A DNA stretch of 64,000 bases. Source: Elusimicrobiaceae bacterium (GTDB taxonomy: Bacteria; Elusimicrobiota; Elusimicrobia; Elusimicrobiales; Elusimicrobiaceae). The position numbers and the translations under genes are program-made. Of the stretch, positions 1-64,000 are shown piece by piece (position 1 is the first letter of the stretch; each line of letters opens with the position of its first letter). The notes below the pieces were generated by a model. The model ran no database searches, was not told where the DNA came from, and worked only from the letters and a program-made list of their open reading frames with translations. Location: assembly GCA_045595305.1 (NCBI GenBank), contig JAZOAE010000029.1, forward strand, positions 35,002 to 99,001. Direction: 5' to 3'.

Positions 1-221
1 ATACCTATGATTAAAATAACCACTAGGAGTTCTATAAGCGTAAATCCATTAAAAAAGTTCTTCACAAAATTTCTCCACTCCGAACAATGGGTATTGTAAC
101 AAAAATAAAGGACATTGGAAACACTTTCCCCAAGCGTTTATAAATAATAACCCTTTATGGTTATCTTTTTCTGGGCCTAAAGGCACGTGCAATTCCACTG
201 GGAATTTGTTAGGATAGTGGC

Positions 222-1244
222 ATGAAGCGCACAAATTTCTTTTTTATTTTTAGCTGCATTTTTCTTTTATTTTTCTATGCTGTTCCCGTGCAGGCTGTAA
301 ATTGGGAAGGTGGCGCAAGATTATTGCGAAGAGCAACTATCTCCCCAGCATTCCGCAGATGGAGAAATTCAGTTGCCTCGCAAAGACATTATGTACCAAA
401 ATCTACAACTTCTACGCGGGCACATCCCAATTGGAAAAAACCCGCTGCTCCGCAAGCACGACCAGTTGCAAAAAGGCCATCCATTCCGCAGGGGCGCTCG
501 TATTCCAAAAAACAAAACACCCCTTCAACACGTTCGGAAGCATACAAACCAGCTGCTCCGCAAGCACGACCAGAGACGGCAGAAATAACCACCACGCCAC
601 AGGTACACTCCAACCGATATCAAGCATCTGGCTTTAAAATGAATAGAGCCACTCGTACTTTTAACCCACGCATTGCCATAACTCGGTTTATTGAAGGGGA
701 ACACAAACAAAGCGCAGAACCCATTCACATGCGTGTACTTCCCGTTCCGGTACGTTTAGCTAACTCTCCCGTTTTTCCCCTGGAGTCTCAACCGCATGAG
801 ATGTATCGCGGAATGGCCCTGGATCTTCATGGAAATGAGCTGCGAACTATTTTAAAAGACGGGATGCCTGTTGAAACAAGCCATTTCCCTATTTGGTTTG
901 GATCTTACGATGGAAAACCATATAGCGAAGAGACGAAAGCTTTGTTCGCTACTACAGATCCGCTGTTAGCTTCAACATATGCACAAATGAATCGCTTTCG
1001 CAAGGATGGGAACTTATTCTTGCCCGTTGTGTTTCATATAAAGCGGCTAGGAAAAGATATCGACCCCGGAGAGGAACGCACGGTTGAAATTCCGCACGAT
1101 ATCCCACCGGAATGGATTTATAAAGTAAGCGTTTTATTAAGTGTGGACGGAAAATTATGTTGGGGAGAATTAAAACTAGACGGAGAAGATGGATTTTTGT
1201 TTACCCCCTATCCTCCCCTTCCCAAAAAGAAACTTAGATATTAA
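222..1244 (+). CDS. Secreted protein: signal peptide, Pro/Ala/Arg-rich low-complexity linker and C-terminal ADP-ribosyltransferase-like domain
   Basis: 340-aa ORF. N-terminus is hydrophobic and ends in an AVPVQA cleavage-like site. C-terminal motifs MYRG...ILKDGM, LFATTDP..A..YA and TVEIPHDIPPEWI follow the ART-fold strand order (inference). Confidence 0.55.
   Translation: MKRTNFFFIFSCIFLLFFYAVPVQAVNWEGGARLLRRATISPAFRRWRNSVASQRHYVPKSTTSTRAHPNWKKPAAPQARPVAKRPSIPQGRSYSKKQNTPSTRSEAYKPAAPQARPETAEITTTPQVHSNRYQASGFKMNRATRTFNPRIAITRFIEGEHKQSAEPIHMRVLPVPVRLANSPVFPLESQPHEMYRGMALDLHGNELRTILKDGMPVETSHFPIWFGSYDGKPYSEETKALFATTDPLLASTYAQMNRFRKDGNLFLPVVFHIKRLGKDIDPGEERTVEIPHDIPPEWIYKVSVLLSVDGKLCWGELKLDGEDGFLFTPYPPLPKKKLRY
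444..573 (+). repeat. 22-bp direct repeat inside the 222..1244 gene (AAPQARP twice)
   Basis: gctgctccgcaagcacgaccag at 444-465 and at 552-573, identical. Confidence 0.9.
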
Positions 1245-1246
1245 CT

Positions 1247-1271
1247 AAAACCCTGCTCAAAGCAGGGTTTT
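1247..1271. terminator. Bidirectional intrinsic terminator between convergent genes
   Basis: aaaaccctgct-caa-agcagggtttt inverted repeat with A/T tracts on both sides. Confidence 0.85.
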
Positions 1272-1278
1272 AATTTAC

Positions 1279-2121
1279 CTATCGATTTTCTTCTTGGGCA
1301 ACCATTTGTTTTTCTTGCGGAACAGGGTCCTTTGACTCTTCCTTCAATTCTTCAACCGGCTTCTGTGTAGCGGTCGATTCCGTTTTTTCATCAGCTGCTG
1401 TTTTTTTCAGCACAGAAATTGGTTGCGGTTTCTCTTTCTTATTGGTTGTTTTGTTTGTGTTTTCCGAAGCTGTTTTTGTTTCTTTTACAGGGGTGGACTT
1501 CATCGAATTGGCAAATTGTTCGCGCGCTTCTAAAATCTCTAATACCAACATGACTTGGCGGAAATCAGTCTTCTCTTGCTCAGTCAATTTTTCGTTCTCT
1601 TCCAAAAAAGTCGCCGCCCCCTTCCCGTTAGGTTCCAATGCCTTGGGACTGGCTCGGACAATTAACAGCGTTTTAATTACTTCGGCTGTATTATGTTGTG
1701 CCGCCTTCGCTAATGCTTTATCTTTATTCGTTTGTTGTTGTGAGGCTCTATGGCTTTGTTTGGCTAATGTCATGATCACTTCCGTGGACGGATTATACTT
1801 AGCTGCTGTAACAAGTGGCGTATCGCCCGATTTATCCGTAGCCAACGGATCGGCCCCGGCTACAATTAGTTTGTAGATTACTTTCGGCTCTGTAGCATAC
1901 CTAGCTGCATAAAATAGCGCTGTCTGCCCCGATTTATCCCGTGCGTTTATATCGCCCGTGCCCAGCAATTTAATTGCTTTATTGGTATCGTTTTCTTCAA
2001 TAGCGCGCATGAGCCGTGTAGCTCCGCGTGAGTCTACCTCTTGCGCAAAATGACGGTACAATAATCCCCCGCCTATAAATCCCGCCATGATGGCGATAAA
2101 AATCCAAGTACGTTTGTTCAT
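1279..2121 (-). CDS. Membrane-anchored ankyrin-repeat protein with charged C-terminal tail
   Basis: N-terminal hydrophobic helix. Ankyrin motifs GATRLMRAI, DKSGQTALFYAA, GADPLATDKSGDTPLVTAA. Confidence 0.85.
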   Translation of the reverse strand: MNKRTWIFIAIMAGFIGGGLLYRHFAQEVDSRGATRLMRAIEENDTNKAIKLLGTGDINARDKSGQTALFYAARYATEPKVIYKLIVAGADPLATDKSGDTPLVTAAKYNPSTEVIMTLAKQSHRASQQQTNKDKALAKAAQHNTAEVIKTLLIVRASPKALEPNGKGAATFLEENEKLTEQEKTDFRQVMLVLEILEAREQFANSMKSTPVKETKTASENTNKTTNKKEKPQPISVLKKTAADEKTESTATQKPVEELKEESKDPVPQEKQMVAQEENR

Positions 2122-2220
2122 AGTTGTATTTTAGCACATTGGCACGCACAAATTGCTAAAATATAGGTAATACCAATTGGTACTATTTTAATATCTTTTG
2201 CTAATAACTTAGAGGTTTTT

Positions 2221-3735
2221 ATGGCCGAACAACAACACAATAACGCTTTAGACGGCATTATTAAACAACGCTATGCGGAGGTGGAAGAAATTCGTCAACT
2301 GGGCGTCACCCCTTATCCTAACCGCTGTGAAAAACAAATTTCCTGCGCGGACGCTAAAAATTTAGAAGAAAATGCCGAGGCCGTAACGGCCGGACGTTTG
2401 ATGCAAATCCGCCTAATGGGCAAAGCAGCATTTGCGCACTTGCGTGATTTCTCGGGCCGTATTCAACTCTATGTGGCCAAAGACAACCTGGGTGAAGAAG
2501 CCTATACATTTTTCAAAAAACATATTGCCGTGGGCGATTTTGTAAGCGTCAGCGGACATATTTTTATTACCAAAACCGGTGAAAAAACCATTAAAGTGCA
2601 TAAGATGGCCCTTCTTTCCAAGGCCATCCGCCCCATGCCGGAAAAATACCACGGCCTGCAAGATACCGAAGTACGTTTCCGCAAACGCCACCTAGATTTA
2701 ATCGCTAACGAAGAAGTAAAAGATATTTTCGTTAAACGCGCCAAAATTATTTCCTCTATCCGCAAAACGCTGGATGAAAAAGGATTTTTGGAAGTGGAAA
2801 CCCCCATTTTAAACCCCTCCTCCGGCGGGGCTATCGCGCGCCCGTTTGAAACATATCACAATGCGCTTAAGATGCCGCTTTACATGCGCATTGCTCTAGA
2901 ATTGCACCACAAACGCTTGATCATCGGCGGATTGGACCGCATTTATGAAATCGGGCATATGTTCCGCAACGAAGGGATTGATACTACTCACAACCCCGAA
3001 TTTACCATGATGGAGCTTTATCAAGCATACGGCGACGTAAATACCATGGCAGACTTGTTTGATGAAATTTTGGGCAACGCTGCAAAAGCTATCGGTGTAG
3101 AAAAAGTACAATTCCGCGGTTACGAAGTCGATTTACGTCCGCCCTACAAACGCCTTTACATTCCCGTGGCATGGCAAGAGAAATTCGGCCGCGATATCCA
3201 CGAAGTGCTAGATGGCCGCAAGTTTAACCGCGTCAAACTCGAAGAAGTGGCGCGCGAACAGGGTATCAAATTCTCCGCAGACGATAGTGACGGTGCCATC
3301 TTCGATGAACTCTTTGAAGGTAAATTGTTGGCCGATTATCACAACCCCGTGATCGCCTTGGATTATCCCACGGCCGTGAGTCCGTTCTCCAAGACCAAAC
3401 CCGGTGATCCCGAACTGGTGGAACGCTTTGAAGTGTTTGTGAACGGGCAGGAACTCGGCAACGCATACACCGAGCTGAATGACCCGGCCGACCAACTCCA
3501 ACGTCTAAAAGACCAGGCTGCTGCTAAAGCGATTGCAAAAGGTGAAGATGCCGAAAACGCGGATATTTTGGATGCTGATTACATTGAAGCGATGGAATCG
3601 GGCATGCCGCCAACCGGCGGGATGGGTATTGGGATTGACCGCATTATTATGATGCTTACCGGCCAAGACTCCATCCGTGAAATTATCTTCTTCCCAACGC
3701 TCAAAAAACTGGACGAAGAAAAAGAAGAAAAATAA
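2221..3735 (+). CDS. lysS: Lysyl-tRNA synthetase, class II
   Basis: OB-fold N-terminus, RFRKRHLDLIAN, motif 2 FRNEGIDTTHNPEFTMME, motif 3 GMPPTGGMGIGIDR. Confidence 0.98.
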   Translation: MAEQQHNNALDGIIKQRYAEVEEIRQLGVTPYPNRCEKQISCADAKNLEENAEAVTAGRLMQIRLMGKAAFAHLRDFSGRIQLYVAKDNLGEEAYTFFKKHIAVGDFVSVSGHIFITKTGEKTIKVHKMALLSKAIRPMPEKYHGLQDTEVRFRKRHLDLIANEEVKDIFVKRAKIISSIRKTLDEKGFLEVETPILNPSSGGAIARPFETYHNALKMPLYMRIALELHHKRLIIGGLDRIYEIGHMFRNEGIDTTHNPEFTMMELYQAYGDVNTMADLFDEILGNAAKAIGVEKVQFRGYEVDLRPPYKRLYIPVAWQEKFGRDIHEVLDGRKFNRVKLEEVAREQGIKFSADDSDGAIFDELFEGKLLADYHNPVIALDYPTAVSPFSKTKPGDPELVERFEVFVNGQELGNAYTELNDPADQLQRLKDQAAAKAIAKGEDAENADILDADYIEAMESGMPPTGGMGIGIDRIIMMLTGQDSIREIIFFPTLKKLDEEKEEK

Positions 3736-3749
3736 GAAGTTTTTCAATT

Positions 3750-3778
3750 AAAAAGCCCCCGCCAAAACGGGGGCTTTT
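3750..3778. terminator. Bidirectional terminator after lysS
   Basis: aaaagcccccg-ccaaaa-cgggggctttt. Confidence 0.85.
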
Positions 3779-3793
3779 ATTATGGATAAAATC

Positions 3794-4396
3794 TTATCTC
3801 TTTTTGAAAGTTTCCAACTTTTTCTTGGCTAGCGGTTCGCCTTGTTTGGCAGCCATTATATAATAGTGCAGGGCCTCTTTTTCGTTCTTTTCTACGCCCA
3901 CTCCGCGCTCATATAAGTCCCCCAGCAACGTTTGTGCTAGCGGACTTTTTTCTTCGGCAGCAGATTTTAAAATCTGCGCACCGCGTATCTCATCTTTCTC
4001 AGTTCCCATGCCTTGCAAATAACATACCGCCAGATTCACGCGAGCCTCAAAATCTCCCATCTTAGCGGCTTCTTGATAACAATAAAAAGCTTTCTCGGGA
4101 CTTCTTTCACAACCCTTCCCCTCATTATAAAGCCCCGCCAAAGCGACCATGGCACGTATATTACCCTGTTTGGCCGAAGTGTCAAACCAATTAAATGCTT
4201 GGACATAATCTTGTTTGACCTGTTTACCCTTGTAATAAAAGTACCCCATATCGTATTGAGCCTTTGCATTGCCGGTAGAGGCAAGTTTGAGAGTCTTGTC
4301 AAAAGGACTTGCCGAAAATTTGCGCAAGAAAAACCACGCCAGCGCTAAAATAAATATAAACGTAATTCCCATATGTGTTTCAACCATAGGTTCCAT
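3794..4396 (-). CDS. Sel1-like (TPR) repeat protein with N-terminal membrane anchor
   Basis: Sel1 repeats GNAKAQYDMGYFYYKG...QD..A..WF..SA.QG and AQTLLGDLYERGVGV. Confidence 0.9.
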   Translation of the reverse strand: MEPMVETHMGITFIFILALAWFFLRKFSASPFDKTLKLASTGNAKAQYDMGYFYYKGKQVKQDYVQAFNWFDTSAKQGNIRAMVALAGLYNEGKGCERSPEKAFYCYQEAAKMGDFEARVNLAVCYLQGMGTEKDEIRGAQILKSAAEEKSPLAQTLLGDLYERGVGVEKNEKEALHYYIMAAKQGEPLAKKKLETFKKR

Positions 4397-4404
4397 AGTG
4401 TCTC

Positions 4405-5070
4405 CTATTTTGTTTTTACAAGATGTCGGTCTTGCAAAGTATAGACTTCATCGGCAAAATCAGCCGCGTGTACATCATGTGTAACCATTAAAATGGTTAA
4501 ATTTTCTTCCCGGCTCATGCGGGCAAAATCTTCAAAAACCTGTACTTTGCGTTGCACATCTAAATTACCGGTAGGCTCATCGGCCAACAAAACCAACGGA
4601 TTATTACACAAAGCACGCGCAATACTGGCACGCTGTTTCTCCCCACCGGAAAGATCTGCTGGAAGTTTATGGATCATCTTCCCCAAGCCAAAGCGCTCTA
4701 AAAGTTTTTGCGCTTTTTTCACGTTGGACTTTCCGCACATGCGCGCCGGCATATCTACGTTTTCCAAGAGTGAAAATTCCGGCAACAATCCATCAAACTG
4801 GAACACAAACCCCATTTTGGTAAGGCGAAGTTTGGAGCGGGCGGCTTCACTTTTTAGTGCAGTGATTTCTTTGCCATTTACGTAAATTTTGCCCGAAGTG
4901 GGAGCATCCAGCATGGCAATTAAATTGAGTAACGTGCTCTTACCCGAGCCGCTGGGCCCCAAGAGTACCGTAAATTTGCCGCGCGCAAAAGTAAGCGATA
5001 CATCTTCCAATACGCACAAATCTTCTTTACCCTGCCCATAGATTTTAGTAACGTGTTTTAGTTCAATCAT
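4405..5070 (-). CDS. lolD: LolD-like ABC transporter ATP-binding protein
   Basis: Walker A GPSGSGKST, GFVFQF, signature LSGGEKQR, LADEPTGNLD. Start placed at MIELK (5070), directly after the lolE stop; the track's extension to 5142 overlaps lolE. Confidence 0.85.
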   Translation of the reverse strand: MIELKHVTKIYGQGKEDLCVLEDVSLTFARGKFTVLLGPSGSGKSTLLNLIAMLDAPTSGKIYVNGKEITALKSEAARSKLRLTKMGFVFQFDGLLPEFSLLENVDMPARMCGKSNVKKAQKLLERFGLGKMIHKLPADLSGGEKQRASIARALCNNPLVLLADEPTGNLDVQRKVQVFEDFARMSREENLTILMVTHDVHAADFADEVYTLQDRHLVKTK

Positions 5071-5071
5071 A

Positions 5072-6298
5072 TTATCCGTACCGTATCGCATCCGTGGGAT
5101 GTACACGCGAGGCCTTAAGCGCCGGGTACAAACCCGCCACAAAACAAATCAAATAACTCCCGCCTACTACCGCCAAAATATCGCCCCATTGCATACGCAC
5201 TGGCACTTTGGTCAAATAGTAAATATCCCCGGGAAGTTCCACGATGTTAAAGGTGGCAATAATCCAACATAATAGGCACGCGAGCAAAATCCCCAGCACG
5301 ATCCCTAACGTAGCAATTACCATGGCTTCCCACATAAAAATACTGCGAATCATCTTAGGGCTTGCGCCGATCGCACGCATAATACCGATATCGCGTAATT
5401 TTTCGGTGCCTAATAAAATCAAATTGCTGGCAATGTTTAGCGAAGCCACACCGATAATCAAAAACAAAATAATGAACATCATGGTTTTTTCTAATTTGAG
5501 TGCAGCATAGAGCGTGCTATTCATTTCAGCAAACGTGCGCACGGCATATCCATGCCCAATTGCATCGGAAATTTTTTCAGCGGCTTTCTGAGCGGTATTA
5601 ATGTTGTGTAATTTTACCGCCACCCCCGTCGTACCTTGTTTGAGGCCAAAAAAGTCGCTGGCATGTGGTAAAAGTGTATAGACAATGGTATTATCAAACT
5701 CGTAATACCCTGTTTTTAAGAGCCCGCTAATGCGGAATTTCTTCATCTTGGGGAACATCCCGGCCGAGGTGGAAATAGATTGTGGGGAAATCAGTACGAC
5801 TTCGTCACCAATATTTGCTCCTATGCTGAATGCTAACTCCGTGCCCAGCACCAAGGGAGCTGGTGCGTTTTCTTCCCAATCAGTCGGCTCAAAAGTACCT
5901 TCCGTTACAGCATCGGCCAAATTGTTAATCTTTTTCTCTTGTGCTGGGTCCAACCCACGGATAATGACCCCTACACTTTGTCCGTTATGCGTTAAAATAG
6001 CCTGGCCGTAAATGTGTGGCGCGGCGGCGGACACCTCGGGAATCTGTTCAATTAAGGAAATATTTTTTTTGTATACTTCCGGGCTCATCTGCCCAAAAAC
6101 CAAAATATGACTTTGCGCTCCAATGACTTTATCTTTAATGTCCGTTTGAAAACCGTTCATCACAGAAAGCGTGGTAATTAAGGCAGCCACCCCTACGCTC
6201 ACCCCCGCCACACCAATAAGCGTGGTAATAAAGGCAAACAGACCCTGACGACGAGTTAAATAGCGTGTGGCTACCGAGCGTGCAAAATTCATAGACAT
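5072..6298 (-). CDS. lolE: LolC/E-family lipoprotein-releasing ABC permease
   Basis: GVAGVSVGVAALITTLSVMNGF, EKLRDIGIMRAIGAS, YPALKASRVHPTDAIRYG are typical LolC/E segments. Upstream of lolD. Confidence 0.85.
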   Translation of the reverse strand: MSMNFARSVATRYLTRRQGLFAFITTLIGVAGVSVGVAALITTLSVMNGFQTDIKDKVIGAQSHILVFGQMSPEVYKKNISLIEQIPEVSAAAPHIYGQAILTHNGQSVGVIIRGLDPAQEKKINNLADAVTEGTFEPTDWEENAPAPLVLGTELAFSIGANIGDEVVLISPQSISTSAGMFPKMKKFRISGLLKTGYYEFDNTIVYTLLPHASDFFGLKQGTTGVAVKLHNINTAQKAAEKISDAIGHGYAVRTFAEMNSTLYAALKLEKTMMFIILFLIIGVASLNIASNLILLGTEKLRDIGIMRAIGASPKMIRSIFMWEAMVIATLGIVLGILLACLLCWIIATFNIVELPGDIYYLTKVPVRMQWGDILAVVGGSYLICFVAGLYPALKASRVHPTDAIRYG

Positions 6299-6342
6299 AT
6301 TGTAGCAAAAAAGATTTGACCACGGACGGATAAGGTCACCCT

Positions 6343-8271
6343 TTATTTATCTGCTTCCTCCAAGAAAGCTACCACGTTGGCATCGCTGGGCATGCGCCAG
6401 TCCCCACGCGGAGAAAGTGCCACCGACCCTACCTTCGGGCCGTCGGGCATACACGAGCGTTTAAATTGTTGGGCAAAAAAGCGTTTGAAAAACACGGCAA
6501 GCCATTTTTTAATTTCGGCAGTTTTAAATTGCCCCGCAAATGCATGCTGTGCCAAAAACAAAATCTTTTGCGCACTAAATCCACACCGCACAAAATAATA
6601 CAAGAAGAAATCATGCAATACATATGGGCCAACCAGGTCTTCTGTCTTTTGTGCAATACGACCTTTTTTATCAGCGGGCAATAGCTCGGGGCTGATAGGC
6701 GTAGCCACTACGTCCGCCAATACTTGTTGGGTTTTTTTGTCGGTTGTTTCGTGTGCGGCCACCCATTGCACCAGCGACTTAACAAGTGTCTTGGGCACGC
6801 CACAATTAACCCCATACATCGACATATGATCGCCATTATACGTAGCCCATCCTAAAGCACTTTCAGACAAATCACCCGTGCCTATTACGATCCCTCCCGT
6901 TTGATTAGCTACGTCCATCAAAATTTGTGTGCGTTCACGCGCCTGAACATTCTCGTAGGTGGTATCGTGCTTTTTCACGTCATGGCCGATATCTTTAAAG
7001 TGCTGTTCGCACGCTTTTTTAATAGAAATTTCTTTCACAGTAACGCCCAATTGCTTCATCAGTGCTAGCGCATTTTTATAGGTGCGTTCCGTCGTGCCGA
7101 AGCCGGGCATGGTAATCCCGATAATCTGTTTGCGCGGGAGGTTCAACTTATCCATCGTGCGCGCAGCCACTAATAATGCAAGCGTAGAATCCAACCCGCC
7201 GGAAATCCCCACTACGGCTGTTTTGGCATGCGCGGCTAACAGACGCGTAGCTAAACCGGTTACTTGGATGTTAAAAATTTCGGCACAATGCTCGTCTAAT
7301 TTTTCTCCTTGCGGCACAAACGGCAAAGGATCTATGTTGCGTGTAAGTTTTGCAACAGACGCTACCGGTTGACTAATGTCAATCACATCATAAGGAGCCG
7401 CTGTTTCCAACGCACTATCCGTACGGAAGGAAGTATTGGCGGCCCGCTCGTTGCGCAAGCGTTCCACGTCAATTTCCGTGCTTATCAACTGCGGTTGCAT
7501 AGCAAATCGTTTCGAAACAGCTAACTCGTGACCGTTTTCAAAAATTAATGCATTGCTGCCGAATACTACATCGGTAGTAGATTCGCCAAACCCGCACGAA
7601 GCGTACACATATCCGCAAAGGCCGCGGGCGGATTGCTGGGCCACAAGTCGGCGCACGTAATCATGTTTGGCAACCAGTGCATTACTGGCTGACAAGTTGA
7701 AAATAACATCCGCGCCTTGCAGTACCGCGGCGGAAGACGGCGGCACCACCGCCCATAAATCTTCGCAAATTTCCACCCCAAAAGTAAGCCCGCCCGCGCT
7801 AAACAGTAGATCCGTTCCTGCCGGTACGGTTTGGCCGCACAACGTAACTTCCTCGCCGGAAAAAGCGAGTGCGCGCACAAACCAACGTCCTTCATAAAAT
7901 TCGTGATAATTGGGCAAATAGGTTTTAGGAACAACGCCGCAAATTCGCCCTTTATAGCATACAGCAGCCGCATTTAAAAGTATCGTCCCCGCGCGCACCG
8001 GGAGGCCGACTATATAGACAACGTCTAACGTTTTAGTTTGCGTAAGAAGTTTGGCTAACGCGTTTTCGGCAGCCTCCAATAAAGCGGGTTTTAAGAACAG
8101 ATCTCCACACGTGTATCCCGTAAGCCCTAGCTCCGGAAATACAACCGTGCGCACGCCTTCTTTGGCGGCTTGTTTAAGTTGCGCGAGCATTTGCTGTGCA
8201 TTGTACACAGGGTCAGCCACCTGTACGGTGGGAATTGCAGCTGCTACTTTGACAAAGCCAAAATTTTTCAT
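6343..8271 (-). CDS. nadE: Glutamine-dependent NAD+ synthetase
   Basis: Nitrilase domain (FPELGLTGY, EICEDLW) plus synthetase domain (GISGGLDST, ENVQARER, IGTGDLSE, PISPEL). Start at ATG 8271 with a GGAG RBS. Confidence 0.96.
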   Translation of the reverse strand: MKNFGFVKVAAAIPTVQVADPVYNAQQMLAQLKQAAKEGVRTVVFPELGLTGYTCGDLFLKPALLEAAENALAKLLTQTKTLDVVYIVGLPVRAGTILLNAAAVCYKGRICGVVPKTYLPNYHEFYEGRWFVRALAFSGEEVTLCGQTVPAGTDLLFSAGGLTFGVEICEDLWAVVPPSSAAVLQGADVIFNLSASNALVAKHDYVRRLVAQQSARGLCGYVYASCGFGESTTDVVFGSNALIFENGHELAVSKRFAMQPQLISTEIDVERLRNERAANTSFRTDSALETAAPYDVIDISQPVASVAKLTRNIDPLPFVPQGEKLDEHCAEIFNIQVTGLATRLLAAHAKTAVVGISGGLDSTLALLVAARTMDKLNLPRKQIIGITMPGFGTTERTYKNALALMKQLGVTVKEISIKKACEQHFKDIGHDVKKHDTTYENVQARERTQILMDVANQTGGIVIGTGDLSESALGWATYNGDHMSMYGVNCGVPKTLVKSLVQWVAAHETTDKKTQQVLADVVATPISPELLPADKKGRIAQKTEDLVGPYVLHDFFLYYFVRCGFSAQKILFLAQHAFAGQFKTAEIKKWLAVFFKRFFAQQFKRSCMPDGPKVGSVALSPRGDWRMPSDANVVAFLEEADK

Positions 8272-8310
8272 AAACACTCCCTACGCTAGGATAACTCTAT
8301 TCTATAATTT

Positions 8311-9101
8311 TTAGCGGATAGCCGTCACTTCATATCCGGCATTTTGCACAGCTTCTAATAGTACGCTGTCTTCCACCGGAACAGCCGATTCCACCGTGGC
8401 GGTTTTGCTGGCCAAATCCACCGTGGCTTTCACGCCGGGGATCGCATTAAGCGCGCGGGCCACATGCCCGGCACAATGGCCGCACATCATCCCTTTAATT
8501 TCTACTATTTTGTGCATACTCTTTTCGTCCACCGAAAAAGGCGGCTTAAAGCGATTGAGCCGCAAGGCATTGGTTACTACGCATACCGAACTAATACTCA
8601 TGACGGCCGCCGCCAACATGGGGTGCAACCTCCACCCCCACACCGGGTAAAATACCCCGGCCGCCACGGGAATACAAATTACATTATAGAAAAATGCCCA
8701 AAACCGTGTACAAAAAAAGCATGGTTGAGCCATAAAATGGGCAACGCAAGCACGAACTGCCACCCGACGGGAATTTCAAACGTGTGGCCCATAGAAATAA
8801 TCATTAAAGCAATGAGAAACACAAAGGAAAGCCAAAAGCGTCTTTTAAGTTGAGCGGTTTCACCAAAGGTACTTGGGGAACTTGTTTCCCCTTCGAAAAT
8901 TGCTGCTCCATATCCGGCCTTTTCCACTGCCCGGATAATTTCTGAGGAAGAGGTTTTTCTATCGTCATAGGAAATGAGCAAACGGTTTTGTAACAAATTT
9001 ACGTCAGCCTGAACCACGCCGGGCAATGCACGCACAGCGTTTTCCACATGATGTTTGCATGCGGCACAACTCATCCCGGTAATAATAAATTGTTGATCCA
9101 T
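8311..9101 (-). pseudogene. copA: Heavy-metal (Cu+) P1B-ATPase remnant with its catalytic core deleted and a frameshift at the junction
   Basis: N-terminal HMA (GMSCAAC) plus first TM (...NHAFFVHGF) is joined out of frame to C-terminal TM7-8 ([12 protein letters not shown]...[23 protein letters not shown]) and a C-terminal HMA (GMMCGHC). TGE, CPC and DKTGT are absent. Confidence 0.85.
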
Positions 9102-9146
9102 ATACAAATAGGATAGCGTTTCTAGGTAAAAAGTGTCAAATTCGAC

Positions 9147-9174
9147 AAAAAACACCCAGGATCTAAATCCTGGG
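9147..9174 (-). terminator. Intrinsic terminator for the 9187..9726 gene
   Basis: cccagga-tctaaa-tcctggg hairpin with a T-rich tail on the minus strand. Confidence 0.7.
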
Positions 9175-9186
9175 CGTCTACAAATT

Positions 9187-9726
9187 TTATTTTAATTTTG
9201 TTACTTCTTGAACTTCTGGAATTTTCATATTTGCAAACTTTTGCAATATATCTGTTCGCTGCGTCTTCATAAATTTTTCCATGGCTGCCACATCATTATA
9301 CGTGCGAAATGCAAATTGCAACGATACCAATCCCCCGTTTATAGTGGCAAACTTAAACGCATTAAATTCCTCTACTGTTCTATCCCACGTTACAAAATCC
9401 AGCAGGACCTCGCCCGTCTTACTATTTTCGTGTATAGCATACTTTGCTTGCGGATTACTAGCCATCAAATTACGCGCTACTTGTATCGCAGCTTCCTTGG
9501 GGGAAACCGCCGCATTACCGTACGTGCGCAAAGCAACCATTTTCGTCCAATCATTCAATGTTTCGCCAGGCAATAAATACTCATTGAGCCAAATACCCTT
9601 AGCTCCTTCGGAATAAGCCAGTTCATATTTTTGATTATTAAATGAAACATTGGATTTGTTTTCCTTTGCCATTCCCAAAGCAGAGAGCAATAAAATCCCA
9701 ACTAACAACAAAACTATCTTTTTCAT
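9187..9726 (-). CDS. Exported protein of unknown function
   Basis: Signal peptide MKKIVLLLVGILLLSALGMA, GGAGG RBS upstream of ATG 9726, own terminator. Confidence 0.8.
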   Translation of the reverse strand: MKKIVLLLVGILLLSALGMAKENKSNVSFNNQKYELAYSEGAKGIWLNEYLLPGETLNDWTKMVALRTYGNAAVSPKEAAIQVARNLMASNPQAKYAIHENSKTGEVLLDFVTWDRTVEEFNAFKFATINGGLVSLQFAFRTYNDVAAMEKFMKTQRTDILQKFANMKIPEVQEVTKLK

Positions 9727-9753
9727 AGACAACCTCCCCGATCCAGATTAAAC

Positions 9754-9865
9754 TGTACCTAGATTATAGCAAAATCAAGACGCTTCCCATCCATACAATC
9801 AAACATCTAACCCTTTTTTGCGGGTGCACAATGGGATGAAATTTGCTTTAATAGGGTGGTCTTAA
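9754..9865. repeat. 112-bp intergenic direct repeat, copy 1 (divergent-promoter-like module)
   Basis: Matches 12158-12269 with 8 mismatches by manual alignment. Contains a minus-strand extended -10 TGCTATAAT. Confidence 0.95.
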
Positions 9866-9941
9866 GATAAGTAGCGGAAATCAAACAGCGAATTGATTAT
9901 CCTACCCTACCGCGTGATGAAAGTGCCAAACGCTCTTATAT

Positions 9942-11921
9942 TTATGGATTTGAAGGGGCCCACTGATCATTTTTCAGCAGCTCATAAATAGCCCTGTTCA
10001 AAGCCAGTAGATTACGCTCTTCATCCGCAGCTAACGCGTGTTCACCATCGATGCGCTGTCCGCCTACATATTCAAGCTCTCCTTCGGGACGCACCCATTC
10101 CAATACGCGCCCATCTTGAGAAGAAAAAGCAAACCGCTTTGCCGTGGAATCAAATAAACTAGACCCCATAGCAACATAAGGAACATCTATTTGCAAAAGA
10201 TCTATAATTGTAGGCAGAATATCTACTTGCGAACCTACCACATTGCTACGACGAGCCGATAACAAACTTGGGGCGTGAATAAAAAGCGGAATATGAAAGC
10301 GTGTGTATAAGTCGCCGCTTTCTCCCCAGCCCAACGTATGATCGGCCAACACTATAAAAACCGTATTTTCGTATTGACCATGCGCTTTAAGCTGCTGCAC
10401 AAATTGTCCAATAGACCAATCCATATAATTAAGCGCGTTAAGGTATCCCTTATCTTCTCCATTCCACACAAATCGGTCGAAATCCGCATGCATTTTGCTG
10501 AAAGGGGGATGGGTTGCCGCGGAAAAGAAAAATGCCGCAAAGGGGCGTGTTCGACCTTCTAATTTTTCGGCTAAGAATTGCAAGGCATCATAATCCGAAA
10601 TAGTTCCAGCGTGTATATAATCCAGAAGAGACGACATATCTTCTCGGCAGTAGATCTCTTGAAATCCGGCCAACTCAGCCACCAATCCAATAGAAGCCGA
10701 CTTCCAATCCGCAGGCTGCGCAAAAACAGTATCATATCCTTTTTGAGAGAGCAATTGGGCAATCCCTGCAAAGTGATATGCCTCTAACCCAAGCGAAAAA
10801 TAGGGCAATCCCGCTAGCTGGGCAACCCCTGTCATCACAGTTCCTACACCGTTGATGCTGCGTTGACCAGAAGCATAGAATCGATCAAATACTACGCTTT
10901 GCCCAATAAGTTCATCTAAATATGGTGTCGCTCCATAATGTGTCCCTGCCAACGCATCGGTATACCGATACTGCCAACTCTCTAATAATAACACCACCAA
11001 ATTATATTGCTTGCCATTTGCATTAAATTGAGTGCGCCGGCGTAACAATGGATATCCTTCAGAGATGAATTCTTCCTCAGAAGAAGCAAGTAATTGTTTC
11101 GTACGTTGTAAAGATTCTTCCGCAGAAACAGCCTGCGGTAAAGGAGCATATTTTTTAGACAAGCTTTTGTACATACAAAACACCCCGTTCAATGCCAAAT
11201 TGCCTTGTGGAATACTGCCCTGTTTGTAAGCATCGGCTACCGCCAACGGACGGAAACGAAATCCAAAATGGCCGCGAAAGGCAAAGAACAAGATCACGCA
11301 AGCCAACAATATGGTGCACACGTAATTCCACTGCGCATAGTGCGGTTTTTGATAATACCTATCGACCAATTTGCTGATTGCCCAACCCATGGCTGCACTT
11401 AATAAAATCAGCACCGCTACAATCCACATATATTGTGAATGTACCAAGGATACCAATAAATCCATATCGTAAACGGCCAGCCATAGTTCACTGCCGGTAT
11501 GTCGCTTTACAAAAGAAAAGTAAACCATGTCTCCCACACAAGCCCACAAAACCACGCTCCACATCCCCGCTACAAACCACGCTACTATTTTGTAATAAGT
11601 TTTGTTGGTTACCGGAATCAAAAAGGAAACAAAGCCTACGCTTCCCAGCGTAGCCGTAGCACATAAATCAAAAGGAATCCCGTCCCAAAAAGCATGCAAC
11701 ACTTGTAAAGCAGTTAAAGTCTGAAAAACATCTTTATAAAAACAAAAAAACAACACAAAGCGCATCACGCTAAAAAGCATCAAAAAAGCAAGAAAACCAA
11801 CTAAGCAAAACCAAAGCCGAAAATCTTTTCTTAGCCGAAATCCAAAGAAAATAAATCCGCTTAAAAATACTGCGGCCAACAACTTATCAGCCCAGAAGGC
11901 TTGCGTCGAAACGAGCTCCAT
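9942..11921 (-). CDS. LTA-synthase/OpgB(MdoB)-like sulfatase-superfamily phosphotransferase
   Basis: Five N-terminal TM segments followed by an alkaline-phosphatase-superfamily domain (LLLESW, ASGQRS, THPPF, YMDWSIG.F, VLADH, SQVDILPTI). Start at MELVS with a GGAGG RBS. Confidence 0.85.
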   Translation of the reverse strand: MELVSTQAFWADKLLAAVFLSGFIFFGFRLRKDFRLWFCLVGFLAFLMLFSVMRFVLFFCFYKDVFQTLTALQVLHAFWDGIPFDLCATATLGSVGFVSFLIPVTNKTYYKIVAWFVAGMWSVVLWACVGDMVYFSFVKRHTGSELWLAVYDMDLLVSLVHSQYMWIVAVLILLSAAMGWAISKLVDRYYQKPHYAQWNYVCTILLACVILFFAFRGHFGFRFRPLAVADAYKQGSIPQGNLALNGVFCMYKSLSKKYAPLPQAVSAEESLQRTKQLLASSEEEFISEGYPLLRRRTQFNANGKQYNLVVLLLESWQYRYTDALAGTHYGATPYLDELIGQSVVFDRFYASGQRSINGVGTVMTGVAQLAGLPYFSLGLEAYHFAGIAQLLSQKGYDTVFAQPADWKSASIGLVAELAGFQEIYCREDMSSLLDYIHAGTISDYDALQFLAEKLEGRTRPFAAFFFSAATHPPFSKMHADFDRFVWNGEDKGYLNALNYMDWSIGQFVQQLKAHGQYENTVFIVLADHTLGWGESGDLYTRFHIPLFIHAPSLLSARRSNVVGSQVDILPTIIDLLQIDVPYVAMGSSLFDSTAKRFAFSSQDGRVLEWVRPEGELEYVGGQRIDGEHALAADEERNLLALNRAIYELLKNDQWAPSNP

Positions 11922-12029
11922 TTTTCCTCCCATATTTGGAACTCGTAAAAAACGGCTGATACCTATGAGCTTGAAGAGTAACCCAACGATAACAGCCGCG
12001 GTCCTCTGCTTTGCTTAAAGCAAAACAAA

Positions 12030-12150
12030 GGGCACTCGGCACAAGAAAAAGGGATTATAAGTTCCTTTTACTTGCACCTGAAACGACTGTTTTTGGACTC
12101 TTCAATGCCTTAAATGGCTCTCCGCATTCTACATACGGTTCCAAAAACAG
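12030..12150 (-). ncRNA. Glycine-riboswitch-like leader (singlet-type variant, tentative)
   Basis: Minus strand reads GCGGAGAG-CC/GG stem-CAUUGAAG-AG...UUUCAGGU, then a long hairpin. This resembles the GGAGAG / CxCCGAAG / CUCUCAGGU glycine aptamer motifs. It lies between a promoter and the LtaS-like gene. Confidence 0.4.
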
Positions 12151-12157
12151 AATAAAT

Positions 12158-12269
12158 TGTACCTAGATTATAGCAAAATCAAGCCGCCCTCTATCCATAG
12201 AATCAAACATCTAACCCTTTTTTGCGGGTGCACAATGGGATGAAATTTGCTTTAATGGGATGGTCTTAA
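12158..12269. repeat. 112-bp intergenic direct repeat, copy 2
   Basis: Near-identical to 9754-9865; offset 2,404 bp. Confidence 0.95.
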
Positions 12270-12289
12270 AATCAATAAAGGAGAAGCTC

Positions 12290-13384
12290 ATGAAAAAATG
12301 GTTAGGCTCTGTGTTGGCAGCCACATTAATCGCTGCTGCAATTCCTCCCGTACAAGCTTGTACCGGGATCGCCATCAACGCCGCCGATGGAACTAAACTT
12401 CTCGCTCGCACAATTGAATGGAAAGGCGGCAACTTAAACAGCAAACTCATCATTTTACCGCGCGGTATGCAAAACACCGCGCTTACCCCGGCCGGAAAAA
12501 ACGGCCATACCTGGGTCAATAAATACGGCGCCGTTGGTGCCAGCACGGTAGCCCCGGAATTTGTGACTGAAGGCGTCAACGAAAAGGGGCTTAACGTAGG
12601 GATTTTCTATTTTGCTAATGTAGGTAGTTTAACCCCCTACAATCCCCAACACCGCAAGAAATCCGTCAGCGACGGGGAACTGGTACGCTATATGCTTACC
12701 AACTTCGCCACTGTGGATGAAACCCTCAAAGGGCTGGAAAAAATTGAAATCATCCCTATCGGCAAGCCCGATAAAAACGGTCACTATGCCACTGGACACT
12801 GGCGCATTAGCGATCCGACCGGACGTAGTGTAGTGTTGGAAATTACCGACGAAGGAAAACGCCATGTGTATGAAAACAATCTGCGCGTGTTCACCAACTC
12901 GCCCAGTTTCCCGTGGCACCAGGCCAATTTGAATAACTACATTCACCTCTCCGGCGGGGAAACCCCCAACAAAACGGTAGGCGGAGTGAACTTGTATTCG
13001 TTTGGCGGCGGAACAAATTTAATGGGCTTGCCCGGGGATTTGACCCCGCCCGCCCGCTTAGTGCGCGCCTTCTTCTACGTACAAAGCGCCCCTGTACCTA
13101 AAGATAAATATGCGGCGGTAACGCAAGCGTTTCATATCTTAAACAACTTTGATTTGCCGATCGGCGCGGAATATGCCCCCGGTGAAACCATCCCGGATAT
13201 GCCCAGCGCTACCCAATGGACAGCGGTCAGCGACATTACGCACCCAACGTTTTATTACCGCACGATGTACAACTCGGCCATTCGCAAAATTGATTTAACG
13301 AAAATTGATTTTGATACCGTAAAATACCTCGTGCTGGATATGGATTCCAAGCCGCAAGAAACATTCTACGAACTAACGTTTTAA
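12290..13384 (+). CDS. Exported choloylglycine hydrolase / penicillin V acylase family Ntn-hydrolase
   Basis: Signal peptide ending VQA directly before the nucleophile Cys (CTGI), plus ARTIEW, EGVNEKGL, VFTNSP and LPGDLTPPARLVRA. AAGGAG RBS before ATG 12290. Confidence 0.92.
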   Translation: MKKWLGSVLAATLIAAAIPPVQACTGIAINAADGTKLLARTIEWKGGNLNSKLIILPRGMQNTALTPAGKNGHTWVNKYGAVGASTVAPEFVTEGVNEKGLNVGIFYFANVGSLTPYNPQHRKKSVSDGELVRYMLTNFATVDETLKGLEKIEIIPIGKPDKNGHYATGHWRISDPTGRSVVLEITDEGKRHVYENNLRVFTNSPSFPWHQANLNNYIHLSGGETPNKTVGGVNLYSFGGGTNLMGLPGDLTPPARLVRAFFYVQSAPVPKDKYAAVTQAFHILNNFDLPIGAEYAPGETIPDMPSATQWTAVSDITHPTFYYRTMYNSAIRKIDLTKIDFDTVKYLVLDMDSKPQETFYELTF

Positions 13385-13391
13385 GTGAAAA

Positions 13392-13421
13392 ACAGCCCCT
13401 GAGCCTAAGCCCAGGGGCTGT
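13392..13421. terminator. Terminator hairpin between convergent genes
   Basis: acagcccctg-(10 nt)-caggggctgt. Confidence 0.75.
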
Positions 13422-13434
13422 CCTTAACTAAAGT

Positions 13435-13938
13435 TTATTTACATACTTCTAGACTATTCTTTATTTGAGTCATAGAAGCATCCCCATGTGCCTCACACTC
13501 CCATTGCCCTTTCTTAGCAGTTTTCTGCGATTGATCATAATATTTCATGATTTGTATTTTGCGGTTTGTAAAACATTCATTGTAACTAGCTGTATGCCCA
13601 GGGCAATAATACACTTTGATCCCATCTTGATTGGAAAAATCGAGCATTAGGTCCGAACTGCAAATGTACACGTTCTGAATATTCCCCGTCCCTTACAACC
13701 ACGAGCAACTGGATGGCATTTCAATATCAAGATCCGCCACTGCATCGTGCTCCGCATATGTACCGTTTATCATATAGTAGTATTCATTGGCCTGCAGCAT
13801 GCTTGTCATCAGCGGTATCATGCTGCTGATGCGTGATTTAACAACCGCTTTCTGGTACTGTGGCAATGCAATAGACGCCAAAATACCGATGATAAGTACT
13901 ACAACTAATAATTCAATTAACGTAAAACCTGTTTTCAT
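13435..13938 (-). pseudogene. Type IV pilin-like gene interrupted by one in-frame TAA (13693-13695)
   Basis: G|FTLIE N-methylation motif. Reading through TGG TTG TAA GGG ACG GGG joins the 13693..13938 and 13435..13671 ORFs in the same frame, giving 167 codons. Confidence 0.8.
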
Positions 13939-13984
13939 AAGTTGTCTCCTTTGTTACAAATCCAGAGAACTATTCACTCCCCAT

Positions 13985-14018
13985 TTATAGCATACGACTT
14001 TTTGCAAAAATTTCAAGG
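13985..14018 (-). promoter_or_regulatory. Sigma70-like promoter of the pilin-like gene
   Basis: Minus strand CCTTGAAATTTTTGC-N9-TATGCTATAA (TTGAAA-16-TATGCT). Confidence 0.55.
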
Positions 14019-14064
14019 CCTTTTTTAAAATCGGGCCTTGACGAATTTTTTGTCGTTCTTTTAT

Positions 14065-14150
14065 GTCATCCCCGCATGTTTTTAGCGGGGATCTCCACCT
14101 TGAGTTGTCTAAAAAGGAGGAGATTCCTGACTGAGAATTTCGGAAATGAC
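14065..14150. repeat. 86-bp REP/MITE-like multi-hairpin element
   Basis: GTCAT-[CCCCGC..GCGGGG]-[ATCTCC..GGAGAT]-[TCC..GGA]-A-ATGAC nested inverted repeats. Confidence 0.6.
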
Positions 14151-14270
14151 GCTTTACAACAACTTATGGAAACAGGTTTCTGTTAACTCGTGTCTCCAAA
14201 CTTGCTTTTTAACGTCGTAGACCATAAAAAGCCCCTCTCAAATAAGCGGGGTTTTTTATTGTGTCATTTT

Positions 14271-16502
14271 TTATCCAAGAGTCTTCTTCTCTAAGAGTTG
14301 TTCAAAGGTAGCAACGGTTACCGGCCGGCTGAAAAAATAGCCCTGCGCCAGGTCCGCCCCACAGTTGCGCAAAAACTCAGCTTGTTCGCGACTTTCTACC
14401 CCTTCGGCCACTACTTTAACATCCAAAGTTTTTATCATCTTGATTACCCCCTGGATCACTTTTTGTGCCCGCGGGTTCTCTTCAAAACTGGCTAAAAATT
14501 CTTTGTCAAGTTTAATGCTGTCAAACTTGAGTTCTTTGAGTACATTCAAAGAAGAATAACCTGCCCCAAAATCATCCATTGCCACAGGGAAGCCATATAA
14601 GTGTAACCCGGCAATCACTTCCTGCGCGCGCTCTAAGTTATTAAAAATAACGCTTTCGGTAATCTCGGCCTCCACGAATGAAGTCGGCACGTTGTTACGC
14701 GCCATAATGCGGCGTATTTGCGGAATGAAACGTGCGTCGTTTAGATGAAGACGCGAAAAGTTGACCGCCAAGGGTACCACCGGTTTCCCCGCACTACGCC
14801 ACTTCGATAATACTTGAGCAACTTCTTCCAAGATGTACATATCCAATTTTAAGATAAATCCGTTGCGTTCAAAAAGCGGTATAAATTCGTCCGGACGGAC
14901 GGTATGTCCGTCGTGGTTCCAACGCACCAATGCCTCTGCTCCGCAAATTTCCCCTGTACCGAAATCACACTTAGGTTGCAAATAGATTTCGAATTCGTGA
15001 TTTTCCAATGCGGCTTCCATACTGTTTTCAATTTGCTGTTCGGTTACAATACGTGTACGGTCAGCGGCTTCGTAAAATTCGCATTTATCGAACGTACGCT
15101 GTTTGGCACGTTCCAACGCTAAGTGAGCACGGTCCAACATAATGTAAAAAGGAATATCTTCGGCAATTTCATAGATACCAAACGCAATATCCAGCATAAT
15201 GCGAGAATCTTCAAGCGTGCAATCTCGCTTTAATTGCGTAGCCAATGCTTTAAGACGTTTTACAAAAGCAGTGCGTTCCTTATATTCAAGTAACAGCACA
15301 AAGTTATCCGCAGATAAACGGCAAAAAGCTTCTTCGGGTGCCAATTCCCGTTGAAGTACTTGGGCTACGCGTTTAAGCACTTCGTTGCCACGCTCATAAC
15401 CATGTAAATCGTTAATAACTTTGAATTTATTAATGTCAAAGATAACCAGCGCCGCTTGATGATACAAACCATCGAGTTTATCATCAAATTGTTCACACAT
15501 TCGGTTAAAATTATCCGCTCCGGTGAGTGAATCCACAAAGGCTGTCGTGAACAACCGGCGGTTACTGTCTTCACGCAAACGCATAATGAAAAACAACAGA
15601 AAATAAAACACTAAAAATACTACACCAAATAGAATTAACGATAGTTTAGCTACTTGGGCAGCTTGCTCCTCCACGTGCTTAACGGGAACCGTTGCTACCA
15701 TATACCAACCATTCACGGATACCGGTACAAACTGCAAAAAGTTATGCAGGTCGTCTTCCGTATAGTATCCTACCAGCAAAGACTCTCCCCGCAAGACTGC
15801 TTTGCGAACTTCTTCTAACGTTGAAGGAGTATCCAGCCTGACATGTTCTAAGACGGAGAAAATATTTTTCGTGGGTTCTTTTTCAGAAGATAAAATAGTA
15901 TTTCCAAAACGATCAATAATGAAGGAATTCTCTTCGTTCTCCGTAGCAAAAAACCCCAATACATTTTTGTAATATTCCTCTTTTTGAACGGCAAACAGAG
16001 CTCCCACCGGGGATCCGTCATTGGGATCGAGCGGTATTGCCTGAACAAGAATGGAGGAAGGATATTTTTCCTTTTCCCGCGGACGAACGGTCAGGTAAAA
16101 TTTTCCGGCAGCAGTATTTTTCAAAATATCACGCAATGCCTCAGAACTAAGGGAAGAAGAGGTTGAAGAATAAAATGTACGACCGTCTTGGAGTGCTAGC
16201 CCCAGCAAATGAAAGTGTTCATTTTGATCAAAACGTGCTAACATTTCAGACAGAGAAGATTCTTCCTTCCACGGGTAAGAATCTTCAAAAGAGAGGGCAG
16301 TGGCAGCCAAGATTTCGTGATCAGTTTGTACTAAACGGTCAAAATCATCGGCAGAATCTTTCGTAGTATCAGCGATATGGGTACGGACGTCTTGCTCTAA
16401 TAGAATAGTTACTTGCCGCCAATAAAAAAATACGCCCGCCGTTATGAGAAGGGCAGCAATGGACGAGAAGATAATAAACGGACGGAAAGAAATTTTTTGC
16501 AT
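14271..16502 (-). CDS. Membrane c-di-GMP phosphodiesterase (periplasmic Cache-like sensor, degenerate GGDEF, EAL)
   Basis: Two TMs flank a sensor region. GGDEF site is SADNF; EAL domain has EALVRW, DDFGAGYSS, KLDK and EGVE. Confidence 0.9.
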   Translation of the reverse strand: MQKISFRPFIIFSSIAALLITAGVFFYWRQVTILLEQDVRTHIADTTKDSADDFDRLVQTDHEILAATALSFEDSYPWKEESSLSEMLARFDQNEHFHLLGLALQDGRTFYSSTSSSLSSEALRDILKNTAAGKFYLTVRPREKEKYPSSILVQAIPLDPNDGSPVGALFAVQKEEYYKNVLGFFATENEENSFIIDRFGNTILSSEKEPTKNIFSVLEHVRLDTPSTLEEVRKAVLRGESLLVGYYTEDDLHNFLQFVPVSVNGWYMVATVPVKHVEEQAAQVAKLSLILFGVVFLVFYFLLFFIMRLREDSNRRLFTTAFVDSLTGADNFNRMCEQFDDKLDGLYHQAALVIFDINKFKVINDLHGYERGNEVLKRVAQVLQRELAPEEAFCRLSADNFVLLLEYKERTAFVKRLKALATQLKRDCTLEDSRIMLDIAFGIYEIAEDIPFYIMLDRAHLALERAKQRTFDKCEFYEAADRTRIVTEQQIENSMEAALENHEFEIYLQPKCDFGTGEICGAEALVRWNHDGHTVRPDEFIPLFERNGFILKLDMYILEEVAQVLSKWRSAGKPVVPLAVNFSRLHLNDARFIPQIRRIMARNNVPTSFVEAEITESVIFNNLERAQEVIAGLHLYGFPVAMDDFGAGYSSLNVLKELKFDSIKLDKEFLASFEENPRAQKVIQGVIKMIKTLDVKVVAEGVESREQAEFLRNCGADLAQGYFFSRPVTVATFEQLLEKKTLG

Positions 16503-16554
16503 ATATGTCCCGCAAAATTTTTTATATTATATCATTTCCTTCCGTGAATTGTAT

Positions 16555-17079
16555 TTACGCGCGCGCGGAAGGAGGCTGTTTCGTTTCCTGTGTTTTAAAT
16601 AGGCCAATCACCTGTTGAGAATAAGCAAACATCGGATAAAAAGGATGATCCGGATTGCGCAATTCTTGCTCAGATATCTCTTTATAAAAAAGATATTGCT
16701 TAGAAACCGCAAACAAACAAACTTGCCCTGCGTGCAAAGAGGCCGGCATCGGTTGAGTACTAGGGATTTTAGTCATTTGCGCCGCTAATTTCCCGCCATA
16801 AGCCAGCATATGCGCGGCAGCCTCTTGCAAAGGCTCGTTGCCATGCCCACCGATCATGCCACCCAGCCCGCTTTTGCTGTTGTTTTCAAAATACAAGCTG
16901 CTATCCCCCAGTGAATTGGTGGCAATAAGCAAATGTTTGATAATTTCTCCGTCGGCCAACGTCATCTCTACCCCCGCCGCCACAATTTTTTCCGGGCCGA
17001 TTTCAGTGATCCCTTTTCGGTTATCAAAATTCTTGGCGTCTAACCAAAACGCACGCATATTCTCATAAGCTTTATTCAT
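16555..17079 (-). CDS. Hypothetical protein (174 aa)
   Basis: AAGGAG RBS before ATG 17079 (MNKAYENMRAFWL). The track's upstream extension overlaps deoB. Confidence 0.65.
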   Translation of the reverse strand: MNKAYENMRAFWLDAKNFDNRKGITEIGPEKIVAAGVEMTLADGEIIKHLLIATNSLGDSSLYFENNSKSGLGGMIGGHGNEPLQEAAAHMLAYGGKLAAQMTKIPSTQPMPASLHAGQVCLFAVSKQYLFYKEISEQELRNPDHPFYPMFAYSQQVIGLFKTQETKQPPSARA

Positions 17080-17164
17080 AAAAATTCTCCTTTTCTTAAC
17101 TATAGCATTTAATTTCTCCCCCGCAAGTGCTTTTTTTGGGTTATAATAAAGAAAAGGAGGCTTT

Positions 17165-18364
17165 ATGAAACGAGCTATCATTTTGATGTTAGATTCTGTA
17201 GGAATAGGCGGCGCGGAAGATGCCGCAAAATTTGGTGACCAAGGCGCCGACACACTAGGCCACATCGCCAAAGCTAACAACGGTCTAAAAGTACCTAATT
17301 TAATAGCACTCGGGTTGGAGAAAGCGGCCCAGGCCTCTACCGGGAATATGCCCGCGTTTGGGACTCAACCGGCTGCCGGGGTAAACCTACCCTCTAAATA
17401 CGGCTTTATGCGCGAGATTAGCCACGGTAAAGATACATCATCGGGCCATTGGGAAATGGCAGGCGCTCCTGTAGAATTTGAATGGGGCTATTTTCCACCG
17501 AATTATCCGTCCTTCCCAGCGAATTTAATCCAAAAAATTTGCCAAGAGGCAGGCCTGCCCGGCATTTTGGGCAACAAAGCGGCCAGCGGTACAGTGATTA
17601 TTGATGAGCTAGGTGAAGAGCACATCAAAACCGGTAAACCGATTTGCTATACCTCAGCCGACAGCGTATTTCAAATTGCCGCGCACGAGGGGCACTTTGG
17701 TTTAGAACGCTTGTATCAAGTGTGCGAAATTGCGTTTAAGCACTTAAAGCCCTACAACATCGCGCGCGTGATTGCTCGTCCGTTTGTGGGTGAGAAAAAG
17801 GGTGAATTTTCCCGCACTAAAAACCGCCACGATTACTCCGTAAAACCCCCGCAACCCACCGTGCTTGACAGCATTAAGAACGCAGGCGGCCACGTGATTT
17901 CCGTTGGCAAGATCAGCGATATTTTTGCGGCTCAAGGCATCACCAAAGCCGTCAAAGCATCCGGGCTGCAAGAACTATGGGATGTAACGCTGCGCGAAGC
18001 CAAAGCCGCGCCGGACTTTAGCTTAGTGTTTACCAACTTTGTGGATTTTGATATGGTTTACGGCCACCGCCGCGACGTAAAAGGATACGCGCAAGGACTG
18101 GAATATTTTGATTCCCGCTTGCCGGAACTGGCCGCGCAACTGGAAGATGATGACGTTGTGTTCATCACTGCTGACCATGGATGTGATCCCACTTACAAAG
18201 GGACCGATCACACGCGCGAGCATGTGCCGGTTATTATGTTTGGCAAAAATGTAAAAGCGCAGTTTATCGGTGGACGTGATACCTATGCGGATATCGGCCA
18301 AACCGTAGCGGATTATTTCAAACTATCACCGCTTAATGTAGGAACAAGCTTCTTGGATAAATAA
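17165..18364 (+). CDS. deoB: Phosphopentomutase
   Basis: [56 protein letters not shown]...DHTREHVP. Confidence 0.97.
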
Positions 18365-18967
18365 TTACAAAATCCCGCGTTGTTGAAGTTCAGCGCGCAA
18401 CGCTTCAGGAGAAGTAAATAAAACGGTGTCAAAGCCAAGTGCTTTGGCACCTTCTATGTTGGCCGGTTTGTCATCGGTAAAAATGCACTCTTGCGCTTGC
18501 AAATGATAGCGGTCCAATAAAATCTGGTAGATTTTGGGCTCCGGCTTTACGCACTTTTCCGCGCCCGAGATAACAATACCGTCAAAAAGTTTCAAAAAAT
18601 CAAACCGCTTTTGTGCCAGCGGGAACGTTTCGGTTGACCAGTTGGAAAGTGCATAAACGGGATATTTTCTTTGTTTGAGTTCGTGCAAAATTTTGACACT
18701 TCCTTCTATCGCGCCGCCCATCATCTCTCCCCAACGAGTATAGTACGCATTAATCTGCTGGGCATATTGTGGGAAAAGCTGTATACGCTCGGCACAACCT
18801 TGCGCAAAAGGTTTACCGCCGTCCATTTGCATATTCCACTCGCTCGAACAAACGGTGGATAAAAAATATTCCATCTCTTGCTCGTTGGTAAACAATTGAC
18901 GATAAAGGGCGCGCGGATTCCATTCAATGAGCACTTGCCCGAAGTCAAAAACAACGTTTTTAAGCAT
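18365..18967 (-). CDS. HAD-superfamily phosphatase
   Basis: VVFDFGQVL motif I, LSNW, KPEPKIY, FTDD...NIEGA. Confidence 0.9.
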   Translation of the reverse strand: MLKNVVFDFGQVLIEWNPRALYRQLFTNEQEMEYFLSTVCSSEWNMQMDGGKPFAQGCAERIQLFPQYAQQINAYYTRWGEMMGGAIEGSVKILHELKQRKYPVYALSNWSTETFPLAQKRFDFLKLFDGIVISGAEKCVKPEPKIYQILLDRYHLQAQECIFTDDKPANIEGAKALGFDTVLFTSPEALRAELQQRGIL

Positions 18968-19983
18968 TACATCACCAGCGTGTCTTCCATATCCGGGCCG
19001 GTGGAAATTAACGCAATTTTAGGATGCGGATAAGTTTTGTCCGATAATGCCTGTAAGTCTGCCAAGAATTTCTGGGCTTGCGCGGTGAACTTGGCGGGAT
19101 CTTTCACGCAATCATTGCCTTCAAACATATCGATATGCGTGATGGCAATTTTGGTGCAGTTGTTAATCATAATGGCGCGGGCGGCGGACTTCCACTCAAA
19201 CTCCCCCACCCGGCGAAGGCGCTTACTTACGCTGCCGATTTCGTGCCCTTTGGTGTGATAAATTTCCAATTCTTTTTCGTCAAACATTTCTTTTTCCAAG
19301 GGCCCGGGGCCGACGCGGGTGATGTAAGGTTTGAATACTACATACACGTCACGCACGGACTTGGGGCCAAGGCCGGCCTCACCCAAAAATGTGCTGGCAG
19401 TCGTGTCGCGCGAAGTAACAAACGGATATTCTCCGTGCAGTAGCGAAAGTTTAATGCCTTGCGTCCCTTCCAACAGAACATGCCCGCCTTTATCCAAGCA
19501 GCTGTTTAATAATTCGGGCACGTCTTGAATGAAATCTTTAAGTAGCGGCTCATCTTTGGCAAATTTAATATCGCGCCGCTCAATACGTTCCTTAACCGCT
19601 TGGCCAAGCCCCGTTCCCACGCTGCCGATTTTGTTCATAAAGTGCGCCGCGCCGCGCTCGGCCGCGGTTTGCTCGTCGGTAATCAACACAGCGTAGGGGT
19701 CAATGATGAGGCGATCCTGCGTGTTTGTTTTTTTCACTTCGTCTAAAAGCCATTCCGTTTTTGTGTAAGCACCCGCACCCAGCACCAGTTTTGTTTTGGG
19801 ATTTAAAAAGCCGGAAGGGATATTTTTTAGCGTGTAAGAAGTTCCGTTTTGCACGACGGTGTGACCCGCATTAGGGCCGCCCACACGCACACAATAATCA
19901 TAATTGCCTTTGTAAGAAAGATAGGCCGCAATTTTGCCTTTTCCTTCGTCACCGGCTTGTCCGCCGCATACTAAATCAATCAT
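18967..19983 (-). CDS. purA: Adenylosuccinate synthetase, short (338 aa) form
   Basis: GQAGDEGKGK, GGPNAGHTV, LEGTQG, YPFVTS, TRVGPGP. Much shorter than the usual ~430-aa bacterial enzyme. Confidence 0.93.
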   Translation of the reverse strand: MIDLVCGGQAGDEGKGKIAAYLSYKGNYDYCVRVGGPNAGHTVVQNGTSYTLKNIPSGFLNPKTKLVLGAGAYTKTEWLLDEVKKTNTQDRLIIDPYAVLITDEQTAAERGAAHFMNKIGSVGTGLGQAVKERIERRDIKFAKDEPLLKDFIQDVPELLNSCLDKGGHVLLEGTQGIKLSLLHGEYPFVTSRDTTASTFLGEAGLGPKSVRDVYVVFKPYITRVGPGPLEKEMFDEKELEIYHTKGHEIGSVSKRLRRVGEFEWKSAARAIMINNCTKIAITHIDMFEGNDCVKDPAKFTAQAQKFLADLQALSDKTYPHPKIALISTGPDMEDTLVM

Positions 19984-21370
19984 AATTTCCCTCCGCTAGT
20001 TTAGGTGCCAGACCGAGGTATTTTTCGGTTTCTAGCATGTGTAGTTGCATTTTGACGGATGCAGGAACATTGAGCCCGTCAATAAAATCAGTTAGCGCGC
20101 CGGCGGTAAGACGGCGGCCGCGGGTAAAATCGCGCAAGAGTTCGTAGGCGTTTTCACATCCGTACGCGCGCAAAATAGTTTGGATGGCCTCGGCCAATAC
20201 TTCGGGGTGCTGCGCAAGTTCTTCGCGGGCAACGTCTTTATCAAACGCAATTTTTGAGAGCCCTTTAAGTAGCGACTCATACGCCACAAGCGCGTGCCCA
20301 AACGCCACGGGGATGTTACGTAGCACCGTCGAGCCCGACAAATCCCGCTGCAAGCGCGACACGGGAAGTTTATTGGATAAAAAGTCCAATAAGGTGCAGG
20401 AAAGTTGCAAATTCCCCTCGGCATTCTCAAAATCAATCGGGTTTACTTTCTGCGGCATGGTGGACGAGCCAACCTCGCCTTTGATGGTTTGTTGTTTGAC
20501 CAGCCCGGCGGAAATATACTGCCACATATCGCGGCTTAGATCGGTTAAAATCACGTTTATGCGGCGGATATTGTCAAAAAGTTCAGCGTAACTGTCGCGG
20601 TTATCCACTTGCGTGGTAACGGGGCTTAAAACGAGTTTTAGCTTGCGGTTTTTATTAAGTGCCGTGATAACTTGGCGCGCCGCGCGCGGCCAATTGACCG
20701 CCGGGAACACCGCATAATGCGCGTTAAAATTGCCCACCGCCCCGCTAAATTTGCAGGAAATTTGTTTTTGTTTCAGCGCTTTTAGTTGCCGCGCCAAGCG
20801 CGTTTCAAATACGCGCATTTCTTTGCCAAACGTCGTCGGTACAGCCGGTTGGCCATGTGTGCGGGCCAACAGCACAGAACGTGCTTCTTTTTTAGCCAAT
20901 TTCAAAAATTCTTTTTGGATTTCCTCAAGCGCGGGCAGGAGCGCTTTTTCCACCCCGTCGCTAAGCAGAAGTGCGTAAGCAACGCTGTTGATGTCCTCGC
21001 TGGTAAGCGCAAAATGAATAAAAGGCAGACGGTCTTTAAGGGATGTTTTTTGCAGTTTTAGGCGCAAGAAATATTCCACGGCTTTGACGTCGTGGCGGGT
21101 GGCGGGGATTTTGCCGTAGCCCTTGGTTTCCAACGTGCGGATGAGCTGCAAATCTTGCGCTGATAAATTGCTCACGTTGGCTAAAATTTTCTGCTCGGCC
21201 GCGGATAATTTTTTAACGCCGGGCAACTTAAGATCGCACAATACAGTAAGCCACGCAATTTCCGCCCGCACGCGCGCAGAAAGGAGGGCATCCTCGCCCA
21301 TCACCGCGGCAAGCGCGGTTACTTTGGAAGCATAGCGCCCATCTAAGGGACTCAAAACAAACGTACTCAT
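19976..21370 (-). CDS. purB: Adenylosuccinate lyase
   Basis: LSPLDGRY, HFALTSEDIN, RTHGQPA, signature GSSTMPQKVNPIDFEN. Confidence 0.97.
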   Translation of the reverse strand: MSTFVLSPLDGRYASKVTALAAVMGEDALLSARVRAEIAWLTVLCDLKLPGVKKLSAAEQKILANVSNLSAQDLQLIRTLETKGYGKIPATRHDVKAVEYFLRLKLQKTSLKDRLPFIHFALTSEDINSVAYALLLSDGVEKALLPALEEIQKEFLKLAKKEARSVLLARTHGQPAVPTTFGKEMRVFETRLARQLKALKQKQISCKFSGAVGNFNAHYAVFPAVNWPRAARQVITALNKNRKLKLVLSPVTTQVDNRDSYAELFDNIRRINVILTDLSRDMWQYISAGLVKQQTIKGEVGSSTMPQKVNPIDFENAEGNLQLSCTLLDFLSNKLPVSRLQRDLSGSTVLRNIPVAFGHALVAYESLLKGLSKIAFDKDVAREELAQHPEVLAEAIQTILRAYGCENAYELLRDFTRGRRLTAGALTDFIDGLNVPASVKMQLHMLETEKYLGLAPKLAEGNYD

Positions 21371-21387
21371 ATTTATATTTTACCAAA

Positions 21388-21421
21388 TAAAAACAGGGCG
21401 ACAAAATCGTCCACCCTGTTC
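21388..21421 (-). terminator. Terminator of the RND efflux operon
   Basis: aaacaggg...ccctgttt inverted repeat with flanking A-tract. Confidence 0.6.
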
Positions 21422-21436
21422 ACATTTTAGAATTTT

Positions 21437-22834
21437 CTATTTCTTTTTTGCTTCCTCAATATCTTGCGCGGTCCAGCCGCCGCCAAGCGCCTTGGCTAAA
21501 TCTACCACCGCGTCTAGTTCATTCTTGCGGGCCGTGGATAAATTCATCTCGGAAGATAGCAAGGTTTCCTCTACGCTAAGCAAATCCGTTACGCCGATAA
21601 GTCCGGCATCTTCCTGTTTTTTGGTAAGTTCATAGCTGCGGCGCATATCGTTGGTTTGCGCCAGGTACGAATCATAGATTTGGCGGTACATTTGATTGGA
21701 GTTGATGGCATCCAGTGCCTCTTTGAAAGCCAGTTGTAGGGTTTTTTGGTAGTTAGCCAAAATCTCGCGGTATTGGGCCTCGGCTTTTTTATTTTCGGCC
21801 GTAATTTTGCCGCCATTAAAAATAGGAGATACGAGGTCCGCCCCCAAACTCCACACACCCGAGCCGCCCGTAAACAGACTGGTCAATGCGTTGCTGGCGT
21901 ACCCGGCGGCTGCCGTCAAGGAAATATCCGGGAAGTAAGACGCGCGGGCCACACCAATGTTGGCGTTAGCGGCAATTAAATTTTCCTCCGCCGTCATCAC
22001 ATCCGGTCGGCGTTCTAATAAATCGGAAGGCAAGTCAGCCGGCACATCCGGCACGAGGGTCACTTCATTTAATTTTTTGCCGCGCGTCATTTTTTCTTCT
22101 ACGATCGCACGCGGAGATTTTCCTAGTAAAACCGCCAGGGCCGTTTCGGTTTTAGAAAGTTGCAAGCGCAAGTTATCTTCATCGGCTTTGACGCTTTGCA
22201 AATTGGCCTGAACACGGCGCAAATCCACTTCCGTGGCATAGCCCGCCTCGTAGCGGCTTTGATAAATGCGCACATTTTCTTGCCGGGCAGCTACGGTTTG
22301 CTGGGCAATTTCAATTTGATTATCCAGCATGAGCATCGTGAAATACTGCTTGGCCACATCGGCAGTAAGCGTTAATTTCACCGTATCGCGTGCGGCCTCA
22401 GTCGCTAAAAGTTGCGCACGGGCAGACTCTTTCATGCGGCGATATTTACCCCATAAATCTAGTTCAAAAGAAGCGGTGAGCCCCGCACGGCTGGTACTTT
22501 CCCCGGAGCCCTGTGCATTTCCCTGACGGCCCGTCGTTCCCGTGGCAGAGAGCGTGGGTAATTGATTGGCCCCGGCAATAGTTACTTCCGCTCGAGCTTG
22601 ATCTACACGCGCAATAGCTGCCTGCAAATCCCAGTTGTATTTGAGCGCAGTGTCTTCCATTTGATTTAAGACATCATCGCCAAACATCGTCCACCAGTTT
22701 TGCTGTGTAAACACGCTATAATTGGAAGCATCCGCCCCTTGCGGCAAATCCGCATCCGGGCGTTTGTAATTGGGGCCCATCGTGCACCCTGCAGTAAGTA
22801 CGGCACAAGCCGTTAGTAAATTGACTAGTCTCAT
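21437..22834 (-). CDS. RND outer-membrane factor (NodT/OprM-like lipoprotein)
   Basis: Lipobox LTAGC, GPNYKRP, FELDLWG, AANANIGVARASYFPDISL, LAKALGGGW. Confidence 0.93.
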   Translation of the reverse strand: MRLVNLLTACAVLTAGCTMGPNYKRPDADLPQGADASNYSVFTQQNWWTMFGDDVLNQMEDTALKYNWDLQAAIARVDQARAEVTIAGANQLPTLSATGTTGRQGNAQGSGESTSRAGLTASFELDLWGKYRRMKESARAQLLATEAARDTVKLTLTADVAKQYFTMLMLDNQIEIAQQTVAARQENVRIYQSRYEAGYATEVDLRRVQANLQSVKADEDNLRLQLSKTETALAVLLGKSPRAIVEEKMTRGKKLNEVTLVPDVPADLPSDLLERRPDVMTAEENLIAANANIGVARASYFPDISLTAAAGYASNALTSLFTGGSGVWSLGADLVSPIFNGGKITAENKKAEAQYREILANYQKTLQLAFKEALDAINSNQMYRQIYDSYLAQTNDMRRSYELTKKQEDAGLIGVTDLLSVEETLLSSEMNLSTARKNELDAVVDLAKALGGGWTAQDIEEAKKK

Positions 22835-25800
22835 TTTTTCTCCTTATCTTTTCCGGCAAATAATGTGAAAAACCAAGGCACAAACATCGGCGCTACCCCT
22901 GTAGCAATTAACATCCCGCACACTACGGCGGTGCCGATAGAGTGGCGGCTGGCCGCCCCCGCACCAAAGCTAATGGCCAAGGGAACACATCCTAAAATAA
23001 AAGCCAAGGACGTCATCACAATCGGCCTAAAACGCAGTAGCGAGGCTTGCAATGCCGCCTCAGCCTTGGCCATCCCTTGCTCTTTTAAGAGCACAGCAAA
23101 TTCCACAATCAAAATAGCGTTCTTGGCCGCCAAACCGACCAACGCTACTAACGCAATTTGGAAGTAAATATCGTTGGAAAGCCCACGGATCCATGTTCCC
23201 AACAAGGCCCCAAACAACGCAAACGGTACGGCCAAAAGTACGGCAATCGGCAAACTCCATTTTTCATACTGTGCGGCCAAAATCAGGAATACCACCAACA
23301 TCCCTAGGAGCAGTGCAGAAGCGGAAGAACTGCCGGCTAATTTCTCCTGATAGGTTGTACCTGTCCATGCGAGCGTAAAGCCAGAATCCAGCGTTTCTTT
23401 AGCGGTTTCTTCTACAGCGCGGATAGCATCACCCGAGCTATATCCCGGGGCAGGGCTGGCCATAATTTTAGCAGAGGGGAATACGTTAAAGCGTTCCACT
23501 ACATCCGGCCCCAAGGAAGGCGTCAGCGTAACGAGTGTGGACAGCGGCACCATTGCCCCGCTGTTGGATTTTACGTAAATCTCACCCAATTGATCCGGAC
23601 GGGCGCGGTATTCACCTTCTGCCTGCATCATTACTTTAAAACTGCGGCCTAAGTACGTAAAATCGTTGATGTACATATTGCCGAACGTGCCTTGCAGCGT
23701 GGCATAGAGCGCATCCAAAGATACCCCCATAGATTGCGCTTTAACTTCATCTACCGTAAGCGCATATTGTGGCACAGCAGCAGAAAAAGAGGAAGAAACT
23801 GCTGTCAATTCCGGCCGTTTGCGGGCAGCATCCAGAAATTTGTTTAATTGCTCAGCTAATTCTGTAGATCCTCCTTCCGAACGGTTTTGGATATATCCTT
23901 CCAAGCCCCCCGTGGTACTCATCCCCATAATAGGAGGCGGGTTAAATGGCATAACAAGCGCGCCGGGCACTTCTTTTTGCGCTTTTACATAAACTTGCTT
24001 TACCGCAGCTTCGGAAGATTCATCGGCTTTTTTGCGCTCATCCCACGGTTTTAGCATTACAAAGGAGGCCACGGAATTGTTTTTGCGCGCGCTGGTAAGC
24101 ATATCAAACCCGGCAAACGTCATTTCTTTTTGTACCGAAGGGATAGAAAGAAGTACATCTTCCATTTCGCTGGCCACTTTACTACTGGCGCCCAAAGAGG
24201 AGGACGGGTCCAACTGCGAAGCCACCATAATAATTCCCTGGTCTTCGTTAGGTAGCAAGCTACCGGGAACTATTTTAAATAGCGCAAACGTCGCTAAAAA
24301 TAATACTGCCATAATAATGGCAGACACAATCCCTTTGTGCAATACAAAACTAACCAACTTACCGTATTTTTGCGTAAGTTTATCAAACCATTGATCAAAT
24401 TTGTAGAAAAAACCACTGGTAGGGCGCTCTTGTTTTTTAAGTAGCAACACACACAACGCAGGCGTCAATGTAAGTGCCACAAGCCCGGAAATCACTACAG
24501 ATACGGCAATCGTAATCGCGAATTGCTTATACATTACCCCGGTTAAACCGCCCATAAATGCCACCGGCACAAATACAGAACAAAGCACCAACACAATAGC
24601 AACTACAGGTCCGGAAACTTCCTCCATAGCTTTAATAGTGGCCTCACGCACGGGCAGGTTTTCCTCGTGCATGATACGCTCTACGTTTTCAATGACCACA
24701 ATGGCGTCATCTACCACCATACCAATAGCCAATACTAGCCCGAATAGTGTTAACGTGTTGATAGAAAAGCCCATTACTTCCATCCCGGCAAATGCACCAA
24801 TAATAGACACCGGTACCGCCAAACACGGAATGAGTGTGGCGCGCCAGTCTTTTAGGAACAAGAATACTACCAAAAATACCAATACCATGGCTTCCACCAA
24901 AGTTTTGATGACTTCTTTGATAGACTCGTTCACAAATAGTGTGGTATCGTAAGCGGTATCATAGGCCAGGTCCATTTCGGCTGGGAAATTTTTGGCAGCT
25001 TCCGCCAAGTGTTCTTGCACCGCTTTGGCAGTAGCTACCGCGTTAGCACCCGGAGAGAGATAAATCCCCACCGGTACGGCCGGTTTTTTATTGAAACTAC
25101 CGTTAAATTCGTAAGTTTGGCTGCCCAGTTCTACGCGCGCTACGTCTTTAAGGCGCAACGTAGTTCCATCCGCATTGGCACGCAAGATAATATTTTCAAA
25201 TTCTTCTACCGTAGAGAAACGACCGGGAGCAATAATAGAATAGCTTCGATCCACTTTTACCGGCATAGGTGCCTGGCCAATTTTACCCGCCGCACGCTGC
25301 GCGTTTTGCGCTTGGATGGCGCTGGCTACTTCGGCAATTGACAAATTACGTTGTGATAAAACATCTGGTTTGACCCAAATGCGAATGGCATAGTCATTGG
25401 CGGACATCACCATCGCATCCCCCACACCTTCAATACGTTTTAAATCATCGACGATGTTAATAAGCACGTAGTTGCCAATGGTGGTGGTATCCGAACGCCC
25501 CGAAGGAGAATAAAACGCCAGCATTTGTAAAATAGCAGATGATTTTTTATCTACCGTTACCCCATAACGACGCACGTCTTCGGGCAAAGTAGCTGTGGCG
25601 CCCTGCACACGGTTGTTGACGTTGATCATGGCTTGGTCAGGGTCGGTACCTACTTTAAAAGAAACCGTTAAGTTCATATCCCCATTGGCAGAAGAGGTAG
25701 AGTTCATATAAAGCATATCCTCTACCCCGTTCACCTGTTGTTCCAAAGGCGCGGCCACTGTATTGGCAATCACCTCCGGGCTAGCACCGGGATAACTGGC

Positions 25801-25941
25801 AGAAACCGCAATGGTGGGCGGTGTTAAATCCGGGTATTGCTCCACGGGCAAATTTCTGATAGATACAATACCTGCTAGGGTAATTAAGAGCGAAATTACC
25901 GCTGAAAAAATCGGCCGGTCAATAAAAAATTTAGAGAACAT
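22831..25941 (-). CDS. HAE1-family RND efflux permease (AcrB/MexB-like)
   Basis: MFSKFFIDRPIF, LAIGMVVDDAIVVIENVER, GLAAKNAILIVEFA, RFRPIVMTSLAF. Confidence 0.97.
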   Translation of the reverse strand: MFSKFFIDRPIFSAVISLLITLAGIVSIRNLPVEQYPDLTPPTIAVSASYPGASPEVIANTVAAPLEQQVNGVEDMLYMNSTSSANGDMNLTVSFKVGTDPDQAMINVNNRVQGATATLPEDVRRYGVTVDKKSSAILQMLAFYSPSGRSDTTTIGNYVLINIVDDLKRIEGVGDAMVMSANDYAIRIWVKPDVLSQRNLSIAEVASAIQAQNAQRAAGKIGQAPMPVKVDRSYSIIAPGRFSTVEEFENIILRANADGTTLRLKDVARVELGSQTYEFNGSFNKKPAVPVGIYLSPGANAVATAKAVQEHLAEAAKNFPAEMDLAYDTAYDTTLFVNESIKEVIKTLVEAMVLVFLVVFLFLKDWRATLIPCLAVPVSIIGAFAGMEVMGFSINTLTLFGLVLAIGMVVDDAIVVIENVERIMHEENLPVREATIKAMEEVSGPVVAIVLVLCSVFVPVAFMGGLTGVMYKQFAITIAVSVVISGLVALTLTPALCVLLLKKQERPTSGFFYKFDQWFDKLTQKYGKLVSFVLHKGIVSAIIMAVLFLATFALFKIVPGSLLPNEDQGIIMVASQLDPSSSLGASSKVASEMEDVLLSIPSVQKEMTFAGFDMLTSARKNNSVASFVMLKPWDERKKADESSEAAVKQVYVKAQKEVPGALVMPFNPPPIMGMSTTGGLEGYIQNRSEGGSTELAEQLNKFLDAARKRPELTAVSSSFSAAVPQYALTVDEVKAQSMGVSLDALYATLQGTFGNMYINDFTYLGRSFKVMMQAEGEYRARPDQLGEIYVKSNSGAMVPLSTLVTLTPSLGPDVVERFNVFPSAKIMASPAPGYSSGDAIRAVEETAKETLDSGFTLAWTGTTYQEKLAGSSSASALLLGMLVVFLILAAQYEKWSLPIAVLLAVPFALFGALLGTWIRGLSNDIYFQIALVALVGLAAKNAILIVEFAVLLKEQGMAKAEAALQASLLRFRPIVMTSLAFILGCVPLAISFGAGAASRHSIGTAVVCGMLIATGVAPMFVPWFFTLFAGKDKEKK

Positions 25942-25950
25942 TTAATCCCC

Positions 25951-27279
25951 CTATTTAGCTTGCGCCTGTTGATCGGCAGCGGCAGCTTGCGGCAGGGACT
26001 GAGCATCCGGAGCTTCTGAGTCCGAAATGGCTTGCTCTAGCTGGTCCATTTTCTCTTCATCTGCCTTGGGAGCCGTGCGTTCTTTCATCACGGGAACCTC
26101 AAAATCTTGTAGTTGCACTTGTACTGTTTGACCAGGGCGAATACGCGAAAGCCCTTCGCTAATTACCATTTCCCCCGCTTTAAGGCCTTTAGTGACCACA
26201 TACATATCATCTTGCAAGTCCGCTTCAACAGGGCGGGCTTCTACAGCATTATTGCTGTCCACCACGTACACTAAAAGCTCCTTGGCTGTATGCAATACTG
26301 CCGAAGAAGGAATTAAAATAGCGTTTTTAAACGTAGCGCCCACTAAGTGCACACGCACAAATTGCCCCGGCATTAATAAACGCGAATTATTGGGGTTTGC
26401 AAATTCGGCCTTCATCGCGATGCTAGAGGTTTGTGCATTTTCAGAGCTGTCAAAGAAAATAATCTTGCCCCGCTGCGGGTAAATTTCTCCGTTGGGCATA
26501 ACCGCTTCTACGTAAATGGCAACATCGTTAACGTCTTTAGCGCGGTATTCTTGTGCACCTTCCTTCTTACCGGGTTGCATATTACCAAAAGCAATTTGCC
26601 CGGACATAAATCCCTGGGAAAGCTGGTTAAACTGGCTGCCCGGCATGGAGAATTTTACATAAAGCGGATTAATTTGCACCATGTTGGTCAAATAGCCCGA
26701 TTCCCCCTGCGGAGAAATTAGGCTACCTACCGACGGAACCGCCTGCCCGACAATCCCCGAAATAGGAGCCGTTACTTTGGTATATCCTAAATTGATTTGT
26801 GCTCCTTCCACAGCAGCTTGCGCCACCTTTACGTTAGCTTGTGCGGTTTCATACGCTGAAAGTGCATTATCATAATCTTGCTGACTTACTGCATTAGAAG
26901 CACGCAATGTTTTCATGCGGTTAAATGTGCGATACGTGCGTTTTTCTTCGGCTTGAGCTTGGGCTAACGAACCTTGTGCTTTTTGCAAAGCTACCTTATA
27001 TTCGGAATCATCAATTTGAAAAAGTTGAGTGCCTTCCGTCACAAATTCACCTTCATTGTATAAACGGCTTTCCAAAATCCCTCCTACTTGGGCACGAATC
27101 TGAATTTCGAGTGATCCCGCTACTTGTGCAGGATATTCAATATTCCACGGTAAATCCTGTTGAATTACTTTCACGGCCGACACCACTGGGGCAGCCGGAG
27201 CAGCGGCGTCGTGTTTTTTGCATGCACAAACTGCTAATATAGCCAGACAAAATACTAAAACTGACTTTTTCATGTACAA
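25951..27279 (-). CDS. RND periplasmic adaptor (AcrA-like membrane fusion lipoprotein)
   Basis: Lipoprotein-like signal (AVCAC), IRAQVGGIL, TAPISGIVG, LMPGQFVR; first gene of the efflux operon. Confidence 0.93.
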   Translation of the reverse strand: MYMKKSVLVFCLAILAVCACKKHDAAAPAAPVVSAVKVIQQDLPWNIEYPAQVAGSLEIQIRAQVGGILESRLYNEGEFVTEGTQLFQIDDSEYKVALQKAQGSLAQAQAEEKRTYRTFNRMKTLRASNAVSQQDYDNALSAYETAQANVKVAQAAVEGAQINLGYTKVTAPISGIVGQAVPSVGSLISPQGESGYLTNMVQINPLYVKFSMPGSQFNQLSQGFMSGQIAFGNMQPGKKEGAQEYRAKDVNDVAIYVEAVMPNGEIYPQRGKIIFFDSSENAQTSSIAMKAEFANPNNSRLLMPGQFVRVHLVGATFKNAILIPSSAVLHTAKELLVYVVDSNNAVEARPVEADLQDDMYVVTKGLKAGEMVISEGLSRIRPGQTVQVQLQDFEVPVMKERTAPKADEEKMDQLEQAISDSEAPDAQSLPQAAAADQQAQAK

Positions 27280-27364
27280 CCCCTCCTAAATTTAATTTCT
27301 CCAATTCTATGAAATTGCCCCCCACTTTGCAATATATTTTATATACTAGGTGTTGTATTGGTGT

Positions 27365-28258
27365 ATGAAAAAATTACTACTACTTGCCTTAGTGCTATGT
27401 TTCACGGGGTTGCCCGGTGCAGCCCAGTCTTCTGCCAACAGCGGCCTGGATGTATTTGCCTACAGCGCCGATCAGTTGGCAACCCGCTTTGCCGGTAAAA
27501 CCCGCAAAGAGGTACTTAATACGATTAATAAGGTCCGGACCCCTGATACCATCGTGACAAGCACAAGCGGCAAGGAATACGCGCTGGTGCGTTACGACGA
27601 GAAAGGAGATATTTTCCGTATTTTCCTGTTTAATCTCAGCGGAGCACAGAAACTGGTTGCTGTGGCTGACGACGCACAAAGCGCATTAGCTATGGATGAA
27701 AAATACGGGATTAAAATATCCCTTCCAGAAAAAGAGGTGGCGGCCCCGGTTGCGGCAGTCCAAACTCCGGCTGCAGTCCAGACCCCGGTTGCAGTCCAGG
27801 CCCCGGTTACAGTCCAGGCCCCAGCTCCACAAACGTATCTCACCTCGATTACCGACATGGCCAATAACCGAACGTATACCGCCTATCAAAGCGGAGATAA
27901 ATATTTGGTGTATCGCAATGGTGCTCAAATACATACGTTTAACAACCATGAATATAATGCTTTCATGGCTACGATAGCGAATGCCAACTCCAATTATCAA
28001 GAAAATTTGGCTCAACAGCAAGCCAATTTGGATCGGCAACGGGCCCAGCTTGAACAAGAACGCCTTTGGGCTGCTCAGCGAGCCAACACTCAAAACACAG
28101 TAGTGGTTCGTTCAAACCCCGTTGTTCCCTTTCTTATGGGAACGGCCATAGGAGGACTGTTTTGGAATGGAATCTGGTATCACCACCATTCGCATCATCA
28201 TCGAGCCGTCGCCCCCGCGCCACATCGTCCCATAGGACGACCTCCACATAGACGGTAA
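27365..28258 (+). CDS. Secreted hypothetical protein with PxAVQ repeats, a Gln-rich coil and a His/Pro/Arg-rich tail
   Basis: Signal peptide MKKLLLLALVLCFTGLPGAA; ends YHHHSHHHRAVAPAPHRPIGRPPHRR. Confidence 0.75.
   Translation: MKKLLLLALVLCFTGLPGAAQSSANSGLDVFAYSADQLATRFAGKTRKEVLNTINKVRTPDTIVTSTSGKEYALVRYDEKGDIFRIFLFNLSGAQKLVAVADDAQSALAMDEKYGIKISLPEKEVAAPVAAVQTPAAVQTPVAVQAPVTVQAPAPQTYLTSITDMANNRTYTAYQSGDKYLVYRNGAQIHTFNNHEYNAFMATIANANSNYQENLAQQQANLDRQRAQLEQERLWAAQRANTQNTVVVRSNPVVPFLMGTAIGGLFWNGIWYHHHSHHHRAVAPAPHRPIGRPPHRR
27746..27820 (+). repeat. In-frame tandem repeat (21+18+18+18 bp)
   Basis: ccggttgcggcagtccaaact / ccggctgcagtccagacc / ccggttgcagtccaggcc / ccggttacagtccaggcc. Confidence 0.9.
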
Positions 28259-28272
28259 TAAATTGTCATTAC

Positions 28273-28308
28273 TATAAAAACCCTCGGTTTAAACCGAGGG
28301 TTTTTATA
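28273..28308. terminator. Perfect 36-bp palindrome, probable bidirectional terminator
   Basis: tataaaaaccctcggttt|aaaccgagggtttttata between convergent genes. Confidence 0.85.
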
Positions 28309-28341
28309 ACGCACAAAAACTTCGCGTAGCGTGAGGTTTTC

Positions 28342-29172
28342 TTATTCTCTATACAACCCTCGCATCCATTTAATCTCACGTGCGTAGCCGTCTAAATCAT
28401 TGGGGGTTTCTAAACAAAAAGGTAAAGGTCTTAAAGCCGGGTGATTTATCACATTGGCCAATATTTGGGTGCCGATAGTGCCTTTCCCAATGGGGGCATG
28501 GCGGTCTTTGTGAGCTCCTTGCGGATTTAAACTATCATTTAAATGAACCGCTTTCAGTAGTTTTAAACCTACTTGCTTATCAAACTCGGCCAGCGTATCA
28601 TCCAACCTTACAAGGGAATAGCCCGCATCGCTAATGTGACAAGTATCCAGACATACGCCTAATAGTTGGTTGTGTTTAACACCATCTATAATGCATTTTA
28701 ACTCGTCAAATTTTCCGCCGATTTCGCTACCTTTGCCGGACATGGTTTCCAATAAAACTGTAGTATGTTGCTTGGGATCTAAGATTTCATTGAGCGTGTG
28801 AATAATAAGTTCAATGCCCTTTTCTACGCCTTGCCCCACGTGAGAGCCGGGATGGAAATTGTACAGGTTCCCCGGTACATATTCCATACGCCTAAGATCA
28901 TCCGCAAAGGTCATCAAAGCAAAATCACGTGTTTTAGTTTCTGCACTGGCCGGATTTAACGTGTAAGGAGCATGGGCAATGATAGGTGCGAAGTGGTGCT
29001 TTTGCATGAGCGCTACAAGGTTTTTGGCGTCCTGCGGGTCAATATCCTTGGCACGTCCGCCGCGCGGATTACGGGTAAAAAACTGAAACGTATCCGCCCC
29101 TATAGAAAGGGCTGTTTCGCCCATAGCAGTAAAACCATTACTACTTGATAAATGACACCCGATGTGTAGCAT
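28342..29172 (-). CDS. nfo: Endonuclease IV (AP endonuclease)
   Basis: IGCHLS, QFFTRNPR, HAPYTLN, FHPGS, LETMSGKG, CLDTCH, HLNDS, DRHAPIG, LETP. Confidence 0.96.
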   Translation of the reverse strand: MLHIGCHLSSSNGFTAMGETALSIGADTFQFFTRNPRGGRAKDIDPQDAKNLVALMQKHHFAPIIAHAPYTLNPASAETKTRDFALMTFADDLRRMEYVPGNLYNFHPGSHVGQGVEKGIELIIHTLNEILDPKQHTTVLLETMSGKGSEIGGKFDELKCIIDGVKHNQLLGVCLDTCHISDAGYSLVRLDDTLAEFDKQVGLKLLKAVHLNDSLNPQGAHKDRHAPIGKGTIGTQILANVINHPALRPLPFCLETPNDLDGYAREIKWMRGLYRE

Positions 29173-30217
29173 TTTTTCCCTTGGCTAATTTCACCAAATC
29201 AGCTGTTAGCTGTTCTACATCTTCCGCACGGGTGGCCCAACTGGTACAGATACGGATCGCCGTGTGTTTGTGGTCTATACGTTTGATATGTGAAAAAACG
29301 TAGGTCTGTTCCAATTCCGCTAATACATCGTTAGGCAAAATTGGAAATTGCTGGTTGGTGGGAGAGTCGCACAAAAATACCAATCCCGCCTCTTGGCAGG
29401 CCTTTTTGATCAACGCTGCCATATCATTGGCATGTTTTGCCAGTTCCAAATATAAACCGTCTTCAAACAAAGTCGCAAATTGAATGCCTAACAGACGCCC
29501 TTTGGCTAAAATACCGCCTCTTTGTTTCATAGAATAGCGGAAATCTTTTTGCAGTTCAGGGTTAGTGATGACAACAGCTTCCCCCAGGAGCGCCCCTATC
29601 TTAGTACCTCCAATATAGAATACATCACAAAGTGCGGCAAGATCTGCTAGCGTAACGTTATTGCCGGGAGCCGTCAAGCCATATCCCAACCGCGCCCCAT
29701 CTATAAATAAAAACAAGTCATTGTCGTCACATACGCGACGGATATCCTGGAGTTCTTCTTTGGTATAAAGCGTCCCGTACTCGGTAGGGAAAGACAAATA
29801 AACTGTTTTGGGCTGAGGAGAAAATTCCGGGTTTTCATCTTCCCAGTGCTCTTTACAGACACAAGCAATCTGTTCAGCGGTAATTTTCCCATTCGTTTCG
29901 GGCAATGTTTCGATGTGATGCCCAGTAGCTTCAATGGCCCCTGCTTCGTGCACATTAATATGACCGGAAACAGGCGAAATAACACTCTGGTAAGGCCGCA
30001 GACAAGCAGCCAATACCGTCAAATTAGCTTGCGTACCTCCGCTCAAAAAATGCACTTGCGCCTGCGGAGTATTGCACTGCTGCTTGATGAGTTCGGCTGC
30101 TTGCCGGCAATATGGGTCGTTACCGTAACCGCCAGTTTGTTCAAAATTGGCTTGAGTCAATTTTTCTAAAATACGGGGATGCGCCCCTTCGCTGTAGTCA
30201 CAATTAAACCAAATCAT
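29141..30217 (-). CDS. ltaE: Low-specificity L-threonine aldolase (PLP-dependent)
   Basis: FNCDYSEGAHP, GGTQAN, HINVHEAGAIE, DGARLG, YIGGTKIG, RICTSW. Confidence 0.88.
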   Translation of the reverse strand: MIWFNCDYSEGAHPRILEKLTQANFEQTGGYGNDPYCRQAAELIKQQCNTPQAQVHFLSGGTQANLTVLAACLRPYQSVISPVSGHINVHEAGAIEATGHHIETLPETNGKITAEQIACVCKEHWEDENPEFSPQPKTVYLSFPTEYGTLYTKEELQDIRRVCDDNDLFLFIDGARLGYGLTAPGNNVTLADLAALCDVFYIGGTKIGALLGEAVVITNPELQKDFRYSMKQRGGILAKGRLLGIQFATLFEDGLYLELAKHANDMAALIKKACQEAGLVFLCDSPTNQQFPILPNDVLAELEQTYVFSHIKRIDHKHTAIRICTSWATRAEDVEQLTADLVKLAKGKNATHRVSFIK

Positions 30218-30234
30218 AATTTATTCTACCTCTT

Positions 30235-31431
30235 TTAGTAGGTGTTGTCCGTTAGTTCATCGACCAGTTCTGGCAGTTGGCGCGTGGATTTAATGCGTAA
30301 ATCTTCTAACTGCTTGGCGCAAGATACTATGCCTTGCTTTCCGCGTAGAGCTTTATCTGCATCTTCATATGCTTTTTCTAATTGTCCCATGCGATTGTGA
30401 ATTTCTTCCATACGCGCGCTGAATCGCCCGGTTCGCTCCAGCATTTCTTGAGCAGTTTTGAAGATTTTATCTATTAACTTACTACCACGCTCCATACGCC
30501 ATAAGTTATCGGCAATTTGTAATACAGAAACCAAGTTGGAAGCCGTAACAATAGCAATACGATACTTACGTGCCAATTCATTTAAATCCGGTTTAGCCTG
30601 AAGTGCAATAAAATACGCATATTCAATGGGGATAAACATAAACGTAAAGTCTAGTTTTTCATGCGGTAATAATGCGGTGTAATCCTGCGCTGCCAATTCT
30701 TTAATATGCTTTTCAATAGACTGGATATGCTCTTTCAAATATTTTTGTTTTTCCGTTTCATCGGTGGCGGCTTGCCATTGTAAATAGGCGGTCAAGGACA
30801 TTTTGGAATCAATGACAAGATCGCGTTCTTGGGGTAGATGAACAATAAAATCGGGCTGTTTTCGTTCTTTATTTTCAGTTGTAAAAGATACTTGCGTATC
30901 GAATTCAATCCCTTTGCGTAAGCCGGCAGCGGTTAACACATCTTCCAAAATAATTTCGCCCCAAGTTCCCTGCTTTTTCGGACTTTTTAAGGCTTCAGCC
31001 AAATTTTGAGCTTCTTGTGATAAATTCTCATTGAGTTGCAATGTACGCTCAATGGCATTTTGCAAAAGTCCGTGCCGAGCGGTACTTTCCGTGCGTAAAT
31101 CCCCTACTTGTTTGGTAAACTTATCCAGCGTTTCCTTTAAAGGAGAAACCATATCCTTATTTTGGGTAATAAGTTCAGCTTTTTGCTCCTTTAAGGAATC
31201 TGTGGCCAGTTGTTTAAATGTGTTTTTGGCAGCTTCTTGCAAAGCGGTGAATTTTTTGTCCTGCTCGGCCAGTAATTGACGCACAAACTGTTCTTGTCCG
31301 CCGGTGCGTTCCAGGAGACGTGCGTTTTCCAACTCAACTTGTTGTTTTTGAGCAGCGAGTGATTTAATCTTGAGATAAGCCAATAGACCTGCCAAAGCAG
31401 CTCCGGCTACGAACCCGATAAACAGTTGCAT
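30235..31431 (-). CDS. rmuC: DNA recombination protein RmuC
   Basis: N-terminal TM, coiled coil, KQGTWGEIILE, PDFIVHLP, IDSK, FMFIP.E. Confidence 0.93.
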   Translation of the reverse strand: MQLFIGFVAGAALAGLLAYLKIKSLAAQKQQVELENARLLERTGGQEQFVRQLLAEQDKKFTALQEAAKNTFKQLATDSLKEQKAELITQNKDMVSPLKETLDKFTKQVGDLRTESTARHGLLQNAIERTLQLNENLSQEAQNLAEALKSPKKQGTWGEIILEDVLTAAGLRKGIEFDTQVSFTTENKERKQPDFIVHLPQERDLVIDSKMSLTAYLQWQAATDETEKQKYLKEHIQSIEKHIKELAAQDYTALLPHEKLDFTFMFIPIEYAYFIALQAKPDLNELARKYRIAIVTASNLVSVLQIADNLWRMERGSKLIDKIFKTAQEMLERTGRFSARMEEIHNRMGQLEKAYEDADKALRGKQGIVSCAKQLEDLRIKSTRQLPELVDELTDNTY

Positions 31432-31482
31432 AAAAACCTCTTACACACATCTTAACAATTTGCGCTAGGTTAGTTCAACTAA

Positions 31483-31512
31483 ACTACCGCTCAACATACG
31501 TTGAGCGGTAGT
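31483..31512 (-). terminator. 13-bp-stem hairpin after aaxC (probable terminator)
   Basis: actaccgctcaac-atac-gttgagcggtagt; the U-tract is weak. Confidence 0.6.
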
Positions 31513-31533
31513 ATTGCAAAGGTCTTGTAGGGA

Positions 31534-32982
31534 TTATAGTTTAATAAGGCCTCTGCCAAAGGCATAGAGTGCGGCCAATGCTACTATTACCAACAGTGTT
31601 ACTACTGCTTTTTCCGAACCGACAAATATGGGCTTCTTGTCCTTTTTTTGTTTGCGAGCCCATATGAATACAGGGACTCCGCAAGCTAAGAAAATGGCCG
31701 CCAAGAACAGGTATTTTAATCCTGCCGCATACAAGAGCCATATGGCAAATCCGGTACCCAATACAGACGTAGCTAATGCAGAAGCTCGACCGGTTGGAGA
31801 TAATTTGGCAAAATCCCCGTCTTCCACCAGCTTCCATAAGTAAAGAGTACTTGCCAAATATGCAGGTAGCACCATCACTCCGGTAATGGAAAGCATGGTA
31901 TTCCACGCGTTGTTGGAAAAGTATACCAGGAGCATAGCCAATTGCATTAACGCACTAGTCACCCAGAGCGAAACATCCGGGGAGCCTACTTTGTTTTGGT
32001 GAGCAAATACTTTGGGGAAAGTGCCGTTTTCGGCTGCTGCCGCTGGAATTTCGGCTGTAATCATTGTCCAGGCAAGCCACGAAGACAAAACTGCGATCAG
32101 TAATCCGCAGTTCATAAATACGGCTCCCCATGGGCCGACTACTTTTTCAAGTACCCCCGCTGTGGAGGGATTAGCTACGGCAGCGATTTGTTCTTGCGTT
32201 AGGAATCCAAACGGCAAAACCGAAAGCCCCACATAAATGACCAAACATCCCAGAAATCCCAGGAGAGTCGCCTTGCTAACGTCCGATTGGCTTTTGGCCC
32301 GGTTTGAAAGCACTACGGCTCCTTCAATACCAATAAATGACCAAAGCGTTACCAGCATGGTACTTTTTAACTGAGTAGGCAAGTCGCCCAATTTGTGTCC
32401 ACCTTCGGCTAGTTTTCCCAAAAAATTAAAATCAAATTTATCCGCATGGAAAGCGAAGAGTAAAATCACACAAAATGCCAACAGAGGGACTAATTTTCCT
32501 ATCGTACCAATGAGATTTAAAACAGTGGCTTGTTTGATACCGCGCAGCACAATGAAGTTAAATCCCCAAATTAGTACCGATCCGCACGCAATAGAAAGTA
32601 AATTATTTCCTCCGGCAAAATGCGGCGGGAAAAAATAATTGAGTGCATCCATGGTAATGACCGCGTAACCCACGTTGCCAAAAATTTGGCATAGCCAATA
32701 TCCCCAACCAATCGTGAAACCTACGTATGGGCCAAAGCCTTCGCGCGCATACATGTAAATACCAGCTGTTAAATCCGGCTTTACACGTGAGAGCACACTA
32801 AATGTATTGGCAATAAAGTACATTCCAAAGCCTGTAATTACCCACGCTAAGAGTACCGCGGCGGCAGAAGCATTAGCAGCCATATTTTGAGGGAGGGAAA
32901 ATACCCCTCCCCCCACCATGGAACTAATGACAATACTGGCAAGTCCGATAACGCCTAATTTGGCGGCAGTATTTTTTCCCAT
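31534..32982 (-). CDS. aaxC: Arginine/agmatine antiporter (APC family, chlamydial AaxC type)
   Basis: GGGVFSLPQNMA, GIYMYAREGFGPYVGFTIGWGYWLCQIFGNVGYAVITMDALNYFFPP and WSFIGIEGAV closely match chlamydial AaxC as recalled. Third gene of the operon. Confidence 0.88.
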   Translation of the reverse strand: MGKNTAAKLGVIGLASIVISSMVGGGVFSLPQNMAANASAAAVLLAWVITGFGMYFIANTFSVLSRVKPDLTAGIYMYAREGFGPYVGFTIGWGYWLCQIFGNVGYAVITMDALNYFFPPHFAGGNNLLSIACGSVLIWGFNFIVLRGIKQATVLNLIGTIGKLVPLLAFCVILLFAFHADKFDFNFLGKLAEGGHKLGDLPTQLKSTMLVTLWSFIGIEGAVVLSNRAKSQSDVSKATLLGFLGCLVIYVGLSVLPFGFLTQEQIAAVANPSTAGVLEKVVGPWGAVFMNCGLLIAVLSSWLAWTMITAEIPAAAAENGTFPKVFAHQNKVGSPDVSLWVTSALMQLAMLLVYFSNNAWNTMLSITGVMVLPAYLASTLYLWKLVEDGDFAKLSPTGRASALATSVLGTGFAIWLLYAAGLKYLFLAAIFLACGVPVFIWARKQKKDKKPIFVGSEKAVVTLLVIVALAALYAFGRGLIKL

Positions 32983-32992
32983 AGGCGTTCCT

Positions 32993-33592
32993 CTATTTCA
33001 GGTTCACAGGTTGAGCAAACTTAAAGTTCAAAAATCCCATTACCGTCAAACAGTAGGCAAAGGGTTGAGTAATATTGATGTAGTTATGCCAAATTTGAAA
33101 TTCACTGTGTTTTTCCACTCCGCGAATTTCTAATTCGTGCTTGAGAGATTTATTGAGCCACATATGAGCATGCCCTTCGGCAATTTCATCATCGATGGGT
33201 GTGTCAAAATATTCCACATATTCCGCGGCCCAACCGCCGATTAAATTTCCTTTTTTATCTTTGCCCCAACATACGCCGACACCGGTCGCAATTGCTTTAT
33301 GATCTTCGATGCGCGCCCCGTTCCCGGCCATAATTACTTCTAACACGGCTCCGTGTTTAAAGTATTTAGTTACTTGATCTACAGGAACAATGTTGCCATA
33401 TAATTCTTTCGGAAGAACCGAAGTGTAGGGCACGATATTAAAATTTTCTACCTTGGCCTGTAAGAGGGCAGAATCATAGCAGAAAGTTTCAAACGGTTGC
33501 GGCGGGATACCATCAGCTGCTTGGCCGGCTCCGCCGGAAATAAATGCTAACGTAGGGTAGCGAGTCCCTAATATAAGTTCCTTATTTTCCAT
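32993..33592 (-). CDS. aaxB: Pyruvoyl-dependent arginine decarboxylase (chlamydial AaxB type)
   Basis: [36 protein letters not shown]|SVLPKE (autocleavage Thr-Ser), [20 protein letters not shown]. Confidence 0.92.
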
Positions 33593-33610
33593 GTTCGTAT
33601 CTCCTTTATG

Positions 33611-34834
33611 TTATAGTTGTACAGTAGTGCGCAATCCCACTACCGTTGCAAATTGTTTGCGTTCATTAAGTCCTGCGCGCGGATACAGTTGCAAATCAGG
33701 TGTAATAGTGATAAGCTTTCCAATCCCCCATACCCACGCAAGTTCGACGGCTGTTTCGCTATTGCGCATATAGTTGGGATATCCTTGACCAGCCGCACTC
33801 AAACGGTTATACGACATCCCTAGCAAAATAGCATCTTGCGAGTTGCGTTTTAACGGATTTAGTAGAGCACCGCCTAACGCATAAGAATTTTTCACGCCCG
33901 TTACGCCGCCGGTAGAGCCGTTCACCCGGCCAAATAGGGCCCATTTTTCCCCGAAATTTTGTTGCATATTAAGCGACCAACCGTTTACATTTTCGGGTTG
34001 TTGCTCGACAGAGGGTTGGTAATAATATAGGGCGCTATATTGTCCCGCACCGATTTTAAACTGCGGCGTCCACGAGATAGAGCCAAACCCCGTATATTTC
34101 CCGCTGAAAGCATCGCCCAATTCAATGTGTTTGCCCGTTACGTTGGTGGCATCTTGGTAACCGGCTGCTACTGTAAAATCTTTCGTTTGCGCCTGTATGT
34201 ATCCCCCGAGTGAAGCAGATGGATAAGCTGAGGTTGCATTTTGGGAAAGCGCAAAGTTCATTAGAGCCGTTTGTTGATTATCCATATAGGTAGTGCCGTC
34301 AAAATTGTAAAGCGGGAATTGTCCCACAGTTACCGATAGCCAATTTAAACTGCCCGGCAGTGTATGCGTGTAAGAAAACTGAGAGAAAAATTCCTGCTTG
34401 CTTGCATAATCGTTAAACGCGGTAGCAGTGTTAATGCGGTCTTGCAAATAGGTGGCTTGGGTTCCCCAATAACGTACAAAAGTGTAGTTTATGTTTAATT
34501 GCCCCGCTCCGAATGTATCATTTTTAAATAAATTCCACGTCAGGTACGGATAATAAACCCCTTGGATAGAAGTTTGTTTGCCATTAGGTGCGGCGCGCTG
34601 GGCCAAATAAGAAATGTCCACCCCTACGTCCAAGCCGATATGTTGCGCGGTTTTTTTGGCATCGGCCCAGGTTTTTTCCAACATATTTTCAGTATCTTCT
34701 AAAACAGCGACCCGGCGGTTTTGCACACGTTGTTCGTGTTTGGCGGGAGAAACGACGTTTTGTGAAAAAGCTGATGTTGATATGGCGACAATCAGCAATA
34801 AGAACAGTCCTGTAGTGCGTGTATGGAATTTCAT
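33611..34834 (-). CDS. aaxA: OprB-family outer-membrane porin (AaxA type)
   Basis: Signal peptide, amphipathic beta-strand pattern, ITITPDLQLY near the C-terminus; first gene before aaxB and aaxC. GAGGAG RBS before ATG 34834. Confidence 0.8.
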   Translation of the reverse strand: MKFHTRTTGLFLLLIVAISTSAFSQNVVSPAKHEQRVQNRRVAVLEDTENMLEKTWADAKKTAQHIGLDVGVDISYLAQRAAPNGKQTSIQGVYYPYLTWNLFKNDTFGAGQLNINYTFVRYWGTQATYLQDRINTATAFNDYASKQEFFSQFSYTHTLPGSLNWLSVTVGQFPLYNFDGTTYMDNQQTALMNFALSQNATSAYPSASLGGYIQAQTKDFTVAAGYQDATNVTGKHIELGDAFSGKYTGFGSISWTPQFKIGAGQYSALYYYQPSVEQQPENVNGWSLNMQQNFGEKWALFGRVNGSTGGVTGVKNSYALGGALLNPLKRNSQDAILLGMSYNRLSAAGQGYPNYMRNSETAVELAWVWGIGKLITITPDLQLYPRAGLNERKQFATVVGLRTTVQL

Positions 34835-34946
34835 AATGCTCCTCTTAAAATAGGAAGATAGAAGAAAAGCGAGGAGCAAAATCTAATCTAAATGTACTAA
34901 ATAAATTGAAAATATGCAAGTGAAATTATACACTTATTTACGAAAC

Positions 34947-34971
34947 AAAAACCACCCAAAGGGGTGTTTTT
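34947..34971. terminator. Hairpin/terminator after the tRNA-Val-derived element
   Basis: aaaaaccaccc-aaag-gggtgttttt. Confidence 0.55.
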
Positions 34972-34977
34972 CAAATT

Positions 34978-35110
34978 TGCCCAGTACAGGAATCGCCTTC
35001 CGGTAAAATTACTGACGGAATTTTCCTGCAGGCCGGGCTCGCGGTACTCACCTTGCGGCTTACAAGTTCGCACGCAAACTCCGTGCATCGCTGCGCCTTT
35101 CAATCCCTGT
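34978..35110 (-). repeat. tRNA-Val 3'-end-derived structured element (T-arm copy with an ~110-nt insert)
   Basis: Minus strand ACAGGGATTG...GATTCCTGTACTGGGCA, compared with the tRNA's ACAGGTTCGATCCCTGTACTGGGCACCA. Confidence 0.65.
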
Positions 35111-35144
35111 CGCACACCAAGCAGTTGGGGTGCTGCTGACCATC

Positions 35145-35172
35145 AAAAAACCCGTCACAAGGACGGGCTTTT
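35145..35172 (-). terminator. Terminator of tRNA-Val
   Basis: Minus strand aaaagcccgtc-cttgt-gacgggtttttt. Confidence 0.8.
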
Positions 35173-35175
35173 AAA

Positions 35176-35250
35176 TGGTGCCCAGTACAGGGATCGAACC
35201 TGTGGCCTTTCCCATGTCAAGGGAACGCGCTACCGCTGCGCCAACTGGGC
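35176..35250 (-). tRNA. tRNA-Val(GAC)
   Basis: GCCCAGTTGGCGCAGCGGTAGCGCGTTCCC-TTGACAT-GGGAAAGGCCACAGGTTCGATCCCTGTACTGGGCACCA; full cloverleaf with encoded CCA. Confidence 0.97.
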
Positions 35251-35404
35251 TTAAATATAGATTTATTATACCATATTTGATTTAAGGAGTGAATTGCAAC
35301 ATGAGGGTTCCTGCATACTTGCTAGATAACATTTTGGCAAACTCGCTGGGAATTTTCTTGTAATTTAGTAAAATAAATACAGAAAATTAAAAAAGGAGAG
35401 CATT

Positions 35405-36058
35405 ATGCGAAAATTTGTTTTAAGTTTATTAGTGGTAATATCAGTAGGTATAGGATGTACGGAAGCACAAATGCAACAGATTACATCTACCTTTTCAACC
35501 AGCCAATATAATGCGCAAACGCGATCTGTGCAACAAACAACTTCCCTTTCTAATACCCAGGCCACAACTGTAGAAGGGGATACTCCTCTTATATTGGCTA
35601 GTCGGCAAGGCGATTTAAAAACCGTTCAAGCTTTATTAGCCAGCGGCGCGGATGTAAATGCAACGAATAGCCAAGGAACTACGGCACTTATGGCCGCCAG
35701 TGAAGCAGGATACGCTGATATTATTAAAGCATTAGGTACTAACAAACAATTGGATCTGGAGGCTACAGACCGAAATTTTGATACGGCTCTTATGCTGGCG
35801 GTACGCAAACAGCAAGAGCCCGCCGTAAAGGCTTTGTTGGATTTAGGAGCTAATGTCAATTTTATGAAAGCAGGCATGTCTGTTCTTATTGCAGCTAGTT
35901 ACCAAGGAAATGCAGAAATTGTGCGGGACTTATTAGATGCTGGGGCCAATGCAGATTGGGTAGATGAAAATAACGAATCCGCGTTGGATGTGGCCGTGAA
36001 TACCAATAAGCCAGCTGTAGCAGCCGTATTGCGAGAATATCAGAATAAAAAAATGTAA
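35405..36058 (+). CDS. Exported ankyrin-repeat protein (possible lipoprotein)
   Basis: Signal peptide ending GIGC. Ankyrin repeats GDTPLILAS, GADVNA...GTTALMAAS, DTALMLAV, GANVN. Confidence 0.9.
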   Translation: MRKFVLSLLVVISVGIGCTEAQMQQITSTFSTSQYNAQTRSVQQTTSLSNTQATTVEGDTPLILASRQGDLKTVQALLASGADVNATNSQGTTALMAASEAGYADIIKALGTNKQLDLEATDRNFDTALMLAVRKQQEPAVKALLDLGANVNFMKAGMSVLIAASYQGNAEIVRDLLDAGANADWVDENNESALDVAVNTNKPAVAAVLREYQNKKM

Positions 36059-36079
36059 AACGAATTCGTATTAAAACAC

Positions 36080-36110
36080 AATCCCCCGTTATATCTCCGG
36101 GGGATTTTTT
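36080..36110 (+). terminator. Intrinsic terminator
   Basis: aatcccccg-(9 nt)-cgggggatt followed by tttt. Confidence 0.75.
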
Positions 36111-36128
36111 GCAGAAAACTTACTTCAA

Positions 36129-36674
36129 TTAGGCTCTTTTATGGTGCAACTTATACCACTGCAGCATAATAACTGTTTTTGCATCGCAGATTTCACCCTT
36201 TTCCAACATTTGATAGGCCTTAGTAAGAGGAAGTTTTTTCAAATTGATAAACTCATCCTCATCTGGACAATCTTTCCCACGCGTTAGCCCAGTAGCCACA
36301 AACAAATGCAATTCTTCATTTGAAAACGCATTGGAAGGGTTAAACATTAACACATGTTTGATGCTTTTGGCGCGCATGCCTGTTTCTTGTTTCAATTCGG
36401 CTCGTGCACAAGCAAGGAATGTTTGGCCTTTTTCGCGTTTGCCCGCTGGTAATTCCAATGTCACGCGACCAACCGGATAGCGATATTGCTGTACTAAGTA
36501 GATATGTTCTCCCTCTACAGGCAATACACCACTAGCCCCTTGATGATCCAAATACAGACGGGTGGCCTTATGTCCATTGACAAGTTTAACGGTATCGAAT
36601 TTGACTCCGACGATGCCTTTAAATAGGGTTTTGCTGGAAATTTTATTTTCTTTTAATTTACTATAATGTTTCAT
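36129..36674 (-). CDS. nudF: Nudix hydrolase, ADP-ribose pyrophosphatase type
   Basis: LVQQYRYPV, Nudix box ELPAGK.....CARAELKQETG, DEDEFI, ICDAKTVI. Confidence 0.85.
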   Translation of the reverse strand: MKHYSKLKENKISSKTLFKGIVGVKFDTVKLVNGHKATRLYLDHQGASGVLPVEGEHIYLVQQYRYPVGRVTLELPAGKREKGQTFLACARAELKQETGMRAKSIKHVLMFNPSNAFSNEELHLFVATGLTRGKDCPDEDEFINLKKLPLTKAYQMLEKGEICDAKTVIMLQWYKLHHKRA

Positions 36675-36714
36675 AGATATATCTTATAACATTTAAACTT
36701 CCTTTAGGTGTTTT

Positions 36715-39700
36715 ATGGCGGAATTTGTACAACTTCACAACCACAGTGACTATTCCCTCTTAGATGGAATGCTCCGCATTTCTGAAAACCATAAGCCTTC
36801 TCAATTTTTACGCGGGTTGGCTCAACAGGGGATCAAGGCTATGGGCCTTACTGATCACGGCAATATGTATGGAGCTCTCGATTTTTATGAATCTGCCAGC
36901 GCCGTGGGCCTTAAACCATTAGTAGGATGCGAATTCTATGTCACTGAAGGAAAATACAATGTTAAGGATAAATCGCTGACCGGACATTTAACCTTGCTTG
37001 CGCGTAATCACGAAGGATACCTCAATTTAATGAAGTTAAATTCGTTGGCGTGGGTAGACGGATTTTATTACCATCCGCGCATCGATACAGAACTGTTAGC
37101 GAAATATTCCGGCGGACTTTTGTGCCTATCGGGTTGTTTGAAGGGGCTGTTATCCCAGTATGTGCGTAGCGTGAACGGTTTTGATAAAGCGTGTGCGTTT
37201 GCTAAGCAATATGAAGATATTTTTGGAAAAGGGAATTATTACATTGAGTTGATGGATCATGGCATTCGCGAAGAAATCGAAGCCATTCCGCTGTTAAAGG
37301 ATGTTGCCAAACGTACTGGCATTCCTGTGGTAGCCACCAACGACTGCCACTACGAAAAAAAGGAAGATTGGGAAGCACACGATGTGCATGTTTGTATTGC
37401 TACAGGAAAAACACTGAGCGACCCCAACCGTATGAAAATGTCGCATGAATTGTATTTCAAGTCGCCCCAAGAAATGTGCGATCTCTTTTCTCATACTCCT
37501 GAAGCTTGCAAGAATACGCTGGTCATTGCCGAAAAGTGCGATTTACAATTCCCCAAACATGGTTTTATTTTACCTAAATTTGATATTCCGCCCCAATTTG
37601 CCAATTCTGCCGAATACTTTAAAGACCTATGCCGCAAAGGGCTTACGAAAAAAATGCATGGCAATGTACCCGAAAACTATTGGCAGCAATTAGAATATGA
37701 ATTTAACGTCATTATCACAATGGGGTTTGACTGTTACTTCTTAATTGTGAGCGATTTTATCAATTGGGCTCGTGCACATGATATCCCAATAGGTCCGGGA
37801 CGCGGATCCGGCGCGGGATCTTTAGTGGCGTACAGCCTGGATATTACACGTATTGACCCTATTCAAAATAAACTCCTTTTTGAGCGTTTTTTAAACCCAG
37901 ACCGCATTAGTATGCCCGACTTAGATATTGATATGTCAGACGCCGGGCGCGAGCGGGTCATTGACTATGTACGTAGCAAGTACGGGGCAGACCGCGTTTC
38001 ACAAATTATTACATTTGGAACAATGAAAGCGAAACTGGTGCTCAAAGATGTGGCACGCGCCTTGGATATGCCTCTAGCGGAAGCTAACCGTATTACTAAA
38101 ATGATTCCCAACGATCCCAAGATGACGCTTGAAAAGGCGTTGGAAATCAATGAGTTGAAAACTACTATTGATACCAATCCGCAAGCCAAACGACTCTACG
38201 ATATGGCTTGTAAGCTAGAAGGCTTAAAGCGTCATACAGGAATTCACGCGGCGGGCGTGCTCATCACACGCGATCCAGTCAGCGAATATGTACCGCTAGC
38301 ACGCGGAGCTAAAGAATCTATTACCACACAATTTGAGGGAGAACCCTGTTCTAACTTGGGGCTTTTAAAGATGGATTTTTTGGGACTGCGCACCTTAACA
38401 GTAATTGATAACGCCGAGAAGATGATTCGCCAGCGTCATGATCCAAATTTTGATATTAATCAAATCCCGTTAGACGACAAGAAAACTTACGAAATGCTTT
38501 CTGCTTGCAAGACGCTGGGTATTTTTCAGTTGGAAAGCGGGGGCATGCGAGACCTAATTAAAAAAATTCAACCCAGTCAGTTTAGTGATTTATCCGCATT
38601 AGTAGCATTGTATCGACCGGGGCCCATGGAATCAGGCATGATGGATATGTTTGTGCGCCGTAAAAACGGACAAGAAAAAATCACGTACGAAACCCCGCTA
38701 TTGGAAGAAGTACTAAAAGATACATATGGCTGTATGGTTTATCAGGAACAGATCATGCAGATTTCCAAACTTCTGGGAGGCTTTACACCCGGTGAAGCCG
38801 ATACGTTGCGTAAAGCCATGGGAAAAAAGAAAATTGAAGTAATGGAAAAATTCGGCAAAAAATTTATCGAAGGATGCAAAACCAACAAAATTCCTGAAAG
38901 GACCGCTACGCATATTTACGAACAAATGAAAGCATTTGCCGGCTATGGGTTTAATAAATCTCACTCTTATGCTTATGCAATGGTTACGTATCAAACGGCC
39001 TATTTAAAGGCCAATTACCCTATTGAATTTATGTGTTCGTTGCTAACCAACGAAATCGGACATAATGCAATCGGCGCCGAAGACAAAGAGAACAAAATTG
39101 TTACTTATTTGGAAGAAGCCCGCAAAATGGGTTTTGAAACGTTGCCCCCAGATGTGAATAAATCTCAACCGGAATTTTGTGTAGAAAAAGTAGGCAACAA
39201 AGAATACATCCGCTACGCATTAGAAGCCATTAAAAATGCTGGTACGGAAGGATGCATTTCGATTGTCAAAGAACGTGAAAAAGATGGATTGTATACTTCC
39301 CTTGAAGATTTATGTAATCGCATTGATTTATTCCAGGCCAATAAAAAAACCATCGAAAGTTTGGCCAAAGCCGGAGCATTGGATAGTTTGCGTCCGGGAC
39401 AGGATCCCAAAATTACGCGTGCTAACATCTTAGCTAACATAGATAATGCGGTTGATACCGCGCACATGGTGGCTAAAGAGAAAGAAAACAATATGGGCAA
39501 TCTGTTCGGGGAGGATTTTTCCAGTGTGCTTAGCGTCAAGAAAAAAGATCCTGTCAAAGCGCGTCCGCTTACACAAAGAGAATTATTATTTAATGAAAAA
39601 GAAGTACTGGGATTATTCTTTAGTGGACATCCGATGGCTAAATATCAGAATAATTTGTCTTGTTTGAAATGCACTCCCATTATTGATATTTTAGAAGGTA

Positions 39701-40206
39701 AAGCAAGTGGACGCTTAAACGTGCTGGGCATTATTACGTTATTTAAAAAACGCCAGAACAAGCAAAAAAAAGAGTGGTGTCAGCTAGTCATTGAAGACTG
39801 CACCGGTTCTATTTCAGTTAACTGTTTTGCCAGTGCATATGAGACGATGGCCGATAAACTTGCCCCTAATGCTATTTTGAATTTCACGGGTGATGTGAAA
39901 GTGGATGATGAAAGTGCGCGGGTAGAGCTTAATTTGAAAGAGGTAAGCGATATTACAGAACTTATTGCCTCAGCGGCCGAAGAATTTACGATCCGTATTC
40001 CGGTTGATTACCCTAAATTTGGTTTGGAGAAATTAAAACATTTCTTGGATATGACCAAAGGGACTACCGTCGTGTATTTAGAAGTTCCCTCTAAAGAAGA
40101 CCCACAAAAAATTCACCGCATCCGCACTAACAAGCGTATCCTGCTTCACAAAGGACTTTTGGAGTACATTGAGAACACAATGGGTAACGCTTGGAGTTTC
40201 AAATAG
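36715..40206 (+). CDS. dnaE: DNA polymerase III alpha subunit
   Basis: PHP HNHSDYSLLDG, GPGRGSGAGSLVAY, FERFLNPDR.SMPDLDID, LLKMDFLGLRTL, YGFNKSHS. Confidence 0.98.
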   Translation: MAEFVQLHNHSDYSLLDGMLRISENHKPSQFLRGLAQQGIKAMGLTDHGNMYGALDFYESASAVGLKPLVGCEFYVTEGKYNVKDKSLTGHLTLLARNHEGYLNLMKLNSLAWVDGFYYHPRIDTELLAKYSGGLLCLSGCLKGLLSQYVRSVNGFDKACAFAKQYEDIFGKGNYYIELMDHGIREEIEAIPLLKDVAKRTGIPVVATNDCHYEKKEDWEAHDVHVCIATGKTLSDPNRMKMSHELYFKSPQEMCDLFSHTPEACKNTLVIAEKCDLQFPKHGFILPKFDIPPQFANSAEYFKDLCRKGLTKKMHGNVPENYWQQLEYEFNVIITMGFDCYFLIVSDFINWARAHDIPIGPGRGSGAGSLVAYSLDITRIDPIQNKLLFERFLNPDRISMPDLDIDMSDAGRERVIDYVRSKYGADRVSQIITFGTMKAKLVLKDVARALDMPLAEANRITKMIPNDPKMTLEKALEINELKTTIDTNPQAKRLYDMACKLEGLKRHTGIHAAGVLITRDPVSEYVPLARGAKESITTQFEGEPCSNLGLLKMDFLGLRTLTVIDNAEKMIRQRHDPNFDINQIPLDDKKTYEMLSACKTLGIFQLESGGMRDLIKKIQPSQFSDLSALVALYRPGPMESGMMDMFVRRKNGQEKITYETPLLEEVLKDTYGCMVYQEQIMQISKLLGGFTPGEADTLRKAMGKKKIEVMEKFGKKFIEGCKTNKIPERTATHIYEQMKAFAGYGFNKSHSYAYAMVTYQTAYLKANYPIEFMCSLLTNEIGHNAIGAEDKENKIVTYLEEARKMGFETLPPDVNKSQPEFCVEKVGNKEYIRYALEAIKNAGTEGCISIVKEREKDGLYTSLEDLCNRIDLFQANKKTIESLAKAGALDSLRPGQDPKITRANILANIDNAVDTAHMVAKEKENNMGNLFGEDFSSVLSVKKKDPVKARPLTQRELLFNEKEVLGLFFSGHPMAKYQNNLSCLKCTPIIDILEGKASGRLNVLGIITLFKKRQNKQKKEWCQLVIEDCTGSISVNCFASAYETMADKLAPNAILNFTGDVKVDDESARVELNLKEVSDITELIASAAEEFTIRIPVDYPKFGLEKLKHFLDMTKGTTVVYLEVPSKEDPQKIHRIRTNKRILLHKGLLEYIENTMGNAWSFK

Positions 40207-40214
40207 ACAACAAT

Positions 40215-40733
40215 TTACTGAAACTCAGTAGATTTTGTTCCACCGTAATAAGAATATCCAAGGTTGGCTTTGATCAGTTCTTTGGCTAAATTTTTGCCTT
40301 CGCCGTTGGTTACATCACACAACAAGCGAAAATATTTATCCCGGCCGCAATTGCTTAAACGAATAGGCTCTTTCTCCAGAAATTTTTTAGTGAATTCCTT
40401 TGCTTGTTGGGCTAATTCTTTTTCGCGCGCGGTTTGGCCTTTAATTTCCGGGGTATCTACACCTAGTACACGCACAGGCACTTTTTCGCAATATACTGCT
40501 AGCGAACAATTTAAATTGATCTTAAATGTATCTCCATCATATATGGACGCGATAGAGACATTTTCAAAACTATCCGGGGTAGGAGTATTCTTATCTTGTG
40601 TGAGCGGCTTTCCGTACTGTTGCATGAAATACAAAATAACAGCAATAATGAGCGAAGTCCAAAATTTAATTTGTTTTTTGGAACGGCGGGTGCCAGCATA
40701 GTACCGAGAGGAATTTCTTCTTCTATAGGCCAT
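40215..40733 (-). CDS. Thermonuclease (staphylococcal nuclease-like), membrane anchored
   Basis: IYDGDTF, VRVLGVDTPE, GRDKYFRLL, LIKANLG. Confidence 0.9.
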   Translation of the reverse strand: MAYRRRNSSRYYAGTRRSKKQIKFWTSLIIAVILYFMQQYGKPLTQDKNTPTPDSFENVSIASIYDGDTFKINLNCSLAVYCEKVPVRVLGVDTPEIKGQTAREKELAQQAKEFTKKFLEKEPIRLSNCGRDKYFRLLCDVTNGEGKNLAKELIKANLGYSYYGGTKSTEFQ

Positions 40734-40734
40734 A

Positions 40735-41610
40735 TTACGGTATCAATAAACGCAGTGCATGCCGCGCTACTTTAATTTCAAGCCGATGAGGTGTTCTGCG
40801 CGGTTCCCCATCGATGTGGTATAAGATTTCTTGTTCACTTTCTACCAGGGCATTATGTAACTGCGCCCAAGCTGTTACCCCGAAGGGGGGCTTCTTTCCC
40901 AAGAAGAAGAAAGGCAATGCGATCAGCAGCTTAAATTTAGCTACATTCTGTACAAGTATCATATCCAATTTTCCATCAGCAATTCCTGCTTGCGGAGCAA
41001 TGACAAAATTACTGCCGTATTGACGGTTATTAGCAAATACCAACGAAAGAGGCGCCCACAGGTGAGGTTGTCCGTTTAAGGTCACTTGTAAAATATTAGG
41101 TTTGTAGGATAATAATATTTTAGCACCCAGTTTGAAATATGGCATCATGCCGCGTTCGCCACCTTTTTTGCCATGTTCCATAAATTTCCACGCGATGGCC
41201 GCCTCAACACCTACGCCGGCAAGATTTAAGAAGAGTTCCCCGTTAGCATATCCCACATCACAGGGTTGCTGAGTGGCCTTCTTGAGCTTTGCAAGCGTTT
41301 TGTGAAAGGGGCCCATTAACCCTAATTCACGCGCGAAACCGTTTCCGCTACCATGCGGAATAATTCCCAGTGCTGTTTGTGTATTTACAAGAGCTTGTGC
41401 AACTTCGTTAATGGTTCCATCCCCCCCGATAGCTACCACTACATCAAAATGTTGTTCCACAGCTTCTTTGGCCAACTCTGTAGCATGTTTGGGAGCATTA
41501 GTTACACAAAAATCGGCTTCCGGATATTGTGCAAGTATATTCGCTTGGATATATTTTACATTGGCAGGTTCTTTCCCGCTTATTGGGTTCAAGATAAAAC
41601 GTATTTTCAT
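40735..41610 (-). CDS. Diacylglycerol/lipid kinase family (YegS/BmrU-like)
   Basis: ILNPISG, IGGDGTINEV, GIIPHGSGNGFAREL, DGKLD, HIDGE. Confidence 0.92.
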   Translation of the reverse strand: MKIRFILNPISGKEPANVKYIQANILAQYPEADFCVTNAPKHATELAKEAVEQHFDVVVAIGGDGTINEVAQALVNTQTALGIIPHGSGNGFARELGLMGPFHKTLAKLKKATQQPCDVGYANGELFLNLAGVGVEAAIAWKFMEHGKKGGERGMMPYFKLGAKILLSYKPNILQVTLNGQPHLWAPLSLVFANNRQYGSNFVIAPQAGIADGKLDMILVQNVAKFKLLIALPFFFLGKKPPFGVTAWAQLHNALVESEQEILYHIDGEPRRTPHRLEIKVARHALRLLIP

Positions 41611-41954
41611 AATTTTTTAAGCACTTCCTGTGTAAGATTTTCTTTTTTAAGTTGTTCCAGGGCATCGTAAATTCGTTCATTTTTAAGAAGCTGCACTCCA
41701 AGGGAAGCAATCTTCCCACCTGTAGACATTACAAAAAGCATGAATACTGCAAACAACCCCATATTGGCCAACACGCTGGTTGTTTCCATGGGGATATTCA
41801 TCAACCCCGCTTGCGTCTGCACGGTTAAATCCGCGAAATGCACAATAGCCAACACTTCTTCTCCGCGAATAAAGACCTTATACATACCACTTAGGGCAAA
41901 CAAAATAATCAAAAGCCCTGTGCACAATAATAGGTAGCTCAAGATTTTATGCAT
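41607..41954 (-). CDS. Small two-TM hypothetical membrane protein
   Basis: GGAGG RBS before ATG 41954 (MHKILSYLL); its stop overlaps the start of the lipid kinase gene. Confidence 0.7.
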   Translation of the reverse strand: MHKILSYLLLCTGLLIILFALSGMYKVFIRGEEVLAIVHFADLTVQTQAGLMNIPMETTSVLANMGLFAVFMLFVMSTGGKIASLGVQLLKNERIYDALEQLKKENLTQEVLKKL

Positions 41955-42026
41955 AAATCCTCCCCCCACAGGCGCGTGCATATATGTAGTATAATATATT
42001 ATAACCTTTTTACCAGGAATTTTGAT

Positions 42027-44630
42027 ATGAAAACTAGCACGCAAATCCGCAATGGATACTTAGAATTCTTTAAATCGAAGGGGCTGCCCATATTGCCATC
42101 CAGCTCGTTAATTCCACATTCTGACCCAACTTTACTATTCACTTCTGCAGGGATGGTACAATTCAAGGCTAACTTCTTGGGAATTGATAATTCCCTCAAA
42201 AATGCGGCCACTTGTCAAAAATGCGTACGTACTACCGACATCGACAGCGTAGGTTTTACCGAGCGGCATCTCACGTTTTTTGAAATGCTGGGAAACTTTT
42301 CGTTTGGGGATTATTTTAAAAAAGAAGCCATTTCCTGGGCGTGGGAATATTTAACAAAAGTGCTAGGCTTGCCAGCCGAAAGACTTTACGTCAGCATTTA
42401 CAAGGGGGGTATTGCGCAGCGCGATGCCGAAGCTTACGAGATTTGGAAACAATTTGTCCCCGAAGATCACATTTTCGAATTAGGCGAAGCGGATAATTTT
42501 TGGACTATGGGCCCTACCGGCCCCTGCGGCCCCTGCTCGGAGATTTATTATGATTTTGGCGACAAAGGTTGCAAAAATCCACATTGTGATATTACGTGTG
42601 AGTGCGGACGCTTTGTAGAAATTTGGAACATTGTATTTGAAAGTTATAACCGTCAGGAAGACGGTACATTTAAGACTCTGCCACACAATAACATTGATAC
42701 GGGCATGGGGCTTGAGCGCCTTTGTATGGCAATGCAAGGGGCCAAAAACGTATTCGAAACAGATTTATTCACTCCGCTTACCACTCAGGCCAAAAAAGAT
42801 TTGCACATTGAGGGAAACACACGCGAGGAAGTAGCTGCTTTACGCATTATTGCGGACCATGTACGCAGCTCCAGTTTCTTAATTGCGGAAGGCATTTTGC
42901 CTTCTAATGAAGGACGCGGCTATATTTTACGTCGCTTAATCCGCCGTGCTGTGCGTTATGCCAAACTTATGGGGAGTGATAAACCCTATCTCTATACACT
43001 AGTGCCTGTCGTGCAACAAATTTTTGCTGGATTGTATCCTGAAATTGACAAAAATGCAACGCATATCCAAAATGTGCTTAAGCAAGAAGAAAAAGCCTTC
43101 CGCAAAACGCTGGTAACCGGGGAAGAAAAACTTTCCGAACTCCTGGCCAGCGGTGCCAAAACCATTAGCGGAGAAGATGCTTTTCATTTGCATGAAACGT
43201 ATGGTTTCCCATTAGAACTTACCAAAGAGATTGCTGCTGCGAAAAGTGTAAACGTAGATGAAAAGGGATACGAGGCAGCCAAAGCGGCCGCGCAAGAAAA
43301 AAGCCGCTCGTACGCAGATGAATTTAGCAAAGAGAAAGTAATTGTGATGCAAAAATTGGAAAACACCCTGCCCGCTACGCAGTTTGTGGGGTACGATACG
43401 CTTACGCACACGGCGCATGTGCTTGCTTTGTTAAATGAAAAATTTGAACTAGTGGACACGTTAAACGGCAACGGATATGCGGTATTTGATATTACACCTT
43501 TTTATGCCGAGTCCGGCGGACAAATCGGGGATCAAGGAACTGTTTTAATAGATGAAAAAGAAATTGCTCACATCACAGATGTGCAAAAGCCTTTAGGAAA
43601 AATTTTCCTGCATACGTTAAACGGGACACTTTGTAAAGGGGATAGCGTGACCTTGCAAGTCAACGCTGATTTGCGCAAACGTACCATGGCCAATCATAGT
43701 GCTATTCACTTAATTAATGCCGCTTTGCGCCAAGTATTTGGCACAACCGTACATCAAAGCGGTTCCTACGTATCGCCGGAACGTTTCCGTTTTGACTATA
43801 CACTTTCCAAAACGCCCACGGCCGAAGAATTAAACAAAGCCTGGGCCATTGCCAACAAAGCCGCGCAGGATGCGTTACCGGTTACTTGCCAAACGCGTCC
43901 GTTAGCCGATACTGAGAAATTAGGTGCGGTTACGCTCTTAGGTGAGACGTATGCGGATCCGGCCCGCTTTGTGTTAATGGGAGGCAGTTTTGAGCATCCC
44001 GAGCAAAAATACAGTTTGGAACTCTGTGCCGGAACACACGTTAAAAACACAGCCGAAGTAATTACCGTGCTCGTATTAAAAGAGGGATCTGTTTCGGCAG
44101 GGGTGCGCCGTATTGAAGGCGTAGCCGGATATGCGGCCGTAGATTATTTGCAAAATGTTCACACGCAAGCCGTGCAATTGGCAGCGCGGCTGGATGTGCC
44201 AACCAAGGACGTATTTACGCGTGTGAATACAATTATGGACGAGCTCAAAGAGGTCAAAAAGCACTACGAGCAATTCCGCCAAAAAACGCTGGCTGCCGGC
44301 GGTGTAAACGAGATGAGTTTTACACTCAAAAACGGCACGACGGTTATTTTACGCAAGGCCGATGAAGCGCAACCCAAAGAATTACGCAACATTGCCGACA
44401 CGGTCGCGCAAAAACAAAAGCAAGCGTTGGTCATTGTCACGTGTGATCGCGAAGGTAAACGTTCGTTTGTGGTCAAAATGGCAGGCAAGTTGCCCAATAC
44501 AGATGCAGTCACCGTCGCCAAGCAATTAGCCGAAGGCATTAACGGTCGCGCCGGCGGGCGGGCAGATTTTGCCCAAGGTGGCGGCGAAGCTAAAGAGCCG
44601 ATGGAAAACCTACTGGCTGCATTGCATTAG
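42027..44630 (+). CDS. alaS: Alanyl-tRNA synthetase
   Basis: DPTLLFTSAGMVQFK, TFFEMLGNFSFGDYFK, IDTGMGLER, editing HSAIH and ELCAGTH, GGRADFAQGG. Start moved to MKTSTQIR. Confidence 0.98.
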   Translation: MKTSTQIRNGYLEFFKSKGLPILPSSSLIPHSDPTLLFTSAGMVQFKANFLGIDNSLKNAATCQKCVRTTDIDSVGFTERHLTFFEMLGNFSFGDYFKKEAISWAWEYLTKVLGLPAERLYVSIYKGGIAQRDAEAYEIWKQFVPEDHIFELGEADNFWTMGPTGPCGPCSEIYYDFGDKGCKNPHCDITCECGRFVEIWNIVFESYNRQEDGTFKTLPHNNIDTGMGLERLCMAMQGAKNVFETDLFTPLTTQAKKDLHIEGNTREEVAALRIIADHVRSSSFLIAEGILPSNEGRGYILRRLIRRAVRYAKLMGSDKPYLYTLVPVVQQIFAGLYPEIDKNATHIQNVLKQEEKAFRKTLVTGEEKLSELLASGAKTISGEDAFHLHETYGFPLELTKEIAAAKSVNVDEKGYEAAKAAAQEKSRSYADEFSKEKVIVMQKLENTLPATQFVGYDTLTHTAHVLALLNEKFELVDTLNGNGYAVFDITPFYAESGGQIGDQGTVLIDEKEIAHITDVQKPLGKIFLHTLNGTLCKGDSVTLQVNADLRKRTMANHSAIHLINAALRQVFGTTVHQSGSYVSPERFRFDYTLSKTPTAEELNKAWAIANKAAQDALPVTCQTRPLADTEKLGAVTLLGETYADPARFVLMGGSFEHPEQKYSLELCAGTHVKNTAEVITVLVLKEGSVSAGVRRIEGVAGYAAVDYLQNVHTQAVQLAARLDVPTKDVFTRVNTIMDELKEVKKHYEQFRQKTLAAGGVNEMSFTLKNGTTVILRKADEAQPKELRNIADTVAQKQKQALVIVTCDREGKRSFVVKMAGKLPNTDAVTVAKQLAEGINGRAGGRADFAQGGGEAKEPMENLLAALH

Positions 44631-44732
44631 CCAATTTGAAACCTTACAACCGTATGTTAAAAACGTACGCTTTTTTGTTATAATTACTATTGACGTTCCA
44701 GATCTGTTAAGTCCGGATGACGAGGAAAACAC

Positions 44733-46394
44733 ATGAAAAAACATACAGGTTTTACACTCATAGAAGTATTGGTAGTTGTACTTATCATCGGCGTATTAAC
44801 CGCCATTGCTGTTCCGCAATACCAAAAAGCCGTACTCAAAAGCCGCTTTAGCAGTTTACTACCCACCACCAAAGCCGTTCGCGATGGCAACGAGGCCTAT
44901 TACATGACACACGGCAGATATGCCCGCCTGCTAAGTGATTTGGACGTAACCGCTACAAACAATAGGGATATGGAACTGGTGCTGGATAATGATTCGGACT
45001 ATTCCCATGTATTAGCTACGAGAACCGATTTAAACGGAAAAAATAATCTTGTGATGTATCAACGGCACAGTGTAAACTTTCCAGGGGAAATACATTGTGA
45101 AGCCTTAGCAGAGGATACACGTGCCAACTGGCTTTGCGAAACGGGAATGCATTCTGTGAAAAGCCTAGGAGAAGTAATCTCTGAAGGATATAACACGTAT
45201 GTAATCGAAGGGACAGGAAATGGGTTAACCCCCGCACAAATGGATGCAGCCAATGCTCCCAGCTGTGATAAGGCGCTTTCTATGGGAGCCACGTGCAGCA
45301 TAACAGAAGACCCGAACACGCACAAACAGACAAAACAGGTCTGTTACAACACGCAAGAGGAACAAGATTATTGCGTTACTATAGAGTTTGATGAAAATAA
45401 TAAGCAAACAAAGCGTGTTACCTGCCTTGAGAATTCATGTGTTGAAGAAACGTATGATGAAAATGGGAAAACCTCTCATAAATATTGCTCCGAAGAAAAT
45501 AGAAGTGAGGATGGAAAATCGTGCGATAGATATGATGAAATAGCAGACTATGTTTATGACGAGGACGGAAATAAAATTTTTGAAGGGTATTGTGATGTGG
45601 AGAGTATGAGCGAAGGTGGACAATCTTGCGATGGTTACTACTCTATAGCCGAATACGAATATGATACGGATGGCAATATCACCTCGGATAAATGGTGCGA
45701 CATAGCCAACATGGATGAGAATGGAAGATCGTGTCTAGGGTATGATGGCATAGGTGACTACAAATACGATGCCTCCGGGAATATGACTTTTGCCGGTTGG
45801 TGTGAGGTCGACGATATAAGTGAAGACGGCCAATCTTGCGCAAGGTATGCGGGTATAGACGAGTATGAATACGATGCGGCTGGGAACCAGACCTCGTACA
45901 AAAATTGCGGTGCAGATAGTATGAGTGAGGACGGAAAGACTTGTGATAGCTATGAATTCATCACTAACCATAGATACGATTCCGTTGAAAACAAGGCCTA
46001 TGATGCAACGTGTTACATCAGTGAAGACGGGCAGTCTTGTGATGGGTATTGGGGCATATCTGAAACTCACTATGATTCTGCCGGGAATATAATTTCTCAA
46101 AGGGGTTGTAACGCAGAGAATATTAACCAAGATACTATGTCCTGTGACAGATATGACACAATACAGGACTATCGATATAATGAAGGGGGCCATCTAATCT
46201 TTGAGGGGGATTGTTACGGTAGCAACCTGAGCGAAGATGGCCGAAGTTGTGAACAATATGGTCGTCACATGGAAGATAACCGAGAGTATACAGATATATA
46301 CGACGAAGATGGGAATATGATTTACTACTGTGTTTGGAATTTGGAACATACAGAATGTACCCCACAATATACCTGGGATAATCTGATGTTTTAA
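44733..46394 (+). CDS. Type IV pilin-like protein with a long C-terminal Cys/YD-like repeat domain
   Basis: G|FTLIEVLVVVLIIG...PQYQKAVLKSR N-terminus, followed by about 8 repeats of C-x11-C-x2-Y-x2-I-x2-Y-x-YD-x2-GN. Confidence 0.85.
   Translation: MKKHTGFTLIEVLVVVLIIGVLTAIAVPQYQKAVLKSRFSSLLPTTKAVRDGNEAYYMTHGRYARLLSDLDVTATNNRDMELVLDNDSDYSHVLATRTDLNGKNNLVMYQRHSVNFPGEIHCEALAEDTRANWLCETGMHSVKSLGEVISEGYNTYVIEGTGNGLTPAQMDAANAPSCDKALSMGATCSITEDPNTHKQTKQVCYNTQEEQDYCVTIEFDENNKQTKRVTCLENSCVEETYDENGKTSHKYCSEENRSEDGKSCDRYDEIADYVYDEDGNKIFEGYCDVESMSEGGQSCDGYYSIAEYEYDTDGNITSDKWCDIANMDENGRSCLGYDGIGDYKYDASGNMTFAGWCEVDDISEDGQSCARYAGIDEYEYDAAGNQTSYKNCGADSMSEDGKTCDSYEFITNHRYDSVENKAYDATCYISEDGQSCDGYWGISETHYDSAGNIISQRGCNAENINQDTMSCDRYDTIQDYRYNEGGHLIFEGDCYGSNLSEDGRSCEQYGRHMEDNREYTDIYDEDGNMIYYCVWNLEHTECTPQYTWDNLMF
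45483..46330 (+). repeat. About 8 diverged 35-aa (105-bp) coding repeats
   Basis: For example YCSEENRSEDGKSCDRYDEIADYVYDEDGNKIFEG / YCDVESMSEGGQSCDGYYSIAEYEYDTDGNITSDK / WCDIANMDENGRSCLGYDGIGDYKYDASGNMTFAG. Confidence 0.9.
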
Positions 46395-46449
46395 CGGAAA
46401 AATTACGATTTCCTAATTATGGCACCCCCTAGTGCCTATACAAAAAATA

Positions 46450-46487
46450 CCCGCCCTTTTACTCCAAGTTTAAGGGCGGGCCTTTTT
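46450..46487 (+). terminator. Terminator after the pilin-repeat gene
   Basis: cccgccctt...aagggcggg followed by ccttttt. Confidence 0.65.
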
Positions 46488-46524
46488 AAGTGTGTTTGCT
46501 TAAATATGCTACAATGTTACTGCT

Positions 46525-47979
46525 ATGAATTCAGATAATAAGGCCATTTACTTTCGGCGTACGGCTCTTCGCAAAATTGTAGAAGTATTTGATAAAGGCG
46601 CCCTAGAGACCGATGCTTATCGCATTCCCTACGAAGTTATTCCGCAAGATGCCAAGTCTTCGGTGCGTTGCTGTATCTATAAAGAGCGCGCCGTATTCCG
46701 CGCACGTACGCTGGCGGCTTTGGGATGCAGTGTAGAAGAAGATGATGAGGCCACTTCTCTTAACGATTACGCCAAAGAAGCCTTAACCCGTACCCATATT
46801 CCCCAGCACCCGCTCACTGTCATGGATATTGCTTGCCATGCCTGCCGCCGCGCCCGGCATATTGTAACGGAAGCCTGTCAAGGATGTTTAGCGCGTCCGT
46901 GCCAACAAGCGTGCAAATTTGGAGCAGTCAATTTTGTAGACGGGCGGTCTTCTATTGATCCGGAAAAGTGTAGAAATTGCGGGGCGTGCCAACAGGCTTG
47001 TCCTTATAATGCAGTTACGTTTATTCCCGTACCGTGCGAACAAGCCTGTCCTGTAGAGGCTATTCGCAAAGCAGAAAATGACGTGGCGGAAATTGATTTT
47101 GATAAATGTATTGCTTGCGGCCAGTGTTTGGAAGCTTGTCCGTTTGGGGCCATTATGGAGCGTAGCCAACTGATTGATATTCTCCATCAAATCAAAAAGG
47201 GTTCCCCGGTGGTTGCGATGATTGCGCCGTCTATTGTGGGGCAGTTTGATTGCACTTTGCCGCAGCTCATTACTGCTATTCAAAAAGCCGGGTTCCCTTA
47301 TGTAACGGAAGTGGCATTGGGGGCAGATATTACCACCGCCAACGAGGCGCGCGAACTAGTAGAAACGTTAGAAAAGGGCATACAGTTTATGACCACTTCT
47401 TGCTGCGCCGCCTGGGTACAAGCCGTCAAAAAACATTTGCCGGCATTGCAAGAATTTATTTCCCATACTAAAACCCCGGCCGGATATACCGCCGAGCTGG
47501 AAAAACAAAAAGGACGTGTGACGGTATTTATCGGACCGTGCGTGTCTAAACGCGCCGAGGGTATGGATGACCCGAATATTGATTATGTGATGACTTACGA
47601 AGAATTGGCCGCCGTATTTGAGGCAAGAAATATCAACCCTTCCCAATGTGAAGAAACCCCGCTGGATCCCACCATTTCCGGTGAAGCGCGCTACTACGGT
47701 GTTACTGGTGGCGTGGCGCAAGCAGTCGAAAACGCCATTGCCGGTAAAAAAACGTTCAAAAAAGAGACCATTAATGGCCTAGACAAAAAAACGATGGCTC
47801 TTTTGACGGCCTATGCCAAAGGAACAGGAGATTTTCAGCTTTTAGAAGTAATGAATTGCAAGGGGGGCTGTATTGGCGGGCCTTGTACCCTTAAACCGCA
47901 AGCACAGGTGATTAACCCCATTAAGGAATTAGTGGAAAAATCGCCCAAAGTGCCTTGTGCACTCAATAAAAAGAAATAA
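46525..47979 (+). CDS. Monomeric [FeFe]-hydrogenase-like protein with ferredoxin-type 4Fe-4S domains
   Basis: CxxCxxxC ferredoxin motifs (CRNCGACQQACP, CIACGQCLEACP) and H-cluster motifs TSCCAAW, GPCVSKRAE, EVMNCKGGCIGG. Confidence 0.88.
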   Translation: MNSDNKAIYFRRTALRKIVEVFDKGALETDAYRIPYEVIPQDAKSSVRCCIYKERAVFRARTLAALGCSVEEDDEATSLNDYAKEALTRTHIPQHPLTVMDIACHACRRARHIVTEACQGCLARPCQQACKFGAVNFVDGRSSIDPEKCRNCGACQQACPYNAVTFIPVPCEQACPVEAIRKAENDVAEIDFDKCIACGQCLEACPFGAIMERSQLIDILHQIKKGSPVVAMIAPSIVGQFDCTLPQLITAIQKAGFPYVTEVALGADITTANEARELVETLEKGIQFMTTSCCAAWVQAVKKHLPALQEFISHTKTPAGYTAELEKQKGRVTVFIGPCVSKRAEGMDDPNIDYVMTYEELAAVFEARNINPSQCEETPLDPTISGEARYYGVTGGVAQAVENAIAGKKTFKKETINGLDKKTMALLTAYAKGTGDFQLLEVMNCKGGCIGGPCTLKPQAQVINPIKELVEKSPKVPCALNKKK

Positions 47980-48004
47980 TATTATCGAAAAGGAGATGGG
48001 TGGT

Positions 48005-48460
48005 ATGGTAATTTGTTTGTTAATTGTAGTACTTATAGCTGGCGTTTTGATGATTGTTGCATTCCCGCAATATAAAAAAGCAAAAGAACAGCGTGTGAAA
48101 GCAGAAGCTCTACATATGGCAGAAGCTGTCCAGTACCTGGAAGATTTTGCTGCAGCGCAAAAGGCCTATTATGCGCAACACAAAGATTTTGCCGAAGATA
48201 TCGAGGATTTAAATTTTACGCTCCCAGCGCCTGGTCCTGCAAATGCTTTTGAATATATAACCGATATGGTACCCGAACAGGCCTTGTGTGCCCGCCGACA
48301 ATCAGGTGTGTATGAGGGAGGAATGCTTACCATAGCAGTAGAGATTGATGGTACTATTATCAAAGATTGTGAGGGGCCGGATGGATTCTGTCGCCTGGCA
48401 GAATCTGCCGGGTACAAGCGGGGAGCAATTGATAGTATGATCGATGGGACTGAAAAGTAG
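48005..48460 (+). CDS. Non-canonical pilin-like protein lacking the GFTLIE motif
   Basis: MVICLLIVVLIAGVLMIVAFPQYKKA...QKAYY...F.EDIEDL aligns with the other pilin N-termini. ATG 48005 is 9 nt after a GGAG. Confidence 0.65.
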   Translation: MVICLLIVVLIAGVLMIVAFPQYKKAKEQRVKAEALHMAEAVQYLEDFAAAQKAYYAQHKDFAEDIEDLNFTLPAPGPANAFEYITDMVPEQALCARRQSGVYEGGMLTIAVEIDGTIIKDCEGPDGFCRLAESAGYKRGAIDSMIDGTEK

Positions 48461-48491
48461 TCTAATGAAAAAAGTTTTTGTTCCTAATATC

Positions 48492-48520
48492 ATAAACCCG
48501 CACAAGGCGGGTTTATTTTT
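48492..48520. terminator. Bidirectional terminator
   Basis: ataaacccgc-acaag-gcgggtttat followed by tttt. Confidence 0.8.
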
Positions 48521-48524
48521 CAAA

Positions 48525-48758
48525 TGCTAAACCTGCCAAGGATCCGCATTGCAACCCTGGCCATTTGGCGTTCATTCGCGCCTGCGGTCCACAAAAAACC
48601 CCACGCTTTCGCGCAGGGTTTCAAATGGTGGACCTGACAAGGATCGAACTTGCGACCCTGGCCATTTGGCGTTCATTCGCGCCTGCGGTCCACAAAAAAC
48701 CCCGCGCCTTCGCGCAGGGTTTCAAATGGTGGACCTGACAAGGATCGAACTTGCGACC
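48525..48758 (-). repeat. tRNA-linked tandem array, 101-bp period (32-bp tRNA-Ala 3' end plus 69-bp spacer)
   Basis: tggtggacctgacaaggatcgaacttgcgacc at 48727 (tRNA) and at 48626 (exact), with a degenerate copy at 48525. The two spacers differ at 2 of 69 positions. Confidence 0.95.
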
Positions 48759-48802
48759 TCCTGCATGCCATGCAGGCGCTCTCCCAGCTGAGCTACAGGC
48801 CC
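48727..48802 (-). tRNA. tRNA-Ala(GGC)
   Basis: GGGCCTGTAGCTCAGCTGGGAGAGCGCCTGC-ATGGCAT-GCAGGAGGTCGCAAGTTCGATCCTTGTCAGGTCCACCA, 76 nt, with the G3:U70 alanine identity pair. Confidence 0.97.
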
Positions 48803-48989
48803 ATTACATATATAGTATATCAGTTTTTATAATAAAAGGCAATTCTCTTTTACAGTTCCTCACGCTATTCTTAATTAGGAAAGGGCCATTTGTTCCCCTG
48901 GAAACGCAGGTAACATTATCTCGGATCTTACTGGCCGCCATCGTATATTTTTATTGTATAATGAGAATATATATTTTAGGAGAAATTGT

Positions 48990-51791
48990 ATGGCTGCAAT
49001 CGCATTCATAGTTTTAATAATATGGCTCATTGTATTGCAAACAACTGTCAACCGTTTGCAGGAACAAATCGATAAATTGCAAATCCCCGGTGAAAAACAG
49101 ACCCCTTCCGTTCCCTTAAACACAGCAAGTCCATCACAAACAGATGCCCCTTCATCTTTCCCCGTGCAGTCAATCCAAAAAATTCAAGAAACTCCTAAAC
49201 CGCAGGAAGCCCAACCCGCTAAGGTGTATACAACCACACCTGACAAATCCAACAAACCATCGATGGAAATTACCGCAGCGAAATTATTCTCGTGGATTGG
49301 CGGATTTATGCTTTTCTTGGGTGCCGTATTTGGTATTAAATACGCGGTAGAAAATAGCCTCCTAAGCCCTGCTATGCGCGTTACATTAAGCCTACTCACA
49401 GGGACAGCATTGGCACTGGCCGGCTATTTTATCAAAAATGCCAAATACCGCATCACATCCCACACATTACTAGGTAGCGGAATGGCCATTATATACGCCG
49501 CAATATTTTGTGCACATGTGTTTTATCACTTTATCGGCCTAACCCCGGCATTTATGTTAATGGCAATTACTTCCTTCGTGGCGCTAGGAGTTTCCCTTAA
49601 AAAAGACGCAAAATATGTAGGCTATTTAGGAGCTATCATTGCATTTTTGACGCCCATTTTATTAAACAACGGGACAGATGCCTGGATAGCATTTTTTCTC
49701 TACGTGTTTTGTATCAATGCAGCGGCGGCTTATGCAGCTGTTAAAAAAGACTGGAGTGGTTTATTAATTTGCACCCTCTCGTTTACGTGGCTAAGCCAGG
49801 CAGCCTGGTTGTTCCCATTGGAAAATTACAAACTTTTGGGGGTCGTTACATTTTTTTCCCTGTATGCATTAGCCAGCGCCTGGTTGGCGCGGCAGCATAA
49901 AACCCCGTCCGTCATTTCATACGCAGTTGGCGGATTTTTAACCCTGGGATTAGCACTTATGTTACCAACGGCAGCTTGGTTGCCCATCCCAACAGCGGCC
50001 AATCTGGCCCCCACGCTTCTGTCCTCGATAGAACTAATAGGATATACCCTTCTAGTGAACGGATTAATCTTAGTATGGGCGGGGAAAGATTACATATCCT
50101 ATTTCTTCGCACGCATTGCCAAAGTATTGTCTTTTCTAATTTTATGTACCTGGATGTTTAATCAGGCCTCGCATCTACCGATCTGGCTTACGTTAGGTAC
50201 CTGTATATTATTCGCAGCGCTTAACAGCGGTGTGGAATTGGCTCTGTGCTCTAACGGTAAAAAACCGGATGGATTCTCTGTATTTTACCCTGTCGTTACT
50301 ATGGGCGGATTACTAATTTTATCCTCCCTACCTAATCAGGCCGTTACACTGGATTTTATCAGTATGTTTGGAGCCTTCGGATTGTTACTTGCAGGAGCTT
50401 TGATCTTGGCCGCTTTGGCTGGCACGCTGTGGGTAGCCTTTGTCGCCGTAGTGCTGTTATTCCTGTTCCTGTTTATTAGCTTAATCGCAGGTATAGGCGG
50501 ACAGGGATGTTCCTCGTTGATCTTAGTGAGCGGCTTTATCCCATTGTTTTTATGCGCTGGAGTATTTGCTGCACTACGACGTTCTGGGAAATTGACTGAA
50601 ATCCCATTGGAAGAAAAGGGCGTAGGAGCAGTAACTGCACTTACTCCGTTTGTGCTTATTTTGACGGTTATCGCTCAAATCGGACATACGCTTTCCATAA
50701 ATTGGGTATTGGGTACGGCTTGGGTGGTGTGTGTATTAACCGCATTAGCCGCTCGCTTATATAAGACCACTTTTACTCTTCCGGCTGCTGCCGTAGGCGC
50801 CGGTATCGTACAACTGGCTTTGTTGGGACGCGTGTGGGGAACATCCGCCGTTTCGATAGAACTACAGTCTTTTTGGGTAGCCGCTTTTCTTGCATTATTT
50901 ATTGCAATTCCGTTCTTGAGCAAAAAGTATTTTTGGGATAAAATCGGTCCATGGATTGCTTGCGCACTAACCGGGCTGAGTGCTTGTTTGATTGAATGTT
51001 TGCTTTTGGCGGATTATTGCGATTGCAATATGTTGGGGCTAATCCCGGCTGCCTTGTTGGGCATGTACGCTTTACTATTGCGTAAATTGTGGGGGCAGGC
51101 ACATCCAGTCAGTCTTGGGTTTATGAGCGCAACCGCACTGATATTATTAACCGTCATTTTTCCGTTGCAAATTCATGATCACTGGCTATGTGTAGCGTGG
51201 GCGGCTCAGGCTGTTTTCCTAGCGGGCTTGTATAAGCGACTGCCTCACCTCACTTGGAAAATCGGCACAGCTACACTGTTATGTATGGTATCTTCATGGT
51301 TACTATTAAGCGGAAATTTTTCCCCATTACCAACTGTACGCATTTGGAATTGGTATTTGTGGATATACGGCTTAACAACAGCTGCATTATTTGCGACGGG
51401 ATATCTGTGGGAAAAACCAACTCCATGGAAAAATACATTCTACATTTTGGGCGGATGTATGCTCTTTTGGTTGCTCAATATTGAAATTGCTGATTGGTTT
51501 AGTACAGGGAAATATTTATCCTTCAATTTTACCGGGCAATTGGTCCAGGCCCTTACGTATACCTTAGCCTGGGGTTTCTTTGGATTCTGCACCATTGGTT
51601 TTGGGTTACGTTTGCAAAAAAGTGCGGTTTCGAAAGTAGGCGCGGGCATTATGGTCCTTACATTGGGAAAATTTTTCCTATCCGATATTTGGCAGCTGCA
51701 ATCTCTGTACCGTATCTTAGGCTTATTCGGCTTAGCGGTATTACTGATTATAGCGTCGTTCTGGTATCAAAAGAAACAAAAAATAAAATAA
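48990..51791 (+). CDS. Large polytopic membrane protein (DUF2339-like)
   Basis: Pro-rich linker, LFSWIGG..LFLG..F..KYAVEN, about 25 TM helices, C-terminal K..LSDIWQL..LYRILG..GL. AGGAG RBS before ATG 48990. Confidence 0.8.
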   Translation: MAAIAFIVLIIWLIVLQTTVNRLQEQIDKLQIPGEKQTPSVPLNTASPSQTDAPSSFPVQSIQKIQETPKPQEAQPAKVYTTTPDKSNKPSMEITAAKLFSWIGGFMLFLGAVFGIKYAVENSLLSPAMRVTLSLLTGTALALAGYFIKNAKYRITSHTLLGSGMAIIYAAIFCAHVFYHFIGLTPAFMLMAITSFVALGVSLKKDAKYVGYLGAIIAFLTPILLNNGTDAWIAFFLYVFCINAAAAYAAVKKDWSGLLICTLSFTWLSQAAWLFPLENYKLLGVVTFFSLYALASAWLARQHKTPSVISYAVGGFLTLGLALMLPTAAWLPIPTAANLAPTLLSSIELIGYTLLVNGLILVWAGKDYISYFFARIAKVLSFLILCTWMFNQASHLPIWLTLGTCILFAALNSGVELALCSNGKKPDGFSVFYPVVTMGGLLILSSLPNQAVTLDFISMFGAFGLLLAGALILAALAGTLWVAFVAVVLLFLFLFISLIAGIGGQGCSSLILVSGFIPLFLCAGVFAALRRSGKLTEIPLEEKGVGAVTALTPFVLILTVIAQIGHTLSINWVLGTAWVVCVLTALAARLYKTTFTLPAAAVGAGIVQLALLGRVWGTSAVSIELQSFWVAAFLALFIAIPFLSKKYFWDKIGPWIACALTGLSACLIECLLLADYCDCNMLGLIPAALLGMYALLLRKLWGQAHPVSLGFMSATALILLTVIFPLQIHDHWLCVAWAAQAVFLAGLYKRLPHLTWKIGTATLLCMVSSWLLLSGNFSPLPTVRIWNWYLWIYGLTTAALFATGYLWEKPTPWKNTFYILGGCMLFWLLNIEIADWFSTGKYLSFNFTGQLVQALTYTLAWGFFGFCTIGFGLRLQKSAVSKVGAGIMVLTLGKFFLSDIWQLQSLYRILGLFGLAVLLIIASFWYQKKQKIK

Positions 51792-51844
51792 TAAACCAAC
51801 AACGGTTTCCCTGACCAAAATAGGAAGAAAACCTCACCTAAAAT

Positions 51845-51876
51845 AAAATTCCCCGGAACGAAACCCGGGGAATTTT
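51845..51876. terminator. Bidirectional terminator
   Basis: aaaattccccgg-(8 nt)-ccggggaatttt. Confidence 0.85.
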
Positions 51877-51891
51877 GTATCTCTAAAATCT

Positions 51892-52629
51892 CTACAATCC
51901 GTAGGCCAGGCTCTCAATTAAGAAGGAAGGATAATTCTTCGCGCGCATTTTCTCTTGCGTAACCGTGATATCATACGCCACACGCAGAAATGTAAATGTT
52001 TTCTCCTCTGTGTCCCATAAACCGCACGCGGCCCGCGGATTATGATCGCGCGGCTTGCCTACTGCGCCGGGATTAATCACGTAGCGGCACTTGTTTTGCA
52101 ATTCAATCGTATCATTTTCCTTTTGATTTAAGTACATATAACAAGTACGCGGGGAACCCTTGATGTAAAATTGTAAATGCGTGTGCCCAACAAAAAGCAC
52201 CTGCCCTTGCCACATTTGATAATACATATTAAACTGCGCAGTGCTATGAAAATATTCCTTGATGGGATCTAGCGGCGTGCCATGCAACACGGTAAAATCA
52301 TCCCCGCTGGCCGAGGAAGGCAATGTGCGTAAAAAATCAGCGGACGTCTTGGATAACCCGGGAACACTTTCTTCCAAAGCTAACTTGGCATCAAAATTAA
52401 ACAAATTGCCAATTGTGGGAAAAGCCAAAATAGCATCGTGATTGCCCATTACGCTGGCCAAAAGAGGAAGTTGCATCACCTGGCGCACACAAGCCTCACC
52501 ATCCGGGCCGTAACCAATAATGTCACCGCATTGGATAAATGTCTCGGCTCTGTGTTGCTCTAGTAAAGCCAAACAAGCTTGAAGAGCTTCCAAATTACCG
52601 TGAATATCCGAGAGGATCCCTACACGCAT
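51892..52629 (-). CDS. Calcineurin-like metallophosphoesterase (YfcE/MJ0936-like)
   Basis: SDIHGN, GDIIGYG, GNHD, LHG, GHTH, INPGAVG.PRD. Confidence 0.92.
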   Translation of the reverse strand: MRVGILSDIHGNLEALQACLALLEQHRAETFIQCGDIIGYGPDGEACVRQVMQLPLLASVMGNHDAILAFPTIGNLFNFDAKLALEESVPGLSKTSADFLRTLPSSASGDDFTVLHGTPLDPIKEYFHSTAQFNMYYQMWQGQVLFVGHTHLQFYIKGSPRTCYMYLNQKENDTIELQNKCRYVINPGAVGKPRDHNPRAACGLWDTEEKTFTFLRVAYDITVTQEKMRAKNYPSFLIESLAYGL

Positions 52630-55600
52630 TAGGCCTCCACTAAGGCTTCTAATTCTTCTTTTTTCTTGTTTTCTTCGGCATTATTGCGGTCGGCCAAGTT
52701 GACAGACATCACTTTGGATACGCCGCTCTCTTCCATCGTGATACCATAGAGCATACGTGCAGCTTCCATCGTGCGTTTGTTGTGCGTGACTACAATAAAT
52801 TGCGTAGATTTAGAGAATTCTTTAATGAGGTTTACGTAACGCTCTACGTTCGCTTCGTCCAACGCGGCATCTGCTTCGTCCATAATGCAGAACGGAGATG
52901 GGTGATGCGTAAAGAACGCAAACAATAGCGACATGGCTGTGAGCGTTTTCTCTCCGCCGGACATGGAAGAAATGTTTAAGAGTTTCTTGCCCGAGGGCTG
53001 TGCATAGATTTCAATACCCGTCTCTAACAGGTTCTCAGGCTGCGTAAGAACAAGGTCGCACTCTCCACCGCGGAAAAGCGATTGAAAGATGTTTTTGAAG
53101 TGCACGCGCACCTGTTCAAACGTGTATTTGAAATTCTCACGCGTAGTTTGGTTGATTTTGTTGATGGCAGACTTAAGGTCTTTTTTGGCATTATCCAAGT
53201 CTGTCATTTGGGTTTTCAAAAATTCGTTGCGCTCATTAAGGGCATCGTATTCTTCCGGTGCAGTCATATTGACGGCTCCCATATTTTCAATACGCTTGCG
53301 CATCATCTTCACACGCTCGTAGTCTACTTCCTTTTTGCCATAATTCATCTCGGCTTCTTCGGGCGTGATGTTCCAGCTTTCAAAAAGGCTATTAGCCACA
53401 GTGGTATGCTGGCGCCGCGCGTTGGCAAGGGCATTTTCCAAATTGTTTTTTTGAAGCGTTAAATCGGACGATTCTTTTTTGCATTTATTTAATGCACTCA
53501 TTTTTTCATCGTAGTCTTTCTTAAGTGCCTCTAAATCGGCGCGCATTTGGTGCTCGTCGATTTCCAATTTGGCAAGTACGTCTCTCTCGGTGGAAAGCTT
53601 GGCTTGTGTGGATAATTTTTCGTCAGCCAAACTTTTTAAACGCAAGTTGGAAGCGGCTACTTTTTCGCTGCGTTTACCTTCGTTTTCGGTAAGACTGTTA
53701 AATTCATACTCGGTAGATTTTAAGTCCAATTCCACGTTATTTTTCTGGATGCGCACGTCATAGAGTGAGGCGCTTACCGTGTTGATTTCGTTCTTAAGTG
53801 TTTCGGCTTGCTCGCGCAATTTTTGCTGGTGCTCTTTGATTTCCGTAGAGCGTTTTCCGCACGCAGTGTGCCGGGTTTTAATATCGGTCAGCTGCTCTTT
53901 AAGCGTATTAATCTGCGCTTTGCGATTATCTACCCGCAGCGTAATTTCTTGTTTGCGGGCAGCAGCCTTCTGCAGTATTTCTTGCACGGATTTCAATTCA
54001 CGCTCTTTGTTGGCACGCTCGTTTTGTACCGAGTTTAATGCCAAAATGGCTTCTTGCGCTTTGGCACGCAAAGTTTTTAGTTCCTCCTCGGCCCTAGCAA
54101 ACGCTTTTACATTGGCATCTAAAGCCTGGGTCACTTTTTCTTCCTCGGCACTCTGCGCGGCAATTTGCTCTTTAACAGATTCTTCTTCGCCCCAATACGC
54201 CTCAGGTGCGCGGACACTTTCATCGCCGCCACTTACAAAAAACCCGCCATCAACCGTTCCGTTTTGATAGGAATAATTGCCGATGATGTAATCAATTAAA
54301 TCTTCCAACTCTTTTTTATAGGTAAGTTGTTTTTTAAGCGTACCGGACTTTTCTACCGTAGCTTGCGGCACACTTTCCAAAACGATAAATTTCGCACGTG
54401 CCTTGCCGTTTTTTTGCAATAGTTCTATGGCTTTTTGCACGGTAGCGTGTGTGTCACACAACATGGCATCTAAATATTTTCCAAACGCCTCTTCGACGGC
54501 CACTTGCAATTCTTTAGGATATTTGAGTGCTTTGCGAAGCGTCCCTTTCACGCCGGGCAGGTTGCTTTCTGTAATCGTTTTGACACCCACCCAATACGGA
54601 TCGTTTTTGCCCTGAGTTTGGATGAGTTCCAACTTAGCCACGAGTCCAGCGCGGGCCGACTTCACAGAAGACAATTTTTCATTAAGCGCGCTGCGCTCTT
54701 GTTGCAAGTTGCGTAAGTTTGTTTCCCCTTCTACAATAGCTTTATGAGAAAGGTCCGCTTCGGTTTGTTTACCTTGCACACGCACGGTCACTTCTTGCAG
54801 GCTTTCTTCGAGTGCGGTGGCAGCTTTTGTTTGCTCCTGATTTGCTTTTTCGGCAGCAATTAGATCTTCCTCTTCACGTTGCGCAGTAGATTCTTCCAGC
54901 GAAATTTTGTTGGCTACTTCCATTTGCTTTTGTACTAAATTCATCAGTTCGTTGGAAGTTTTTTGCAGCTCGCTCTCAGCGGCACGCAAGTCGTTCTCCA
55001 ATTGTTGTGCTTGAGCGGTTTTTGTGTTATACGTTTCTTGCAGCGGAGTTAATTTCTCCGTAATCGCAGTTAACTGTTCGCGCAGTTTAGCAATGGCCGG
55101 GGTAAGTTCCGCCAAGCGGTTTTGCCCGCGCTGCGCCTCTGCACCCGACGACGCAATTTGCGCGGTAAGTTCGGCCGTTAAGTTATCGCAGTTTTTAATA
55201 GCACCTTCCAGTAAACCTACCTGATACTTGCTGGCAGAAATTTTTTCGTTAAAAGCAGCCGCTTCTTTTTGTTTGTGTGTTAAATTTAAATCGAGCGCGG
55301 CTGTGGCGCCTTCTTGCGCAGAGATGCGGTTTTCTAAGTCGGCCAATTTTTGTTCAATCGGTTGCAGCTCGCCGGTATGTTTAGCAATCAATGCGGTGGA
55401 TTCTTTTAGCGAATGCAACGAAATCGCAATTTCGCTCTCTTTAAGTTCTTCGCGGTATTTTTGATACAAACGCGCTTTTTTGGCTTCGCTGTCCAACTTT
55501 TTAATTTGCTCGGTAATCAAAGCCACCGTGTCGGACAGACGCGCCAGATCCATATCCACGCGCTCTAAGCGGCGGATACACTCCTCGCGTTTGGCCTTAT

Positions 55601-56108
55601 ATTTAGAAACACCGGCCACTTCTTCAAACATTTCGCGGCGTTCTTCGGGGGAAGCCGAGAGCACACTTTCCACACCGCCCTGGTCAATAATGGCATACCC
55701 GCCCCCGCCGATACCGGTATCTAAAAACAAGTCGCGGATATCGCGCAAACGGCATTGTACTTTATTTAAATAGTATTCACTTTCGCCGGAGCGGAAAATT
55801 TTACGTGTAACGGTAATTTCGTTAAAATCCAAGGGAAGTTGGCGCGAAGAATTATCAAAAATCATGCTGACTTGCGCCATGTTAAGCGGCGCGCGCTTGG
55901 CGGTACCATTAAAGATGATATCCACCATGGATCCGGAGCGCAAGGCTTTCCAGCTCATCTCTCCAATGGTCCAACGCACAGAATCAATTACGTTGGATTT
56001 TCCGCAACCGTTTGGCCCTACTACGCAGGTAATGCCGGGCTCAAAATCTAAACGGGATTTGTCCGCGAATGATTTAAAACCGATAATTTCAATAGCTTTT
56101 AAGTACAT
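52629..56108 (-). CDS. smc: Chromosome segregation SMC ATPase
   Basis: GFKSF, Walker A GPNGCGKSN, long coiled coils, MGAVNM.A.EEY, signature MSGGEK, Walker B/D-loop DEADAALD. Confidence 0.97.
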   Translation of the reverse strand: MYLKAIEIIGFKSFADKSRLDFEPGITCVVGPNGCGKSNVIDSVRWTIGEMSWKALRSGSMVDIIFNGTAKRAPLNMAQVSMIFDNSSRQLPLDFNEITVTRKIFRSGESEYYLNKVQCRLRDIRDLFLDTGIGGGGYAIIDQGGVESVLSASPEERREMFEEVAGVSKYKAKREECIRRLERVDMDLARLSDTVALITEQIKKLDSEAKKARLYQKYREELKESEIAISLHSLKESTALIAKHTGELQPIEQKLADLENRISAQEGATAALDLNLTHKQKEAAAFNEKISASKYQVGLLEGAIKNCDNLTAELTAQIASSGAEAQRGQNRLAELTPAIAKLREQLTAITEKLTPLQETYNTKTAQAQQLENDLRAAESELQKTSNELMNLVQKQMEVANKISLEESTAQREEEDLIAAEKANQEQTKAATALEESLQEVTVRVQGKQTEADLSHKAIVEGETNLRNLQQERSALNEKLSSVKSARAGLVAKLELIQTQGKNDPYWVGVKTITESNLPGVKGTLRKALKYPKELQVAVEEAFGKYLDAMLCDTHATVQKAIELLQKNGKARAKFIVLESVPQATVEKSGTLKKQLTYKKELEDLIDYIIGNYSYQNGTVDGGFFVSGGDESVRAPEAYWGEEESVKEQIAAQSAEEEKVTQALDANVKAFARAEEELKTLRAKAQEAILALNSVQNERANKERELKSVQEILQKAAARKQEITLRVDNRKAQINTLKEQLTDIKTRHTACGKRSTEIKEHQQKLREQAETLKNEINTVSASLYDVRIQKNNVELDLKSTEYEFNSLTENEGKRSEKVAASNLRLKSLADEKLSTQAKLSTERDVLAKLEIDEHQMRADLEALKKDYDEKMSALNKCKKESSDLTLQKNNLENALANARRQHTTVANSLFESWNITPEEAEMNYGKKEVDYERVKMMRKRIENMGAVNMTAPEEYDALNERNEFLKTQMTDLDNAKKDLKSAINKINQTTRENFKYTFEQVRVHFKNIFQSLFRGGECDLVLTQPENLLETGIEIYAQPSGKKLLNISSMSGGEKTLTAMSLLFAFFTHHPSPFCIMDEADAALDEANVERYVNLIKEFSKSTQFIVVTHNKRTMEAARMLYGITMEESGVSKVMSVNLADRNNAEENKKKEELEALVEA

Positions 56109-56239
56109 AGGTTTCCCTTAGGATAGTATGTCTTTATTATAGCATTTTCCTATATATGTATAGGGAAAAACAGCAATTTTTTGTATCTACGCGTACTAAT
56201 ATAAAAGGAGTACGAGGAAACCCCGTCTAAAAAAAACAC

Positions 56240-56268
56240 TTGCAAAAAATTATTTTTTTTATTACACT
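56240..56268 (+). promoter_or_regulatory. Near-consensus sigma70 promoter of the small basic protein
   Basis: TTGCAA (56240-56245), 17-bp spacer, TACACT (56263-56268). Confidence 0.7.
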
Positions 56269-56274
56269 AGGGGG

Positions 56275-56304
56275 GTACGTTAAATATGTACGTTAATATT
56301 AACG
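56275..56304. promoter_or_regulatory. Candidate operator in the leader
   Basis: GTACGTTAA twice (56275, 56288) overlapping a perfect palindrome CGTTAATATTAACG (56291-56304). Confidence 0.4.
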
Positions 56305-56332
56305 ACTATTCCTTTAAAGGAGGAGTTTGAAA

Positions 56333-56557
56333 ATGGCTGAAAAAGTAATGAAAGTAGGCATGGACCGCGAAGACGGTTTCTTGTACTACATCGACAAAGA
56401 CGGTGATATTGCTCGCGTGCAAATGGCCCGCGGTGGCAAAAAAGGTGGCAAACCGAAAAAAGTAGAAAAAACGGGTATTAAAAAAGAAAAAGGATATCTC
56501 TATTTCTTAGATAAGAAAGGTGATATCTCCCGCGCCAAAATGGTAAACGCCAAATAA
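56333..56557 (+). CDS. Small Lys-rich protein made of two internal repeats (candidate nucleic-acid-binding protein)
   Basis: 74 aa with 16 Lys and 4 Arg. Repeats KV.K.G...E.G.LY..DK.GDI.R..M. AAAGGAGG RBS, own promoter and terminator. Confidence 0.85.
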   Translation: MAEKVMKVGMDREDGFLYYIDKDGDIARVQMARGGKKGGKPKKVEKTGIKKEKGYLYFLDKKGDISRAKMVNAK

Positions 56558-56573
56558 GTTTACTAATTAAAAT

Positions 56574-56602
56574 AACCCCTCGTAGAAATACGAGGGGTTT
56601 TT
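56574..56602 (+). terminator. Intrinsic terminator
   Basis: aacccctcgta-gaaa-tacgaggggtt followed by ttt. Confidence 0.9.
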
Positions 56603-56634
56603 GATTGTTTGTATAACCTTTTAATTCTGTCCAT

Positions 56635-56663
56635 TTGAATTTTTAGTGTTTGTTCACTATACT
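56635..56663 (+). promoter_or_regulatory. Near-consensus sigma70 promoter in an apparently empty intergenic region
   Basis: TTGAAT (56635-56640), 17-bp spacer, TATACT (56658-56663). Confidence 0.5.
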
Positions 56664-56920
56664 AGTTAGGGGGCCTTGTTTTATGAAAAAATATTCTTTT
56701 CATGAATATGACGGAGATATTATGTGCCATAGTCAACTATATTTCTTCTCTATGGCCTTTGTCTCTCTTAAATAAATACACAGACCATACGCCCGATTAT
56801 TTGCTAGGCATCCCCTTTAAAAAAACTAGCCTTAAAGATATTTTCGGTCCTTTTTTCCGCTAGATTTGATCTTAATATCCTGGGTTTCAAATTCGCTTTT
56901 CCTTTGATATTTTTTTACCC

Positions 56921-56954
56921 CCTTGAAATTTTTGCGTTTGTGCTTATACTATAA
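56921..56954 (+). promoter_or_regulatory. Sigma70-like promoter upstream of the structured element and hpf
   Basis: CCTTGAAATTTTTGC-N9-TATACTATAA (TTGAAA-16-TATACT). Confidence 0.55.
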
Positions 56955-56956
56955 GT

Positions 56957-57051
56957 ATCTGTAGGGTAGGAGGGATGACCAAAGAATGCTAATCATATAT
57001 ACCGCCCCGTGTTAATGCCGGCTAGCAGGCAAAGGCAGGGGGCGGTATTTT
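56957..57051 (+). ncRNA. Candidate small RNA or attenuator upstream of hpf
   Basis: Follows a promoter and ends in a 10-bp stem ATACCGCCCC/GGGGCGGTAT followed by TTT. No Rfam family recognised with confidence. Confidence 0.3.
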
Positions 57052-57165
57052 GCGTCGGAAGTTCGTACGCGCAAGCGCGCGTATATACAAATAGTTGACA
57101 GCCGCCCCCGGATAATGATTTAATACTAGTGCGGGGTTTTCTCGTAAATATTCTTGGAGGACATT

Positions 57166-57714
57166 ATGGACATTAAAATTACGGCCAAAAATATTAAACT
57201 CACACCGGCCATTAGAGAATTTATCAATACGCGCGTAAGCAAAGTAGAAAACTTCTTTGACAATATCGTTTCTGCCCAAGTGCTTATTTCCGTAGAGAAA
57301 AAAATCAACCAACGCGCGGAAATCATCTTGCACACCGGCGCCAAAACGACCATTAACGCCAGCGCCGTAGAAAGCAATTTGTACAAAGCCATTGACGCAG
57401 CTGCCGTCAAAGCTGAAGCGCAAGCCAAAAAGATTAAAAACAAAGCCAAAGCACGCAAAATCTCTAAAAAATCAGTAAAAAATTTAGAGATGGAACCCTT
57501 TGCCGAGGTAATGTTGCCACAAAATGACGTTAAATTCTCTGTCATTAAACAAGTAGAAGTGAACCCCATGAACCCGGAAGATGCCGCCTACGAAATGGAA
57601 CGTTTAGGTTATTCTTTCTGGATGTTCTTGGATGAAGGCTCTAAGCAAATTAACCTTATCTTCAAACGTTTGGACGGAACTTACGGTTTAATTAAACCCA
57701 TTAAGAAAAAATAA
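57166..57714 (+). CDS. hpf: Long ribosome hibernation promoting factor (RaiA/HPF)
   Basis: MDIKITAKNIKLT, LYKAID, C-terminal PMNPEDAA.EM..LG..F..F...DGTYGLI. GGAGG RBS. Confidence 0.95.
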   Translation: MDIKITAKNIKLTPAIREFINTRVSKVENFFDNIVSAQVLISVEKKINQRAEIILHTGAKTTINASAVESNLYKAIDAAAVKAEAQAKKIKNKAKARKISKKSVKNLEMEPFAEVMLPQNDVKFSVIKQVEVNPMNPEDAAYEMERLGYSFWMFLDEGSKQINLIFKRLDGTYGLIKPIKKK

Positions 57715-57731
57715 TCCGCACGGAGTGACCC

Positions 57732-58682
57732 TTGGAATTTACCAAGTCTATTACCGTTAAAGAACTGCTCCAAGTGAAATCCCTTCACTTGGAGCTAGTT
57801 TGCGGAAAACGCTACATTCACCGCGAAATTACCGAGCCACGCGTCAACCGCCCGGGTTTGGCATTAGCGGGACAGTTGGAAAATTTCCGCGCCAGCTCCG
57901 TACAAGTTTTCGGCCGTAGCGAATATGCCTTTTGTCAAAAAGAAAACAAAACCCGCCTGCGTGCCAATATTACCAAAATGTTAAGCGAAGGAGACGTGCC
58001 GTGCCTTATCATGACGGCCGGGCTCGACCCACACCAGGCAATTCGCAAAGGTAGTTTAAGTGCCGATGTAGCTGTACTAAAAACCGAGATGGATTCGTCA
58101 GCGTTCTTGGCGGCTTTTTCCCGATTTTTAGATGAAAAACTTTCCCCCGTTACCCATGTACATGGCGTATTAGTAGACGTAAGCGGCGCCGGGGTGCTTA
58201 TTCGCGGAGATGCTGGCATCGGTAAAAGCGAATGCGCCCTAGAGCTTATCAAACGCGGACACATTTTAGTAGCCGATGACGTTATTGAAGTCCAAAAACG
58301 CGGGCGCTACTTAATGGGAAGTTGCCCTGCTATGTTAAAACACTATATGGAAGTGCGCGGGCTGGGGGTATTGGATGTGCCACTTCTCTTTGGGGTAGGG
58401 GCTACGCTGGATGAAACAAAAATTGATATGGAAGTAGTGCTGACTTCGCCCAATAAGTCTCCACTAGACCGCTTAGGCGTAGAACAAAAAATGACCGATT
58501 TATTAGGCGTAGAGATCCCCTCCTTGTTGTTGCCGGTAACACCTGGGCGCAACTTGGCGGTACTCATCGAAGTAGCCGCGCTTAACCAACAATTAAAAAG
58601 CCAGGGAATTTTTTCAGCTAAAGAATTTAGCCAAAAAATCTTAGATAAGATGAAACAAGGCAAAAAAAATGAAAAAAACTAA
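57732..58682 (+). CDS. hprK: HPr(Ser) kinase/phosphorylase
   Basis: [59 protein letters not shown]. Confidence 0.97.
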
Positions 58683-59529
58683 AAAACGGCGTATCTTCAT
58701 TATTACCGGATTAAGCGGCGCTGGAAAATCCCAGGCGCTCAAGATTTTTGGCGACTTCGGTTTCTATTGCGTAGACAATCTACCTTTGGCTTTGTTTGAA
58801 AATTTTATTGGCTATGTAACACATAGCACTGAATATGAAAATATTGCCCTGGGCATTGATATGCGCGCCGGAGACCGCTTAAAAGATTTGCCTAATTTAA
58901 TCAAAACTATTAAAAAACAGGACTTTGCCGTTAAAGTAATTTTCTTGGATGCGTCCGACGAATGTTTGATCCGTCGCTTCTCCGAAACCAAACATCGTCA
59001 TCCTATTCACAAAAAATTGGCCGCCGCTATCGCACATGAGCGCGAAGCCTTGCGCGGCATTCACACAAAAGCTGATAAGGTTATCGATACCAGTGATTTA
59101 AAACTCGGCGAACTGAAAGAAAAATTATCTTTTTTGCTTAATTCTAAACGCACAGACGATATGCAGATTTCCGTCGTTTCGTTCGGGTTTAAAAATGGCA
59201 TTTTAAAAGATTGCGACATCGTCATGGATGTACGTTTCTTGCCCAATCCTTACTATGTGCCGGCGCTCAAAAACAAGACAGGGCTTGATAAACCCGTACA
59301 AGATTATATTTCTTCATTTAAAGAAACGGAAGAATTCGCTACCAAATTTACCAGTTTAGTAAAATACTTAATTCCTAAATACATCAAAGAAGGAAAAAGT
59401 TATTTAACCATTGCCATGGGCTGCACGGGCGGGAAACACCGCAGCGTATTTATGGCACACGAACTGGCTAAGCGTTTAAATGAAGCGGGGCTTACCGCCT
59501 CAGAATTTCATAGGGATATAGGACTCTGA
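58669..59529 (+). CDS. rapZ: RNase adapter RapZ (YvcJ/YhbJ P-loop protein)
   Basis: [35 protein letters not shown]. Confidence 0.96.
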
Positions 59530-59531
59530 TT

Positions 59532-59936
59532 ATGATAAGAATTATACTCGTTACACATGGTCAATTGGCCAAAGAAATGTTGGAAACCGCCGGGATGATT
59601 ATCGGCAAACCGGCCGAAGGTTTTGATACGTTCGCTGTCACGACGGCAGCTTCGGTAGAAAAAGAAGCCGCTAAACTTAAAAAAGTATTAGAAACATGTG
59701 AGGATGGGGCCATCATTTTGACAGATATTTTTGGTGGAAGCGCCACTAATATTTCTCTTACTGCTAGTAAAGATTTGCCCTATTGCCATGTGATTACGGG
59801 CTTAAATTTGAGCATGTTGTTAACTGCTATCAATAGCCGCAAAAAATTAAATGTTAAAGAATTGGCCGAAAAGATTGAAGCGGACGGAAAACGTGCCGTC
59901 ATCAACGCAACGGAACTTTTAATTAAGGGGTTGTAA
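59532..59936 (+). CDS. PTS mannose-family EIIA
   Basis: IILVTHG (phospho-His), LTDIFGGS, ITGLNL.M. Confidence 0.92.
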   Translation: MIRIILVTHGQLAKEMLETAGMIIGKPAEGFDTFAVTTAASVEKEAAKLKKVLETCEDGAIILTDIFGGSATNISLTASKDLPYCHVITGLNLSMLLTAINSRKKLNVKELAEKIEADGKRAVINATELLIKGL

Positions 59937-60403
59937 TGCCTATTATTTTCGCTCGGGTAGATGACCGACTCATCCACGGACAAGTGGTACAAGCCTGGCT
60001 GCCCGAATTAGATGTGGATGAAATAGTAATACCCTGCGCCAAGCACAGAGAGAACACGCTTAACCAGGCGTTGCTTCGTCTCAGTTTGCCTTATGAATAT
60101 ACTCTTACCATTTTAGATTCACACGCCGCAGCCAAATATGCCCGAAATTCTAAAAAACGTATTTTCTTATTGATGAGCACGTTGCAGGAAATGGCAGATC
60201 TTATCGAGGATGGATTACAAATAAAATCCATCAATATCGGAGGAATGCATTTTAAAGAAAATGCGCAAAAATTAGCCGAAAATGTGTTTTTAGATGAACA
60301 AGATAAACGTTTATTAAGAATTATCAATGCGCTGGGGATCCGCATTGAAACACGCTCGGTTCCTAATGCCACCTCCATTACCATAACGGAGGCCCTTCAA
60401 TGA
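59936..60403 (+). CDS. PTS mannose-family EIIB
   Basis: ARVDDRLIHGQV...W, INIGGMH. Confidence 0.93.
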   Translation: MPIIFARVDDRLIHGQVVQAWLPELDVDEIVIPCAKHRENTLNQALLRLSLPYEYTLTILDSHAAAKYARNSKKRIFLLMSTLQEMADLIEDGLQIKSINIGGMHFKENAQKLAENVFLDEQDKRLLRIINALGIRIETRSVPNATSITITEALQ

Positions 60404-61002
60404 CGCAAGTGTTACTTATTTGCATTGTGGGAGCCTTATTAGAGCTGGATACTACCTACACGTTCCAGCTAACTCTTTCGCGCGGAATTATTGCCGGCCC
60501 ATTACTCTCTCTGATCACCGGTGATTTAATGGCTGGACTGCAAATGGGTATTTTTACCGAACTCATTTTTATTGATATTAGCCCTTTAGGGGGACTTCTC
60601 CCACCGAGTGCCGCCGTATGTTGCACACTTTCCATGGCTCTATGTAGTTTAGGAATTCCTGTCTATTTTGCTTTCTTTTTTGGAGTAATTGGTGCCGTGT
60701 TGTTCTCGGTATGTGAAGTACTTATACGTAAGCATCGTTCCGTCTGGCTCATTCGGCAAGAACATCTCATTTTGCAAAAGCCTCCCTACATTTCCGGGGT
60801 GGTAATTAAAGCGTTAGCTCTTTCGTTTGCCATGACATTGTCTTTCCTATTATTTTACAGTGCTGTTATCGGGGGATCTGTCGTTAGATTGTTGCCTTTT
60901 GTACCCGAAAAATTACACTTAGCCAGCAAATTTGCTTTTATGGCTGTCCCTTGGATCGGATTGGCCACACTGGTTTCTACGTTTCGGCTTAAAACGAGGT
61001 AA
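60400..61002 (+). CDS. PTS mannose-family EIIC (short, 200 aa)
   Basis: Hydrophobic, with LSRGIIAGPLL.LI.GD...GL..G...EL and GG..PP motifs; lies between EIIB and EIID. Confidence 0.8.
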   Translation: MTQVLLICIVGALLELDTTYTFQLTLSRGIIAGPLLSLITGDLMAGLQMGIFTELIFIDISPLGGLLPPSAAVCCTLSMALCSLGIPVYFAFFFGVIGAVLFSVCEVLIRKHRSVWLIRQEHLILQKPPYISGVVIKALALSFAMTLSFLLFYSAVIGGSVVRLLPFVPEKLHLASKFAFMAVPWIGLATLVSTFRLKTR

Positions 61003-61004
61003 TT

Positions 61005-61829
61005 ATGACACGTTGGATGCAATTTCAATTGTTTTGGCGTTCTTTTTTCCTGCAGGCAGGTTGGAATTTTGCCAAATACCAGAACGTTGGATTGACTTTT
61101 GTTATGACGCCTTTTTTGAGAAACCTATACAAACAGAATAAACGGGATCTCCCCTCTGTATTGGAGCGATATTTGGAAGGATTTAACACACAACCCATGA
61201 TGGCCTCTTTCTGTTTTGGTGCACTTGCCAGGCAAGAAGAACGTATGGCAAACGCTAAAACATTAGCCGAATACCGCGAACGCTTAAGCGAATGGAACAG
61301 CCTAAAACGAAGTTTGTCTATTACAACTGCTTCTTTAGGGGATCGGCTTTTTTGGGGCACTTTAAAACCTTTTACTTTGCTATTGGCACTCTTTATTTGG
61401 TTAGCGCTTGATGTCAATTTTTTTGAAGCGGTTCCACAGCAAGCATTATCTTGGATAGATGTGTTTGGAGCCTGCGTTGTAGCTTTTTTTGCATTTAATT
61501 CCGTAGCTTTGTTCGTAAAATGGAAGGGGATTTCTCTAAGCTATGATGCCCCCAACAACGGTTGTTTTGGGTTGACTCAGTTTGATTGGAACAAAACAAT
61601 TTATAACACCAAACTCTTTGGCCTGTTGTTGGCATTGGGACTTTTGCTGGGCGGTTTATATTATTTTTTACATGATTTAGAAATGTTTTTAGGGATTCAA
61701 TTCATTACTCGCGCTGTTATAGTTCTTTTCTTTATCAGCATTAGTTTAATGACGCGAGATTTGCGCATTCCAAACATGTACTTGTACATTGCGGCAATGC
61801 TAGTATTTAACATTGTGTATTTATTTTAG
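61005..61829 (+). CDS. PTS mannose-family EIID
   Basis: RSFFLQAGWNF.KYQNVG, FNTQP, LGDRLFWGTL. Confidence 0.9.
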   Translation: MTRWMQFQLFWRSFFLQAGWNFAKYQNVGLTFVMTPFLRNLYKQNKRDLPSVLERYLEGFNTQPMMASFCFGALARQEERMANAKTLAEYRERLSEWNSLKRSLSITTASLGDRLFWGTLKPFTLLLALFIWLALDVNFFEAVPQQALSWIDVFGACVVAFFAFNSVALFVKWKGISLSYDAPNNGCFGLTQFDWNKTIYNTKLFGLLLALGLLLGGLYYFLHDLEMFLGIQFITRAVIVLFFISISLMTRDLRIPNMYLYIAAMLVFNIVYLF

Positions 61830-61832
61830 CTT

Positions 61833-62102
61833 ATGGTACAAAAAGAATTAACTATTCTAAATCGCTTAGGATTACATGCCCGGCCAGCCGCACGGATCGT
61901 GCAGACCGCTGCCAAATTTGAAAGTAACATTGAACTCACAAAGGATAATGTTACCATCAATGCTAAAAGCATTATGGGAGTCATGATGTTGGCCGCTGAG
62001 TTTGGAGCTAATGTGTGTGTAACCGCCAAAGGATCCGATGAAATACAGGCTTTGGCTGCATTAGAAAAGTTGTTTAACGATAAATTTAACGAGGAATTTT
62101 AG
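61833..62102 (+). CDS. ptsH: Phosphocarrier protein HPr
   Basis: LGLHARPAA (His15) and NAKSIMGVM (Ser46). Confidence 0.97.
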   Translation: MVQKELTILNRLGLHARPAARIVQTAAKFESNIELTKDNVTINAKSIMGVMMLAAEFGANVCVTAKGSDEIQALAALEKLFNDKFNEEF

Positions 62103-62109
62103 AGAAATC

Positions 62110-63849
62110 ATGCTAGTACTTAAAGGGATTCCCGCCAGTCCTGGGGTGGCTATCGGTCGAGCAATAGTGGTTCCCGGGGAAAGTTTAGCAACCACCAAAC
62201 ATTATATCGCCCTTGAAGCGGTAAGTGGAGAATTGCACAAATTTCAACAAGCCTTGCAAAAAACAATGCTCGAACTGGATGAGTGCTCCCAAAAAGTACG
62301 CGCCACCTTGGGGACAGAATATGCAGGGCTAATGGATACGCACAAGCTTATTTTACAAGATCCCGCCCTCAAAGATGCCGTCATTCATAAAATTTCCGCG
62401 GATTATTTGACGGCCCGTTCCGCTATTTCTATTACACTATCTGAACTGGCTGCCAATTTTGATAAAATTGAAGACCCTTTCTTTAAAGAACGCCGCAATG
62501 ATATTTTTGACGCTGGCAAGCGTCTATTAGCCAATTTGGAAGGAAATAAAAAAGATTTTTTGGCTTCCATTAAGCGCCCCTCTTTGTTAGTAGCGCACGA
62601 TCTGTTCCCTTCGGATACAATTAATTTACCGGAAAACCAAATTTTGGGCTTTTGCACCGATGTTGGCGGAAAAACCAGCCATACAGCTTTATTGGCACAA
62701 AGTTTAAATATTCCCGCCGTTGTAGGATTATCCACCGCTTCAAAAGATGTAGCAAACGGAGACCGGCTTATTATCGATGGAGAGAATGGCTTATTGGTCA
62801 TCAATCCGGACCGTTATACACTGGCGAATTACCGGCAAATTAAACGAGAAATTAAAAGAACAGAATCTTTACTTAAAACAATTAATCACTTGCCCGTAAT
62901 TACGCAAGATGGGCACCGGATACATCTCTATGTCAATTATGACCCGCGCACCGATAACAAGTACAATAAGACCCTCATCACAGATGGATTGGGACTGCTG
63001 CGCACTGAATTTTTGTTTATGAACACTCCTGTTCCTCCTACAGAGGAAGCCCAATACAAGATTTATTTATCTGTGGCTAAACGTTTTGACATGCGTCCGG
63101 TTACGGTTCGTCTGGCTGATTTGGGAGCGGACAAAATGCCGGATTTCCCGCTGGACGAATTGGATGATGATGACAACCCGTTTATGGGATGCCGCGGTAT
63201 ACGGTTACTCCTAAAAAATCCTGAATTGTTGCATACGCAGTTGCGCGCTATTGTGCGCACGGCTTGTGAAGTTCCCGCACAAATTAAAATTATGATTCCC
63301 ATGGTATCTTCTGTGGAAGAGGTACGTCATGTTCGCGCTGCCTTTGATTCCGTTTTACAAGAATTTTCTAAGCAAGACAAAAAACCTCTTAATAAAATTT
63401 CACTGGGTGCCATGATCGAGGTACCCGCCGCTGCTATTGCATTGGACGGTATGATTAATGAGTTGGACTTTGTTTCTATTGGCACAAATGACTTAATTCA
63501 ATACCTGGTTGCTGTAGACCGCGTAAATCCGGAAGTGGCCCATATGTACGATCCTTGCCATCCTGCCGTTGGGCGTACCATCCACAACGTTATTCAAACA
63601 GCACACAAACGCAATAAAAGCGTATCTATCTGCGGAGAAATTGCCTCCGACAGCAAGATGTTGCCCCTTTTACTGGGTTGGCAAGTAGACAGTCTGTCAG
63701 TGACTCCGCGCATGTATTTACGTGTTAAAAACAACATACGCAATTTAAATTTTGAACATTGTTCAGACCTAGCTCAAGCCGCCCTGTTAATGGGAAGCTC
63801 CGCTGAGATAAGAAATTTAGTAGAAGAAAATCAATATGAAAATTCGTAA
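62110..63849 (+). CDS. ptsI: PTS Enzyme I
   Basis: [11 protein letters not shown] (phospho-His), [41 protein letters not shown]. Confidence 0.97.
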
Positions 63850-64000
63850 TTTTTCTATCGTAGCCCATATTGACCACGGCAAAACGACCCTTTCAGATCG
63901 CATTTTAGAAGATACCGGTACCGTGCCTAAACGCAAGATGCAAGCTCAACTCTTAGATGGGATGGATCTGGAGCGTGAACGCGGTATTACCATTAAAGCC
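63836..64000 (+). CDS. lepA: Elongation factor 4 (LepA), 5' end, truncated by the window edge
   Basis: Manual translation from ATG 63836: [25 protein letters not shown]...[17 protein letters not shown]. Not in the ORF track. Confidence 0.92.

Follow-up and report, generated by a model that had tools for sequence, protein, structure and literature searches.

A predicted modular minor type IV pilin with a cysteine-paired, open YD-type repeat sheet in a gut Elusimicrobiaceae bacterium

Introduction

What is a type IV pilin head doing at the front of a long, acidic, cysteine-rich repeat module? The question is raised by a gene in a 64,000-nucleotide stretch of DNA (hereafter the window) from a sheep-gut Elusimicrobiaceae bacterium. 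Databases label the encoded protein and its relatives only as 'prepilin-type N-terminal cleavage/methylation domain-containing protein', and no current family model names them. The repeats of the module resemble YD repeats, which are the hallmark of Rhs-type toxins. Pilins that combine a carrier head with a grafted module have already been described as the class of 'modular pilins' (Raynaud et al. 2021, PMC8179133), with PilB and PilC of Streptococcus sanguinis, which carry a vWA and a lectin module respectively, as modular type IV pilins (PMC8179133). Here we describe the architecture of the window protein, the family to which it belongs and the role that we propose for it.

Results

An intact gene with its own predicted expression signals

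The open reading frame is intact, begins with ATG and encodes 553 amino acids at 44733..46394 of the forward strand, exactly where a preliminary description of the window had placed it. The features of the gene are collected in Table 1. The gene is apparently monocistronic. No RNA-seq run containing it was found. An allele about 98% identical is found in a sheep-gut metagenome in the same alaS-pilin-hydrogenase neighbourhood; it has zero indels relative to the window gene, and 7 of the 9 listed within-gene SNPs are synonymous. We count this near-identical allele in favour of a real, maintained gene, together with the gene's own ribosome-binding site, its terminator and a promoter-like site of a kind whose count is not above shuffle expectation.

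Table 1. Features of the pilin gene and its flanks (window positions).
Feature	Position	Strand	Basis or remark
Terminator-like hairpin and T-run at the end of upstream alaS	44651..44669	+	Terminator scan, sequence
Promoter-like site, TTAAAA / 16-nt spacer / TATAAT with upstream TG (extended -10)	44657..44684	+	Consensus match only
Ribosome-binding site GAGGAAA, just 5' of the ATG	44722..44728	+	Sequence reading
Complete CDS, modular prepilin, 553 aa	44733..46394	+	ORF, Pfam/NCBIfam profiles, structure model
Leader peptide MKKHTG, aa 1-6	44733..44750	+	Pfam/NCBIfam; predicted prepilin-peptidase cleavage after G6
Pilin head, aa 7-165	44751..45227	+	AF2, Foldseek, sequence matches to solved pilins
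Linker helix and three short proto-repeat hairpins, aa 166-251	45228..45485	+	Sequence, model
Eight ~35-aa units, aa 252-532	45486..46328	+	Acidic Cys-x11-Cys loop, then YxYDxxGN beta-hairpin
C-terminal cap, aa 533-553, CVWNLEHTEC..W	46329..46391	+	Sequence; Cys pair C533/C542
Intrinsic-terminator-like hairpin, 9-bp GC-rich stem, then T-run	46450..46487	+	-21.7 kcal/mol, z = -4.8

A prepilin signal and a T4a-like head

The N-terminus, MKKHTG/FTLIEVLVVVLIIGVL (the slash marks the predicted cleavage point), scores above the cut-offs of both Pfam N_methyl (31.4 bits versus 21.2) and NCBIfam IV_pilin_GFxxxE (TIGR02532; 27.5 bits versus 16.3). It has the layout of a class III signal, with a short basic leader up to Gly, a hydrophobic stretch, Phe at +1 and Glu at +5 (MKKHTG/FTLIE). 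Numbering of the predicted mature protein would make F7 residue +1 and E11 residue +5; both of these, and G6 as well, show little or no variation among 80 relatives. An AF2 model of the head (pLDDT 93.2, pTM 0.83) places a long alpha1 helix (residues 9-60) on an antiparallel beta-sheet of four main strands and two further short ones, with a C-terminal cysteine pair, C122-C135, that is invariant among relatives; this is the alpha-beta roll of type IV pilins. The best Foldseek matches of the head are to Neisseria PilE (1ay2 and 5vxx, from N. gonorrhoeae and N. meningitidis), with probabilities of 0.99-1.0, TM-scores of 0.39-0.49 and weak E-values of 4e-3 to 3e-2. Sequence matches of the protein in the PDB are to pilins only. 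The head is more than a mere signal and models as an entire globular pilin domain, T4a-like and strongly conserved, and the normal prepilin head of about 165 aa that had been proposed is borne out by both the profile scores and the model.

An acidic module of cysteine-paired repeats

Beyond the head, the protein consists of the proto-repeats and the roughly eight acidic 35-aa Cys/YxYDxxGN units that the preliminary description had listed, and all of these could be mapped. The proto-repeats carry cysteine pairs 178/188, 204/214 and 231/236, of which C178, C188, C204, C214 and C236 each show conservation of 90% or more among the 80 relatives. The eight units start at residues 252, 287, 322, 357, 392, 427, 459 and 494, with lengths of 35, 35, 35, 35, 35, 32, 35 and 39 aa in that order; the C-x11-C spacing is present in 7/8 and a strict YxYDxxGN in 5/8. 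Self-identity at a lag of 35 residues is 0.29, against a maximum of 0.15 across 1000 shuffles, and the 35-aa periodicity is thus far above chance. A 70-aa higher-order duplication had also been suggested, which we do not support: identity at lag 70 (0.254) is lower than at lag 35, and the somewhat closer units fall into the groups 2/4/6 (56-59% identical) and 1/7 (57%), with no others. Tandem Repeats Finder detects no repeats in the DNA of the gene, so that the periodicity is visible at the protein level only; units share 45-66% DNA identity, and the repeats are old. The cap that ends the module has a comparable counterpart in relatives (C-x-T-W-N...C..W). The module has a net charge of -59 and a pI of 4.05. 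The preliminary description had suggested that the SEDG turns could bind Ca2+; what the family as a whole conserves in that loop is a D-G turn, whereas only the window copy is so extremely acidic.

The protein contains 26 cysteines, and pairing them within loops leaves none unpaired. Across the family, 508 of 523 inter-YD segments have two cysteines, nine have none and three have one, which supports the paired-cysteine module proposed earlier. Gain and loss of cysteines strictly as pairs fits a predicted arrangement of one disulfide per unit.

The repeats as divergent YD/RHS repeats

On its own, the window protein scores 11.2 bits (E 0.54) against Pfam RHS_repeat (PF05593), below the cut-off of 22, and it does not match the TIGR01643 profile. 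Its relatives carry the family signal: RHS_repeat is matched in 49/80 (best 9.7e-17) and YD_repeat_2x (TIGR01643) in 38/80. In hhalign, a unit aligns with Cys-less YD repeats over the YD hairpin core (probability 89%), and the extra Cys-closed loop of each unit stays unaligned. We also ran the structure prediction and fold search that the preliminary description had called for. In the full-length AlphaFold model (pLDDT 91.3, pTM 0.76) the module is an antiparallel beta-hairpin sheet as in solved YD proteins, and the top Foldseek matches are the YD shells of teneurins, T6SS Rhs effectors and Tc BC (E 4e-13 to 1e-9, probability 1.0), followed by a second group of OspA open single-layer sheets. 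Global TM-scores to the YD shells are low (0.1-0.27) because the overall shapes differ. Based on the relatives' profile matches, hhalign and Foldseek, the repeats are best described as divergent YD/RHS repeats, and the earlier reading of YxYDxxGN as a YD/RHS-type core is supported. Where that reading had left 'solenoid or sheet' as alternatives, the DSSP assignment and fold matches favour an open antiparallel hairpin sheet, and we reject the beta-solenoid.

The RHS-associated core (TIGR03696, with its PxxxxDPxGL autoprotease) and toxin domains are absent from the window protein and from all 80 relatives, and the C-terminus is a 21-aa Cys-bridged cap in place of a variable toxin. The module has about 12 hairpins in about 380 aa, which falls short of shell closure. 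With the RHS core or a toxin domain in 0/80 relatives, the suggested use as an 'effector scaffold' is unsupported.

One head, many tails

The window protein is one of hundreds of related Elusimicrobiaceae gut pilins that have a single conserved head in common (about 45-67% identity by BLAST) and differ in their Cys-rich tails. Other tails on the same head include Ephrin_rec_like/NCD3G/TNFR-like and VSP-like modules, among others. The genes are scattered among housekeeping genes; the neighbours differ at every homologue locus examined, and we find no shared synteny among these loci. Four pilin-like ORFs lie in the window. In a GTDB genome scan, at least 99 pilin-motif ORFs in at least 76 short loci are present among the matches listed; the loci listed (at least 80) encode mostly 160-aa head-only pilins, and so the scan shows expansion of pilins and not the distribution of the YD fusion. 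Likewise, a search with a two-unit repeat profile returned one fragment match among 560 candidates and is uninformative about distribution.

No pilus-assembly genes are found within the 64-kb window. In another Elusimicrobiaceae genome, a type 4a ATPase of the PilT/PilU kind (411 bits, cut-off 319) is encoded 3.7 kb from a family member, and PilD has been reported in the phylum Elusimicrobiota (PMC8809381).

When 1.84 billion representatives were searched exhaustively, the nearest relatives of the long-loop acidic unit proved to be P0121 (E 6e-38) and P0122 (1e-35), two uncharacterised proteins encoded on one 16,960-bp NCBI contig. Both exceed the Pfam RHS_repeat cut-off (45 and 51 bits versus 22), and a search with P0121 as query returns only P0122 and the window protein. 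P0121 and P0122 share with the window protein the long-loop acidic unit, C-x11/12-C with S-x-DG-K-S-C. Where the window protein has a processed pilin head, they have either a signal resembling that of lipoproteins (…VAMSGC) or just a hydrophobic anchor; therefore, the module works with other anchors.

Discussion

Comparison with known systems

The architecture is that of a modular pilin, with an N-terminal IPR012902 head (residues 1-165) joined to a YD-type module (171-553) of a kind not peculiar to type IV pili. IPR012902 followed by RHS/YD is absent from the 264 architectures of one global modular-pilin catalogue (PMC8179133 Dataset S1), in line with the earlier remark that a described pilin-YD fusion was not recognised. 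What had been suggested as possibly a 'new class' of pilus-borne adhesin is a new type of module and no new class of pilus protein, since modular pilins are known (PMC8179133). Like PilB and PilC of Streptococcus sanguinis, the window protein has a class III signal and a small pilin carrier with a bulky C-terminal module that is not pilus-specific, and its predicted role is tip display and adhesion. Unlike them, its module is a Cys-paired YD-repeat sheet, its host is a diderm gut member of the Elusimicrobiaceae, and its gene stands alone, away from any pil operon, as part of a very large paralogue family of one head and many tails. CofB (ETEC type IVb pili) and ComZ (Thermus) are likewise large minor pilins with all-beta repeat modules after the pilin domain, and these modules (beta-repeat, beta-sandwich or beta-solenoid) act at the tip, where they start assembly or bind a ligand (PMC8179133). 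However, there is no sequence kinship, the CofB and ComZ modules lack YD repeats and regular cysteine pairs, and CofB is a T4b pilin, in contrast to the T4a-like head seen here.

Among YD proteins, the window module shares with Tc BC, T6SS Rhs effectors and teneurins (4igl, 8qjb, 8h8b, 6fb3, 7ban) the YxYDxxG(N/R) hairpins in a continuous antiparallel sheet. Whereas those sheets form a closed cocoon, that of the window protein is short and open, comes without Rhs core, protease or toxin, adds a Cys-closed loop to each unit and has a pilin head as its anchor. The Bdellovibrio bacteriovorus protein Bd0109, which also has RHS repeats (about 13) without protease or toxin regions, is functionally linked to extrusion and retraction of the type IVa pilus and has been proposed to encapsulate Bd0108 (PMC4267844). 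Unlike the window protein, Bd0109 is a separate Sec-signal protein with no pilin fusion and no Cys-pair pattern (PMC4267844).

Proposed role

We propose that the gene probably encodes a modular minor type IV pilin whose open YD sheet, exposed on the pilus, would serve as an adhesin. By the rules of the family, the prepilin would insert in the inner membrane, a PilD-type peptidase would remove MKKHTG, and Phe7 would be N-methylated. The T4a-like head (alpha1 plus the alpha-beta roll with its C122-C135 bond) would then dock the subunit into a type IV filament. From sequence and model, the C-terminal 390 aa are predicted to form a continuous open antiparallel sheet of about 12 YD-type hairpins, in which successive hairpins are joined by a loop of 8-11 residues closed by a Cys pair and the sheet ends in the Cys-bridged cap. 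Given the bulk of the module, the subunit is likely to be of low abundance, and we infer that it sits at the tip of the filament or projects from it and acts as an adhesin, with the Tyr-rich, extremely acidic surface of the sheet as the likely binding face. One head with many Cys-rich tails would diversify the binding of pili in the gut.

Two other readings accept the prepilin signal and place the protein elsewhere. The signal may be a general export or anchor device, with the protein either remaining anchored in the inner membrane or joining short surface assemblies that resemble pseudopili or bindosomes, and the YD sheet acting as a binding element in the periplasm or at the cell surface, or as a wall-spanning one. 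The very many dispersed pilin-like genes per genome speak for this, and as they exceed the needs of a classical pilus, some of their products may not reach pili; the N-terminus also scores equally on models of the T2SS pseudopilin GspG, which 80/80 relatives match, and the nearest module relatives use other anchors, of lipoprotein-like or plain signal-anchor type. Against it stand the full conserved T4a-like globular domain of the head, the invariance or near-invariance of G-1, F+1 and E+5, which are required for processing and assembly, and the PilT-family retraction ATPase in a related genome, and we regard this reading as rather unlikely. Alternatively, the protein could be one of many major pilins in an antigenic or phase-variation repertoire, with whole filaments built from it, as the high conservation of the head over paralogues with differing tails and the PilE-type major pilins among the top structural matches might suggest. 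However, a T4P helix leaves little room for a 390-aa module on each subunit, modular pilins are minor or tip subunits (PMC8179133), and we see neither recombination or inversion signals nor any indel between the two alleles examined, all of which makes this reading improbable.

The remaining readings concern the module. An Rhs-type polymorphic toxin, or a cargo-enclosing YD shell delivered by the pilus, would agree with the Rhs, Tc and teneurin shells at the top of the Foldseek matches; set against this, the window protein and its 80 relatives have no RHS core, aspartyl-protease motif or C-terminal toxin, the hairpins are far too few for shell closure, TM-scores to the shells are low, and no immunity-like gene lies downstream. 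We reject identity as an Rhs toxin, since the core and toxin domains are absent, and consider the wider reading very remote. The cysteines could instead coordinate metal (Zn or Fe), like those of Giardia VSP-type CXXC proteins, in a metal-stabilised or metal-binding surface protein. The host is an anaerobe of the anoxic gut, no Dsb gene is seen in the 64-kb window, and the same head carries sister tails of Cys-rich repeats that resemble VSP or Ephrin_rec_like domains, all of which would suit metal ligands. Yet the two cysteines of a loop lie 8-11 residues apart and are gained or lost jointly, the classical pilin pair C122-C135 is conserved too, and with just two thiols a site could hold a tetrahedrally coordinated metal only with help from neighbouring loops; we judge metal ligation quite improbable.

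Implications

A minor modular pilin of this kind would add a new type of module, a predicted disulfide-paired open YD sheet, to the modular-pilin catalogue, and would extend the use of YD repeats beyond toxin cocoons and teneurins to a binding surface on display. More tentatively, the conserved T4a-pilin head of gut Elusimicrobiaceae could serve universally to carry a large and rapidly diversifying library of Cys-rich surface modules (open YD sheets, ephrin-receptor/VSP-like modules and others), with the T4P machinery as a general system of variable-surface display and the Cys-stapled open YD sheet as a previously unrecognised, non-encapsulating, rod-like adhesin; we see this as possible. The results offer concrete candidates for work on adhesins and their ligands, and the repertoire of one head with many tails in these little-studied, small-genome gut Elusimicrobiaceae suggests that pili are a main interface between them and the host, mucus or other microbes.

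Gene and neighbourhood

The open reading frame claimed in the preliminary description is present, single and intact. With its own promoter-like site, ribosome-binding site and downstream hairpin with T-run, the gene looks monocistronic from its flanking sequence. The neighbours are housekeeping genes, encoding dnaE, a nuclease, a lipid kinase and alaS, as well as an [FeFe]-hydrogenase-like Fe-S protein, DUF2339 and SMC. Elsewhere, the genes for a choloylglycine hydrolase and a GGDEF-EAL protein fit a surface-associated life in the vertebrate gut. Ankyrin and Sel1 repeats, which are eukaryote-like interaction domains, are also encoded by this small-genome gut bacterium.

There are about four pilin-like ORFs in the 64 kb. 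One same-head pilin of 81 aa, comprising signal, alpha1 and head start only, is truncated or a pseudogene. A 167-aa ORF matching Pfam Pilin_GH (9.4e-6) shares 23 nt with the 3' end of the hydrogenase-like gene and has a degenerate N-terminus (GG/MVICLLIVVLIAGVLMIVAFPQYKK) without Phe +1 or Glu +5; it is perhaps a non-canonical pilin or one in decay.

Positions of the pilin gene, its signals and other features in the window
Feature	Position	Strand	Remark
Same-head pilin gene	1-137	-	interrupted by window edge
Two ankyrin-repeat proteins, one Sel1-repeat protein	1279-2121, 35405-36058, 3794-4396	-, +, -	
Choloylglycine (bile-salt) hydrolase family gene	12260-13384	+	
Same-head pilin, 81 aa	13693-13938	-	
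GGDEF-EAL c-di-GMP protein gene	14271-16502	-	
alaS	41949-44630		precedes pilin gene
Hairpin and T-run ending alaS	44651-44669		
Promoter-like TTAAAA-16-TATAAT	44657-44684		TG upstream
RBS GAGGAAA	immediately 5' of pilin-gene ATG		
Prepilin gene	44733-46394	+	553 aa
9-bp GC stem, then T-run	46450-46487		3' of pilin gene; -21.7 kcal/mol, z = -4.8
Pilin-like ORF, 167 aa	47957-48460	+	

A complete pilin head

The N-terminus (MKKHTG/FTLIEVLVVVLIIGVL) exceeds the thresholds of Pfam N_methyl and NCBIfam IV_pilin_GFxxxE, and PDB sequence searches match pilins only (geopilin, PilA, PilE; E 7e-8 to 1e-6), reaching at most residue 108. An AlphaFold2 model of residues 1-175 (64 homologues; pLDDT 93.2, pTM 0.83) has helices at 9-60 and 129-138 and six strands. 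Its best Foldseek matches are full-length Neisseria PilE (1ay2, 5vxx; probability 0.99-1.0, TM 0.39-0.49); further pilins rank below, and E-values are modest. Among relatives, residues G6, F7, E11, C122 and C135 vary little or not at all. This conservation and the PilE matches indicate that the normal prepilin head originally described is, as modelled, a complete T4a-type pilin domain and more than a signal peptide.

A YD-type repeat module

After a linker come three short hairpin proto-repeats (Cys pairs 178/188, 204/214 and 231/236), eight units starting at residues 252, 287, 322, 357, 392, 427, 459 and 494, and a cap (C533/C542). C-x11-C is found in 7 of the 8 units and strict YxYDxxGN in 5. 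The reported 35-aa periodicity is clear, with a self-identity at lag 35 of 0.29, whereas 1000 shuffles reached 0.15 at most. The suggested 70-aa higher-order duplication is not supported, since self-identity at lag 70 (0.254) is lower and only units 2, 4 and 6, and likewise 1 and 7, are mutually somewhat closer. The divergence of the units (26-59% identity in protein, 45-66% in DNA) marks the duplications as old, and no repeats were detected in the gene's DNA by Tandem Repeats Finder. The repeats are acidic, as first noted (module net charge -59, pI 4.05; D+E 22%, Tyr 9%, Cys 6%), and this module is the most acidic of 76 in the family (-15.4 per 100 aa; median -4.8).

Alone, the protein scores 11.2 bits against PF05593 (E 0.54), under the cut-off of 22. 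However, the closest relatives of its module exceed the Pfam RHS_repeat cut-off, and among 80 aligned relatives 49 match RHS_repeat (best 9.7e-17) and 38 match TIGR01643 (YD_repeat_2x). A search of a 1.84 billion-protein library matches P0134, a Cys-less YD-repeat kinase (5.9e-9), and hhalign aligns the YD hairpin core of our unit profile with the units of that kinase (probability 89%, E 2.3e-6), leaving the Cys-loop half unaligned. On these grounds the module probably belongs to the YD superfamily.

The full-length AlphaFold2 model is confident (pLDDT 91.3, pTM 0.76). Each unit forms one long beta-hairpin with its turn at D-x-x-G-N and a short irregular loop between both Cys. In a Foldseek search of the PDB, the top matches are teneurins, T6SS Rhs effectors and Tc BC components (E 4e-13 to 1e-9, probability 1.0, with low TM-scores of 0.1-0.27); engineered OspA single-layer sheets rank next. 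YxYDxxGN had been taken as the YD/RHS hairpin core, and the relatives' profile matches, the fold matches and the hhalign core all agree. We read the modelled module as an open YD-type sheet, neither cocoon nor solenoid. Between the solenoid and the sheet first proposed, the model thus favours the sheet; a beta-solenoid is at odds with units modelled as hairpins and with matches to YD shells and single-layer sheets.

Family, tails and alleles

A full-length search gave 361 matches; those named are Elusimicrobiaceae MAG proteins, labelled solely 'prepilin-type N-terminal cleavage/methylation domain-containing protein'. Repeat number does vary, from 0 to about 16 among aligned relatives. Many further matches have the head alone in common (about 45-67% identity, BLAST), and tails on the shared head include Ephrin_rec_like/NCD3G/TNFR-like Cys-rich repeats and unassigned Cys-rich or acidic regions. 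The head with the Ephrin_rec_like/NCD3G/TNFR-like tail makes up a second modular-pilin architecture of Elusimicrobiaceae that is likewise unstudied. It occurs in P0111 and P0120, relatives outside the window, whose Cys-rich repeats also score weakly against Giardia VSP.

A GTDB genome scan found at least 233 relatives. Among the matches listed, nearly all come from gut Elusimicrobiaceae or Elusimicrobium MAGs, several per genome, with at least 99 pilin-motif ORFs in the 76 loci holding any. Homologues in the loci examined lack synteny, each standing alone amid different housekeeping genes. Exhaustive phmmer with the module alone matched only 30 representatives of the 1.84 billion-protein library. 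The two best, P0121 and P0122, uncharacterised proteins on one contig, have, in place of the pilin head, a lipoprotein-like signal or plain anchor, so the module is portable between surface anchors.

In another species (locus L001, 8001-8130 and 9884-9920; also L017), gene calls give several pilins a conserved N-terminal extension (…GFTLNRHAESSLLSISTA.KAQGRDPEQKPFGMALCK/GFTLIE). The underlying DNA holds a palindrome, CATGCTGAG-N7-TGCTCAGCAT, repeated 3' of the gene and at another locus. This resembles a small hairpin element of the REP type that gene callers have read through, and the real start is probably MALCKG/FTLIE.

The window gene is present in DNA runs of sheep-gut and other gut metagenomes; we found it in no RNA runs. 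A sheep-gut allele (run X1), roughly 98% identical and in the same alaS-pilin-hydrogenase context, has zero indels and hence no change in repeat number. Seven of the nine listed SNPs inside the gene are synonymous, and one, in codon 7 (window 44752), changes F7 to Y; in the mature pilin this is residue +1, a position normally N-methylated.

Interpretation

In 87 proteins of the family, exactly two Cys are present in 508 of 523 inter-YD segments; nine have zero and three have one. The usual loop is C-x8-C, the C-x11-C of the window copy being rarer. Because Cys co-occur and are co-lost within loops, and intra-loop pairing uses up all 26 Cys of the window protein, these sequences point to one bond per loop. 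The pairing implied by the earlier term "disulfide-stapled" is upheld, and we infer disulfide chemistry rather than metal ligation; metal binding by the Cys seems highly improbable.

The evidence best supports a modular type IV pilin as defined by Raynaud et al. 2021 (PMC8179133). As in those pilins, a conserved head would serve as carrier for a grafted module, in this case a highly acidic, open YD sheet stapled by Cys. The role, which we infer, is most probably adhesion, with the protein as a minor or tip subunit. No pilus assembly genes were found across the whole 64-kb window. In another Elusimicrobiaceae genome, one homologue has a PilT/PilU type 4a ATPase gene (411 bits, cut-off 319) 3.7 kb away. 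Display without long pili, through anchoring or a pseudopilus-type assembly, is unlikely, if still worth considering. There is little chance that these are alternative major pilins. An Rhs toxin is effectively excluded, since 0 of 80 relatives have an RHS-associated core or toxin domain. Bdellovibrio Bd0109, an RHS-repeat protein that lacks a toxin and is linked to T4P function (PMC4267844), is a precedent for such repeats, although it is no pilin fusion.

The preliminary description thus rests on a real observation and was largely right on structure. It recognised no described pilin-YD fusion, and none appears among the 264 architectures that PMC8179133 lists with a pilin motif at the N-terminus, where the sole RHS entry has the reverse motif order. 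The modular pilin is a known kind; the YD-sheet module type and the large repertoire of tails are new.
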